Shown here piece by piece: positions 1 to 64,000 of a stretch of DNA of 64,000 bases (positions within the stretch are counted from its first letter, which is position 1; each line of letters opens with the position of its first letter). A program made the translations under genes and the position numbers. The notes under the pieces were generated by a model. That model was not told the origin of the DNA and searched no databases. It was given only the letters and a program-made list of their open reading frames with translations. The DNA lies in assembly GCA_951406725.2 (NCBI GenBank), contig OX597817.1:115320001-115384000 (forward strand). The letters are read 5' to 3'. Source of the stretch: Octopus vulgaris (lineage: Eukaryota).

Positions 1-1075
1 TAATGCTATATTTGTAGAAATTGTGAAACTCGTTTCGTCAATTTTGATATGTGCTTTATAAGTAAATATTCAGAAGATAGTATTGTGATCCAGTATAGAT
101 AAGATATATTATCCAAAATATTGATCATTTAGAATATTGGTGGTTCGCATATTACTGACATTGATACAATTTTTGAATATCATGATATAAAATGATAATC
201 GAGTACATGAAAGTAAAAACAGAAGATTCCGCGAAAGCTATCCATGTTCTAATCGGAGGAAAATAATACAAATATTTCCAACAATAGAATATAGTTTATA
301 CCACAAGGGGAAAGCAAAATATAACATTTTGGAGAAAGAGAAAAATAGCAAATTTTTAAAAGCCTGTGCAGAAATGTGAACAAGATAAGTAGTACTGTCG
401 TGAAGCTGATGCGAAAAGAAAGCGGCAAAAATCGATGGCGTCAGTTATGTTGGAGCAGTACAAGAGGAAGTATGACATGAGAAAGTTAGACATGGTTCAA
501 AATAGTGGGTGCGAATGGGTAAATGAACAAGAACTGATCAAGGACCCGAGTGTTTTGAAGAAAAATGTATAAAAATAGTGACATGATGAGCCGTAGTGGT
601 TATGAAAAATAGATTTGTGAAAACTGAAGGAGATAATAAAATTACAACGTTTTTGAAGATGTGAAAAACTGGCTGTTAGAACTAGTATACATAAAAGAGT
701 CAGCAAGTATAGTGGTCTAGAATGAGTTATCTACTAGAAAGAGGATTGAAGGTATGAATAGAGTAGTGAGTAGGTAATATATTTGAAAGAACTGGAAATA
801 CTTCCATACATATGCATACAAATCTGTAAACATATCTGCAAAATTATGAAAAATAAATACAAACACATATTGTATACACAATCAACTTGGTGACTGGCGT
901 TGTCTGCAGAGCATTATGAAAACAATCTGACAGGTGATGTTAGAAAAAGACCCAATAGTGTAATCGATATATATGAATCATTGAATCATTGTTACTTACT
1001 ATAGAAAGTACTTGTCATATTAGACGGCGCCCTTTGATTACCACAACTTGATGCATACACACACACACACACACG

Positions 1076-1114
<39 letters not shown>

Positions 1115-2807
1115 GCGTACAGACAAACACAATCACTCTCTGACTACAACAAAACTACACAAAGACATAAAAGAATATGCAAAAGTCATTGACACAAAAA
1201 GTATCTTAGGAATGTGCATTGATATATATGGAATGATCTTCGTACTATTTATGAAACTGCTTCTCAATATAGAAGCAATGATGACAGCTGAATAGTTCAA
1301 TATTTTCTGGAAGAACTTCCTAAAAGATCCATATTTACATGCATTAGAGTTATCGATACTTAGTAACCTAGCAGTTGGCCATTTTCGTCATTCGTTGACA
1401 GTATTACAAAGACAGTATCTTAAACACATCTAAAGTGCCTAGCCCTAAATACACTTACCACATCTCCGTTTATAGATACGCCATGAAGAAAGGTGCCGTC
1501 AATATATTTGCGGCATTCATGGAGTTGCAGAAGATGTTAGATATTCGTTAACTATATATATTTATATATCTGCCTTAGGCTCTTACCCTCTGGATTTCTT
1601 TTGGGGCTTACTCACTTAACCCGGTTTTTTTAACTACTCAGTAAATTGCCAAACAAGGCAGGAATGGCTTATTATCATAACAAACATGGTTTGTGCAGAG
1701 CCAGTACGTAGTAAAATTCAAGAAGACTACTGTTATTGTGCTCAATGTTACATTACATACGTTAAATTACGATACGTACATTCATATTCACAATATAAAA
1801 GGTATAAAAATGAGAAGACACGTTCAATGTACGATACGATTATAATCCTTTACTCGATAGATGCAAGACATAAAATTTTAGTGTGAGATATATTGTCAGC
1901 AATACTTGAATATGAATGAACTCATCCGGCCTAGATGGAAAAATGAAGAGTTGATCTTAGAATCCTAAGGAAAGTGGACTAGGATTCTAAGGAAAGTGAA
2001 CTAAGAATATAACGTATTTAGACAGAATCGATCAATCCACCTCCCGCTATTTCACATCTTTTAAAAATAAAGTATGAAAATCTCTCTAACGAACATTCGA
2101 TATGTATCTTTAGAAAACAGAAGTTGAAATTATTTTAAGCATGAGCCATTGCTCTTGAAACTGATAAAAAAACGTAAGAGAGAAACGGCCCGCCAAACTG
2201 AGAAAACTAATGATTAAGAAGGCAAAAAATGCTCGTCTCACATACGGCATCATACATACATTCACATACGCGAATAAATGCAGTGACAAACATAATTTTC
2301 ATAGAGTTTATTCACATAAACGCAGCAGCTGACAATTCTCTCCGTTCATATTATTACTTTCCCGTTCCAAAAACTTTTGCTAAATATATACATACATATA
2401 TGTATATGTGTATATATGTATATAACAGTGTGTGTGTACATGTGAGTGTATGCATGTGTGTGTACATGCGTGTGTACACTAGGCAATATATTACTGCCAC
2501 TTTTCCAAATGATTCGTATCTTGTCGGAAATTAAATAATGAAAGAAAGTAATATGGGTTAGCTGGGTGACTCTTTTTTTCCGTTTCGTTACTATATTAAT
2601 ATATGTAATTACTAACAACTAACTTATTGAAACATGATGTACTAAAGAACATAAAAATGTCTGTTCTTATTTAGCGAACATTTGTAAGTGTAAGTTACGT
2701 CGCTTTCACAAAATCATACTTGAATGCCACAAAAACGTACAATGCACATGTACGTACGTACGTACTTATGTATGTATGTATGTATTTATGGAGACGCATA
2801 CATACGA

Positions 2808-2844
<37 letters not shown>

Positions 2845-3230
2845 ACCGATAGAATAAGTACTAGGCTTACAAAGTCCTGGGGTTGACTTGTTCAACTAAC
2901 GGCGGTGCTCCGGCAAGAAGCAAATGACTGAAACAAAAGGATAAAATAATGTATACACACACACACTCACATAGCAAATTTTGAGGGATTATCAATCTGG
3001 ACAAAATCCTCCTTAAGCTCTCAGTTGCCGCACGAGGCTAACAATATTACTATGGCAGGGTCCGAGTTTATGGTTCATCACAATTCTATATTGTAAATCC
3101 GTGGTTGGGCTCCACCCAAACTGGTCTTTACTCAAGATATAAATAATGGTAATTACGTATTTGCATGTATGTATACATATATATCTCTATATAAGTTTAC
3201 AATATATGTATGTTCTTATGTATGCGTCTC

Positions 3231-3311
<81 letters not shown>

Positions 3312-3689
3312 TTCATTATAATAATATATATATTAACTATATATATTATATTATTATAATATATATATATATTATTATACTATATTATAATCATACATAC
3401 AACATAAAATCATACATACATATATATATACTATATATATATATATATATATAATCATACATACATATATACACACACATTCTTACATATATTATATATG
3501 CATATATTTTTGAGGAATTCTCATCAGTTTTTAACCATATCATCATCCCTCTGAGAGAAAGGCTACCTCGTATATAAAATTTGCTTCTCTACATTTTGCT
3601 TATATCTGAGTTTCTTGGTATTGTTAGTGAGAGTTGCTGTGGTGCTAGTGAGAGTTGCTGATAAAACAAGAGCCCGTTTGTCAGTTTTG

Positions 3690-4576
3690 TTGCGTGTTTG
3701 ATCTCAATAACCTTTCGAAACTGCCTCTACAAGTTGGCATAGTACTCTCCATTGATGGTGTGGCCTTTTCGAAGATAATCAATAAAGGCAATGCCTTTTA
3801 CATTCCCCCAAAAAGACTGAAGGCGTCACCTTCTCAACTGATGAAGCGACCAGAGTCTTTTGTTTGAGCAGGTGACAAGGGATATTTCCACTCTTTGCAC
3901 CTGGCTCAAAGTGATGAACCCAAAATTAATCTTGGATTGTGGAACTTCACGGAAACCAGCTGGACTTCCCTCAAATAATGTCACTTTCCCCGTCATGAGA
4001 TGAGATCAGCCTGATGCGATTTTGATCCGGTGTCAGTGGACCTGGCTCCCGCCGAGCAAAAACCTTCGTCATGCCGACTTCATTGCGCAGAACAGTCTCC
4101 TTTCCTTCACAGGATATGATAAGATCGCTGGCCATTTGATTTATAGTCAATCCCCTGTCGTCGTGACTATGTGGTGAACATGATCAATAGTTTCCTCTGT
4201 GGTGGTATTTCTGGACACCTAAAACTTGAATCATCTTAATGACTCTCGACTCCCCTTCTAAATTTAGCTTCCCACTGTTGATATAGCTGGAGCGACATCA
4301 CCTAATGTAACAATCATGTTAGCATGAATGTCCTTGGGGTCGAAGCCCTTTTTCTTCAGATATTTGATAACACCTCGATGCCAAATCTCGTCCATTTTCG
4401 GAAGTGGCTAATGGTTACATTTGAAATCTTCTTTGGACAGTTAGATATCATTTTACCTGGAAGGAAACAATGCAGTTGCTAATAAAGAGGGTTGTTGAAA
4501 TTAATGTATGTAGCATTTCATAGCTCATGCTTCATCCTTCATAGTCAACCTATGAACATTTCAACTCATACTCGTA
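3690..4576 (-). mobile_element. Degenerate, 3'-truncated mariner (SETMAR/Mos1-like) transposon
   Basis: Minus-strand ATG at 4395 reads MDEIWHRGVIKYLKKKG..DIHANM..TLGD.AP..STV. Later fragments read WVHHFEP and KGIAFIDYLRKGHTINGEYYANL. Stops and frameshifts are present. A TIR-like end TACGAG..TGAAATGTTCATAGG lies at ~4545-4576. Confidence 0.85.
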
Positions 4577-5496
4577 GATTATGTTACTTCGTTTGGACAT
4601 CGAATAGCATACGCGCGCCCACAAAAATGCACACAAGCACGTGTATACTCAGAAATAAACATACATCACATTCTTAGGCGCACATACCTTACATTCTTTA
4701 ACGCACATACGCAGACGCACTTATTCACACATACTTAGACACACATACATATGTAAATGTGTGTGTCTGTGTGAATGTGCATGTGTGTGCATGTATATAT
4801 TTCCTGTTATAGGGCGTAGAGCATCTAATAAGTAAATAAAGTATAATAATAATAATAAAATCCAGTATAAATTAAAGAATAACTACAAATTTCATATTCT
4901 GAGGAAATATATCAATTTGCTTCATTTTTATAGATTAAGTTTTGTACATTTGTGCATATGCACGAGTAATATAAAATATGGTCTGTTATATACGCATGCA
5001 TATATACACATGTATTCATTTATATATACATTATATATATGTATATATGTATGGATATATGTTCTCTGTGGGGTGTGAGTGTGTATGTGTGTTCAGTGCA
5101 CACATCGAAAAAGAATTAAGATCTTTCCCATGCCATTGACTCATAAGGTCGGTTTCCCGGATTGTGTGGCGTGCATATTTTTGTCATGAATATATATATA
5201 TATATACATGCAATTCGATTTAAAAAGTAACGCTATCACCACTAACTGAATACCGACGCAAGAAACTTGTTTGAATTAGTTCACTTTGCAAAGGACGTAG
5301 GTGATGGAACCTTGATGAAATTGCAACGACTAGGATGTATAATTGCATGCAGAGCAATGTGATGTTGCTGCAGTAGAAAAATATGATGGCCATTGTTATA
5401 TATGCTGTCGAAAACATTTTAATTAAAGATTTCGATGTGAATAAAACTCCACTCTCCTCTTGCTTTTCAATTTTATATATTCTTTTTTCTTTTTCT

Positions 5497-5646
5497 TTTT
5501 ACTTGTTTCAGTCATTTTGACTGCGGCCATGCTGGAGCACCGCCTTTAATCGAGCAACTCGACCCCGGGACTTATTCTTTGTAAGCCCGGTACTTATTCT
5601 TTGTAAGCCGGGTACTTATTCTATCGGTCTCTTTTGCCGAACCGCA
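5497..5646 (+). repeat. Dispersed SINE-like repeat (TTTTACTTGTTTCAGTCAT..GCGGCCATGCTGGAGCACCGCC family)
   Basis: Same sequence recurs at ~8310-8350 and 18577-18780, and on the opposite strand at ~2845-2940 and ~47630-47815. Confidence 0.7.
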
Positions 5647-6233
5647 ATTATATATATATATATATATATATAATGTTTTTACATTTGTTGATCTCAAAAC
5701 ACACTATAGGGCGTCTCACTGGTTGCCTTCGACATTATGTAACCAAATATGGTTTTTAAACGAATATTTACACGCTATTATTTGCCGCTAAAATGCACAC
5801 ATATTCACACATACACTATGTGGAAGATTGACAGTTATTAACCACATAATTCAGTAGATGAAATATCAAAAGAGCAATGTAATCGAAAATGTAAATTTAT
5901 CCAAGAATTCTTACTTAACTGCTTCAAAATCCGAAGCTGATTAATAATAGAAAAAAAAGTTTGCTATTTGTGTAAATAGTGCTGACAAGTCTGTTAGACG
6001 CATTAAACATGTTGAAAGGCAATACAAAAGTAATTTCACTCTTAAAAGTATATTCGTATCGGAATTTACTTATATTAGAGAAAAACATTCTACCTACGAC
6101 ATTTGATCACACTGAATGTAAATTATTGGCAGTACTCACAAGTGATATACTATTCACGACTTAAGCCTTTGGTACATACGTATATATAGTGCATATACAC
6201 AAAGGTATATACTCATGTTCATACTTATATACG

Positions 6234-6281
<48 letters not shown>

Positions 6282-6599
6282 CGTGTGTGTGTGTATATGT
6301 ATATGTATATATATATATATGTACATATATATACATGTATACATATATATGTATGTACATATATGTATATATGTATGTATGTATATATATATATATATAT
6401 TAGAAGAAATGAGGTACTCAGAAATTCGGAAGAAAAAGAAAAGAAATGAAGAGGACTGGGGTGGGGGGCAAGCATATTAATAAATGAGAAAATATTAAGT
6501 TAATCAACAGTTACAGATGTTGGTCTAGGTGTTGTTGATAAAGTCTTCTACTACGGGCGGAGTAACTCCAGTGACTTAAGTGTAGATACCGTTGAATCG

Positions 6600-8250
6600 A
6601 TGTCAACTCCCAGCGAGGATAAAAACAAAACACAGCATGCGCAAGGAGTAGAGTGCCTACATTTTGCCATCTTATCAAGACACTTACACAGGGATCTGCC
6701 CTTCATATCAGACCCGAATTTCCTGGCTCATGTCAACAGTCCGGATGTGGTCATTCAACGACTGCGCCATCTCGAGCCCGAAACATTCAGAAGCAACAAA
6801 TACGCATCGGTTCCTGTGCTTTCCGTGATTGACATGACTACGGAACTTGTCGCTTCCTCGGATTTATACTGTTTCGGACTTACCTCCTCCGACATCCATC
6901 ACTGTCAGTTATAGTTGCCAACACACACTTCTAGTTCTATGGGCTCCAGCCTCGCATGTCTGCTCGTTATTGCCTACTGAAACCGCTGGAACGTAGGGTG
7001 CTCAGTACCTGCCAATTATACGCCTTTTTCACCAGGTATGTGGGTGATATCCTCATCCTCGCCCCATCTCATTGGCGCCTCCATTATACTAGATAATTTC
7101 AACCAGATGGACCAACATATTAGCTTCACCATCGAACACATAAATAGCAATATTTCCCTCTTTTTGCATGACTTTCTGATAAACATCATCATCGAGGGAA
7201 ACTTGACACGGTGTTCTACAGAATGCTGGGATTTCATCGTACATTACAAGCCGGCCTTTCCTATCAAGGCTAAGATGAGCTACTTATGTAACGAGATCAC
7301 TCGAATACACAAAAGATGCAGAGATAACACAAGCTGGAATGCACGCATTACTCACCTCCTAAAGGTACTCGAGGCCAACAGATATCCAACGTCCATTACT
7401 AACTCCATACGCAAACACATGTCCGGTAAACGTCGTAATAGAGATCTCTCTGAGACCTGCTTCTTGAAGATTCCCCACTTCAATGAGAAGACCACTTCTA
7501 CTTTTTTACAAAGCTGTCTACAGGGAAGGCTTTGACATCCTCCTGTCCTATTCAGGACCGTCCCTACGTAAAAACCTATCAACAAGGTGGTCACGTGCAG
7601 GTTAACAGCCCTACACACTGACGAACTACTCCATTTGCAGCACTAACATGTGCTTATGTACGTACGTAGTATACCAAATACAATGCTCCAAATGCTTTTA
7701 CATTAGTAGCACAGTATAACTACTCCGTGTCGGAATGAAGAAGCACATTCCTACCAACGCGTCTTCTTTCCGCAAAAACCCAGCTAGATACATCAACATC
7801 TCCAAAGAGATACATGCCTCCATACTGGTCTCGGAGAATAACACTTGAAATCTAAGTAAATTGAAGCTATATTAATCCGCTGTCTCAACCTGAAAATTAA
7901 CGGTCAATCGTCGTTGAGCCGGTGGATCCTATGAGAATGTCACGGCGACTGCGACCAACATCACAATATACGTCATCAACACGACCACGACCACGTGACC
8001 AAGTGCCGCATCAACCTACAATTGGAGAGTTGTTTACACCAACAGTCGGAGAGCTGTTTACACCAACAGTTGGAGGGAGGCCGCTACTGCCGCTTAGCAA
8101 GCACCGAGGAGTATGAGTCAGATAAAGGAATCGATGCAACTTGACACTTCCTGCCCTGTTTCCTTTTGCTGATGGGCTTTTGCACTTGAAACGTAAAGGG
8201 TTTTGTAAAAGTTTTCATATTTTCCCTTTTCTCTACCTTCTTCGGTACTA
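6600..8250 (+). mobile_element. Degenerate Penelope-like retroelement (RT + GIY-YIG remnants)
   Basis: RT remnants MGSSLACLL (~6940), FTRYVGDILIL (YVDD-like, ~7030) and NFNQMDQHISFTIE..LFLHDFLI (ORF 7038-7535). GIY-YIG-like VVYQIQCSKC at ~7667. The 3' region has a 24-bp tandem repeat (8022-8075) and a hammerhead-like motif. Confidence 0.75.
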
Positions 8251-8497
8251 TAATGTTTCAAACGAACTACTACATCGATCTAATATGTATAGATGTGTAT
8301 TCTTTTAAACTTTTACTAGTTTCAGCCATGCGGCTGCGGTCATGCTGGAGCTCTATCAAACAAATGACACCCAATGGTTATTTGTACCTCAGTGTTAACT
8401 CAATACTGTGGTACCTAGCCAGTCCTGACGTAGCAAATGCTGATGCGCCCTAGAATTTAAAAAAATCCTGTTACTAATCTGTCTGTCTACACACACA

Positions 8498-8544
<47 letters not shown>

Positions 8545-8654
8545 GTATGTATATAACCTGTTTTTAAGTGGTGAGTTCAAATTCTATCGTGGTCGATTCT
8601 TTTCATCCTACATACCTGTTAAGTACGAGGGACGATGTTACAAAATTTCTAACA

Positions 8655-8721
<67 letters not shown>

Positions 8722-9699
8722 GTAGTAGTAGTAGTAGTGAGCTTGGATTGGTTGAAGCGTTTGAAATGTCAACAGTACATAGGGGAGAGTTTATTAAATA
8801 ACAACTCTGAGCTTACTTTTTTCAAAGCGCCAATAAAATTCATTATCTCCTACTATAACATTCGAATTAAATGTTACGTAGTACAAACATACCTCGATTA
8901 TTAGAACATTATTTTACACATTGTAAATATATGTTAATTAACTTTAGAGATACTTAAGTGTATTCTGTCGATGATTCTTGTTGATTTATTTCATAACCAG
9001 TTATTACATTACCTAATATATTTATTATGGACTTGTGTTGTTATTCCTATATATTATTTATTTCTATATATTATTAACACTGGAAACTAACTATATTCTT
9101 ATTTTACATCGTAATGTAGTCTACTAATCATAGTTATGAATCACCTATAACTATCTTCGTTAATTCTTTTCGCAACCGTTATTAAAATTAATACCAAGGT
9201 GCTAGCCTTGTGCAAAAATGGGAAACCAATATTAATACATAGTTGAGGTCAGCGATTTGGACTGAATTGCCAGAAATTGGGAAAAAAGAAAAGAAAAAGA
9301 AATGATAAAAGGGAAAAGAGAGAACTAGAGTTATGTTTCCTTGGGCCGTAAGCAATGTTAAGGCTATTTAGGGTTGATTCTACCGAGCAGGGTCTAAATT
9401 CTGCAGTAAAGCTGCTCAGCATGGAGACGATATATGCTCTAATTTTCCCCCACCCTCCAACAAAAACTTGTCCATATGTTTACATTTGCTGAAAATTCTG
9501 ATTTGGAATTCAGAAGGGCGGTAGAATTCTTACGTCTAAAAAGGATTTGCGAGCTTTCAGCCACGCATAACTTACATCTCTTTGATCCATTAACATATCG
9601 CATGGATTTTTCTACGATTTCCTATTTTATTGTAGTTAGCGTGGAGCTGGTAAGTTGTTAGTACATGGCTAGCCAACTTAATGGCTTTACTTTTATCTA

Positions 9700-10460
9700 T
9701 CTAAAGATGATTTGCATTGCGTCTTTTGAAGCCCACTTCGCATAAACCGATGTAATTCTTCTTTTCTGTAATCATAAACCGTGGCTCTTACTTCTGTCTC
9801 ATATATGACGGAGATTACCATGCAAAGTTGGTCGAGTGAGCAAGCTCCATGGTCGCGACAACTACAACTGGTGGCGTTCCGGATAATGATGTTCTTCATA
9901 TTGAGTCATCCGCTATATGATAACATAATTGAACGTCAGTTGAAGAACTTTCTCTACGTGTGATTTTCAGAGAAATGTTCATCTAAATGACACAGAAATC
10001 TCTTGATTACGTTAGTTTTAAAATTTAGGAAGGGTGGGGTTGTGATAAGCCAAATTATTTTGCCAGTACTATTTTTAGGTCGATTTCTATGAGGCTCATC
10101 TTGGTTAGAGGGGTTGTAGTATATTTCATCGTTAAAGCGAATGTTAGCTTGCGCATTGTTATAGTAGTGGTCTGCCTTAGCAAAAATACCTTTAGATGAA
10201 GAGAGACTAGATATCCTATTACTAATGTTACCTATCACTATAGGTGGGTGACAGGACTCCTTGTCTTTGTAGGAGAGCTTCGAGTTAGGCTTATGGTAGG
10301 GTTTGTAAGAGTGAGATCTTAGATCTGGGGAAACATCTAATAACTAAACTCTCACAAAAAAACGCTGTCTACAATATGTCTTTAAAGTATGAAACTGTTG
10401 GTGTATCATAACTTGATACTTTGAGCATTAAACGATGTTTATCTTTCATCGGATGGAATG
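9700..10460 (-). mobile_element. Degenerate Penelope-like retroelement fragment
   Basis: Minus strand reads SYKPYHKPNSKLSY..SCHPPIVIGNISNRISSLSSSKGIF..IIWL..PPF and then SVIYETEV (GIY-like). This matches the PLE RT thumb/linker/endonuclease region. Confidence 0.7.
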
Positions 10461-10497
10461 CATTTTTTGTTAATCTTACCTTATCGGAACAGTAAAC

Positions 10498-10588
<91 letters not shown>

Positions 10589-11609
10589 GCCTGTCTATCT
10601 GTCTGTTTGTCTGTCTGCCTGTCCGTACACACATATACATATGCATATATATACATACACACACAAATACATACACATATACACACCTAGAAGCACAAAC
10701 ATCCGCACACACACACATATATTGAGATTTTTCTTTAGATGACATGAATAATTATGTAATTAAATTTAGTGATTTTATTTTACAGTATGTTAGTATTGCC
10801 TCTTTCTCGACTCCTATTTCTAATTAGATTACTTTAAATATGTTAGCACTATCATAACTTATCAGCATTATCCGTTGAATCTCTTTAGATTTTGTATTTA
10901 TATTTGTGTTATGCATCCAAATCTATTGGATTAAAATATCAGATAAACATATCACTTCACAGCAAAATTTAAACCTTATGCAAAACGTTGTAAATCAATA
11001 TATTTACGTTAGTAAAGCTTAATACTACTAGTGCTATATACTATGACTGTTGTTACTGGAAAAATATGATTAATTTATTATCTCAAAGAATATGTATGTA
11101 TACAGCACAAGGGCGAAATTATATTTTATAGTATTCTACTCTGTGTTGTGTGGGGACCGGCATATCAACCTTTCCTCTGTGTGTCGTAAAAGGCGATTTG
11201 GGTAAGGTAGGATTTCCAATACGACCTCATGAAACACTAACCAGCAATAACTGCCCAAACAGACTCAGCTAGGCTGAGTTAGGTATTTGTTGCCTGAGAG
11301 GTGCAAAGATGTCATCGACCACGAGTAGTGAATACCGACAAATGATGGATGAAGGGATGCACTACTACAACGTATGCCTTGACCTATTCTATTTCGCTCC
11401 TGTATTTCTGAGTTCAACACAAGCCAGAGTCAACTTGATTTTCATCCTCTCTCTACAATAAAACGAGTGCATGTAACATACTGAAATACAAATATATCTT
11501 GAAAATATTTATACTTGTTAAAATCTAAAAGATATTGTTGAAAAGATTCTGTATTGTTGAAAAGGTGGTGTACTGAAAACTTTACAAGTACAGACTTATA
11601 CTCTTGTAC

Positions 11610-12020
11610 TATTAAACTCCAGGATTCTATGAATGTCGATCTCGTTCATTGTTACAGAGCGTCTAAAATAACTGTCAAACTGTTATTGAATTATTGAGAT
11701 TCTCCGAGTACACCTTTATATTGCACATATAGGACATAGCGTACTAAGATAAAGAAGTTATGGCGCAGTTACTCTGTGTACTGCCCTTGTGACAAACTAA
11801 GTGAATAATTAATAAGTGGAAGAAAATAACATGTTTAAAATAAGGCGCTGTACTATTAGAAATCGTACAGGTACTGTACCACATTTATACCAGTGTAATA
11901 TTAAACTCCAGGACACTATCAATGTGATCTTCTCGTTCATTGCTGCGGATTTTCTAATACAATTATCCGACAGTTATTGAGTTTGATTCCCCAGTACACC
12001 TAAGATAAGAAAATTATGGC
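11610..12020. repeat. Diverged tandem duplication (~290-bp period)
   Basis: TATTAAACTCCAGGA..CTCGTTCATTG..GTTATTGA..AGTACACC..TAAGATAA occurs at ~11610 and ~11899. Confidence 0.6.
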
Positions 12021-12987
12021 CTTCAGTTAATACATGGAACACAATAATAAAGTTTAGAGTAAAGAAAGTTATCTCTTGAACTATTATTATTACGACATAC
12101 AAAATATACCATCAGAGGTGAAACGAATTGAGAATACCATGACTTAACTATCTACCAGTCGTTTTAAACAATTGTACGCTAATGTAGACATACATACATT
12201 TACGACAATTTTACATACTTTTGCGACAGTTTTCTTATTCTTGACATATTTAGACACATATATTCAATCTAATTTTTGTCTTCTACGGTTGTAATCTATT
12301 CCAAAATTTATTATGCTGCCGAAGATATATCTAATTCAAAGTAATTCCATTAATTTATGATCAGTATCTTGAAAACTTTTATATTTTGGATAACCTATCT
12401 TAATATTTACAATTTCACGACAATCTCATATTTTCATTTTATTTTAAAAGCTTCATTGTGTAATGTGTACTTCTTCTAATATAGAGATGAAAGAATGCAT
12501 ATTGAGAACTATTTAGAGAAGGTTGAAGGAAAACTTAGAATCTCCCTTCATTTGTTCGGATTAAGTTTTTTTTTCCGTTCAGAATTTCTTGAAAATTCGT
12601 TACATCAGCGTAACGAGAATAAGTATAGGTGTTTGAATTTTTTAGTTCCATCAATGCAGGATCGTAATCGATTAGCTGTATGCTAGCCATGTGCTTCATG
12701 CAATGTTAGTAAAAGAGTTATGGCTTTCACATAACGTTATCACCTAAATAGTTCGGTGACAAATATGAGTAATTTCGTTTGTGGTTGTTTCAAAGAGAGT
12801 TGATACTTTTTTGATGCTTTGCTTGATGGAATTTGTGATACATTGAATTATATCCATTATGTTCTCATCCGTTTCCTCAGTGTCATCGTGCGTGATTTCT
12901 ATGAAAGTAAGGTTATAGAGCGCAGTTAGCTACAACATGGTTATTCTTGACTACTAATATAAAACTAGTATGTATATGTGTATGTAT

Positions 12988-13037
<50 letters not shown>

Positions 13038-13534
13038 CATCCACACGTAGACATACACACACATATTCGTTTACTGGTATCTAGATTTGTAAGTGCTTAT
13101 ACATAAAAAATTGTGACAGATCCACAATAATACATACATATCTGCTTTGTGGATTAAAAGCAACAGAGGTTCTTTTTATCTTCTCTAAGGATGCAAAGAT
13201 TTTATACGCTCAGATTCACTTAGAGCTCAACGAAAATACGCTTCATATTTACATGTAGTTGATGTTGCTATCAGATTTTGTTTTGTATAGAAAGAATTTG
13301 GATATATTATAATATATATGCAAGATATATCAAAAGATTCATATTTTCGTTATAAATATAACATAAAAAGGAGATAGAATATTAAAAAAATGAAAATACA
13401 GAACTTTGTTTTTGTGAAAAGTAAAAATAGCGCTTTCGTTGTTAAAATATTTTATCAGTGTACCTGTATGTATGTCTGCCTGTCTGTATGTATGTATGCA
13501 TGTATGCATGTATGTATGTATGTATGTATGTATG

Positions 13535-13574
<40 letters not shown>

Positions 13575-13600
13575 CCTGAAAGCATATATGTATCTCTCTG

Positions 13601-13729
<129 letters not shown>

Positions 13730-14113
13730 GTATATATACATAGTGAAAAAGAGAGATGGGGAGAGAAATTCATACAGATATACATAGAGTCACACATGCA
13801 TGCGTGAACATGTATTTGTGTGTACAGAAATGTTGTTTGTCACAAGCTGAATCATGTATACGTTATGTGTTATGACTGAAAGAGCAATAATTTGCCAAGT
13901 CGCCAAAATTCCTGATTCCAGTTAAGAGGAATCAATAATTATATTTATTTCTTCATGACTATGTAGGTAGGACGTTGCAGAAATATCATGGGATGTAGCT
14001 TGACATAAAATGTTTATATGATACTTTTCAGCTTAATCAAATTTTTGGCAACTAAAAATACAGAATATAAATAATCATAATCTAATAGCAAACATGCAGT
14101 ATGATTAATGTTA

Positions 14114-14180
<67 letters not shown>

Positions 14181-14182
<2 letters not shown>

Positions 14183-14380
14183 GGCGTCGAGATGGCTGAA
14201 TCGTTAGCTCACCGGACAAAATACATAGCAACATTTCGTCCGTCTTTATGTTCTCAATTCATATGTGCTTTGCCTTTCATCTTTTCGGTGTGGATAAAAT
14301 AAGTACCAGTTGAGTACTGAAGTCGATGTAAACTACTTATTCCTTCCCCCGATATTGCTGCCCTAGTGCCAAAATCTGAA
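14181..14380 (+). mobile_element. tRNA-derived SINE
   Basis: AAGGCG..GAGATGGCTGAATCGTTAGC (A-box-like), followed by the core GCCTTTCATCCTTTCGG..GATAAAATAAGTACCAG. More than 10 copies occur in the window. Confidence 0.75.
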
Positions 14381-14480
14381 GCCATTATAATTTCTTTTTA
14401 TTTTTCATATGCTCACAACACAGCAACCTGTTGGAAAATAAAAATTTTTAACATCGGGCTACAAGTATTATTATTGTTAA

Positions 14481-15438
<958 letters not shown>

Positions 15439-15494
15439 TTTATTTATTATCATCGTTGTTGTTGTTATTATTATTATTATTAATATCATTATTT

Positions 15495-16488
15495 TATGTT
15501 TAACTTTTACTTTGCATTTGTAGAAGTTGGCTCCAGGTCTCACCCAGAGACCTACAGGGACAACAAGTTTTGCTATCATTCTTTTGGTATCATTCCTAGG
15601 GCACCTATGACAACAGGTATTGTTTTAGTCTTCATGTTTCACATTTTGCTAATTTCTATTTCAAAATCTTTATATTTGCTTAGTTTTTGGTAGGTGTTGA
15701 CAGATACGTTTATATCGATTGGGACAGTCATATCAATGAGGCGGCATGAATTTTGTTTGAAATCTTTCAATATAATGTCTGACCTGTTTGCATCTATCTG
15801 CCAGTCTGAATAGTGAAGTTCCAGAGGAGTGAGATGTAATCATTTTCAAGCACTGGAGGTGGTTTGTATTCCCACCAGTTTTTATCATGGACCAAGTTCA
15901 GGTTTTTGTAAATTACACAGTGAATATATTGTGCAGCTCTATCATGCCTGTTGAGATACTCTGTTGACGCAAGAAGACTGCACATGGAGACAACATGATC
16001 TATGGTGTCATTTTGTTGTCGACATACACATGTTGGGAAGGTACCGTTCTTTAATATGTTGGCCTGGTAGTTTCTTGTAGGTAAGCATTGATTTTGGGCT
16101 GCTATGGTAAACCCTTCTTTTAAGCCAGAAGCCATTAGCCATTAGCCATTAGCCATTGATAGGTAATGGCTATCTTTGGATATTTGCCATTGAGAGGTTT
16201 TTCTTGACATTTATCAGTAAGAATATCTAAGACAGCAATTTAGCACGTGTTTTCATACGCTTAGTTATTTCGCTGCTTGTTTCTAGTACGTCAAATTCTG
16301 GAATTTGTATTTGGAATTCACTTATATATTACTTTGCCTGTTACTGAGTATGATGCTTTCTTGTTTTCATGTTTTGAGATTAATTATAATATCCAGTCCT
16401 CAGAGTTTTTCAAGTAGGTGTCTAGGCCAATTGTGACAATCTTCATTGTTAATTCCAGTTGTAAAAGTCCACGGCCACCCACGTTTAG

Positions 16489-16545
<57 letters not shown>

Positions 16546-16640
16546 AATCATCATTATTGTTATCATTGTATTAAAACTCACACCTTATATTGCTGGGTAT
16601 GATGGCAAGTGTCAGCTATCCACAGCTAGTAGACTAAGGT
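15495..16640 (-). mobile_element. R4/Dong-like (RLE-endonuclease) non-LTR retrotransposon, 3' part, degenerate
   Basis: EGFTIAAQNQCLPTRNY, zinc knuckle CVCRQQNDTIDHVVSMC, RHDR, WNFTIQT..RSDII..LIDMTVP..KLSKYKD..PVVIGALG. Embedded in (TAA)n. Confidence 0.85.
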
Positions 16641-16649
16641 GACACTTGT

Positions 16650-16965
16650 CTCACTGGTCATGCTTTAAGAACCGTGGAAAGAATCCATGCAGTTCCAAGC
16701 AATGCTAATTTTTTTGTAGGTGTTCTTCTTTCACATTTACACCGATTTTTTTTCAGCTATGTTGGCAGATGAGTGCAGATACTTCCAAGTGCACCACAAC
16801 CTTCGTATTTCCCACTTTAAATTGTCATAGTTGTTTATTTTTCTCTCACATTGATCCTGTTGTCACCGCAGCATGCTAAGTCGATTATCATACATGTGGT
16901 ATGTTTTCTTTTCACCACAACAATGTCAAGTTTCCGATGTTTGGTCAGGTGATCGCACTGGATAA
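16650..16965 (-). mobile_element. R4/Dong-like 3' fragment
   Basis: Minus strand reads CMIIDLACCGD and KKLALLGTAWILSTVL, the typical RLE C-terminus. Confidence 0.6.
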
Positions 16966-16993
16966 TTGCATTATCATCATCATCATCATCATG

Positions 16994-17055
<62 letters not shown>

Positions 17056-17129
17056 CATTATTTTATGTTTGACTTTTGCTTTGCATTTGTAGAAGTTGGC
17101 TCTAATTATTATTATTATTATTATTATTA

Positions 17130-17356
17130 TTCAGTAGTATATTTTTATATCGTGCTTTCACTTCACTACCGAGCGCAGCTCTTTGTGCCTTGGGTATGTG
17201 CTGTGATTTGTTGTGATGCTCTGATGGTTATTGTATGGAAAGTGTTCTGCGTAGAATGTGTGCAGTGCCTAGTAGTGCAATTTTCTGTATGTTATGCGTT
17301 TGTAAGTCCTGGTGTTTTTGTTATGTATTTGTCTGAATATTTTTTTATCATGCCTA

Positions 17357-17357
<1 letters not shown>
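17130..17357 (-). mobile_element. R4/Dong-like 3' terminal fragment
   Basis: GMIKKYSDKYITKTPGLT..LGTAHIL-like terminus plus the 3' UTR shared with 14540-14610. Flanked by (TAA)n. Confidence 0.6.
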
Positions 17358-17421
<64 letters not shown>

Positions 17422-17447
17422 TATTATTATTATGATCATTATTATTG

Positions 17448-17489
<42 letters not shown>

Positions 17490-17829
17490 TTATCATTATT
17501 GCGTGAGAGAATAGTGTGTGCCATCAAAGTAACCCTGAAGTTTAAAATTATAGGAAGACTAATTATACTCTTCATGAACATTCGCCAGATAATGGTACAA
17601 CAGGCACAGACATCACAACCATGTGTGCTTGAGATGTTAATCTCATATCAAGATAAACAGCGCATGCTCGTGTTGGTGTGGTCCAGTTAGAATTTTCTTC
17701 GGGTTTAGTAACCCATCCTGCTCAAAAGATTCCTGAGGAAGGGTTGTGTGAAGATGATGAATGAATCAATCAGCTTTCCAGAGTTGAAAATATGGCTATG
17801 ATGCTTCCCCATCTACAGCTGCTTCCGGG

Positions 17830-18560
17830 TGTAAGTCGATTATATCAACCCCAGTATTCAGCTCGTATATATTTTATCGACCCCTGAAGGATGACAAGTA
17901 GAGCTGATCTCGACGGAATTTGAAAATAGAACGTAACGACGGACGAAATGCCGCTAATTATTTCGCACGGCGTCCTAACGATTCTGCCAGCTCTCAGCTT
18001 TATAAATAGTTTGAAATACTATTTTCAAATTTAGGCACAACGTCAGCAATTTCATTCAGAGCAGCGGGTAAGTTGATTACATCGATCCCACTGTTGAACA
18101 GGTCCTTATTTCATCGACTTCGAAAGGATAAAGGGCAAAGTGGATTTCGGTGGAATTTGAACTCAGAATCTTAAGACAGATGGAATGCCGCTAACCTATT
18201 TCTTTATTACCCACAAGGGGCTAAACACAGTAGGTACAAACAAGGACAGACATAGGTATTAAGTCGATTACATCGACCCCAGTGCGTAACTGGTACTTAA
18301 TTTATCGACCCCGAAAGGATGAAAGGCAAAGTCGACCTCGGCGGAATTTGAACTCACAACGTAACGCAGACGAAATACCGCTAAGCATTTCGCCGGCGTG
18401 CTAACAATTCTGCCAGTTCAAATGCCGCTAACCATTTATTCCGGCCTGCTAACGACTCCACCAGTTCTCTGCCTTATTGCAGCTTGAAGTATTAGTTTCA
18501 AGTTTCGAGACAAGGGCAGCAATTTCAAGGGAGGATAAGTAGAATACATTGACCCCAGCG
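17830..18560 (-). mobile_element. Cluster of tandem/nested tRNA-derived SINEs
   Basis: At least 3-4 copies of GTCGATTACATCGACCCCAG..ATCGACCCCGAAAGGATGAAAGGCAAAGTCGACCTCGGCGGAATTTGAACTC..GCTAACGATTCTGCCAG. Confidence 0.8.
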
Positions 18561-19039
18561 TTCAACTCTTTTACTCTTTTACTTGTTTCAGTCATTCGAC
18601 TGCGGTCATGCTGGAGCACCACCTTTAGTCGAGGAAATCGACCCCAGGACTTATTCTTTGTAAGCCTAGTACTTATTCTATCTGTCAGTTTTGCCGAACC
18701 GCTAAGTTACGGGGACGTAAACACACCAGCATCGGTTGTCAAGCGATGTTGGGTGAGGAAAAACACAGACACACAAACACACACACAAATATATATATAT
18801 ATATATATATATAGGTAAGAAAGTTGGTGTGTGAAAGCACGATGTAAGAAATTTGAAAAGCTGAATGCGAAACCGGTCATTTCTTCAAAAACTATGTCAT
18901 TGTATGAAAAAAATTTATAACATTCTTCAGACATATTGACTCAAATATATATTTTTTAACTTTTTAAAACAAGCCTTCTGTAGTTTTTTCACTTTTTACT
19001 ATTTTCTATATATATATATACATATATATATACATATAT

Positions 19040-19160
19040 ACGACGGGAGTCTTTCAGTTTCCGTCTACCAAATCCACTCACAAGGCTTTGGTTGGCCCGA
19101 GGCTATAGTAGAAAACATTTACCCAAGTGCTACGCAGTGAGATTGAACACGGAACCATGT
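19040..19160 (-). mobile_element. Second SINE family fragment
   Basis: CAGTTTCCGTCTACCAAATCCACTCACAAGGCTTTGG..GGCTATAGTAG. An opposite-orientation copy lies at 47395-47545. Confidence 0.65.
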
Positions 19161-19990
19161 CCTGCGCCTATAAATTAACTGATACCTATTCTATCGAAAG
19201 CATAAAAGCCAAAGTCGACCACGGTAGAATTCGAACTCAGACCGTGAAGACGGACGTAATGGCGCTAAGACGGACGAATTGCCCAACATACCCCCGATCC
19301 TGCTAGCTCGCTGTCTTGTAACAAATTGAAATATTAAGCAGAGTTTTATGCTGTTTCTACCAATTGAATCGACAAGGCAAGACTCACAGTATTTACTAGT
19401 GACTAGAATGTAAATTCTTGTTTGTTTTATTCCCGTTATAGTTTATCCTCACAACAGCTTTAATCTTACGATCGAACAACAACAAAAACATGTTCCAGTT
19501 TAGTGTATCTAGCACCGACACATTCTATGATACTCCTCGTTTTTGATACTGTAGCATATAATTTAAGGTGCATTTAGCTATTATATCAGCAAGTCAAAAG
19601 AAGACTATGATGTTGTGTGCTAAAGGTTGATTCTTCTTTAGTTACTTGACAGTAGCAACAGACTCTTAGAAGTAATTAAGAACATTATCAATCCAAGATA
19701 GAAACATTGAAAATTTGTTCGAAGGATGACGTGAAGAGAGAGAACTGAAATTTCCTATTTTGTAGCTCTTCAGTAAATGTTCAGCGTGCCGTTATGGAAT
19801 TTTATTATAGCACACGCATACGCAACCGCACACGCACAAACAGACACGCACACAGGCGCAAACCTACGAATAAAAGCGTACGAAACATGCGGACGTGCTA
19901 GAAGAGAAGAAACCGGTATAAAAAGGAACTACACTAGTATTCATGGAACTGTTCCTCAATTCTAGATTCCTTTTCAATATATATATATAT

Positions 19991-20049
19991 TTAACAAGAC
20001 TGTCCGACGAACGGGAACGTGAAACTCCGAGTAACAGGTTTTGTTGAAT
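19991..20049 (+). ncRNA. Compact type I hammerhead ribozyme (U4C core variant)
   Basis: Stem I CTGT (20000-03)/ACAG (20034-37), extended by TTAACAAGA/TTTTGTTGA. Core CCGACGA. Stem II ACG-GGAA-CGT. GAAA. Stem III CT-CCG-AG. Cleavage triplet GTA, cutting after 20033. Confidence 0.75.
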
Positions 20050-20170
20050 TTCTGCTGCTTTTAAATAAAGCATATTACTCTACCCCTGGTATTTGAGTAC
20101 TCTTTTTTCCACCTTGTTTCCCATTTATGTGTTTACTCCTGTATATATATATATATCGCTGTGTATGTAC

Positions 20171-20215
<45 letters not shown>

Positions 20216-20817
20216 TATGTATATACAGTGAGAGAGTCAGAAACAGAGAGAGAAAGCAAGAGAGAAAGAGAGCGAGAGAACGAGAGAAAGAAAGATGCAG
20301 AAATAGATAGATACACAGTTTAAATATGTGAATAGATATATACATAAATTAATAGCCAGATAAAAATATACGTATATATGATCATAAGCACATAAATGCC
20401 ATATATAGAGAAATACACATATGTACGCGAATGTATATATATATATATATGTATATGTGTGTGTGTGTGTGCGTGTGTGTGTATGTATGCATATGTGTAT
20501 CTGTGTATGTGTTTTTGTGTGTGAGTGTGTGTATAACATACCAAAATCAAATTAAACTTTCACTTCATAAATATCCGTTAAACAAGATAGTTTTTTAAAG
20601 AAAAATAACCTACGGTATTATAGGAGATATCATAATCAGGTAGTGAAATCTTGCGTTTATATATATAGATAGATAGATATATATACATATATACGAATAT
20701 ACATATATATATATGTATATATGTATGTGTGTGTATATATATATATATATACATGTATGTATATATATATATGTATACATATTTATATATGTATGCATAA
20801 ATATATGTATATATACA

Positions 20818-20872
<55 letters not shown>

Positions 20873-21219
20873 GCATTTTATCTCTTTCTCTCCTTGTAAA
20901 TATGTGTGTGAGTGTGTGTATGTGTGTGTGGTACACACGAAACATTAATATTGATGCTTAAAAAGAAATATACATAAATATAAACATAAGTGAAAGTGAA
21001 ACTGATTAAAATAAAAAAAAAATAGAGATATGTTATAAATAAATTTCTTTACTACTATGAAATAATACGGACACACAAGTACACACCAGCCACAGTCATG
21101 CCTATACACACATATACTCTCACACACAAAGTTCTTATGTCTAAGCGAATGTGTTTATGTGTCAAGGTATGATAATGCGATATCTACTTTACATTCCGAT
21201 TCATCTATCTATCTATCTG

Positions 21220-21305
<86 letters not shown>

Positions 21306-21465
21306 AAGCTCCACAATGTATTTTGTCCCCTCTGTGTTCGGCCCTGTGTAGCTAATAAAGAAACTTAATAAACTTGTCTACTTACCTACCTACCTACCTA
21401 CCTACCTACCTACCTACCTACCTACCTACTTACCTACCTACCTTCCTACCTACCTACCTATCTAC

Positions 21466-21524
<59 letters not shown>

Positions 21525-21714
21525 AATTATTTTATAAAACAATATAGATAATTAGAACAAGGCGTCATCTTAATGCATCACCACGCGCTGCTACAAATAG
21601 ACGTTAAAATCTTTTTTACTACCTTGAATCTATAAATACATAGCTAGATAAACAGATAAGCTGGCAGACAGACTGACAGCTCGACAGAAAACAGATAGAT
21701 AGACAGTTAGATAA

Positions 21715-22182
21715 ATATGGTTCTTTATTAGCCACACAGGGCTGCACACAGACGGGACAAATTACAAGGTAGAGCTTTTCGTTTGGGGATAAAATGGGGG
21801 GGGGGTCCACCAAAAGGGATCATAAAAGGAAAAAGAGAGGAAAGCAAAAGCAAAAATAAAAAATGGTGGGAAAATTTAAAAAAAAAGGAAAAAGAAAAAT
21901 ATCGTTATCACAGAAATGTCAATATAAAGTGTAAAGGGGAAGACAGGTGAGGTTTACCCGTGGAAAGAAAAGCCTACGGAAAAGACCACGGTAACATCGG
22001 TCAATGAAGTCACATGTTACATTTTTTTTTACAAATAAGTAACATTCTGTATTAATTTTTTACCGTTCATAGGATCATGCTCAAGGTGGCTTCGTCATTC
22101 ACACGTGCCATCATTGCTACATTCACCCATCTTTTTTTAAAACATTCACTAGACAAAACTTGCCTCTCTACTCTCACTTTCC
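21715..22182 (-). mobile_element. Tx1/L1-like LINE 3' end
   Basis: Minus strand reads VRVERQVLSSECFKKRWVNVAMMARVNDEATLSMIL*, then a 3' UTR ending GCTAATAAAGAA. A short plus-strand copy of the same 3' end lies at ~21310-21365. Family assignment is tentative. Confidence 0.55.
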
Positions 22183-22946
22183 TAGATAGCACAACAGCCT
22201 GCTAGCTCGTTAGCCATCAATCAGACCCTGTGTAAAAGAGTATATACGTACTAACATATATACATATATATAGATACACTCTAACTTGTGTACACGGACA
22301 CACACACAACACACACACGCACACAGCACCCACACGAACGCACATATATAATTTGGGCAAAAATCTGTTAACGTGCATTTAAGAGTTCTTATGCCGTTAT
22401 TTCTCAACCACATTTTTTTCCTCCAGTAGGTTATATATCAGGGCTGGATATATAACCTATTTGATTAAGATTAATATAAGAATATAGCACGAGTATGGAG
22501 GATATCATGTTATTTTAGTCACAACATTTGCTTTTGCATCGCAAAGCAGCTTTAAATTGCTGAATTTCTATTCATATACCATTGTACATCATTATTCTTT
22601 ATGATTACTATAAAGTTCAAGATTTTTCAGCAACATCCGACGAAAATACAATTAAATACAGTTAGATATTTCTCAATTCATAAAAATCTGGCAGGACTGA
22701 ATTGTGTTCCTTCCGATAAAGCGCACGCATGCGACTCTTGCTGAAAAAATAATCAATTATATAATTATAAAAAATAATCCTGTCTAATGGTGAATGAATA
22801 TAAAACTAGGAATTTAAAACTGGTGTGCGAGGCAGAAAAAAAATGTTGTGATATACTATTAAAATCTAATATCCTCCATCCTTGAATTAGGTTATTCTCA
22901 TACACAAATACACACATACATACATACACACAGTCATGTATATATA

Positions 22947-23000
<54 letters not shown>

Positions 23001-23194
23001 ATTTTATAACTATAATCATAAAACTGTTACATTATGAATTTATAACAAGAGTAATTATGAGGGAATGTCACATGCTAAAAGAAGACACCAAATGGCTCTA
23101 AACTACTTTGCCCTTATAACGTGTGGAATTTATAAGATTTTATACATTGTATTAATTTTTACCTTCATTGCTTTTTACTTTATCCTTAATTTTA

Positions 23195-23261
<67 letters not shown>

Positions 23262-23814
23262 TGTATATGCATGTATATATTTATGTTTCACCCTGTGTCA
23301 ATTCAAAATTCATCTACACACACCCAAAGATACATAATCATCGATCAGTCTATTTTTCAATCTATCTACATGTCTTTCAGTTTTCTCCCTCTCTTTCTTT
23401 CTCTCTCTCATCTTTCTCTCTCTCTCTTTCTCAGCCTCTCAGCCTAAAGATATACATATGCGTGTGTTTGTGTGTTTGTGTGTGTTCACATTCGTATATA
23501 TGTATACTCATGCATGCAGTTATATATGTATATATATATAGTTTGCATATATCGAGGATAACGAAATTTTAAAAATTTCTGTTTGCTTGCATTCCTCGTT
23601 TCAACACGCTGTGTATTTATAGTGAGAAATATTGTATGTGGTTACCATGATCTAAAGTCTATTTTTCAGCATACTGGCATAGAACTTTTCTTCTTTTGCT
23701 CTTAATTATAATACTTTATAATTTTCACATTAAAAAGTATTTTAATATGCTGGCCACTCATATAATTTATTTTTGAAAAATGTTATCCTTATGTTAGTAT
23801 AATATATAAAGGCT

Positions 23815-23906
23815 CGTTTCTATGTTTTTGTTTTTATGTTTTCGTTTCTCATTGTGTTCAACGTTTTTTGATGCCCTGTACCCATATATGCATGTATATA
23901 TACATA

Positions 23907-23937
<31 letters not shown>

Positions 23938-24600
23938 GCATATATTTATATATTATCTATATTGTTATGTGATCGAAAGCCACGCATCCTTTCCCAAGTA
24001 AGTTTTATCTTTAATAATTACGATGTACACTCTTCTATCTTTCTCTATCTATCTCTTCTCTGGCTATCTCTCTCCACCTTTTGTTCTTCATCCTTTCTGG
24101 TTTTCTCTCCCACCCTTCCCTATTATCCTCCCCCTTTCACCCTTCCCTCTCTCTCACTCCTTCTCCTCGACTCTCTCGTCGCTGACAGGTGACGAGATGG
24201 AATCTACCGTTTTTACTTTTTTATTGTTTATAGTGTTTTGTTCTCACTTTCCTGTTCTTGTTACCACTTTCCCCCTCAGCAAAAAATCCCAATTTGTTTT
24301 TATTTGCTTTGCGGGAAGGACTGTTTCAACGAAGCCGCGTCTTGTTCTTGCATTCGGAACGTCGAGTAGTTGAAACAGGGACAACTGAAGAAGGGGACTA
24401 TTCTTTATGTTGTCTGTCTCCCTTCTCTGTTTGTTTTCTTTCGTTACTCGAAAAAAAGTTCGTTTCTATGTTTTTGTTTTCGTTTCTCATTGTGTTCAAC
24501 GTATTTTTTTATGTCCTATACCCATATATGCATGTATATATACATATATATATAGGTATGTACTTATATGTATGTATATATGCATATATTTATATATTAC
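23815..24600 (+). repeat. ~645-bp-period partial tandem repeat (pLTR-like) in TA-rich microsatellite
   Basis: CGTTTCTATGTTTTTGTTT..CGTTTCTCATTGTGTTCAACG..ACCCATATATGCATGTATATATAC occurs at ~23815 and ~24461. Confidence 0.6.
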
Positions 24601-24616
24601 ATTATATTATATTATA

Positions 24617-24657
<41 letters not shown>

Positions 24658-24989
24658 TATATCTACATATATATACACGCGTGCATAATCTCGAGATGAC
24701 GATAAGTGTAGTAAGTTTGCGTATATATAAACAAGTTTCTTCAGCTTATATAAACGCATAAGAATGTGCATGGATATATTCATATATGTGTGTGTGTTTG
24801 GTTATCTTCAAGCGCGATTTTCAAGTAGGCCAGAAAAAGTGAATTTAATTCAATAGGAACATATATCTTCATGATGGCACCATTGAATTCAAGAATATTA
24901 TCTAACGCTTTTCTGATTATAGAAAAATGTAAAAACCATAATCACGCAAAAAATTAAAAAAATAGATGCATAAAATACAAATGCAACAG

Positions 24990-24993
24990 ATGC

Positions 24994-25069
<76 letters not shown>

Positions 25070-25415
25070 ATAATATATATTATATAGATATATATATACA
25101 TGCATAAGTGTGTATATATACACACACACACACATATATATATGTATATATATTTATATATATACTGACTTGTATATGCATATATATAACAGTATATATA
25201 AATATATACATGTGCGTAGGTGTATGTATATATATACATATATATATAAATAAATGTATGTATATGATCACATACATGTACATATATGTATATATATATC
25301 CATACATCTATACATACATATATACATACATCTATACATAGATACATACATGTGTATACATATATACGTATATACATATATATATGTATATATATGTATA
25401 TATATTCTTATATGT

Positions 25416-25500
<85 letters not shown>
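24990..25500. repeat. Representative (TA)n/(CA)n microsatellite field (similar tracts occur throughout the window)
   Basis: Long TA/TG runs here. (TATC)n, (TTA)n, (CTA)n and (GA)n tracts are also abundant, e.g. 3230-3480, 10500-10590, 13490-13730, 15311-15437 and 31435-31610. Confidence 0.95.
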
Positions 25501-25865
25501 TAAATATGAATTGAGAGGCTACAGAATAAGTTGTCTGAGAATTTGAAATATAAGTGGTCTTTACATCCATTTACTGCATGCAAAATTACAGTTTTCTGAG
25601 GCATTAAGTTACATGGAAAAGTATAGCTTTAGAAGTCAAATATCTCTGCAATAAATTATAGTGCTATTACGTGATATTCTATTTACTTATCGAAAGTATC
25701 AATCCTACAGCATTGATATTTGCTAAAATGAAAATCTAAAAGTCGGAAGCACATGTTTCACAAACATTTTCAGATTTACTCTATATGTTGCAGAGACATT
25801 TATTCTCTGAACAAAACAATATATTTTAGAATATCTCACATGCCTACTTTATAGCCCTATGTCTG

Positions 25866-25950
<85 letters not shown>

Positions 25951-25959
25951 TTATCTATA

Positions 25960-26005
<46 letters not shown>

Positions 26006-26077
26006 ACGAATATCTCTAGAAAATTAGATAAATAACTGTACAGTATATGTTTAAACAATCAGCATAAAAGTACTTAG

Positions 26078-26163
<86 letters not shown>

Positions 26164-27134
26164 GTATATATATATATGTGGGTGTGTGGGTGTGAGCGTG
26201 TGTATTTATATACATGTGCTGTAGCTGGTTAAGTATACATTTATGGACAAGAAGGTTAGCGAAAATAATCATAAAGTTGGTGTATGGAGACACCGTTGTT
26301 GAATTATAGAATAGGTTCAGCTATCTATTTGCATTCGCCTTCAAGACTGCATCTGTGAAAACAAAACCGGACATAAAAATATACAGATTTTACTAGTTAT
26401 ACATACACATGCTTTAGCGTACACACATCCACACACAAATATATAAATGTGTTTTTATGTGCGTGTGTGGGTGTGGGTGTGGGCGGCATGTACGATACAC
26501 GTATAAATGGTGAGTGCTTCACTATAAGTTATCTTACAATCTAGAGTAGCACTTTCTTGGGGCATCTGCCGGCCATACATCTTAATATATATCGATAGTC
26601 ATGGGAAAATCGTTTTTGAAGAACTGTAGCATTTACTCATGCTGATCTCATTATCACACCACTGTCATTTATCGAAAGGAAAGACCAGAGACTTGGGTCG
26701 TGTACACCATGATACCTTTGCCATGGCAGGTATTAATTTCTGAATGCAAAGAGACGGAGCACCCCTTGCACATTTCCGCACATTTCCGCACATTTCCGCA
26801 GAGATTGAGAGTAAAAACTGTAAAGCCTTCTATTCAAACTATAAGTACATTGTAATAAATAAAAAAAGAAAATAACAATACTTATGTGACTTCTGTGCCT
26901 ATTTTTCAAATTCGAATTTCTCATCCGCATATTATGAATGTGTGATTAGCTCCCTTCTATTAACTGCCATCACTCGGGAATCCATGTATATTCCATTAAA
27001 TACACTAACGAATCTGCCAACCACATATCAGTTAGTTCCTTTCATCTGAAGTAGTTAAGGAATCCTTCAGACTAAGTAATGAAGTAATCCTTAGAAATTT
27101 TCCATTATGCATTTTAGGTAAATTTTCAAAGGAT

Positions 27135-27219
<85 letters not shown>

Positions 27220-27476
27220 GCATATATATGTGTGTGCATGTGTGGGTGTTTATCTATTTACCTACCTATCTACCTATCTATCCATATACGTATTAATACA
27301 CACACACAAATATATATATTCACATTTATATTTTTTTAGCTTTATACGTGTGTGTGTGTATGTATTTATATATATATATATAATATGTATATATGTATAT
27401 ATATATATATATAGAGAGAGAGAGATAGAGCGAGATAGACAGATAGATAGATACGCACACAGATATATGTCTCCCA

Positions 27477-27567
<91 letters not shown>

Positions 27568-29334
27568 ACTAACTATCTATCTAACTAACTATCTGACTGA
27601 CTGTCTGTCTGTCTAGCTGTCTGTCTATCAGTCTGTCAATTTATGTATATAATTATGTATGTCGGAATATGTATTAGTGTATTTGTTTATGTGTGTATAT
27701 ATGTGTTTGCGTGTGTTTGCATGCGCGTGAGTGTGTCTCAGAAGACATCAATTAATGTGATATGTGAAGTCACCAGGTGAAGCACAGCAAATGCATATGG
27801 GCGATGAAACTTGTAGCATTAAAATAGATGCATTGTGAGAAATGAAGCGCAGAATATAACTCCAGTCATCTCAAATCAAATAGTTCTCTCCTGATGAGAT
27901 ACATATCCTTGTACATGGGATCGATAAAAGTGGAATATGAAGTACCATAATATATTTACAAGCATTTAACTATCTTATGGTATTGAACATAATATATGCA
28001 TATTGTGTAACTGTATTATTCTACCAGGCATTTCTTGATTATTGATCTCATAGAGGTTCAATCATATCTAATCACCATGGCACCTTTTCTATTCTAGCTC
28101 ACTTCAATCGTCACCGTCACTGTATTTATTAAAATACTGTTAAAAAACATACTACACTTAACCTCTATTTCAGGTGCCGAAAATTAAGCGGAATCGTAAT
28201 ATCTTTTATTCATCCTGTTCGATTTCGCACGTCTACGCGTGCGCTCACACACTTATATACACACACATATATTCACAGGCTTGTGCAGATGCACAAATAT
28301 ATAATATATGCTTATTCTGCAGGTCTAGGTGATGCTGCATGCATATATGCATACATATACCTAATTAATAAATGTGGTACTCACATATCGTAAAGAAGTA
28401 TTCGTCTGAAGTGAATCAGCGTGATAGAAAAGTATCAATTTTCACTATTATATCATTCATTGTACAGGGCATACAATTACAAGGGAGTGGCAGCGATAAG
28501 TACACTACTTACACGCACACACACATACACACATAACACACATACACACACATAAATGGATATATCTATGTACATATAACAAATACATAGAGTTAACAGA
28601 TAAGTTCGTGAGAATTTCTATGTAGAAAGCACTTACAGAGCTGAAAATATTTCAGCTTACACCCCGAAGTATTCATTCACAAGTATACATACACACATGG
28701 TGGCTGCCCCCTCATTATCGAGTATGACCATTGCACGTAGCTTAATCAATGTTGTTATTGTGCACTGCCTGTGCAAGAAGATTTTTTAAAGTGAGGAAAG
28801 GCTGTGCACTGAGTCAATCCCACTCACTAAGCAACAGCAGCCATAATCCGAAAAGAAGAACAAGTCAATATCATCGGTAACTACTGAGTCGCAGGTTTTA
28901 TTTCGGAGTTATCCCAGCTACCTGAGTTACCTTATCCTAGAAAGATGCCCTAACAAAGGCTAGGAGTCCTTCACTCCCAATGGTTTAACCGCGCGATTGG
29001 GTATTCAGTCCGATTATTTCTATGTCCTCGCGCATGATACAGCCTTAAGACATTTATTGGATGGCCGTTGACTCTCACGAGTTCCTCCGCCCTTTGACGG
29101 GTTTTGTTTTTCATCTCGCATAGTGTCCAATAAACACCCTCATCACTAAGCAAGCTTGGTGGGGTTGCCGGTTTAGTCGCCGACGACCCGACCATGCAAC
29201 AGGTTGTACTGGGTTACATGTTACCAGTAGCACTCGAAAGTGACCTGACATACATACATACATACATACATACATACATACATACATAAATACACAAACA
29301 CACACACACACATATATAATATATATATATACGC

Positions 29335-29600
29335 TCCGAATTGAAAGTGAAAATGGCAAGACTGTATAGAATGCAAGGAGATGTTAAAGTGATACCAGTG
29401 GTGATCGGACCGTTGGGCCCAATCCCATTGAAACTTCAAGACATCTTAAGGCAACTGGAAATCCCATGCAAGATTGATGTCTTCCAAAAAGCAGCCTTCT
29501 TCGGCACAGCGCACATTTTAAAGAAAGGTCCTTGTTGTGACTTGACAGATGACCAAAGACTGCGGTGCATTTTTACCTACACTGTGTTATGAAGGAATAA
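29335..29600 (+). mobile_element. R4/Dong-like 3' end
   Basis: LKVKMARLY..VIPVVIGPLGPIP..FQKAAFFGTAHILKK, followed by (TAA)n/(TAG)n. Confidence 0.75.
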
Positions 29601-29629
29601 TAATAATAATAATAGAGGTAGTAGTAGTG

Positions 29630-29677
<48 letters not shown>

Positions 29678-29698
29678 ATAATAATAATAATAATAATG

Positions 29699-29752
<54 letters not shown>

Positions 29753-29905
29753 TGCCATGATGCAGTACCACGATGTGGCCGTCGCGGCTTCTCATCTTAA
29801 CTGATTGGAAGTGTTATCACGTACATTGTTTTGTCTTGGTATAAAAGATGGGCTACAACAAATATTCTGCTCAATACCACAGAGTTGCTTGTCAGTTGTT
29901 TGACC

Positions 29906-29975
<70 letters not shown>

Positions 29976-29976
29976 C

Positions 29977-30048
<72 letters not shown>

Positions 30049-31437
30049 GTTATTATTTCTTTCACGAACCCAGAGAATGCTATACTTGGTTATATCCGCT
30101 TCAACACTTGTGTGGTACTTATTTTGATCCAGCCACACTGCATAAGCTTAAAATCGAACTAAATACAGAACGACATATTATCCAGCGCTACCAATCATAA
30201 TATGGATTTGTGAATAAGATTCTAGCCCGCATATATTTCGAAAAGAGAATAGCCGTTTGTTTGGTTGTTGATTATTTCATCGACTTGAAATTATAATAAA
30301 CCTTGAAGAGTCGACATAATATTTCATATCATTATACAAAGTGATACTTATAGTAAGAATATTAATACGAATATTTAGTAGTATATGACACTTGAAAAGT
30401 TATAAAAAAAGTCGGAGAAAGAAAATTATCAAGATGGGCGCAAAGCCATGATTTTGGTAGGAGGGTATAATAGATAAAATTTAACCCATGTCCTTGAATG
30501 GCATTTTATTTCATTGACCCTCTGAAGAATTCAGCTCTGATGGGATTCTAATAAAAAATAAAATCAAACACGATGATAGAAAATTAATTAATATGGTCTT
30601 TATGGCAGATATACTACTGTTTCGGAATAATAATTGCTTGTAATTTAGGCACAAAGCCAGCTATTTTCACAGGAGAAGTAGTCAATTATATTCACTCCAG
30701 AAGTTATGTTTGTCCTTATTCTATCGAACCTGCAGAGAGGAAAGGCGAAGCTGGCCTCAGCGTGATTGAAGCTCAAACCCGCAAATAACCGAATGGAATA
30801 ATCTCTGATGCTGCAACACTTCTTCTATGGAAATTAAGGGAAATAAAAACTTTGAAAAACAGATAATAAACTACTTTCCTTCGGAGTTCAACATTGCAAA
30901 AGTGTAATAGATGAGACATATCCAAAAGATAACTATTACATGCAATAGACATTCCTTAAATGATACGTGGAGAAGAAATATTGGGCAATTGAATCCTAGA
31001 TAGTACACTGTCTCAATAAAGAGACCGGAATACTTTCGATCGTAAGTCTACTAAGTGAGGCTACTATGAGGTTAAAGAGCAACAAAAAGATGAAACCAGA
31101 CACGTTTTATAGAAATCGAAACAACGATAAAAGGGAATCTTAATTAGATACCACAGCCTTGTTAGCAGTACTTTTTATCTACTACAATAATACTCTTGTG
31201 TTTTTCTCCGTCACAACATATGAATAAGAAAGTAAGAGGTGATAGATAAATAAGGAAGGAAGGGGTGATGGCAAACTGGAAGTGGGAGCGTTTCAACTCT
31301 GTATGTATATGTGTGTGTATGTAAAAGGGAGGTATGTGAATGTTTGTGTGTGTGTGTGCCACACCTCAGCAACACAGCGATGTAGCAAGTAATGCACCAG
31401 AAATTTGCCTGAGCCTATCAACTATTTGCTGCTGCTG

Positions 31438-31509
<72 letters not shown>

Positions 31510-31510
31510 T

Positions 31511-31549
<39 letters not shown>

Positions 31550-31816
31550 AATTACTACTGCTGCTGCTACTGCTGCTGCTGCTGCTGATAATGATGATGA
31601 TGATGATGATGTGATGTTGTAGTTGTTGTTAAGCAACAAGACGGGTAAGGGTGATTAGGTGATAGTCTAGGACTTAGGGGCGGGAGACCCCAGACCTTGG
31701 AAACAAAACTTTGGTCGTCTTGTAGTCGAGGGCTCTTCGTTGACGCCCGACACCATTGGGAGGTAGCCCGCGAAGTCGCTGCCACCACCACCATTACCAT
31801 CACCATCACCATCACC

Positions 31817-31875
<59 letters not shown>

Positions 31876-31904
31876 CACTGCTGCTTATAACAACTAACAT
31901 TAAC

Positions 31905-32215
31905 AACGGCAAGGTATGCGATGAAAAAGTCGATAGAAATCAGAGATTAGCTTGGGAGATTCAGAATTTGGTCGTCACTGGAAAAAAATGGTAGTTGCAA
32001 TCCCAATACTTCTCGGAAAATTAGAGACAGCAAAGAAAAGCTCTTGAGAAGAGATTGAACAAATTGAGGTTGCAATATGTGTGACGCACTTGTAGAAAAC
32101 AGCACTGCTTTGGACAACTTGAATACCACAGAGAGTACTTGAAAAATATGGGGTGTTACGTTAGTTCGCTGGTAGTGAACAGCGTAATACATCTCCAGCT
32201 GTTAGAAGCTGAGTA
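31905..32215 (+). mobile_element. R4/Dong-like 3' end fragment
   Basis: ACGGCAAGGTATGCGATGAAAAAGTCGATAGA..GAAAAAAATGGTAG..ACAGCACTGCTT, homologous to 61780-62005. Confidence 0.6.
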
Positions 32216-32329
32216 AAATAAAATAAAACATGTTCTAAGTTCTTTTTGGGGGTATCTGACCTGTAGTGTACATGTTACTGGGGTTGAATTTCCTAGTAGG
32301 AACAACAAAAACGAGAATAATGATAATCC

Positions 32330-32552
32330 TTTCTACTAAAGGTACAAAGGCTGAGTATTTTTGGGCGGTTGGGGGGTGAGGGTAGTCAATTATATCGACC
32401 CCAATGTTTCACTGGTACTTAATTTATCGACCCCGAAAGCACGAAAGGCAAAGTTGACCACGGCGTAATTTGAAACCAGGACGTACAAACAGACGAAATG
32501 CTGCTAAGCATTTTGCCCGGCGTGCTAACGATTCTGTCAGCTCGCTGCCTCA
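32330..32552 (-). mobile_element. tRNA-derived SINE
   Basis: Same family as 17830-18560. Confidence 0.75.
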
Positions 32553-32719
32553 ATAATAATAATAATGATAGTTATAATAATAATGATAGAACATCGGGAA
32601 ACGCGTAACATGGGAACAGATATGACAGCAACAAGAATCTCATTAAGACTTATTAAAACACAAACCAGATCGAAAAATTGTGATAGTTTTCAAGAGTAAT
32701 ATATTAAGCATCATGCCAT

Positions 32720-32930
32720 TATCATGTGCTTCTCCTTGCTTGGACTCTTCTTTAACCCTCACACGACACATATCTGGGACATCGGGAAGGTATCCATTGT
32801 CTCTGATGTGCTGATGTACATATGTTGTGTTTAGACGACCTGCTGGAAAACGGTCATGCTTTGGCATCCATAGGTGTAAGTCACTTGTCAGCTCTTGTTT
32901 AGCTGGCCTGCAATGTTCCAGTAACACTAG
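32720..32930 (-). mobile_element. RTE-like LINE 3' fragment
   Basis: LEHCRPAKQELTSDLHLWMPKHDRFPAGRLNTTYVHQ resembles the RTE C-terminal pattern GHC..ELISD.LLW.P.HG.R..GRP..TY. Confidence 0.6.
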
Positions 32931-35249
32931 AAAAACCAAACTAAGATACCAATAATATTTACAAACTACATTGATACTGTTACAATTTATAATTAAGGCA
33001 TTACAAATTTTCACACTATATAGCTGTGTGACACTACGTGTAAAGGAACAGGGCGGTCGGATTCCTTTCCCCTGTGCAAAGTTAAATCCTGGACAATAAT
33101 AAAACGCATTTAGAATAAGTTTAAAGGTGGCGTGTATATTTTGAATCTAGTGTATAACAAATACAATAAATGAAATATTAAAAATCAAATAACTGGTGCA
33201 AAACTAACAAATAACTGGGGCAAAACGAAAAGATGACATTTTAAACAGAGTTCCCTCAAGTTTCATAAAAGCATCACTAGAGACATAAACACCGGAACAA
33301 CAGCTTTCTATTCTATATGCATGTTTTCCAAAATCATTTTGTACCTAATACAAAACGAAACGATATTCTTATACAAACTTTGGAAGAAAAAAATACAACT
33401 CGGGATCTCAATATATGGTGCAGCTACAGGTGACTTGCTAGCGAAAGAGGATATACTTTTTAAAGTGCAAAACATAGAGGAAATGAAAATAGAACATAAA
33501 AAAAACGCAAGTCATTGACACAAATCACACATAAGAAATAAGTCCATTAAGAACGTAAATCATGCAGTTAGATCTAACACGGGAAGAGAAGAAACAAAAT
33601 ACTATGAAATCAAAACTTAGTGCACTAAGATCTACTAAAACATCAAAGCTGAAAACACAAAAATACAATAAAATGGGATATTGTAAAGGCGCAAACAAGA
33701 ACGTGCTTCAAAAAAGGTGAATATAATTAACAAATCAGATAGAATAGAGAGTCATTCTGTTTTGTATATAATAGTAACAGTCAAGGACAATGCTAAATCT
33801 TTGTTAAGATATATAGAATACATAAAAGAGAAAACAACGAACTAGTCGACGTTTTGATAATAATTCTTCTCAATCAGAGCTTACCTGAGGCTAAAACATC
33901 AATACTAATAACATAAAACCTATCTTACCAACGAACGTAATGGCAAAGGCAATCCAATTTGTTCCAGAGTTATATGTATTCAGAGAATCTTTAATCTTAT
34001 GCCGACAAATCACATAGAACGTAGAAAAACAGCAAGTAACATTTTGAAAAGAACGACTTTTCATAGTTGTCATGAAAAGGAAAGCAATCAAATAGTGTGA
34101 TGTAAAAGGAATGGTTAATAATTCTTAAGTAGTAACGTACTGAACAGATTGTAAAGGGAACAAGCAGTTCTTAACACAGGAAACATATTGCAATAATTTC
34201 AAGAAATTCAACATAGTTTTACTTCATGTGTATGTGGGAAATTTCATCGCTGTTACCAATTTAAGCCATAAATTGCTGCTTGTAGTTATGTATGTGGCAA
34301 ATGAAATGAAATGAAATAGTGCGGCAAAGGTGTCTTGTCATGGGCTTACTATACCACTTCGATACTCTCACCACTAAAGAAAAAGACATTCGGTGACACG
34401 GGAAGGATTATTTATTTAAATAATTTAGTAAACAGTTCCAAATTCATACGGAGAAAAGTATGAAAATGGATAAAATATGTAATCCAAAATAGGCATACAA
34501 CAAACCTACATAACATGTTTAATACATCAGTATATACAAAAATGCGATTAATTTTTGAAATGTTAGTTTCAAATAAGACTATTATCAATAACATCTCATT
34601 GATCTTCCAGTAGATTTAAAGCCACTAGGACCTAAAAATTAAAGGTAACTCCGAGGATTCTTTTCTGACACTCTCCAACAGTATGAGGTCGCATCCAAAC
34701 GACACAATCATTGAGCTGCATCACTTTATTCCTTAACAGATCTTCATCGAAATCTCTCTATAAACCACAATTAAATACACAAGATATTAGGAAATATTTC
34801 AAAGACAGCGAGTAGTATAAAAGTGAGATCAGTAATCCACCACTTTACGTAGATACAGGTACTAAAAAAGATATTTGACACATCCTAGAGATCGCAAATA
34901 AATTGACACGCATAGGAAAAACTGTTTGAAAGAAAAAGTAAGAGATATATAGTAAGAGAGTGATAAATAATTAGAAAAATGAAAATAAAATTCAAACATT
35001 TGAATGAGAAAACAAATATAGAGGTAATTCAAGCTCAAGGAGAGCCAAAAATTATTAAAAAAGCACAAAGATTAAGTAAAATACTTTAACAAAACAACAA
35101 AGTGATATGATGAAAGAATGTGAATATGTCTGAATGCAAGAAATTTTTGAAAGAAATCCAATCCAACAGCAGTAACACAAACAATCTAGAAATTGTCGAA
35201 TAATATATATATATATATTTATATTTATATTTATATATCTATCTATCTA

Positions 35250-35333
<84 letters not shown>

Positions 35334-35861
35334 CACACACCCAAACACACACTACATATTCCTAATTATCCGAGATCACTTGTTCTCTGACACGTAATCA
35401 GAAATTACCAGTTACCATGCCTATTTGCAGTGCGTCACTGTGCCGTTGTGTCTCATACGAAAGAATTTATGAACAAAGAATTTATGAAGAAACATTGTTT
35501 CTGTTTAGATCAAGCTGGATGCTAATTTAAGTATAAAAGGCATAAGGAAGAAAAAATGGAAAACAGGTGCACTTTCTCGACCGGTGCCAATCAAAGCACT
35601 TCATACATAAGCATGGAAACACAAATAAACATACACTTAATCTATTGAATACACACATCACTGCTTAGTCTGTCTCTCCGTCTCTTTATACATGTACGTG
35701 TGTTTATCTAATTAATTATCGGTCTGTCTGTCTGTATTTCTGTGTGTATATCTCTCCCCACTCTCTTTCTCTCTCTCCCTCTCTCTATATATATCCTTCT
35801 TTCTATCTATCTATCTATCTATCTCTCTCCCTCTCTGTCTCTGTCTCTGTCTCTGTCTCTG

Positions 35862-35906
<45 letters not shown>

Positions 35907-37334
35907 GTTTATCCTTAGGGAGAAAAATAGAGAGAGGGATAAAGGAAGCATCGTAATTTGTATATATAGACATGTAAATATGTCTATATCGTTACTCACT
36001 GTATGTCTGTCTGTCTCTATCTATCCGTCTATCACACACACTTGAATACACATGAATATATGTAATAATTTTTTCAGTAACTGGTTTTTCTTTAATCAAG
36101 GCTAGACATTCAGTAGTCGTTGAATAATACCTTCTGACGATTCACCTCATAAATTTTAATATCTCCACTACGTATCCCAGCAATCTCTCTATATATAAAC
36201 GGCAGGTTGTCTGTGCGTGCTTCTGTGTGTCTGTTTTCTCGTACCCTCACCCTGACCACGGTTTTCAACCGATTCTGATGAAACTTGACACACACATAGC
36301 CCAATGTCATAATTCAAAACTAACGCAGCGAAAATTTTGAAAAGTTCCCCCAGTTCTGAAAAAAATTGATAAATTCGACATGGGGTCGAGAATCATAAAC
36401 ATGAACCACAGATTGTCTAGGGGACGCAACTCGAGAATCTAAGCTTTTTTTATGCAACGCATTATCTATGGTAGTTTTCACAACTTGCAATCATTTTCAC
36501 CAAACTCATGGTGAAGCTTAATGTTACCCTAAGAAACTCAATTCTGACGTTAGTTTTCCATGCAATACCTTACCATCAGAAACAATCGATAAAATCATGC
36601 CATTTTGAGAAATCGCGTTCAAATTCAAGATGACATATTTTCGACAATATCTTTCACAAATTGGCAGGAATCTTTTTTTTTTTCACAACGAGCATCATGT
36701 CTGCTCCAAGGAGCTATATAGCCCTTTTTATTCCAATAGGATACATTATTGGAAAAAATCGGTTAATTTAATCATATGTGGCACACATAGCAAACAAATT
36801 TGTGTATTAAACACAAACCAGACTGTCTAGGGGACGCAACTTGACCTTTTTAGCTATCGATAATTCGATCCAACCAATTCCTACCAGGAAGAAATTACAT
36901 TCGAGACTTTACCCCCAACACCGCCACTTCTGCTAATAGCTGCTGCAGCCGCAAGTTATTCGAATACTTTTTTGGTTTAAACTTTCTTTATAACTACCAC
37001 CCCAAACGTTTTACCTTCAATTTTTGACGTACCCTAACGGTCCTCGGACGCTACTTGCAAACTCTTGGTTTATTATAAACCACTTTTGTCGTGTGCATCA
37101 AAAAACTTTTCCTTTCGTTTGTTCAGTTTGATCACTTTTGACTTTTTCGTTGTTGTCACTCACATTGCTGCCAGCTTTTTGGCCGTTTTTGTACATTTTT
37201 ATACATTTTCGGATACTTACCCCACGAGCTCCTTTTTATTACACCTTTACCAAACACATTGCTATCCACCAAAATACTTACCCCACGTGTTCCTTTTTAT
37301 TACACCTTTGCCAAACACATTGCTATCCACCAAA

Positions 37335-40300
37335 ATGCCACCCAAGAAGAGAAAGACCCTCCTCAGCCCTCGGACGGCCAAGGCATCGGCTGATAGGGCT
37401 AGAAGGGCACGCGAGACCCACGAGGAAACCGCCTTGCGCCTCTCGCAAACAGCTTCCCGTTATGCCGCTGCTCAGGCATCTGAAACTACTAGCGACCGTT
37501 CTACCCGACTTGCAAGGGTCGCAGCGTACAGATCTTCCCTCCGCTCGAGGTTGACGAAAGAGCAACAGTCCAGCGAAAACATGCGGGCTTCTTACTGTGC
37601 TTCCATCCGCAGAGCTCGCGAGAACCCCGAACAAAGGGCCATTCGGAATGCGGCTAACGCCACTAGCACTGCCAGGACACGATCTGTCGAAACCTCACAG
37701 CAGAGGAGAACTCGCCAAGATGCTGACGCCGCAAACAAAGCCATGGCCAAAGCTGCCGAAACACCTCAACAGAGGAGAGCTCGCCAAGCTGCTAACGCCG
37801 CAAACACAGCCAGGGCTCGATCTGCCGAAACTCCACACCAACGGACTATTCGGACATCCAGACATGCCATTAACACTGCTTCTGCTAGGGCTTCAGAGGG
37901 TGCTGAGGCGAGAGCTGAAAGGCTTTCAAGGGATGCCACTGCTACCGCTGTCGCACGTGCATCTGAATCTACTGAGGCACGGTGCACTCGACTTGAGAGT
38001 ATCAACAAACGTCGGGATATCATTCGTGGTGTACGTACCCCTGCCCCCGCTTTCTGGTTGTCACTAGCATTCAACTACGACGCCACAATTAACTTCTCCT
38101 TGCGTGACGACATCAAGATAGGGTCAATGACAATTGTATGCCAGTTTTGCAAAGCCAAGAAATGGGCCGGAGAGCCACCTGGTTTGTGCTGCTCTGGTGG
38201 CAAAGTGGACCTGCCACCCCTACGGGAACAACCTCAACCACTGAAGGATCTCGCGGCGGGTTTAACCCCCGATTCGTCACAATTCCTTGAAATAATTCGA
38301 AAGTACAACTGCTCATTCCAAATGACCTCTTTTGGGGCCAAAATTCCTCCCAGAGAAGGCTGGATGCCTACTTTCAAAGTGCAGGGACAGGTCTACCATC
38401 TTATTGGGTCACTTCTGCCAGACGAGATTCAGCAGTCTTCTTTCCTCCAAATATACTTCATTGCCGACTACAACCACCAGGTTGATGCACGCCTTGGAAT
38501 AATACCGGGTACAAGCTATGTTCCTCGCAAAGACATTCTTCTCCGTCTCCAAACCATGCTTCATGATATCAACAGCTACGTCTGCAGCTTCAGATATGCC
38601 TTGGACAGTGCTCCATCTCCAAACTTCACCGTTGTCATTGATGCTGATAAACGACCCCACGGGGAGCACGAACGCCGTTTCAACGCACCTGCGTGCAACG
38701 AAATTGCCGCAGTTATACACGGAGAGCAACACAACAGCTGTGACATAATCATCTCCTCCCGTGGTAACAACCTACACAGGATCAGCGAGACTCACAGATC
38801 TTATGACGCGCTTCAGTATCCATTGCTTTTCCCTTATGGGGAAGACGGCTACCACTTCGGAATTCCTTTACGGCAGCCCTCCAATCAAACTACTGCGGCA
38901 TCAAAGACGGTTTCCTGCAGGGCGTTCTACTCATACCGGTTCATGGTCAGGGAGGGTGAGTTCAACTTATTGCCCCGTTGTCGTCAGCTATTCAACCAGT
39001 TCGCCGTCGACATGGCCGCAAAAATGGAATCGGAAAGGCTGCTATACATTAAACTTAATCAGACCAAACTTCGCTCCGACTCCTACATTCATCTCCGTGA
39101 CGGTTTGCAACAAGAAAATGACCCTCGCAACATCGGCAAGCCATGCATTCTACCCTCCACCTTCACGGGAGGACCGCGATATATGCGTGAAAGGACCCAA
39201 GACGCCTTGACCTACGTGCGCATTTACGGCCGGCCGGACCTCTTTATCACCTACACGTGCAATCCCAGCTGCGACGAAATCACTCGCGAACTCCTCCCGG
39301 GTCAATCTCACACCCATCGACACGACATCGTTGCTAGGGTTTTCCGTCTGAATTTGGGCAAAATGAAGGATTTGATAGTTAAGGGTCAGATTTTCGGGCA
39401 CGTCAGGTGCCACATGTTTTCGGTCGAGTGGCAAAAGAGGGGCTTGCCACATGCTCACATCTTAATTTGGCTCACTCATAAAATCGAGACTAATGACATT
39501 GACAAATTCATTTCCGCCGAGATTCCTGACCCCGATGAGGACCCCGGACTCTACGAAATTGTCCGCACTACCATGGTACACGGGCCCTGTGGACCAAATT
39601 ACGCCAACACACCATGCTACAAAAACGGATTAGCCTGCTCAAAGGGATTCCCTAAACGGTTCACTTTGGAGACTCAAACAGGCGGCGATGGGTATCCGCT
39701 GTACAAACGAAGGAGTCCAGCCAATGGAGGCCGCACGATTACGGTTGGGCGACATCAAGTGGACAACAGCTACATTGTCCCCTACTGTCCTCTCCTGTCG
39801 AAGATATTCAAAGCCCACGTCAACGTTGAGTTCTGCAGCTCCATCAGGTCAATACAATATGTCTGCAAATATATCAACAAAGGCAGCGATGCTGCCATGT
39901 TCAGCATCCAGAGGACCACCAGTCGCGACGAAGTGTCCAACTACTTGGCTGGCCGGTACCTCAGCAGCAACGAAGCGTTTTGGCGCATTTACGGCTTCCC
40001 GCTCCATCAGAGACACCCGGCTGTGGTGCAGCTTGCTGTACACTTGGAAAATGGACAGCGGATTTACTTCACAGAGCAAAGTGCTGTGCAGATAGCCACC
40101 AGCCCTAAAGACACAACGTTGACTGGTTTCTTCAAATTATGCCAACGTGATGACTTCGCTCGAACGCTTTTGTACCCACAGGTCCCATCGTACTTCGTGT
40201 GGTCTAAAAACACCTGGGTTCGACGGAAATCCGGCAAAAACGTCGAAAGCTTCCCAGGCGTCAAGTTTGACTCCTGCCTGGATCGAGTTTACAACATCCC

Positions 40301-42221
40301 GCCAAACCAGCAAGAATGCTTCTACCTCCGTCTCCTTCTACATGAGGTCACTGGTCCAACAGGTTTCGCCAATATACATACCGTCAATGGGGTTCTGTGC
40401 GACACCTTCAGGGAAGCATGTATGAGACTTGGCCTTCTAGAGGATGACTCCCAGTGGGACGCCACGGTGGCAGAGGGTGCTTTACTGCAAACGCATTCGG
40501 CCCTACGACATCTTTTCGCAATCCTTCTTCAAAAATGTCAGCTTAGTGATCCACTAAGTCTCTGGATGAAATACAGGGATGACATGTCGCACGACTTCTT
40601 ACGTACGGCTCAGCAACACTGCCCTTCCGCCGAGATCACGTTCACCAACTTTTACAATTTTTACAATTTTTACAATTTTGCGCTCATTCAACTCGAAGAC
40701 GCTGTCATCGATATGGGTGGGTCTGCTTTAACAGAGTACGGCCTTCCACCACCCACACGTGAACACGCCAATGTTATGTCTGCTGAATTGTTACGCGAAA
40801 CTTCCTACTGCATTGAGGAACTGCACCAGTACGTCCAAGATAATGAACCACGGCTGCTTCCAGACCAGCGCATAGCCTATAACACCATCGTAGACTCTGT
40901 CAGACAGCAACGTGGGGGGATTTTCTTCCTTGATGCACCCGGCGGCACTGGCAAAACCTTCGTCACTAAACTAATTCTGGCAGAGGTCAGACGCAACACG
41001 GACATTGCCCTGGCTGTAGCTTCCTCTGATATCGCGGCCACGTTGCTTCCGGGTGGCAGAACCGCCCACTCTGCCTTCAGACTCCCGCTCGATCTGGCAA
41101 AGTCCGAGTCACCTATCTGCAACATCGCCAAGAACTCAGAACAGGCCGACATTCTGCGCAGATGCAAACTCATCGTATGGGACGAGTGCACTATGGCACA
41201 CAAAAGCGCCCTTGAGGCACTGGACAGGTCCCTGCAAGACATCAGAGACTCTACGGCCCCCATGGGAGGATTAACTTTACTTCTTTCAGGAGACTTCAGG
41301 CAGACTCTACCTGTTATTCCAAAAGGAACCCGTGCCGATGCCGTGCGCGCGTGCCTTAAGTCGTCAGCTCTTTGGGCACATGTGCGGCCCTTGCACCTCC
41401 AAACTAACATGCGCGCGCAGTTAATTGGTGACAGCGGATCCGCTGCATTCTCCAGGGACCTCTTATCGCTCGGTGAAAATAGGATGCTGTCTGATGCGGA
41501 TGGCTACGTTCAATTGGACTCACTTTGCACCATTGTCGACACCCCTGCTAGCCTCCGGGACGCTGTCTTCCACGACCTACAAAACAATTTACGCGACCTA
41601 AAATGGCTGGCAGGCAGAGCTATTCTCGCACCCAAAAATACAACCGTCAACTCCATCAATATCCAGCTACTTGAAGCTATTCCTGGTGATGTCCACGTCT
41701 ACAAATCTATAGATAGGACAGCAGACCCCGCCCAGCTTGCCGATTATCCTGTTGAATTCCTGAATTCACTTGAACCGCCAGGCCTGCCACCACACATCCT
41801 GAAGTTAAAAGTCGGTGCGCCCATTATGCTCATCAGGAATTTGGTTCCACCTAAACAGTGCAACGGCACACGTTTGGTTGTGAAACATTTGGCACCACAT
41901 TTAATAACGGCCACAATACTTACCGGTTGTGGGAAGGGAGAGGACGTCTTCATTCCACGGATGCACCTTCAACCGTCGGGCGCTGACCTACCAATCCACT
42001 TCAGGCGTTCTCAGTTTCCTGTTAAACTCTGCTTCGCAATGTCCATCAATAAATCCCAAGGCCAAACGCTACAAGTCGCTGGGTTACATTTGGGCGAACA
42101 GTGCTTCGCCCACGGTCAACTCTACGTGGGCTGTTCACGCGTTGGGAGGCGCAATGATGTTTTCATGTTTTCGCCCAAACGGACAGCTAGGAACATCGTA
42201 TATACAGAAGTATTCCAGTGA
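37335..42221 (+). CDS. Helitron RepHel transposase (HUH Rep + Pif1-family SF1B helicase), ~1628 aa
   Basis: Likely start MPPKKRK (NLS-like) at 37335 within ORF 37065-42221. Zn-finger-like CQFC..CC. Rep motifs PDLFITYTCNP, EWQKRGLPHAH (HUH) and YVCKYINK. Helicase motifs DAPGGTGKT, IVWDE, GDFRQTLP, FAMSINKSQGQTL and HGQLYVGCSRV. No internal stops. Confidence 0.95.
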   Translation: MPPKKRKTLLSPRTAKASADRARRARETHEETALRLSQTASRYAAAQASETTSDRSTRLARVAAYRSSLRSRLTKEQQSSENMRASYCASIRRARENPEQRAIRNAANATSTARTRSVETSQQRRTRQDADAANKAMAKAAETPQQRRARQAANAANTARARSAETPHQRTIRTSRHAINTASARASEGAEARAERLSRDATATAVARASESTEARCTRLESINKRRDIIRGVRTPAPAFWLSLAFNYDATINFSLRDDIKIGSMTIVCQFCKAKKWAGEPPGLCCSGGKVDLPPLREQPQPLKDLAAGLTPDSSQFLEIIRKYNCSFQMTSFGAKIPPREGWMPTFKVQGQVYHLIGSLLPDEIQQSSFLQIYFIADYNHQVDARLGIIPGTSYVPRKDILLRLQTMLHDINSYVCSFRYALDSAPSPNFTVVIDADKRPHGEHERRFNAPACNEIAAVIHGEQHNSCDIIISSRGNNLHRISETHRSYDALQYPLLFPYGEDGYHFGIPLRQPSNQTTAASKTVSCRAFYSYRFMVREGEFNLLPRCRQLFNQFAVDMAAKMESERLLYIKLNQTKLRSDSYIHLRDGLQQENDPRNIGKPCILPSTFTGGPRYMRERTQDALTYVRIYGRPDLFITYTCNPSCDEITRELLPGQSHTHRHDIVARVFRLNLGKMKDLIVKGQIFGHVRCHMFSVEWQKRGLPHAHILIWLTHKIETNDIDKFISAEIPDPDEDPGLYEIVRTTMVHGPCGPNYANTPCYKNGLACSKGFPKRFTLETQTGGDGYPLYKRRSPANGGRTITVGRHQVDNSYIVPYCPLLSKIFKAHVNVEFCSSIRSIQYVCKYINKGSDAAMFSIQRTTSRDEVSNYLAGRYLSSNEAFWRIYGFPLHQRHPAVVQLAVHLENGQRIYFTEQSAVQIATSPKDTTLTGFFKLCQRDDFARTLLYPQVPSYFVWSKNTWVRRKSGKNVESFPGVKFDSCLDRVYNIPPNQQECFYLRLLLHEVTGPTGFANIHTVNGVLCDTFREACMRLGLLEDDSQWDATVAEGALLQTHSALRHLFAILLQKCQLSDPLSLWMKYRDDMSHDFLRTAQQHCPSAEITFTNFYNFYNFYNFALIQLEDAVIDMGGSALTEYGLPPPTREHANVMSAELLRETSYCIEELHQYVQDNEPRLLPDQRIAYNTIVDSVRQQRGGIFFLDAPGGTGKTFVTKLILAEVRRNTDIALAVASSDIAATLLPGGRTAHSAFRLPLDLAKSESPICNIAKNSEQADILRRCKLIVWDECTMAHKSALEALDRSLQDIRDSTAPMGGLTLLLSGDFRQTLPVIPKGTRADAVRACLKSSALWAHVRPLHLQTNMRAQLIGDSGSAAFSRDLLSLGENRMLSDADGYVQLDSLCTIVDTPASLRDAVFHDLQNNLRDLKWLAGRAILAPKNTTVNSINIQLLEAIPGDVHVYKSIDRTADPAQLADYPVEFLNSLEPPGLPPHILKLKVGAPIMLIRNLVPPKQCNGTRLVVKHLAPHLITATILTGCGKGEDVFIPRMHLQPSGADLPIHFRRSQFPVKLCFAMSINKSQGQTLQVAGLHLGEQCFAHGQLYVGCSRVGRRNDVFMFSPKRTARNIVYTEVFQ

Positions 42222-42315
42222 AGACAAGACATTGCAACGTCCACATGCACCTTCGTTCCCTGGAGGGAAAGGACTACATTGGGATTAGTCGTTGCCTACT
42301 AGGGGCTCTTACATA

Positions 42316-42343
42316 CCCGGGCAACGCCGGGCTATGCTGCTAG
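42316..42343 (+). terminator. Helitron 3' hairpin + CTAG transposition termination signal
   Basis: GC-rich palindrome CCCGGGCAACGCCGGG lies 8 nt upstream of the terminal CTAG. Confidence 0.9.
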
Positions 42344-42409
42344 TTGTTATATAAAAGTAAAATCTTCCGACAATAGCAATGTGTAGAAATATACCCAAAG
42401 ATATCGGTT

Positions 42410-42845
42410 TCAAATTTTAGCACAAGGCCAACAATGTCGGAGGGAGGGATAAGTCGATTATATAGTCTTCAGTATTCGAATGGTACTTATTTTACTGACG
42501 CCGAAAAAAAAAAAAAAAAAAGGCAAACCCAACCTCGGCGAAATTTGAATTCAGAATGTAAAGACGGACGAAAGGCCGGGAAGCGTTTTGCCCGGCGTGC
42601 TAACAGTTCTACCAGTTCATCACCCTAAAATATTGGCTTCAAATTTTGACACAAGGTCTGCTGTTTGGAAGGAAGATATAAGTTGATTATATAGACCCCA
42701 GTACTCAAATGATACTTATTTTATCGACACCGAAAGATATGAAGGTTAAAATCGACGTCGGTAAAATTAGATCTATGAATGTAAAGACAGACGAACTGCC
42801 GCTAAAGTATTTTTCCTGGCGTGCTAATGATTTTACCTGATCGCA
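42410..42845 (-). mobile_element. Two tandem tRNA-derived SINE copies
   Basis: Same family motifs, at ~42410-42625 and ~42640-42845. Confidence 0.7.
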
Positions 42846-43416
42846 TTCTTAATATGCTCAAAAATATTAAATTTTCTCTGAATCAATGTCTTTAGTTCAT
42901 ATTTCAGAGAGTATAAGTTGCTTTAAGCATGAGTGAATGAAATACATCTTTCTTAACCATGAATTAATATTGAAAGAATGAAATGTCGTTGTTCTTTAAT
43001 ATCACCTGAAAAATACTTCATTATTTGATACATAGAATATTATTTTTATATCTTTTACGTAAATCCATCATACAAGCGCATACACCTATATACACACATA
43101 CACATGTATCGATCTATTGGTCTGTCTGTCTGCCTGCATGTCTGCATTTCTATCTGTTTCTCAGTCTGATTTTGTCTGTCCTTGTCTCTGTCATTTTCTG
43201 ACTCTCTGCATTTATATGTTCTTTCTCTTTTATTCTTCGAGGAGTTTCAATCAGCAGCTGAGGCCATGCACATATGAAGCCACACTTATACATACACACA
43301 AATGTCGTGTATATATATATATAATTGAGGACATTTCGTTTTTTGTTCAATACACCTTCAAGTTGTCTAATGCATCATTTTCTTTTTCAGAGTACCCTTT
43401 CAAGATATGTTAACTC

Positions 43417-44097
43417 ATGAAAGGAAAATCATGCAGTCTTAGCTGCTTTACATGCAAACCACAGTGATTTAGAAATTAGCAACTTCCTAAATGTTGCAAG
43501 ATCCTTTGTACACAAAGTTCGGTTGGAATTGGAGACATGTGATAGTAATGTTTCATCTGTATCAAAGAAAAAAAACATTCACAGTGCTCAAACACTAAAA
43601 GGACACCGTAATTTATAAATACTCAAAACTTTATCGATGAAAACCCAACATGATCAATGAGTTCCATTTCTAAAGAATTTCGGATGTCAGAGTGGACTAT
43701 CAGAACTGCGGTACAACGTGACATTCGATACAAGTCCTAGGTATAAGGAAAGGCTAATTCGTGTATATAGAGACACAGGAAATCGTCTCATCTGTTCAAA
43801 ACGGTTCTTAACAAGGTGAAAAACCCGAATGAACAAGGCATGCTTTGGTTTTTATCGGACGAAAAATAATCTGAACATGTTCAAAAGTCTAACAGAAAAA
43901 AAGACAGGTGTTAATGTGCAGATCCTTCTGACGTTCCCAGGGCGATGCACACGAAATTTCCAGCACCTGCGATGGTTTTAGGAGTGGTGAGTAGCGAAGG
44001 TCATGTGATGCTTCCCCACTTTATTCCACTGGATCTTAGAATTAACGCCGTTGGATACGTTGAGGTACTGGAAACTGTTATGAAGCCCTGGCTGAAC
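43417..44097 (+). mobile_element. Degenerate Tc1/mariner-superfamily transposase fragment
   Basis: HAVLAALHANHSDLEISNFLNVARSFVHKVR (HTH), WFLSDEK, HTKFPAPAMVLGVVSSEGHVM, YVEVLETVMKPWL. Truncated at the next element. Confidence 0.8.
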
Positions 44098-45357
44098 TAC
44101 GCTAATAGATTTTAAATGAAAATAGCCCATCTAGACATTTTTTCAGAAAATGAAGAGTAATGATACATATTAGGCACACATGGATTTTATATTTAACAGA
44201 AAACATTTATTGACATAATAAATTATTTAGCCACATGACCGCCATTTCGACGTGTAACCTTAAAAACGCTATTGTTAATTTCTTAATAGTATCAGGCTGG
44301 ACTACCTATGCTGCTGCTTTCATGGTCGCCCATAAAACATCTTCCAACATAAATTGGCGTCCATCGGCATATACATCCAAAGATTTTCGATAGGGTGTAG
44401 ATCCAGAGATGCTGGCGACCACATCATCGTATGCCGTATGGCCCTAGTAATATTTGGATGGTACTTGCAGAGTGGGTTGGTGTGTTGTCATGCATGATTC
44501 CGAGATTCCTTAGAAGCGACAGCAGTATGTCGTCTAGCCAGAGATCAAAGACATCCTTCAGGAGAGTGCAGTAGTCGCTGCGGTTACTTTAAGCTCCTCC
44601 AGACACCCTGACTGGTCCAACGCGTCTGTCCTCAATGATATCAGCTCACAACAATACTCTTCCATGCTGGTGTTCACATCGTAAACGTTGGTAACGCTAC
44701 TCTCCAAAATAGACCTGACCATTTGCCCAACCGTCAGGTCTGTCAAGGCTCACCTTAGTTTCGTCAGTGAGCTGAACATAACTCATACCTAACGGCATGT
44801 ACTTTTGGGCCCATTAAAGCCTCAAACTCCTGTGATGGGGCTTTAAAGGAGGCAGTTTCAGGGGTTCTCGCGTGGAAGTCATGTTCTATAATATGCGATT
44901 TCTGGTGGTTTTCGGTACATGAGGCGATGATATTGGCTTTGCTTGTTTGTCCATGTTTCCCACGTAACTTGCACCCAGTATTCCTAAAATTCCTAGCTCT
45001 CACAGTCTTCGAGGTTCCCCAATTGGATCGTTTCTTCCTTGGCGAAGGGTCTTTCAGTAATCATCTAACCGTGTCCATGTAACGATTTAACTTCTTCATA
45101 TTGACAAAGAGAGGTACCTTTCGCACGTGCCTTGATGATGACAAGGCCTTCATCGTTAAGGCCTTTTCCACTTCCCATTGTTCTTAGAGACGCTATTAGT
45201 GTGGTTCACCCGAAAAGAAAGGACGTTACACAGATTAATGAAAACATGACAATAGTGTTGCCTTAGTGTGCAAATTAGGTGGAAAAAGTTTTATCAAAAT
45301 CAATTCACAAAAAAACGAGGAATCCTAAATTTCACTCGTAAGATGTTAGCGTGGTTC
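44097..45357 (-). mobile_element. Degenerate Tc1/Tc3-like transposon
   Basis: Minus-strand remnants PDGW, IMHDNTPTHSA and WSPASLDLHP. Imperfect TIRs ACTACGCTAA.. (44097) / ..TTAGCGTGGT (~45356). Confidence 0.65.
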
Positions 45358-45369
45358 TGGGTATATCTG

Positions 45370-45515
<146 letters not shown>

Positions 45516-47082
45516 CACCTATATACATGCCTACGCAATCACAGGCACGAATGCGTACATATATCGGTACAGCATAAACTTGTTCATGATTTTGATGTAC
45601 TCATATTTCTAGTCATGTTCTAGAAATGTTTATCTTAGAACGTATGTTATTGGTAATAAAAAACTAAAAGCTCAGTGATTGTATCATCAAGATATGAAAA
45701 TAAGTAACGGGTAACTATTTAAAATATGTCTGGTCAGTTGGTTAAAGAGATCAAAAATTGCCCCCTGCATCATATCATTTGAGAGTATATGTGTGAGTGT
45801 GTTGGGGAAATTTGCATGGAAACAGTCTGAAACTTATTCAGAATTAGCTGTTAAAAAGACTATCTCTTTGCATCTTTTTTACATCCTAAATTTCCTACGG
45901 CACTTCTCTTTCTTTCGTTCTTTCTCTCTTTCTTCCTTTCTTTCCCATTAAATATAATGATTAGAAATTAATAAGATTTGTTATTTTTCCCTAATATGCC
46001 CATGCGGAAGTAAATGCTTTTTTTATGTTGAAGGCAAAGAAATCAATTACTTATCATAATGAACGCCATCCCTGAGTGACTTCAATCGTCTTTAAATGTA
46101 GAAGTCACATGGACTGTCTGCTTCTATAATAGTGAAAATATGTGCGTAATAAATCTATCGATATTTTTTTCTCTGTCAGTCTCTTTGTTAACTTGCTACT
46201 CTCACCGCAGGTTTTCAAATTTATTAGTGCTGTTTTTGATCATTTAATTATTTTCCATTTCCATCATTAACACTTTTATTTCTCTTTTCTCAAAACTTGC
46301 CAGGGTTCTAATCTATAATACTTTTACTTTGATTCTTGGCCTCTCTTTGCGTTTTCACCTTTTCACAGATTCCTCGGTTATACTTTGCTATTTTTTCTTA
46401 CTCTTTCCTGTATTCTTCACCATTATTGCTCTCTATTACATTTCTATAAATGCATATCATAATGAACGACAAAACCCTCTTGTGACAAAAGATACTTTCT
46501 GTTCTATAATTTATACATTTTATATTCGAAAACAATTATTTTCACTTTTGGGCTGTCATTTTTGCATTCAATATTTAAGCCAATCCACTGTTTCTAGTAT
46601 AAAAAGTGGTTCTAGTTTGGTCGTTCAAACTTCAATGCAAAAACAAAAGAAAAAATATATCCCACTTGTTTTTAATGTAATCCATTTATTACAATATCAC
46701 TATTATACAAATTGGTATTTATAAAATTTCGTCACTTTGTTATTGAATTTTACCAAACACAAAGTACATGTCACACCATTGCTACGATTTCAAGTAGTAC
46801 ATTAAATATCGTATTAAATAATCCTCTCTACTATATGCACAACACTTGAACTTGTGGGTAGGGGACTAGTTAATTACACCGACGCAAGTGCTCAACTGGT
46901 ACTTAATTTGAACTCAGAACATAAAGACATTTTGCCCGTTGTGCTAAAGATATCGCCAATGCCAAGAATCACATATAATCATGTTCTCCAAGATCAATCT
47001 AAATAATCTTATTTTAGTTTACTAGCAATGTGTAGAGTAGGAAATCAAAGCAAAATTATTATGAATATAAATGGTATTTTTA

Positions 47083-47262
47083 AGGTAGTGAGGTGGTAGC
47101 ACGCCGGGCAAAAACTCCAGTGGAATTTCGTCCGTCTTCACTTTCTGAGTTCAGATTGCACCGAGATCGACTTAACCTTTATCCTTCTGTGGTCGATAAA
47201 TTATGTACCAGTTGAGCACTGGGTCAATATAATCCATTTAGTCCCTCCCACAAAATTTGAAA
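47083..47262 (+). mobile_element. tRNA-derived SINE
   Basis: AGCACGCCGGGC..GAGTTCAGATTGCACCGAGATCGAC..GGTCGATAAA..GTACCAG. Confidence 0.7.
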
Positions 47263-47541
47263 CCAACATAAATGTTATTACAAAAGCACGTCAGTAAGTA
47301 TACACGGGTTTGTGTCTTTCTTTTTATCAAGTACTTTATAAATATACACTTACATAGACACATAACGTATATATATTTATATATGTGTATATGGTAAGAA
47401 AATTGTTCTCAACAACATGATTCCAGGTTCAGTCCCACTGCACGGCACTTTAGACTTTAGACAAGTATTTTCTACTATAGCCTTGGGCCCGCCAAAGCCT
47501 TGTGAGTGGATTTGGTAGAGGAAAACTGAAGGAAACTCGTC

Positions 47542-47601
<60 letters not shown>

Positions 47602-47825
47602 GTGTGTGTGTGTGTGTGTGTGTGTTTATGTCATCTTGTCTGAATTTGGTTTGTTTACGTCGTTGTAACTTAGCGGTCCTGTAAAGAAAATAGAGGACAC
47701 AATAAATGGAAGGTTTAAAATAGTACTGGGATAGATTATAGATTCTTTCAAATAGAAATTCTTCAAGGCGATTCCTCAGCCGTGGTCTAATGATTGAAAC
47801 AAGTAGAAAATAAAAGATATGCACG

Positions 47826-47872
<47 letters not shown>

Positions 47873-47880
47873 GCACGCAC

Positions 47881-47935
<55 letters not shown>

Positions 47936-49894
47936 GCACATGTATACATACTCAGTCAGACTAATACAGCTCGACTATCCTACCTCCTTCATTGTATATA
48001 TTTCGGCTCTGAAAATTAGGCATCTTTTTGTTCGTAAAAATATAATAAACTATTTTATTGGGATGACATATAATTATATCTAATGTGTTTTACGATACCA
48101 GTAACAGAAATGATGTGATGTAGTGTTGCAGCAAAAACAAGTTGATCGTACTTCAATGTGAATAGAATAACGGTGATTGAGCAAGATCGGTTATTCATGG
48201 CAAAGAATAGATACTATTGCTGTTGAAAAAAAAAATTGAAAAAAATGAAAAAAGATATTCTTGTGGTTTTAAAAACATTCAGCCATGCGTTCTTGATAAT
48301 TCTCAACAAAATGGAAGAAATCTAAAGAACTTTAGTCTACGAAGAGAAATTTCTCCTATTGATTTCATTATTGCGGAAGAATAACGCCGTTATACAAAAC
48401 TTGAGAAGTAGACTAGCGGACACGAGGTTTATAATTGCAATAGAGTTGAAGTCAATTTAAGCCCGAATATTCTGTCTTTTGAGTAATTTTGTCTGAGGTA
48501 TGTCCAAGGTTTCGTTTCTTTAGAAATGGGATATATAGCATTTATGATGAAACATCAGCGAATTATTTCAGGATGCTTATAGATGTCGGATCCAATTTAC
48601 TCAAAACTAATGCCTCCAAGTACATTTTTTAATATCTAAGGGGAATATTTGGTTAAGTTTCATAAATATTGTGTGAAATATTTTGTTATTCAGGTTAATC
48701 CCGCAGAAAATTTTTTTTTTTCTTTGTATATCATGAAATCACGAGGCGTGTCAGTCTTCAATGCTTTCGTTTTTTCTTGGTTTTCCAGCACCGCTTTGTA
48801 TTTTCTACATAAATTCTGAGTGTAGCTGAATGTATAATTTCATAAATGGGGACACAAACTCCTTTCTAAACATGAATGATTCTAATAGGACAATGTATGG
48901 CTATCGTAAAGGGGATTTTAATCTATGAGATAATCGGAGACCCATTTGTTCAGCTTTCCTGTTATGATTCAGCTCATAATGTATAATTTCATAGTTAATC
49001 AAGTCAAATATTTTGACAAAAGCAAGGTACACATAACTAACATACTTTCAGAAAGTTTATAAGTGGATTCTTATGTTGTACGTATACCTAATATTATCTT
49101 CCGGGAGCAAAAGGGTCTGGATATTGTTAAAAAGGTTTTTGATGTCCAAAAAAATCTATCATACTTTTGTATGTAAATATTCTATATACTCATTAGAGGT
49201 ATAAGTGACAGCGATCGTCAATTATTTGTAGGAACCAAAATTTTCATTAATATAAAAGATATATTCCTTCAGCGTGTATGTGTGTGAGTGGGTACTAGTG
49301 CGAACATTCTATCTTTAAGATAGCATGTTTTACTTTGATTTGCTATCATTGTATTATATATTCGCAAATATACATATGGCATGTGGAAAGAATGCTAGCA
49401 TGACATGCAGCATGAATGAAACTCTAACATCAATAATGGGAAACGTGAAGCAGAGCTATGAGTTGAAATGCAATTATGCTGAAAGAATGTGCATTTACAA
49501 AGCAATGAAAAATTACTACGTAAATACTACCGATAAATTTTAATATGACATAAATATATATACACGCTACGATACATTTTTGATACAGTTATTTTGCGTT
49601 AGTAGACTTAATATTATCATGAATACAGTGATCTTATTTATGTTTATGTCTCATCAAAAGTGGAGCCCATCTCAACCGCCTTATTGACACTCTTTTGATG
49701 CAAACCGAATGAAAGAGGTTTATTGTTTGCTTATATATAACATGCAGTTACATAATTAAATGCTGTTACTTATAAAATCAGAGTTAAGCAAAGCAAGCTG
49801 ATATGCTGATATATAATAGTAAAGTAATGTTAGTATTACTTATGTTAAAGAAACAGGCTTTTATAAACAAAAACGCCACACTGCATTTATTTTG

Positions 49895-50305
49895 TTGTAA
49901 CTTCCTCAGAAATGAATATTTTTCAATGATATTTTCTACAAATATGCTTCAAATAGAGTAGATTCCAGTTACATCTGAATTTGTTGTGAAAAAAATGTTT
50001 TCGAAGAGGTGAGAGAAGAGATTCAGACAATTCACTTGGATCGGATTTCTTACCTTATAGAAAAGTAGGTGTTATTAAATAAAGTTTTCGAGAAATATAT
50101 TTGAAAGTGCTTATGTTCCGATTATATCAGAATTTAATACGCACATAAAATTTGGTGGGATAGCACACAATCATACTCACAGTTATATTATTTTTTTCCA
50201 AAAATATATCATCACAACAAATTCCAATATAATCCTAATGTACACCATCTGAAGTATATTTGTAGAAGATTTCATTAAAGATATCCAAGTTTCTGAAAGT
50301 TATAG
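49895..50305. mobile_element. MITE-like element with ~55-bp imperfect inverted repeats
   Basis: TCAGAAATGAATATTTTTCAATGATATTTTCTACAAATATGCTTCA (~49906) is an inverted match to TGAAGTATATTTGTAGAAGATTTCATTAAAGATATCCAAGTTTCTGA (~50250). Confidence 0.5.
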
Positions 50306-50869
50306 GGAAAGGAATTCGTTAGGGCACACATGTGTAGGTATTCGTCAGCTGTATCTGGTTGATATATGATATATACAAACACAAATGTGCTCCACAGATT
50401 TTGTTTAGGTTCAGGAAGTAGATGTATAGGGGTAGGAGAATAGATGAGAATATATGTATTTGTAGAGTGTAAGTTGATAAACAGTCACTGGGCGAAGAAT
50501 TACTTTGGTTTGCTGTCAGGCATCATCTAACTTTTAAGTTTCAATTAAACGTTGATATAATTATGTGAAGAGATGTGTTAAATTTAAATGAGTTGGATTC
50601 AAGACAAGTCTTTGTATAGAATACGTAAATATTTGTGTAAGCGTAAGTATCCGTGTGTTTTAGGGTTTACAACCCGAATAGTTGTAGAGGAATTAGTTGG
50701 TCAACCAACGCATATCATGCTGAGGTAAAGTTAGTGTCGTTGTTACATATCTGTCAACAAATTTTGAATTTTGTCTTTACTTTCTTAGGTTTGAAACACT
50801 ATGCTGCTCTTCTATTTTATTTGTCTAGACAGCTTCTAGCATGGTTATTTGTACCTGATGATATTAGTA

Positions 50870-51905
50870 GAGAAAATACATGCACATACTCGAACAGCGG
50901 AGCTCAGCACCCCTATCCAGCACAAAGCAACATCTGTCGACCCTTTCTCAGCACAGAGTAGCTACTCGGCTAGACGGCGCTGCTGAACTCCTGTTCGAAA
51001 ATATATAATTTTCAAAGTTACACATAGTTACTGATCTAATATATAGAAACATTAACATTTCTAAATCTCTCAAAGAGAGATATTGAGTAACAGTCGTTTC
51101 GATCTGGCTATACAACACAATATATGTATCCTTATAATTTCGAACACAGCAGCTCATTACCCCCATCCAGCAGAAAACAACATCTGTGGATCAGTTTCTG
51201 AGATATCATCCTTTCTCAGCTCGGCGGGATGGCAATTCTGGACTCCCGTTCGAAAATATATAATTTTCAAAGTGACACAGCCACTGATCTATTAATACAA
51301 ATATTATTATTTCCAAATATCTCAAAGAGAGATATTCAGTAACAGTACTTTAAAGTAAAAACTATTTGCCAACATAATGTGGCAGTCTAGATGGGACGTA
51401 TGTTACTGTTGTTTATCCCCAGGAAATGTCGTTTCCATCTAGCTATATGACACAATATCTGTGTCCTTATATTTTCGAACAGGAGAACTCAGCACCTCCA
51501 TCCAGAACAAGGCAACATCTGCGGACCGGTTTCTGGGCTATTGCCCTTTCTCAGTGCTGTTCGACTAAACGAACTCCCGTTCGAAAATATATAATTTTCA
51601 ATGTGACAAACAGTCACTGATCTAACGAATAGGAACATTATGCCACATTATGTTGGCAAATATTCTTTACTTTTCTTTACTGACTATCTATCATTGAGAG
51701 GTTTAGAAATAATGTTTCTATTTATTAGATCAGTGAGAGTGTGTTACTTGTATCAAATCAGTGACTGTGTGTCGCTTTGAAAATTATATATTTTCAAACA
51801 GGAATTCAGCAACGTCGAGAAAGAGCAAATAACCCAGAAACCGGTTCACAGATGTTGCTTTGTGCTGGACGGTGAGCTCCCCTGCTCGAAAATATAAGAA
51901 CACAA
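50870..51905. repeat. Diverged tandem + inverted repeat array (~250-330-bp units)
   Basis: TCGAACAG..CTCAGCAC..CCAG.A.AA.GCAACATCTG and CGAAAATATATAATTTTCAA occur three times forward (~50890, ~51140, ~51476) and once inverted (~51750-51905). Confidence 0.7.
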
Positions 51906-52074
51906 GCACACAGTCAAAGACACACACACACACACACACCAGTTATATGAGAGCCTATGCAAATGCTGGTGGTCGGCAAGGGCAAAAATTTGATTATTTG
52001 TAGAAAATGAAACACCTATTTATTCATCTGTCTGTTTGGCTATCTGTCTGTTTGGCTATCTGTCTGCCTGCCTG

Positions 52075-52161
<87 letters not shown>

Positions 52162-52243
52162 GTCTATCTATCTATCTATATATCTATCTATCTGCACACG
52201 CACACACACACATAAATATATATGCATACACGTGCATATATAT

Positions 52244-52305
<62 letters not shown>

Positions 52306-52860
52306 TGAATGAGAGAGATAGATACCTATATACATATATAGTTCTTGAAATATTTGAATAAATCTGGAAACGTTCTTATGTAGAATTAACTGTTCGGTAT
52401 GGCTTATTATGCGATACACCAGTTTACTATTACGCCAACATGAATGTTTACGCAAACTTTTACGTACTCTTAATATCACTGAACAGAACATCTCTCCGTA
52501 AACAACGTTGGCATTTTAAGATTTCTAATGTCGAGTGTCTTAATGATACACATCTATAAGCTAAGCAAAATTATTGGTGCTTCAACCTTCAAATAGTGAT
52601 TTTGTTTCGTATGATAATGCATACAGTACAAGGTGTTTTCAGAAGTATTTCGTGATTACTGCTTGGAAATGTCAGAATCAAAATGAGCCATGTTGGCTAT
52701 AATAAGTAGAATTCAATTTTACAGTCAGTTCAGTATGAATTCTGTAAATAGTATGAAATTATATTTGAACACGACCTCAAGTTTATCTCCTTTTCCGCTC
52801 TTTCCCGACTTACTTCTCTCTCTCTCTCTCTCTCTCTCGTTTTCTCTATCATTCACTCAA

Positions 52861-52902
<42 letters not shown>

Positions 52903-53179
52903 TTTATATATCTGTCTGCCTGTTGTCTATCTATTTATCTATCGATTTGTTTATGGTTACAATGCACAGAATACAAAAGACAAGGGCAGGTGAGGGAACA
53001 ACAAGCAGATGTATTAGCTAAACTCTCGGGAAGAATGGAAACGTCTTTGACGGTTCAGGCCTAGGCTCTTCGATAGAAAGTGTCGAAATGCAAAAAAAAT
53101 GAGAGAATGAATCAGAGAAAAATGGAGTGAGTTAAAAATTGTCGCAATTAACGGTTTAATAAGGAATACATTCGTACAT

Positions 53180-53218
<39 letters not shown>

Positions 53219-53828
53219 TACACACAGACATACACACACACACACACATAGAATTAATATAGATAGCATATCGGTTTGCAATGTTTCACCATAAAGGAAC
53301 ATTATAATCATCACTAAATGTGACTAGGGTGTTAGAAACACCTAAATTGCTAGAAATAAGAACTAAAATGCTGTAATAATGTAGTCAGAGAACACCTAGA
53401 ATTCTCGAAGCATGTTGTTCTTCCATCCTTATGTATATACATAAATACTAACATACATATATTCATATGTGTGTGTGTGTTAACGCATATGCATTTATTA
53501 TAAAGCGAGAGATGAAGAGAGAGGGAGAGAATCATAATCATCACCTCATCTCGACAGCCGTGCAGTTTTGTTATAAAAAGTGTTGTTATAAGAAGTGTTC
53601 ACAATGGTCCGTCGTGCTTGCAAAAATCCGACACATTTTAGGAGCATAGGAGATAATGGAACATGAAGAACTCACGCAGATCACTATTCGGATCAACTTT
53701 GAAAGATAATTCTGGCTTAGCAAACGAAAAAATTGCTAAACCATCTATGCTGATGAGAACTAGTAATGCATAAACAAGTCAAGAAATTTCTCACATACCG
53801 AAAGAATTATTACAATTAATAATCAATA

Positions 53829-53922
<94 letters not shown>

Positions 53923-54044
53923 CAACAATAAAGGAACGGCCATAATAGGCCATTCACCCACTAGAAATAACAGCCAAAGCTTCAACCGCAAATAAAAGTT
54001 AATTCAGTAAACCAGGAGAAAATTTAAAAAACATTTACCCTGTA

Positions 54045-54151
54045 ATTTCTTATACGATATACCGTTTCATCTGCTGATTAATGGTAAACTAACCTGATTA
54101 AATTAAATCAAGCCAATCTTCCACAGGCCCTCAGATTCTTCAGTAAGAAAT
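54045..54151 (-). ncRNA. Type I hammerhead ribozyme, copy 1
   Basis: Reverse complement of the motif at 55202-55308. Confidence 0.85.
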
Positions 54152-54537
54152 AGCCCAAGACGGAACAGATATTTTCACGAGGCATTTCCGACGTTGCCAA
54201 GTTTATATCTGACCTAAAATTTTCAAATCGTCGCACTCGCGCCAAATTTATCGGCAGCAAATAAATATAAGCCGTCGATTCCATTACGGAATTAACCAGA
54301 AAATTCATAATTAATCAATATAGGGTGGCAAAAAAAAATTTGTAGAATTCTTTTGCCACCAGCGGCCTAGTAGGAAAAAATTAAAATAGTCATAGACCAT
54401 TTTTAAGTTTAACATCAACAATAAAGGAACGGCCATAATAGGCCATTCACCCACTAGAAATAACAGCCAAAGCTTCAACCGCAAATAAAAGTTAATTCAG
54501 TAAACCAGGAGAAAATTTAAAAAACATTTACCCTGTA

Positions 54538-54644
54538 ATTTCTTATACGATATACCGTTTCATCTGCTGATTAATGGTAAACTAACCTGATTAAATTAAA
54601 TCAAGCCAATCTTCCACAGGCCCTCAGATTCTTCAGTAAGAAAT
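54538..54644 (-). ncRNA. Type I hammerhead ribozyme, copy 2
   Basis: Reverse complement of the motif at 55202-55308. Confidence 0.85.
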
Positions 54645-55201
54645 AGCCCAAGACGGAACAGATATTTTCACGAGGCATTTCCGACGTTGCCAAGTTTATA
54701 TCTGACCTAAAATTTTCAAATCGTCGCACTCGCGCCAAATTTATCGGCAGCAAATAAATATAAGCCGTCGATTCCATTACGGAATTAACCAGAAAATTCA
54801 TAATTAATCAATATAGGGTGGCAAAAAAAATTTTGTAGAATTCTTTTGCCACCAGCGGCCTAGTAGGAAAAAATTAAAAAGCTTTGGCTGTTATTTCTAG
54901 TGGGTGAATGGCCTATTATGGCCGTTCCTTTATTGTTGATGTTAAACTTAAAAATGGTCTATGACTATTTTAATTTTTTCCTACTAGGCCGCTGGTGGCA
55001 AAAGAATTCTACAAAATTTTTTTGCCACCCTATATTGATTAATTATGAATTTTCTGGTTAATTCCGTAATGGAATCGACGGCTTATATTTATTTGCTGCC
55101 GATAAATTTGGCGCGAGTGCGACGATTTGAAAATTTTAGGTCAGATATAAACTTGGCAACGTCGGAAATGCCTCGTGAAAATATCTGTTCCGTCTTGGGC
55201 T

Positions 55202-55308
55202 ATTTCTTACTGAAGAATCTGAGGGCCTGTGGAAGATTGGCTTGATTTAATTTAATCAGGTTAGTTTACCATTAATCAGCAGATGAAACGGTATATCGTA
55301 TAAGAAAT
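55202..55308 (+). ncRNA. Type I hammerhead ribozyme, copy 3
   Basis: Stem I ATTTCTTA/TAAGAAAT (8 bp). Core CTGAAGA (55210-16). Stem II ATCTG/CAGAT closing a 58-nt hairpin insert. GAAA (55285-88). Stem III CG-GTATAT-CG. Triplet GTA, cutting after 55300. Confidence 0.87.
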
Positions 55309-55693
55309 TACAGGGTAAATGTTTTTAAATTTTCTCCTGGTTTACTGAATTAACTTTTATTTGCGGTTGAAGCTTTGGCTGTTATTTCTAGTGGGTGAAT
55401 GGCCTATTATGGCCGTTCCTTTATTGTTGATGTTAAACTTAAAAATGGTCTATGACTATTTTAATTTTTTCCTACTAGGCCGCTGGTGGCAAAAGAATTC
55501 TACAAAATTTTTTTTGCCACCCTATATTGATTAATTATGAATTTTCTGGTTAATTCCGTAATGGAATCGACGGCTTATATTTATTTGCTGCCGATAAATT
55601 TGGCGCGAGTGCGACGATTTGAAAATTTTAGGTCAGATATAAACTTGGCAACGTCGGAAATGCCTCGTGAAAATATCTGTTCCGTCTTGGGCT

Positions 55694-55800
55694 ATTTCTT
55701 ACTGAAGAATCTGAGGGCCTGTGGAAGATTGGCTTGATTTAATTTAATCAGGTTAGTTTACCATTAATCAGCAGATGAAACGGTATATCGTATAAGAAAT
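55694..55800 (+). ncRNA. Type I hammerhead ribozyme, copy 4
   Basis: Identical to copy 3, 492 nt downstream, cutting after 55792. Confidence 0.87.
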
Positions 55801-56023
55801 TACAGGGTAAATGTTTTTTAAATTTTCTCCTGGTTTACTGAATTAACTTTTATTTGCGGTTGAAGCTTTGGCTGTTATTTCTAGTGGGTGAATGGCCTAT
55901 TATGGCCGTTCCTTTATTGTTGATGTTAAACTTAAAAATGGTCTATGACTATTTTAATTTTTTCCTACTAGGCCGCTGGTGGCAAAAGAATTCTACAAAA
56001 TTTTTTTTGCCACCCTATATTGA

Positions 56024-56072
<49 letters not shown>

Positions 56073-56086
56073 GTATATATTATATA

Positions 56087-56145
<59 letters not shown>

Positions 56146-56677
56146 TTCGATGCTCGGAGATTATATTCCACTCTCTGCAAAATGCGTTATCACTGTAGTC
56201 CAATGAAATCAATATAGCAATCTGCATTATATATTAAATTATTTAATGTATTATTCTCTTTCGTTCATCCATGGTTTGACATCCAATTCTTCTGGGGTCA
56301 ACATTCATATTTCTTCTCCTAAACGTTCTGGGGTGACTATAATTAGCATTAGCAATATGCTGTAATAGATTTTAAACGCACATATGCTTTCGCTACAAAT
56401 AACTCCCCTGTGTCCTGCCACGAGAAACTGACACTCTGGCATTTAATAAGACCACAAATTATAATCAGTGGTGACGTTAATTAGACAACTGGCAATTATC
56501 AATTCTCTTCTGCACCCTAAAGACGCAGATTCACTATTCGCTACTTTTAGGAGGTGTTATATAAAAACTCGATCTTCTATCCATCGTTATATTAGCAGAT
56601 GTTCAGCTACATTTCTGTTGCAGAAATAGCAATACGCAATTTTCCAGTTGTTCTTGGCTACATATTGTCAGAAGAAT

Positions 56678-56708
<31 letters not shown>

Positions 56709-56761
56709 CTCTCTCTCTCTCTCACATATGTGCATACACACCCGTACAAACATATAATTAT

Positions 56762-56965
56762 TGGTTTCAGATTTTGGCACAAGGCCAGGAATTTGGGGAT
56801 GGAGTTAAGTACTCGAGCCTAGTACTCGACTTGCAATTATTCTATCGACTCCCAAACGGATGAAAGACCGTCGATCTCGGTGGATTTGAACTCAGAACGT
56901 AAAGACGGATGAAATGCCGCTAAGCATTTTGCTCGCCGTGCTACTGATTGTGCCAGCTCGCTAAC
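56762..56965 (-). mobile_element. tRNA-derived SINE
   Basis: GATTTGAACTCAGAACGTAAAGACGGATGAAATGCCGCTAAGCATTTTG..GCCAGCTCGC. Confidence 0.7.
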
Positions 56966-57993
56966 CTACACACACACTTACACACACACATACATACACA
57001 TACATACACACCCTTTTATATAATTATTAACAAGGACAATAGCGTGAGCAATTCGTTCTATTACATAATTTTAGAAGTGTTTAATCGATATTTTATCAGC
57101 AGTGCATTGTTAAAACCTAAGTAAAATATCAGACATGGATCGTCTTCACTCCACCATTTTATTATGAAAATACATGTTTTGTATGTTGTGTTTTGAAGAA
57201 AACTCTTTCTAATTGTGATTCTTTATATAATTTTCGTTTGTCAGTTATTTTGTATCGTTTTCATTGACAACAAGCTAACAATTTTATTATAAAGTTATTG
57301 CAGCCTGAAGCCTTCTTACTGTCTTCCAAAATACTAAGTCTAATCATACTTACGTGTAAAATTTTATTATTGCTATGTTGTTAGAATTATATTACCTCGA
57401 AAATAATTGTTACAAAAAGTACATCGTATGTAGGTCAACTTTTCATACTTGTAATAGCATTTCTTAAAGTACAATTTTCTTATCTTAATGTTCATCGTAT
57501 TCAATTTAGTGCTGTTATAAACATTCCCACTCTCTATTGCCGATGATGTTCTCACCATTTTTGGTTGTCTAACTTATAGAGTGACAAAAATCTCTGCATT
57601 TCGCTGTAGAGTCTCATTTATCTAACTCGCGCTTCATTAACTGACGATTGTGAGACAGCTAATTTTCGAGTCGCCGTTATCCACACACACATACAAATAC
57701 TGACACATAGTATTCGATTTTGTTAATATCGCTTAATTTTCACAAAATATCTAGCAGTTAATCACAGTTATTATTTACCCAAGAGTTTGTGAAAAATGAA
57801 AGTAAGGTCTAATTCTCAATAACCAAAAATGAAAGCACGTAAGTGAATTGACACTGAAACCCCACCAAAAGAATAGTATATTCAAACCCGCACACACATA
57901 CAGACACATATCAGAAGGAAAAATGATTAATAAATCCAGATATTTATAATGCACTCAGTGTCATGTGTGTACGTGTGTTTCCTTGTAGGAAAG

Positions 57994-58040
<47 letters not shown>

Positions 58041-58049
<9 letters not shown>

Positions 58050-58365
58050 CAATATAGGGTAGCAAAAAATTCAAGAAAAAATTCAAGAAAAATTTTCTGC
58101 AACCAGCGGTCAAGTGAGAAAATAGAAATAGTCACAGACTATATAATATACTCAACAAAATATTAAGGAAAGACCCTTACAGGTCATTCGACTCACTTGA
58201 AAAGAGCAGCCAAAACTCAAACCGCAAAAATAGTAGTAATTCTGAAAGCTAAAGGAGAATTTCTCCTTTAACTTTCAGAATTACTACTATTTTTGCGGTT
58301 TGAGTTTTGGCTGCTCTTTTCAAGTGAGTCGAATGACCTGTAAGGGTCTTTCCTTAATATTTTGT

Positions 58366-58367
<2 letters not shown>
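58041..58367. repeat. Diverged relative of the 493-bp unit forming a near-perfect palindrome
   Basis: Arms 58153-58259 and 58261-58367 are 107 bp each, with 1 mismatch and a 1-nt spacer. Shares TCAATATAGGGT.GCAAAAAA..CCAGCGG..AAATAGTCA.AGAC and CAGCCAAA..AACCGCAAA..GGAGAA with the 493-bp unit. (TA)n on both sides. Confidence 0.85.
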
Positions 58368-58405
<38 letters not shown>

Positions 58406-58731
58406 CATATTTCAGCATATATATTGTAAAATTTGAACGCCATATATCTTTATCTGGCCTTTACAAAATAAATCATTCTGAAATATGATGATGGTTATAA
58501 ATTTTGGTACATGCCCACCAACTTTAGGATTTGGGGTTAATTAGATTGAATCAACTCTAGTCTTCATCTGGTAATTATTTTCATCTTTTTGAACCAGAAC
58601 GGATGAAGGGTAAATTCGATCTCGACCGAATTCCTAAATATAATTATAATTTGTAAGGAAGGCACAACAGCAGCAATTTTTAGAGAAGGTCAGTCGATTT
58701 CAAAGCCGAGTACTCCATTGGTGCTAAATTT

Positions 58732-58803
<72 letters not shown>

Positions 58804-58814
58804 AATGATAATAA

Positions 58815-61800
58815 TTTCGCTGCTCTGACCTGGTAATTGCGCAACCTGATAATCGTTACCTCATATGAGTGACAATGCAAAAACAAAATATTGTGAATAA
58901 CGGTGGGAATAAAACTGAAACCAATGATGGCGACAGTGGTACACCCGGTAGGCTCAGAGATTCTGGTGTGGCTCCAACCTGTCGATATCCAGAAAGGGAC
59001 CACCACACACGGCGTAGATGGAGCAAGCAAATTAATGCTGTGGTCATGGAGTGTTACTACCTTAGTAGCCCGGTAGATGACAATGGCACTCAAATTAGGG
59101 GTTACTGATAAAGTATGTATAATCATTGGAGAGAAAAGGGATCGTTTCAACTCACGGAACAAAGACTATGTGATCAAGCTAGAGTAATAAGAAAAAATTG
59201 TTGGTTCACAGAAGTAGAGTTCAAAGCTATCAAAAGACGGGTCATGGAAAATAGTAGCAGAGGCAACAATGAAGATAAAGTTCTTACTAATAAGTGTAAT
59301 CCCATAGCACAGGAAAGGGGTAGTGGTAGTTTACTTGATGAGAGACATATTGATGATCTAAAAGAAGACAATAAAACTAATGGGGACATGACAGATGAAC
59401 AAAAGGCAATCTACGACTAAATAAAGGTAAGACTACAGGAGAACGATAGCAACATTATTTGCAACCTTGAAAAGTTTGATCGATGGAAATTGAACAAAGA
59501 AACGAAAAATGCCAATGAAATTCTGAAATACATCACAACAAAAACATCAAAGAAACAAACATTTTGATCAAGGCATCAAGTATTGTTGTAGCAGATAATG
59601 TACGTGTTGATGTCAAGAAAAAGAAATGTAATGGGAGTGACAGAAGAAAATATCCATGGTGGAAAAGAAGAATTCAGGCGAGGTTATTAGATATGCTCTG
59701 GAAGGACATTTCTGTGTTAGACCGAAAAGAGAAGTGGGTGCTTAAAAGCAAAGAAAATTACCGGGCACTGGATAGGAAATATTAAAAGAAAGGGATTAAA
59801 ATTGGTAATGGAGGTACTAAAACAGCGCCTCGTTGCAAAGAAGGCAAAGATAGTAAGATACGACCACAGAATGAAGGGATACCAGCAGAATAGATAATTC
59901 AGAGTAGATCAGAAGAGATTCTATAATGAAATGAATGGAAATTGTACAGATGAAAAATTGATACCAGCTAACATCGAAAGTCAAAGATTTTGGAGTGACA
60001 TCTGGAGCAAAGACAAGGAGCACAAGAAGGATACTGAATGATTGCAGGAACTGAAACAAACAGTAGTCTGTTCAAAACAGACAGAACTAGTCATTTCAGT
60101 AAGGGAATTGAAGGAAATCAGCAAAAACAAAAGGCCCCGGGACCAGATGGAGTTCAAGGCTACTAGATAAAAGTTTTTGTTGAATATTATGCCCGAATAG
60201 CTGCACAATTCAATGCCGACCAAATAACACCAGAGTGATTGACAATGCGTAGGACAGTGCTGTGCTTGATAAACATTGAAAAAAGCAATACGGTAGACAA
60301 TTACAGGCCGGTATCCTGCTTGCCACTTATGTGGAAATTATTTATTTCTGGAATAATCTCCAGAGTCAATGTACTGACATCTGGAAAAATGGAGTCCTGC
60401 CAGAAGGGTTGCAAGCGTAAGTGCAGAGGTACCAAGGATCAACAAGTAGACAAAACTGTACTTAAAGAATGTAAGAGGAGGAAAATTAACCTAGCTATAT
60501 CATGGATCGGCTATCGTAAGGCGTACGATATGATCCCACATTCTTGGATTGTGGAATGTATGATCGTATTTTGTATTGCATTGAATGTTGAGCGATTGCT
60601 TAGAAAAAGTATGGCGAAGTGGTGGACAGAACTGGCAGCATATGGAAGAAGTTTAGGGAAAATAGAAATCAGTAGAGGCATCTTCCAAGGGGACTTCCTT
60701 TCTCAACTGATCTTTGTACTGTGCCTGATACCACTAATACTGATTCTGAGGAAAGCAAAGGCCGGTTATGTATTCAAAAGCTGCCAACAAAAAGTCAGCC
60801 GCTTGTTATTCATGGATGACTTCAAACTTTATGGCAAGGATGAATCCCAAGTCAGTTCCCTCGTTGATACGGTGTATAATTTCAGTGCCGATATCAGAAT
60901 GGATTTCGGACTGAAAAAGTGTGGTATGTTAGTTTTGAAGCGAGGCAAAATCAAATGTGTGGATGGGCTAGCGATACCGTCGGGGCAGGTTATGAAGCAG
61001 ATAGAAGAGACGGGCTATACGTACTTGGGGATATTGGAAATGCATAAATTGTTGGAGAAAGAAATGACAAGAAAATTTAAGGCAGAGAACTTGTTCAGAA
61101 TGAGAATGATCCTTAAATCGAAATCAAATGGATGGAATAAGATTGAAGCTATCAGCACCTGGGCGGTTTCACTACTTAGAGGACTGACTGGATGCGAACA
61201 CAGCGTTAGAAGAAAACAACATAGCATGGTATGCAAAAAATGACAGAGAACCACTATTATTGGAAGTAAGAAGATCAGGATTATGTAGGATGGAAAATCG
61301 GAAAGATAAAGCAGTTTACAAGGACTTAAGAATGAATGAAACTGAAAATATGTGGAGAAAGAAAGGAATGCATGAACAATTTCATAGGGTTGTTGAAGAT
61401 GACTAAAAGTGATTTAAAACCGGAAACGGAGGCTCTAATCTGTGCTGCCCAACAGCAAGCATTGAGAACCAATTGCATCAAAGGCAGAATAAAAAACACA
61501 CCAGAAAGTGATAAGTGCAGACATTGTGGACAAAAAGGTGAAACCGTATGACATATTACCAGTCGACGTACGCCACTAGCACAGAAAGAATATAAGAGAT
61601 GTCATGGCAATATAGCATGGATTGTCCATTGGAAAATTTGCAACAAGTATGGACTTGACAGGAAAAAAATGTGGTATGAACTTAAACCCGAAGGCATCAT
61701 CGAAAATGATACTGAAAAGATCCTATGGGATTTTATGATTCTGTGCGACCATGAGATAGAGAATAGGAAACCAGCTGACAACAAGGTATGCGATAAGGAA

Positions 61801-62008
61801 GGAAGAAAAGTCGATAGATATGACAAGTTAGCTTGGGAGTTTAAGCAGATGTGGTCGCTGGAAAAGATGGTAGTAGTAAAATTAATTGTCGGAACACTGA
61901 GAACAGTGATTCAAGATGTTGAGAAGTACATGGAATAAATTAAACAGATGCTGAAATAAGAGTAGAGCAATTGAAGAAAACAGCACTGCTTGGGACTGCT
62001 CGAATACA
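58815..62008 (+). mobile_element. Near full-length, degenerate R4/Dong-like non-LTR retrotransposon
   Basis: N-terminal RRRWSKQIN..MECYY and LTEQRLCDQARVI. RT motifs YRPVSCLP, QKGC..RGTKDQ, YRKAYDMIPH, RGIFQGD, LLFMDDFKLY. Knuckle CRHC..H. RLE region WDF..D..ENRKP. Many stops and frameshifts. Preceded by (TAA)n/(TGA)n. Confidence 0.9.
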
Positions 62009-62011
62009 ATC

Positions 62012-62225
62012 GCTTTTACTATAGGTATAAGGCCTGAAATTTTTGGGAAAGGGACTGGTCTATTTCATTGACCCCAGTATTCAACAGGTACTTATTTTAT
62101 CGATCCCCCGACAAGATGAAAGACAAAGTCGACCACGAGGCAATTTGAACTCAGAAGGTAAAGACAGACCAAATGCGGCTATACATTTTGTCCGGCTTTC
62201 TAACGATTCTACCAGCTCACCACCT
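62012..62225 (-). mobile_element. tRNA-derived SINE
   Basis: GACCCCAGTATTCAACAGGTACTTATTTTATCGA..AAAGTCGACCACG..TTTGAACTCAGAA..CTAACGATTCTACCAGCTC. Confidence 0.7.
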
Positions 62226-63215
62226 CAGAAAAACTTCATGATGTACTTGTAGATATAATATATTTAAAAAATTAGTAATAATACGGAAAAGTACCTGACC
62301 GAAAGGCAAAACAACGGTGTATATGAATTCACAGACAATGGACTGGTCATTCCTTTCTTCTTTGTATTGTGTTTGCTAACATTGCTAGGCATAGTTAACA
62401 CTAGATATAAAATCCCGTCGCAAATTATAGGAGCTCTATTACCAAAAAATTTACACGCCTTTCATTAGCTTGCTGTGTTACGTTTAAAGTGTTTCATGAG
62501 GATAGCCTGAGGAAGTACGGTTGCTACTGTATTTGCAAGTGTATTTCACACTGCAGGGAGACAAACATTTCACTGGGGCAACGGCGATTCAGTGCGTTTT
62601 GAGACTCATTAAATACACAGCATTATATTTATTCCTGGGCCCTCCGAACCGTTTATTCTGCCTAATACATCTTTAATATTAGATAGTGTAGTAGATATCC
62701 TATTATCAGAAAATTGTACATAGTCGCTCTTGATAAGGCAATATTGATTGAAAATAACAGAGAAAGTATTTCGTTTTCATTCCGGTTGTCAAATATTGTA
62801 TTGAATCTTATTTTAAAAGAGATCTAATTCAAGCAAGTTCTCCATGTTAAATAAATTTCATTTAATATGAACAATAATATTATCATGTTTTCTGCGGAAA
62901 TATTTGATTTCTATCTGTTGCTTTTAATGTATCAGACTGTTGCAATTCTAATTTAATTATGGTAAGTAAGAGATACAATATCGATGAACGTGCAGGAACA
63001 CGAATGAATATATATAGTTGTCCAGTTATTATTTACGCCATATTTATGGATTAAATTTCATCTGAACAAAGCCCCTTCATAAGACCAAACACTTGAAGGT
63101 CAGTAGATATAAGGAATGAATTTAAATACTGAGATTGAAATATTAAAATTACATCAGTTCATACAGTGTAAATATAGGGATCAGAGTTTCCACGTGTGTG
63201 TGCCTATTTGTGTAC

Positions 63216-63284
<69 letters not shown>

Positions 63285-63312
63285 CATTGGTTGCTTGGAG
63301 CTAAGAGTATGA

Positions 63313-64000
63313 CTTGAAAAGCAGCCTGCAACCTCTGCACCAGGCAAACAACTAAAAAACAAGAAACCACCAGTCCTGCGGTTGACAAGCTGGAATGTCA
63401 GGACCAAGTGCCCTGGAATATTTGATGATCTACCCAGGGTTGAAGACACAAAGAAAACGGCCATCATTGACCGTGAACTAAAGAGGCTTAACTTAGACAT
63501 TGCTGGGCTACAAGAGACAAGACTTCCCTCAAACGGCAAACTCAAAAAACAGAATTTCACCTTATTTTGGTATGGAAGCGATCCAAAAGAACTTCGTCAG
63601 CATGGCGTTGGCTTTGCAGTGACAAACTCATTACTCTCCTCAATAGAACCACCATCAGGAGGCACTGAGCGTATCATCTCACTGCGCCTCTCGACTTCTT
63701 CTGGCTCAGTACATCTACTCAGCATCTATGCTCCCACTCTCTACAGCTCAGAGGAGACCAAGGACCAGTTCTACAAAGATCTCAACTGTGTCATAAAAAC
63801 TATACCAACAACTGAAAATATCTACCTTCTAGGGGACTTTAACGCTCGCGTGGGATCTGACCATGATTCGTGGCCCATTTGTGTTGGACACTTTAGTATT
63901 GGCAACATGAATGACAATGGTCAGAGACTACTCGAATTCTGCACATACCATAAACTGTGCATGACAAACACATTCTTTACCAACAAGCCATCCCACAAGG
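63313..64000 (+). CDS. APE endonuclease domain of an RTE-clade LINE (open frame runs off the window end)
   Basis: Stop-free frame reading LTSWNVRT, LDIAGLQETR, HGVGFAV, SIYAPT, LGDFNARVG, NDNGQRLLEFC..NTFF. Confidence 0.9.

What the first reader, a model, noticed from the sequence alone, without database searches (positions are those of the whole stretch)
53921..56031. Candidate cephalopod retrozyme system: tandem ~493-nt units, each with a complete hammerhead ribozyme
Seen: near-identical 492-493-bp units, each containing ATTTCTTA-CTGAAGA-ATCTG-[58 nt]-CAGAT-GAAA-CG-GTATAT-CG-TA|TAAGAAAT, which supplies every conserved nucleotide and all three stems of a type I hammerhead. Four copies are present. 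Transcription through two adjacent copies would release a unit-length RNA (55301-55792, 492 nt) whose ends could be circularised. Known: animal non-LTR retrozymes are tandem, non-coding, type I hammerhead repeats that give circular RNAs and are thought to be mobilised by Penelope-like RTs. Inference: this is a young, rather large retrozyme-like family, and the PLE remnants in this window are plausible partners. I cannot confirm whether it has been described.
Basis: partly seen in the sequence, partly recalled or inferred. Interest (0 to 1): 0.92.

Follow-up and report, generated by a model that had tools for sequence, protein, structure and literature searches.

The report
Hammerhead retrozyme, twin-primed Penelope insertion
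This is one of roughly a thousand insertions of a protein-free 492-base repeat with a predicted self-cutting RNA, laid down as two back-to-back arms in TA microsatellites; the arm ends suggest that a Penelope-type enzyme likely copies a single RNA, sometimes already cut by its ribozyme, from two fixed start points.

Summary
The four hammerhead motifs are real, but the array is not a simple tandem: two arms (53921-54879 minus, 54879-56031 plus) meet head to head, two hammerheads on each strand, between (TA)n tracts. Across 121 family loci, 81 show one arm ending near unit base 131 and the other near 238: the tandem/inverted/tail footprint known for Penelope-like elements (PLEs). The ribozyme looks selected: core fixed except N7 and H17, 13 of 17 stem pairs change on both sides. 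46 of 211 arm 5' ends fall within 25 nt after the cut site (12 expected), and the two arms of an insertion stop there together (15 both, 38 neither, 2 discordant), pointing to one RNA, often self-cleaved, primed twice. Two young Neptune-type PLEs share target and layout but no sequence with the unit; one sister-family arm is fused to one of them. Cleavage, transcription and circles are not shown. Verdict: a new family of the known animal retrozymes with useful mechanistic fossils. The scan noted similar elements before, in this genome and others.

The parts
53897..53922 (.). left (TA)n target tract
   Evidence: sequence
53921..54879 (-). minus arm: unit bases 159-492, a full unit, then 1-131; its 3' end (short start site, u131) abuts the left (TA)n
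54045..54151 (-). type I hammerhead motif, predicted cut after 54053
54538..54644 (-). type I hammerhead motif, predicted cut after 54546
54053..54545 (-). predicted 493-nt monomer between two cuts
54879..54879 (.). head-to-head junction of the two 5'-truncated arms (1-nt overlap)
54879..56031 (+). plus arm: unit bases 70-492, a full unit, then 1-238; its 3' end (long start site, u238) abuts the right (TA)n
55202..55308 (+). type I hammerhead motif: stem I 8 bp, CUGAAGA, stem II 5 bp plus 58-nt hairpin insert, GAAA, stem III 4 bp with UAUA loop, predicted cut after A55300
55694..55800 (+). type I hammerhead motif, predicted cut after A55792
55301..55792 (+). predicted 492-nt monomer (unit u1-u492), 35% GC, longest stop-free frame 68 codons, fold z -4.8
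55360..55538 (+). structured domain holding the two start sites (u131, u238; 107-nt 'tail' between them); predicted binding platform for the PLE protein
   Evidence: consensus fold of 8 family members; ends
56029..56143 (.). right (TA)n target tract
58041..58368 (.). separate insertion of sister family B (about 70% alike): two inverted arms with the same two ends in (TA)n; both 5' ends lie 27-29 nt after family B's cut site, so it has no hammerhead
   Evidence: L323

Best explanation
This is a protein-free, hammerhead-bearing retrozyme whose copies sit in (TA)n as two inverted arms with two fixed ends, and it is likely pasted there by a Neptune-type Penelope-like RT-endonuclease that primes both cut DNA strands on one RNA. 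Steps: (1) arrays would be transcribed and the hammerheads would cut out 492-nt monomers, some ligated to circles (inferred; cleavage supported indirectly by where arms stop). (2) The PLE protein would bind the folded domain u60-u238, cut both strands of a (TA)n tract, and start one cDNA at u131 and one at u238 (fixed ends shown; enzyme inferred). (3) Both cDNAs run toward the RNA 5' end: on a cut linear RNA both stop at the cut site, giving short two-armed inserts without a ribozyme; on a circle or uncut multimer they read through up to 10 cut sites (patterns shown; circle inferred). (4) The two cDNA 3' ends join, mostly through 1-7 nt of overlap, giving the head-to-head junction (shown as sequence).
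For: Layout: 82 of 121 loci have a short-end and a long-end arm on opposite strands (one, L276, is really two neighbouring insertions), 5 more have a tiny second arm; 613 exact long ends and 403 exact short ends joined to (TA)n, reversed-pattern control 0. This matches the PLE inverted copy, tail and (TA)n bias (PMC8557442, passages) and the two internal RT start sites of a purified PLE that cuts and extends both strands (PMC11167929). Ribozyme under selection: 11 representatives of families A, B, C keep the core, vary at N7 (all four bases) and H17 (A/C), 178 of 187 stem cells pair, 13 of 17 pairs change on both sides. Cut templates: 46 of 211 arm 5' ends in u1-25 against 5.6% exposure, p 2e-15; 37 of 167 first arrivals stop there against 9 of 106 later ones (p 0.003) while background stop rates are equal, 1.49 and 1.54 per kb. 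One RNA: both arms stop at the cut together in 15, neither in 38, discordant in 2 (L276 removed); arms of one insertion differ at 49 of 6,614 sites against 18,756 of 378,260 between insertions. Not cDNA fold-back: in 30 of 81 insertions neither arm lies within the other. Machinery present: two PLE families with many intact 99-100% identical RT frames; PLE-1 shows the same two-arm, two-end layout in (TA)n; one family-B short arm is fused head to head to a PLE-1 long arm.
Against: No cleavage, transcript or circle is shown; no run is on record as RNA. Only 1 of 9 Xenopus retrozyme dimers cut in vitro, and hammerhead cleavage was dispensable for PLE insertion in vitro. No family-A/PLE fusion in 121 loci and none in 23 more family-B loci; the one fusion concerns family B and shows two RNAs (or a template switch), not one. 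The unit shares no sequence with PLE-1 or PLE-2 (best E 0.14), its tail is 107 nt against 30-40 nt in PLEs, and covariation in the start-site domain is weak (2 of 47 pairs). 29 of 121 loci show one arm only or a rearranged second arm, and 4 others are complex or same-ended. Nine loci whose arms ran off the fetched DNA, or that aligned poorly, were left out of the 121, which slightly favours short arms; the first loci were picked by an intact hammerhead, which works the other way. Some stem I 'two-sided changes' may be a one-base register shift, and the 11 representatives were picked by a pattern that fixed several core bases; an unconstrained count within family A gave the same picture but on redundant loci.
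Confidence: 0.75

Rival explanations
1. Same PLE mobilisation, but only linear RNAs are used: cut monomers and uncut read-through multimers; long arrays are regrown by template jumps or unequal crossing-over, and no circle is involved.
For: No circle is shown. The 523-nt closed-loop contig in run X2 (493 + 30) fits a tandem as well as a circle. Variants recurring every 2 or 3 units in some arrays (L265, L310, L311, L035) do not fit a single monomer circle.
Against: Arm lengths fall off smoothly to 10 read-throughs with no ceiling (0:81, 1:81, 2:28, 3:11, 4:4, 5:1, 6:2, 7:2, 10:1); with a stop rate of 1.5 per kb, linear copying alone would shorten arrays each generation (inference); later cut sites stop far fewer arms than the first; mussel and axolotl retrozymes are largely circular (PMC7229834).
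Confidence: 0.13
2. The hammerhead does not cut in vivo; arms pile up at u1-25 because the RT stalls at the base of stem I or because the A/T-rich u16-u27 stretch favours end joining.
For: Ends cluster at u5, u16 and u22 rather than exactly u1; the active fold is not the minimum-energy fold; canonical loop 1-loop 2 contact bases are not evident (sequence).
Against: A structural stall should act on every pass and on each arm independently, but stops are 22% on first and 8.5% on later passes and are coupled between arms; 17 ends lie at u1-5 or u488-492; reiterated T/A tracts at such junctions look like an enzyme out of template; core and stems are conserved with compensation.
Confidence: 0.06
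3. The unit is merely the pseudo-LTR of an autonomous PLE not yet found, and the arrays are its 5'-truncated ends.
For: Xenopus retrozymes match PLE pLTRs (24 of 57 families homologous to known repeats); only two PLE families were examined here.
Against: Arms read from unit directly into unit up to 10 times, and none of 121 loci continues into coding sequence; no similarity to PLE-1 or PLE-2.
Confidence: 0.04
4. The inversion is a long-read or assembly fold-back artefact, or a cDNA fold-back, on an ordinary satellite.
For: The region is a near-perfect palindrome.
Against: The arms end at different fixed bases with unique flanks at hundreds of loci; opposite-strand joints occur in contigs of two independent runs; 30 of 81 insertions cannot be fold-backs.
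Confidence: 0.02

Closest known systems
Animal non-LTR retrozymes (Cervera and de la Pena 2020, PMC7229834, parts 2-4 of 6 read, supplement unreadable; Li, Clavereau and Pollet 2026, bioRxiv 10.64898/2026.07.22.740005, parts 1-3 of 5 read)
   Same: Non-coding tandem units of a few hundred bases, one type I hammerhead per unit, GC under 50%, dispersed copies, coexistence with PLEs; like the mussel motif it lacks obvious canonical tertiary-contact bases.
   Different: 58-nt stem II insert; insertions are two inverted arms with two fixed ends in (TA)n, a layout not described in the parts read; no homology to the terminal repeat of the two active PLEs found, unlike many Xenopus families; RNA forms not shown.
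EN+ Penelope-like elements, Neptune type (Craig et al. 2021, PMC8557442, 12 passages read)
   Same: Partial tandems, inverted 5'-truncated copy, tail at one end, (TA)n targets.
   Different: No ORF; 107-nt tail instead of 30-40; whole element is the repeat.
Poseidon PAc of Anolis (Frangieh et al. 2024, PMC11167929, parts 1-2 of 4 read)
   Same: Two internal RT start sites downstream of a hammerhead, both DNA strands cut and extended, AT-rich target.
   Different: There uncut RNA was the main template in vitro and no reads ended at the cut; here about a fifth of first arrivals stop at the cut site.
Non-autonomous Chlamys elements such as MRC1 (PMC8557442, passage)
   Same: Non-coding PLE dependants with multicopy head-to-tail insertions.
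   Different: They resemble their autonomous partners at the 3' end and lack canonical hammerheads.

Membership tests
Type I hammerhead ribozyme | Core CUGANGA, GAAA, UH with three stems, stem I open | tested here: met
   0 hits in 100 shuffled windows
Type I hammerhead ribozyme | Compensatory stem changes, free variation at N7, no G at position 17 | tested here: met
Type I hammerhead ribozyme | Match to an Rfam hammerhead model | tested here: not met
   the long stem II insert is a likely cause (inference)
Type I hammerhead ribozyme | Self-cleavage at the predicted site | not testable with these tools
   indirect only: arm ends pile up at the site
Animal non-LTR retrozyme | Tandem non-coding units, each with a type I hammerhead, at least two consecutive | tested here: met
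   up to 10 read-throughs
Animal non-LTR retrozyme | Dispersed high copy number | tested here: met
   2,516 matches to a motif shared by the related families; 613 and 403 exact ends
Animal non-LTR retrozyme | Expressed as monomeric linear and circular RNA | tested here: inconclusive
   no run on record as RNA; one closed-loop contig of unit length in a run only guessed to be RNA
Animal non-LTR retrozyme | Target-site duplication longer than 4 bp when present | tested here: inconclusive
   both flanks are (TA)n, so a duplication cannot be read
Non-autonomous PLE dependant | PLE insertion footprint: inverted 5'-truncated copy, tail at one end, microsatellite target | tested here: met
Non-autonomous PLE dependant | Sequence shared with the terminal repeat of an autonomous PLE | tested here: not met
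   PLE-1 and PLE-2 only, best E 0.14; other PLE families not screened
Non-autonomous PLE dependant | Active autonomous partner with the same target and layout | tested here: inconclusive
   two young candidates; one family-B/PLE-1 fusion; none for family A
Autonomous PLE | RT plus GIY-YIG ORF | tested here: not met
   longest stop-free frame in the unit 68 codons

The most novel reading that the evidence does not exclude
The insertions are a genomic record of the PLE reaction itself: one RT-endonuclease dimer primes both strands of a (TA)n break at two internal sites of a single RNA; ribozyme-cut linear monomers give short dead inserts and circles give rolling-circle arrays. The parasite hijacks a hammerhead-less, two-ORF Neptune element by shape rather than by descent from its terminal repeat.
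Probability: 0.4. Interest if true: 0.75.

Novelty: new member of a known kind. Interest (0 to 1): 0.55.

Why it matters
That PLEs mobilise animal retrozymes from circular RNA is a published hypothesis with little direct support (PMC7229834 discussion; the 2026 preprint says the life cycle is little tested), and how PLEs make their inverted copies is described as undefined (PMC8557442). This family supplies a 492-nt template with two mapped start sites, two intact candidate enzymes in the same genome, and countable evidence that both arms come from one RNA and that self-cleaved RNA is copied. With the existing in vitro PLE assay (PMC11167929) each step can be tested.

Tried and rejected
Rfam scans of the window: no hammerhead. 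RF00163 over the genome (73 of about 263,000 candidates scored) returned other hammerhead families; of 30 loci none had PLE-1-like RT sequence nearby. First end-count (53 of 198) was inflated by a reference that began at the cut site; redone with a rotated reference. Search for family-A/PLE fusions: none; L260, L031 and L067 are neighbours separated by (TA)n. Expression: no RNA holder listed; four runs guessed to be RNA hold the unit and PLE-1 as contigs, which shows presence only and no RNA ends. MAFFT misplaced stem II of families B and C, so pairs were counted from core anchors. A lead from an earlier scan note, a second retrotransposon inserting specifically into such elements, was not seen: sequence next to single arms shared no common foreign element. 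Literature: searches listed no paper on an octopus or cephalopod retrozyme; most subscription papers and repeat libraries (Repbase, Dfam) are not searchable here, and supplements of PMC7229834 and of the preprint were not seen and may list such families.

Full report
Observation. Unit coordinates below are u1-u492 = window 55301-55792, u1 being the first base after the predicted cut. The region holds 1.9 units on the minus strand (53921-54879) and 2.3 on the plus strand (54879-56031), 99% alike, joined head to head at 54879 and flanked by (TA)n. The quoted hammerhead motif occurs four times, twice per strand; a strict descriptor finds none in 100 shuffled windows. Rfam does not detect it. The 121-nt motif folds better than all 200 shuffles (z -3.8); the active fold is 1.8 kcal/mol above the minimum. 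The unit has no long frame.

Family. The window lies in a 2.8-Gb genome; the motif has 1,169 candidate matches, of which the 40 scored were identical. A motif shared by the related families matches 2,516 times. A truncated sister copy (family B, about 70% alike) lies at 58041-58368; full family-B units are about 490 nt with their own hammerhead, and a third variant, C, was seen at L276. In 11 representatives the core is constant except N7 and H17, 178 of 187 stem cells pair and 13 of 17 pairs change on both sides. These representatives came from a pattern that fixes some core bases; an unconstrained count in family A, on redundant loci, also put core variation at N7 (64) and H17 (21, all C), with 8 at C3 and at most 2 at any other core base. 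This is the signature of a ribozyme kept by selection, though only 1 of 9 predicted Xenopus retrozymes cut in vitro.

Insertion layout. Exact ends joined to (TA)n number 613 at u238 and 403 at u131, controls 0. In 121 non-redundant family-A loci, 82 have one arm of each kind on opposite strands (L276 among them is two neighbouring insertions), 34 show one mapped arm, 3 are complex, 1 has two short and 1 two long ends. Of the 34, 5 have a tiny second arm, 15 run into (TA)n and 14 into other sequence, half of it rearranged family sequence. Junctions mostly overlap by 1-7 nt. An inverted 5'-truncated copy, a tail at one end and (TA)n bias are the known PLE footprint (PMC8557442), and the tail corresponds to two internal RT start sites in a purified PLE that cuts and extends both strands (PMC11167929). 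Here the tail is 107 nt. The domain holding both sites has a conserved predicted fold, with weak covariation.

Template. Arm 5' ends mark where copying stopped. 46 of 211 lie in u1-25 (5.6% of bases traversed; p 2e-15), none in excess just upstream (11 in u468-492, p 0.47). First arrivals stop there in 37 of 167 cases, later arrivals in 9 of 106 (p 0.003), while background rates are the same. Where both arms reach the site, both stop in 15, neither in 38, one in 2. Arms of one insertion are nearly identical (49 of 6,614 sites, 17 of them from L276) against 5% between insertions, a figure raised by subfamily differences. In 30 of 81 insertions neither arm lies within the other, excluding fold-back copying of the first cDNA. 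I infer two classes of template, each primed twice: RNA with a 5' end at the ribozyme cut, and RNA without an end there. Read-through counts decay smoothly to 10, as a circle would give; uncut multimers are not excluded, and variants recurring every 2-3 units in some arrays need multimeric templates or inherited patterns. Nine loci with arms running off the fetched DNA or aligning poorly were left out.

Partner. A family-B short arm is fused, with a 2-3 nt overlap and no (TA)n between, to an inverted 5'-truncated autonomous PLE arm ending at that PLE's long site (L070; the same event appears on two contigs). That PLE-1 has a 4,271-bp period, a 775-codon RT and GIY-YIG frame (Pfam RVT_1 E 2e-6, just under the cut-off; GIY-YIG E 3e-5), a CX4CxxC linker of the kind described for Neptune and Nematis, the same two-arm, two-end layout in (TA)n, 150 of 150 scored matches at 99-100% identity and no hammerhead core on its sense strand. 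PLE-2 (4,007-bp period, 811 codons, 46% identical) is equally young. Neither shares sequence with the unit, and no family-A fusion was found, so the partner of family A is unnamed. Named homologues of PLE-1 include bivalve proteins; no call names the host organism.

Expression. No holder is on record as RNA. Run X2, guessed to be RNA, has a 523-nt contig closing on itself over one unit, which fits a circle or a tandem. This is not counted as proof.

Comparison and verdict. It works like, and meets the sequence criteria of, animal non-LTR retrozymes (PMC7229834; bioRxiv 10.64898/2026.07.22.740005); the RNA criteria are untested. It bears the PLE footprint but fails the test of homology to an active PLE's terminal repeat. 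Paper searches listed no cephalopod retrozyme, with the limits given above. Earlier unchecked scan notes, read after my analysis, describe the same layout for several families in this and other genomes; two judged a stop at the cut site to be chance in other families, whereas here it is a strong, coupled excess. New member of a known kind; interest 0.55 because it makes two open mechanistic questions testable.

Noticed in passing
window 37038-42221 (+): Intact 1,727-codon Helitron Rep-helicase frame (PF14214, PF05970, STPR repeats), so a young autonomous Helitron.
   Followed up: partly
L108:2024-5664 (+); L308:2171-5916 (-): PLE-1 and PLE-2 each have a separate upstream frame (about 430 codons, no Pfam hit for PLE-1) overlapping the RT frame by about 90 and 170 nt; canonical PLEs are described with one ORF, so a frameshift or splice may join them. 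Both carry a short (TA) stretch at their own long start site, just before the first ATG, and neither shows a clear hammerhead.
   Followed up: partly
L070:4742-7256: Fused insertion: family-B retrozyme arm plus autonomous PLE-1 arm; present twice in the assembly (C13 and small contig C57).
   Followed up: yes
L249:365-596; L169; L193; L252; L277: Reiterated T/A tracts of 15-230 nt at junctions where both arms end near the cut site, like repeated slipping at a template end.
   Followed up: partly
L265, L310, L311, L035: Unit variants recur every 2 or 3 units within an arm.
   Followed up: partly
L116-L145: Other, more diverged type I hammerhead families found with RF00163, with short or about 60-nt stem II inserts, several with inverted neighbours.
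   Followed up: no
window 18846-19015: 72% match to the 3' end of PLE-2 running into (TA)n.
   Followed up: partly
window 6981-7535 (+) and 9954-10343 (-): Short frames that look like decayed PLE RT C-terminal parts by eye; no Pfam hit and no tblastn hit from three PLE proteins.
   Followed up: partly
window 58900-62000 (+) and 63300-64000 (+): Decayed non-LTR retrotransposon sequence (RVT_1 at 60239-61240) and an endonuclease-like start of another at the window end (by eye).
   Followed up: no
L075:2216-3694 (-): 493-codon frame that resembles a Naiad-type PLE RT by eye.
   Followed up: no

Follow-up and report, generated by a model that had tools for sequence, protein, structure and literature searches.

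A head-to-head insertion between two TA tracts

The window, i.e., the 64,000-nt stretch of Octopus vulgaris DNA that was analyzed, contains a head-to-head palindrome lying between two target tracts of alternating A and T, (AT)23.5 at 57997-58043 on the left and (TA)17.5 at 58368-58402 on the right (neither has a strand). The tailed arm, part of a unit of the retrozyme subfamily that we call B, lies on the minus strand at 58044-58259 and has its outer end at a site termed E1, and the tail-less arm lies on the plus strand at 58261-58367 and ends at a second site, E2. A tail of ~100 nt between the two end sites (58044-58152, minus strand) is confined to the tailed arm. Where the arms coincide, they are 107-bp reverse complements (58153-58259 and 58261-58367) with a 1-nt center and a single mismatch (58249 versus 58271), and the left arm reaches ~110 bp past the palindrome, to 58041-58044. 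With unit positions numbered from the predicted hammerhead cleavage site, the tailed arm corresponds to positions 29 to about 247 of the B unit and the tail-less arm to positions about 29-135, the aligned end of the latter being called at 148, since its alignment is carried on into the flank by AT-rich bases. The inversion joint (58259-58260) has a 1-nt overlap and falls 27-29 nt downstream of the predicted cleavage site. The copy is shorter than one unit; both arms ended 27-29 nt before reaching that site, which accounts for a palindrome that is near-perfect and lacks a hammerhead. It represents a recent insertion, two-armed and truncated at the 5' end, of the subfamily B repeat, a non-coding unit of 491 nt with a predicted hammerhead.

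An insertion of subfamily A (locus L071) also occurs in the window. It consists of a tail-less (E2) arm of 1.9 units of 493 bp (53921-54879, minus strand) and a tailed (E1) arm of 2.3 units (54879-56031, plus strand). Sequence, motif scan and folding predict a type I hammerhead at 55202-55308 (plus strand), with its core at 55210 and cleavage after 55300; a further copy of the motif lies at 55694-55800 (plus strand), and two more, mapped from the inverted repeat, lie at 54045-54151 and 54538-54644 (minus strand). An earlier note on this DNA had described the element at 58041-58367 as a palindrome with 107-bp arms inside (TA)n, a diverged relative of the 493-bp unit that shares the two termini of the large array and stops short of the hammerhead. 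This description proved accurate. Identity to the 493-bp unit was 70% over 224 columns by blastn (E = 5e-18), the local alignment score was 197 compared with 80 ± 6 (maximum 101) for 300 shuffles, and both outer ends are homologous to the array ends at 56031 and 53921.

Several other elements were seen in the window. A 1727-aa stop-free frame at 37038-42221 (plus strand) resembles, as we take it from its motifs, a Helitron Rep/PIF1 helicase. A decayed RT element, presumably R4/Dong-like, immediately follows a (TAA)n(TGA)n tract and occupies about 58820-61940 (plus strand; RVT_1 at 60239-61240). Frames at 6981-7535 (plus strand) and 9954-10343 (minus strand) presumably correspond to degraded C-terminal RT regions of Penelope-like retrotransposons (PLEs).

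A dispersed non-coding unit with a predicted hammerhead

Subfamily A forms tandem arrays of its 493-bp unit, and longer copies of subfamily B have a natural tandem unit of 491 bp (as in a B dimer); in both subfamilies each unit runs straight into the next, and the tandems comprise at most about six units. A and B units are identical at 347 of 448 aligned positions. We searched the genome (2.8 Gb, about 30 large contigs) and found 85 exact matches, on many contigs, to a 32-mer internal to B. Exact A-type end sites numbered 181 and 681, although the surplus of E1 over E2 sites (681:181) is only apparent, since the E1 pattern also matches a further subfamily, A'.

The earlier note had suggested looking for a hammerhead with compensatory changes in longer copies of the subfamily, and motif scanning and folding revealed one: at least 46 B-type motifs were predicted in 128 partly overlapping loci (motif scan). 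Pairing in stems I, II and III is kept between A and B despite differing letters, and in A' one stem-II pair is changed on both sides, from G-C to A-T. Loop 3 is short and near-palindromic. Circular folding gave z-scores of -6.5 for B and -5.5 for A (30 shuffles). An Rfam scan of the window at the gathering threshold returned no matches, hammerhead included. No ORF continuous with any unit was seen in the loci printed or mapped, and none ran upstream in sense from the units in the loci examined; a PLE frame with RT and GIY-YIG is absent from units A and B and was found only in a separate family, P1 (see below).

Non-LTR retrozymes are recognized as dispersed, mobile copies of tandem units of about 50-1000 bp that lack an ORF or LTR and bear one type I hammerhead per unit, and by an RNA that self-cleaves and is expressed in linear and circular forms. 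Among the public sequencing runs listed as containing the element there was no RNA run, which has no bearing on its expression in either direction. Units A and B have this size and tandem arrangement without an ORF or LTR, each has the hammerhead as judged by motif scan, folding and A/B/A' compensation, and their dispersal and mobility are seen in the exact-match counts and in an empty site. Since the longer B copies carry a predicted type I hammerhead with compensated stems, the window element and its relatives appear to fit the non-LTR retrozymes. The window element is one further retrozyme, of an element type that is already published.

An empty allele

An empty allele was present in three of the four public runs examined. 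Contigs from runs X2, X3 and X6 (three samples from two studies, with flanks ~2% different from the window) join the flanks without the element, connecting 57983 to 58414 with 34 letters between them; run X1 gave no contig bridging the site and is therefore uninformative as to presence. The window interval 57983-58414 includes 24 unique flank bases and, by arithmetic at this one site, the AT repeat is about 10 nt long in the empty allele versus about 80 nt in the filled one. Each insertion may lengthen its (TA)n tract. The earlier note had argued against an assembly artefact, and the contigs of these three runs, together with 44 two-armed B loci in the genome, bear this out.

Two fixed ends, one of each per insertion

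To characterize the termini, we used a first set of 67 B and 25 A loci, the B sample favoring copies in which unit positions 42-73 or 29-247 are present. The aligned end at E2 lies at about 148 in B and 131 in A, and that at E1 at about 245 in B and 235 in A (positions from the predicted cleavage site), i.e., the sites are about 100 nt apart, with (TA)n beyond each. The claim of two fixed end sites was upheld by the B outer ends, 102 of 111 of which were at E1 or E2 (eight were elsewhere and one was at a gap). TA-rich flanks followed 51/55 E1 and 34/47 E2 ends in B by a crude measure, which gives too low a count since alignments extend into the tract. Among 44 two-armed B loci, 36 paired E1 with E2 and none had a same-type pair; one had an end at a gap, and seven had one end at neither site, which counts against the mechanism proposed below. 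Eighteen of 20 two-armed A loci also paired E1 with E2, and the other two ran off the stretch.

Since these samples were biased by the search, 40 more A loci were taken, each anchored on one end, which was E2 for half of them and E1 for the other half. In each set of 20, counted by eye, the second arm ended at the opposite site in 14 and was a short stub in one; the remaining loci were one-armed (three and four, respectively) or cut off (two and one). No same-type pair occurred among these 40 loci (by eye). Likewise, inspection of the 100 + 100 exact end sites listed showed no E1-E1 or E2-E2 neighbors and nine outward E1-E2 pairs on contigs C1-C2. When both ends could be classed, a tailed end was paired with a tail-less one in 36/36 B, 46/46 A and 17/17 P1 loci, for a total of 99/99 classed two-armed loci from three families.

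An inverted, 5'-truncated copy with a tail at one end and an AT-rich target is the published signature of PLE insertion, and the loci show each of these features. The two termini are the tailed and tail-less ends of PLEs and, as the anatomy matches that signature, the two fixed sites to which the earlier note drew attention are therefore a known PLE trait. That note had also called for termini, flanks and inversion points to be tabulated; the ends proved fixed and the flanks (TA)n, but the inversion point varies. We infer that integration proceeds by the TA-microsatellite-primed reverse transcription that it proposed. Microhomology to the target was considered as a cause of the ends and rejected: AT-rich bases follow both sites in B and P1, but A has none after E2. 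Taken as a whole, the window element is a real and recent insertion, and it is highly probable that it is a retrozyme mobilized by a PLE.

P1, a candidate partner, and hybrid loci

P1 is a young PLE family, with 98-100% identity between copies and a tandem period of 4271 bp. A 775-aa frame was open in about 58 of the 150 matches listed (by eye), with matches to RVT_1 (below the curated cut-off) and to GIY-YIG, the latter C-terminal. Its linker, CX4CxxC, is a motif common to Neptune and Nematis in the available text of PMC8557442, and domain order and linker together would be in keeping with a Neptune-type PLE. A PDB sequence search with P1 gave no matches. P1 copies terminate next to (AT)n at either of two sites separated by 30 nt, with a 30-nt tail, and all 16 two-armed loci with both ends seen had one tailed and one tail-less end; L175 is a 17th. 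In P1 tandems (L192 4791-4890 and others), an (AT)7 tract directly follows the tailed end within the unit and is a possible template for AT addition.

Between units A and B and the 3'-terminal 800 nt of P1 no homology could be detected (scores of 94 and 100, respectively, against shuffle means of 113 and 109), and with scores below the shuffle means a derivation of the units from the P1 pseudo-LTR found no support. As A and B are without detectable homology to the P1 3' region, the enzyme could be that of another PLE family. P1 is the best candidate source of the enzyme, as a candidate only.

At one locus, L032 (C13:22.94 Mb), a tail-less B arm is joined head-to-head, with a 3-nt overlap, to a tailed, 5'-truncated P1 arm. 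This locus, which is duplicated on an unplaced contig, obeys the one-of-each rule and was the only clean retrozyme-P1 hybrid in 132 retrozyme loci. Three other mixed head-to-head junctions (L033, L013 and L244) depart from it, and L032 could therefore be the product of a later deletion. Seven loci, these three among them, were rejected as hybrids. At L033 the partner PLE ends at an apparent tail-less end, beside a separate insertion, and the locus breaks the pairing rule if it arose in one event; at L013 the partner copy is about 10% diverged from its own family and therefore older; at L244 the partner end is near its own tail-less site. The partner 3' end faces the joint at L023, TA tracts separate the partners at L022 and L028, and at L248 the joint is with an old element's TA flank. 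L033 also contains (about 2450-5000, minus strand) a member of another PLE family, P2, with a C-terminal GIY-YIG and no obvious CxxC linker; it is head-to-head with a B dimer via a short inverted B piece.

Joints, arms and a proposed mechanism of insertion

Inversion points vary and cluster just downstream of the predicted hammerhead cleavage site. The 44 B joints comprised 21 with overlaps of 1-14 nt, 11 that were blunt and 12 with inserted bases, classes that are approximate since they were taken from BLAST ends. In A, the inner ends of 18/64 segments lay in an interval that begins 5 nt before the predicted cleavage site and extends to 35 nt beyond it, against 9.5% expected (rate ratio 3.7, p = 2e-5); the interval was picked after inspecting the data and equals the top region of a sliding scan, and the test used 35 end-anchored loci, five of the 40 having been omitted because they lay at an edge, were mis-oriented or aligned poorly. 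The corresponding figure for the B set, which is biased, was 46 of 116. This concentration explains why the near-perfect window palindrome stops before the hammerhead. The pile-up, an indirect pointer to possible self-cleavage, could reflect stalling of the reverse transcriptase at the structured ribozyme; either such stalling or run-off at a cleaved 5' end would suffice. Two B loci with differing flanks, L095 (C8:40.17 Mb) and L097 (C8:63.60 Mb), have the same inversion joint (unit 32/19), perhaps a favored one.

A full account of insertion by a PLE enzyme through twin cDNAs seems likely to us. The target would be a short (AT)n tract and the enzyme likely that of a Penelope-like retrotransposon, whose RT-GIY-YIG protein, probably as a dimer, would nick both (AT)n strands. 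Each nicked 3' end would then prime a cDNA, the template being the same RNA for both or else sibling monomers derived from a single transcript, with one cDNA starting at the downstream E1 and the other at E2, about 100 nt upstream. Both would extend toward the RNA 5' end, often a hammerhead-cleaved one, and the truncated cDNA ends would be joined bluntly or by a few bases of microhomology to give the head-to-head inversion. In a more specific form, which we put forward tentatively as a serious possibility, one dimeric PLE RNP would couple the two priming events, using the bracketing sites one per (AT)n strand and never the same site twice; retrozymes would mimic this two-site geometry without homology, often from cleaved RNA, and on rare occasions would ride together with PLE RNA to give hybrids.

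The variants carried by the arms bear on whether they could instead come from two separate RNAs, one per protomer or in successive events, with the order of events setting the use of E1 and E2. Variants common to both arms of a locus occurred at 0.026 per column in B, compared with 0.0066 (maximum 0.015) in 2000 permutations, and at 0.0015 per column in A compared with 0.0001 by permutation; sharing was about four times higher within than between loci in B and about ten times in A, and no permutation equalled the observed sharing. The arms therefore derive from one source RNA or locus or were later converted, and the common variants could indeed reflect conversion between palindrome arms. Although L032 obeys the rule with two unrelated RNAs, and arms of which neither contains the other would also be expected from two RNAs, arms of the same locus are much more alike than arms across loci, so free mixing is excluded and only sibling RNAs from one transcript fit. 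Hybrids, at 1/132 loci, are moreover rare. We thus regard an origin from two separate RNAs as unlikely.

Self-priming or fold-back, in which the E1 cDNA snaps back or primes on an antisense template and the inverted arm is trimmed or ends at E2, accounts for the shared variants and was proposed for the inverted repeats of PLEs in the available text of PMC3846280. It suits loci in which the short arm lies inside the long one, as in 11/36 B loci and in the window copy. However, neither arm contains the other in 18/36 B loci (10 of these with at least 50 nt unique to each arm) and in 4/9 monomeric P1 loci; A loci are mostly uninformative in this respect, with "neither" in 1/18. When neither arm contains the other, one arm is not a copy of the other, so fold-back is excluded as the sole route, and it gives no reason why the second arm should stop exactly at E2. 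We consider it improbable.

A third alternative is that the copies are short, 5'-truncated versions of an autonomous PLE not found here, with the unit as its pseudo-LTR. The anatomy is the same as that of PLE termini, and retrozymes are reported to derive from pLTRs in the portion of bioRxiv 10.64898/2026.07.22.740005 at hand. On the other hand, the 491/493-bp units close on themselves, and upstream of them the loci examined had no sense ORF, making this very unlikely. Finally, although assemblies are error-prone at palindromes between microsatellites, an assembly artefact or a DNA-level foldback (MITE-like or a repair palindrome) is scarcely credible, given that dozens of dispersed loci share their ends yet differ in their joints, that there are point changes between arms, that an empty site was observed, and that the ends are not terminal inverted repeats because they differ by the tail.

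Comparison with known systems

Twin cDNAs recall L1 twin priming, in which an inversion arises from two primers, one per target strand; there, the position of second priming is variable and the arms are without overlap. Unlike in L1, both sites here are fixed, and the overlap between the arms is wide.

Published work already covers retrozymes, inversions, tails and the existence of two start sites. With metazoan non-LTR retrozymes, as described in the accessible text of PMC7229834 and bioRxiv 10.64898/2026.07.22.740005, the octopus units share non-coding tandem units of a few hundred bp and low GC, a type I hammerhead per unit, a structured RNA (here predicted) and co-occurrence with PLEs. In the same texts the PLE link is inferred from co-occurrence and pLTR homology, and the words "inverted" and "microsatellite" are absent from the available part of PMC7229834. 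Unlike those retrozymes, as far as these texts go, the insertions here themselves bear the PLE end signature.

With the EN+ Neptune and Nematis PLEs, the accessible portions of PMC8557442 and PMC3846280 indicate as common features partial tandems, an inverted 5'-truncated copy, a tail at one end, a (TA)n target and a hammerhead upstream of the ends. By the same portions, the retrozyme differs in having no ORF and a tail of about 100 nt versus 30-40. Furthermore, our counts put a figure on the pairing and include no same-type pair, whereas the tail is there "optional" or "often" one-ended: in the text at hand, PMC3846280 describes a tail that is optional on one of the inverted pLTRs and suggests self-priming, and PMC8557442 describes inverted copies, a 30-40-bp tail that is often one-ended and a (TA)n bias, and calls the mechanism undefined.

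For Poseidon PAc in vitro, the available text of PMC11167929 reports two internal RT start sites, one on either side of the tail and both downstream of the hammerhead, and an AT-rich target of which both strands are nicked and extended; a dimer is predicted. According to that text, top-strand and bottom-strand start sites were not seen to differ in vitro, hammerhead cleavage is dispensable and uncleaved RNA is the main substrate. Set against this account, our genomic data point to coupled, asymmetric use of the sites as well as to frequent stops near the predicted cleavage site. Our literature search, which covered mostly freely available main texts, found no strict one-of-each rule; nor, in the same texts, did it find a twin-cDNA or twin-priming model for PLEs or retrozyme insertions shown with the PLE signature.

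The census bears on two questions left open by the cited papers in the text available: how PLEs build tandem and inverted structures with a one-sided tail, and whether PLEs mobilize animal retrozymes. The pairing rule, the non-nested arms that share variants and the stops near the hammerhead give precise predictions for the existing in vitro PLE assay, and the genome supplies a matched set for it, pairing a young PLE that has many open frames with an RNA substrate of 0.5 kb.

The genome also contains many hammerhead-like families. Elements D, F and C (L215-L230, L244, L262 and L023) are hammerhead-like and have tailed and tail-less ends in (TA)n. Family E (L200, L202, L204 and L210) is a (TA)n element with two ends about 135 nt apart, and each of the four two-armed copies among the six printed pairs one end of each type (by eye); its tail has a short T-rich motif in common with A and B.
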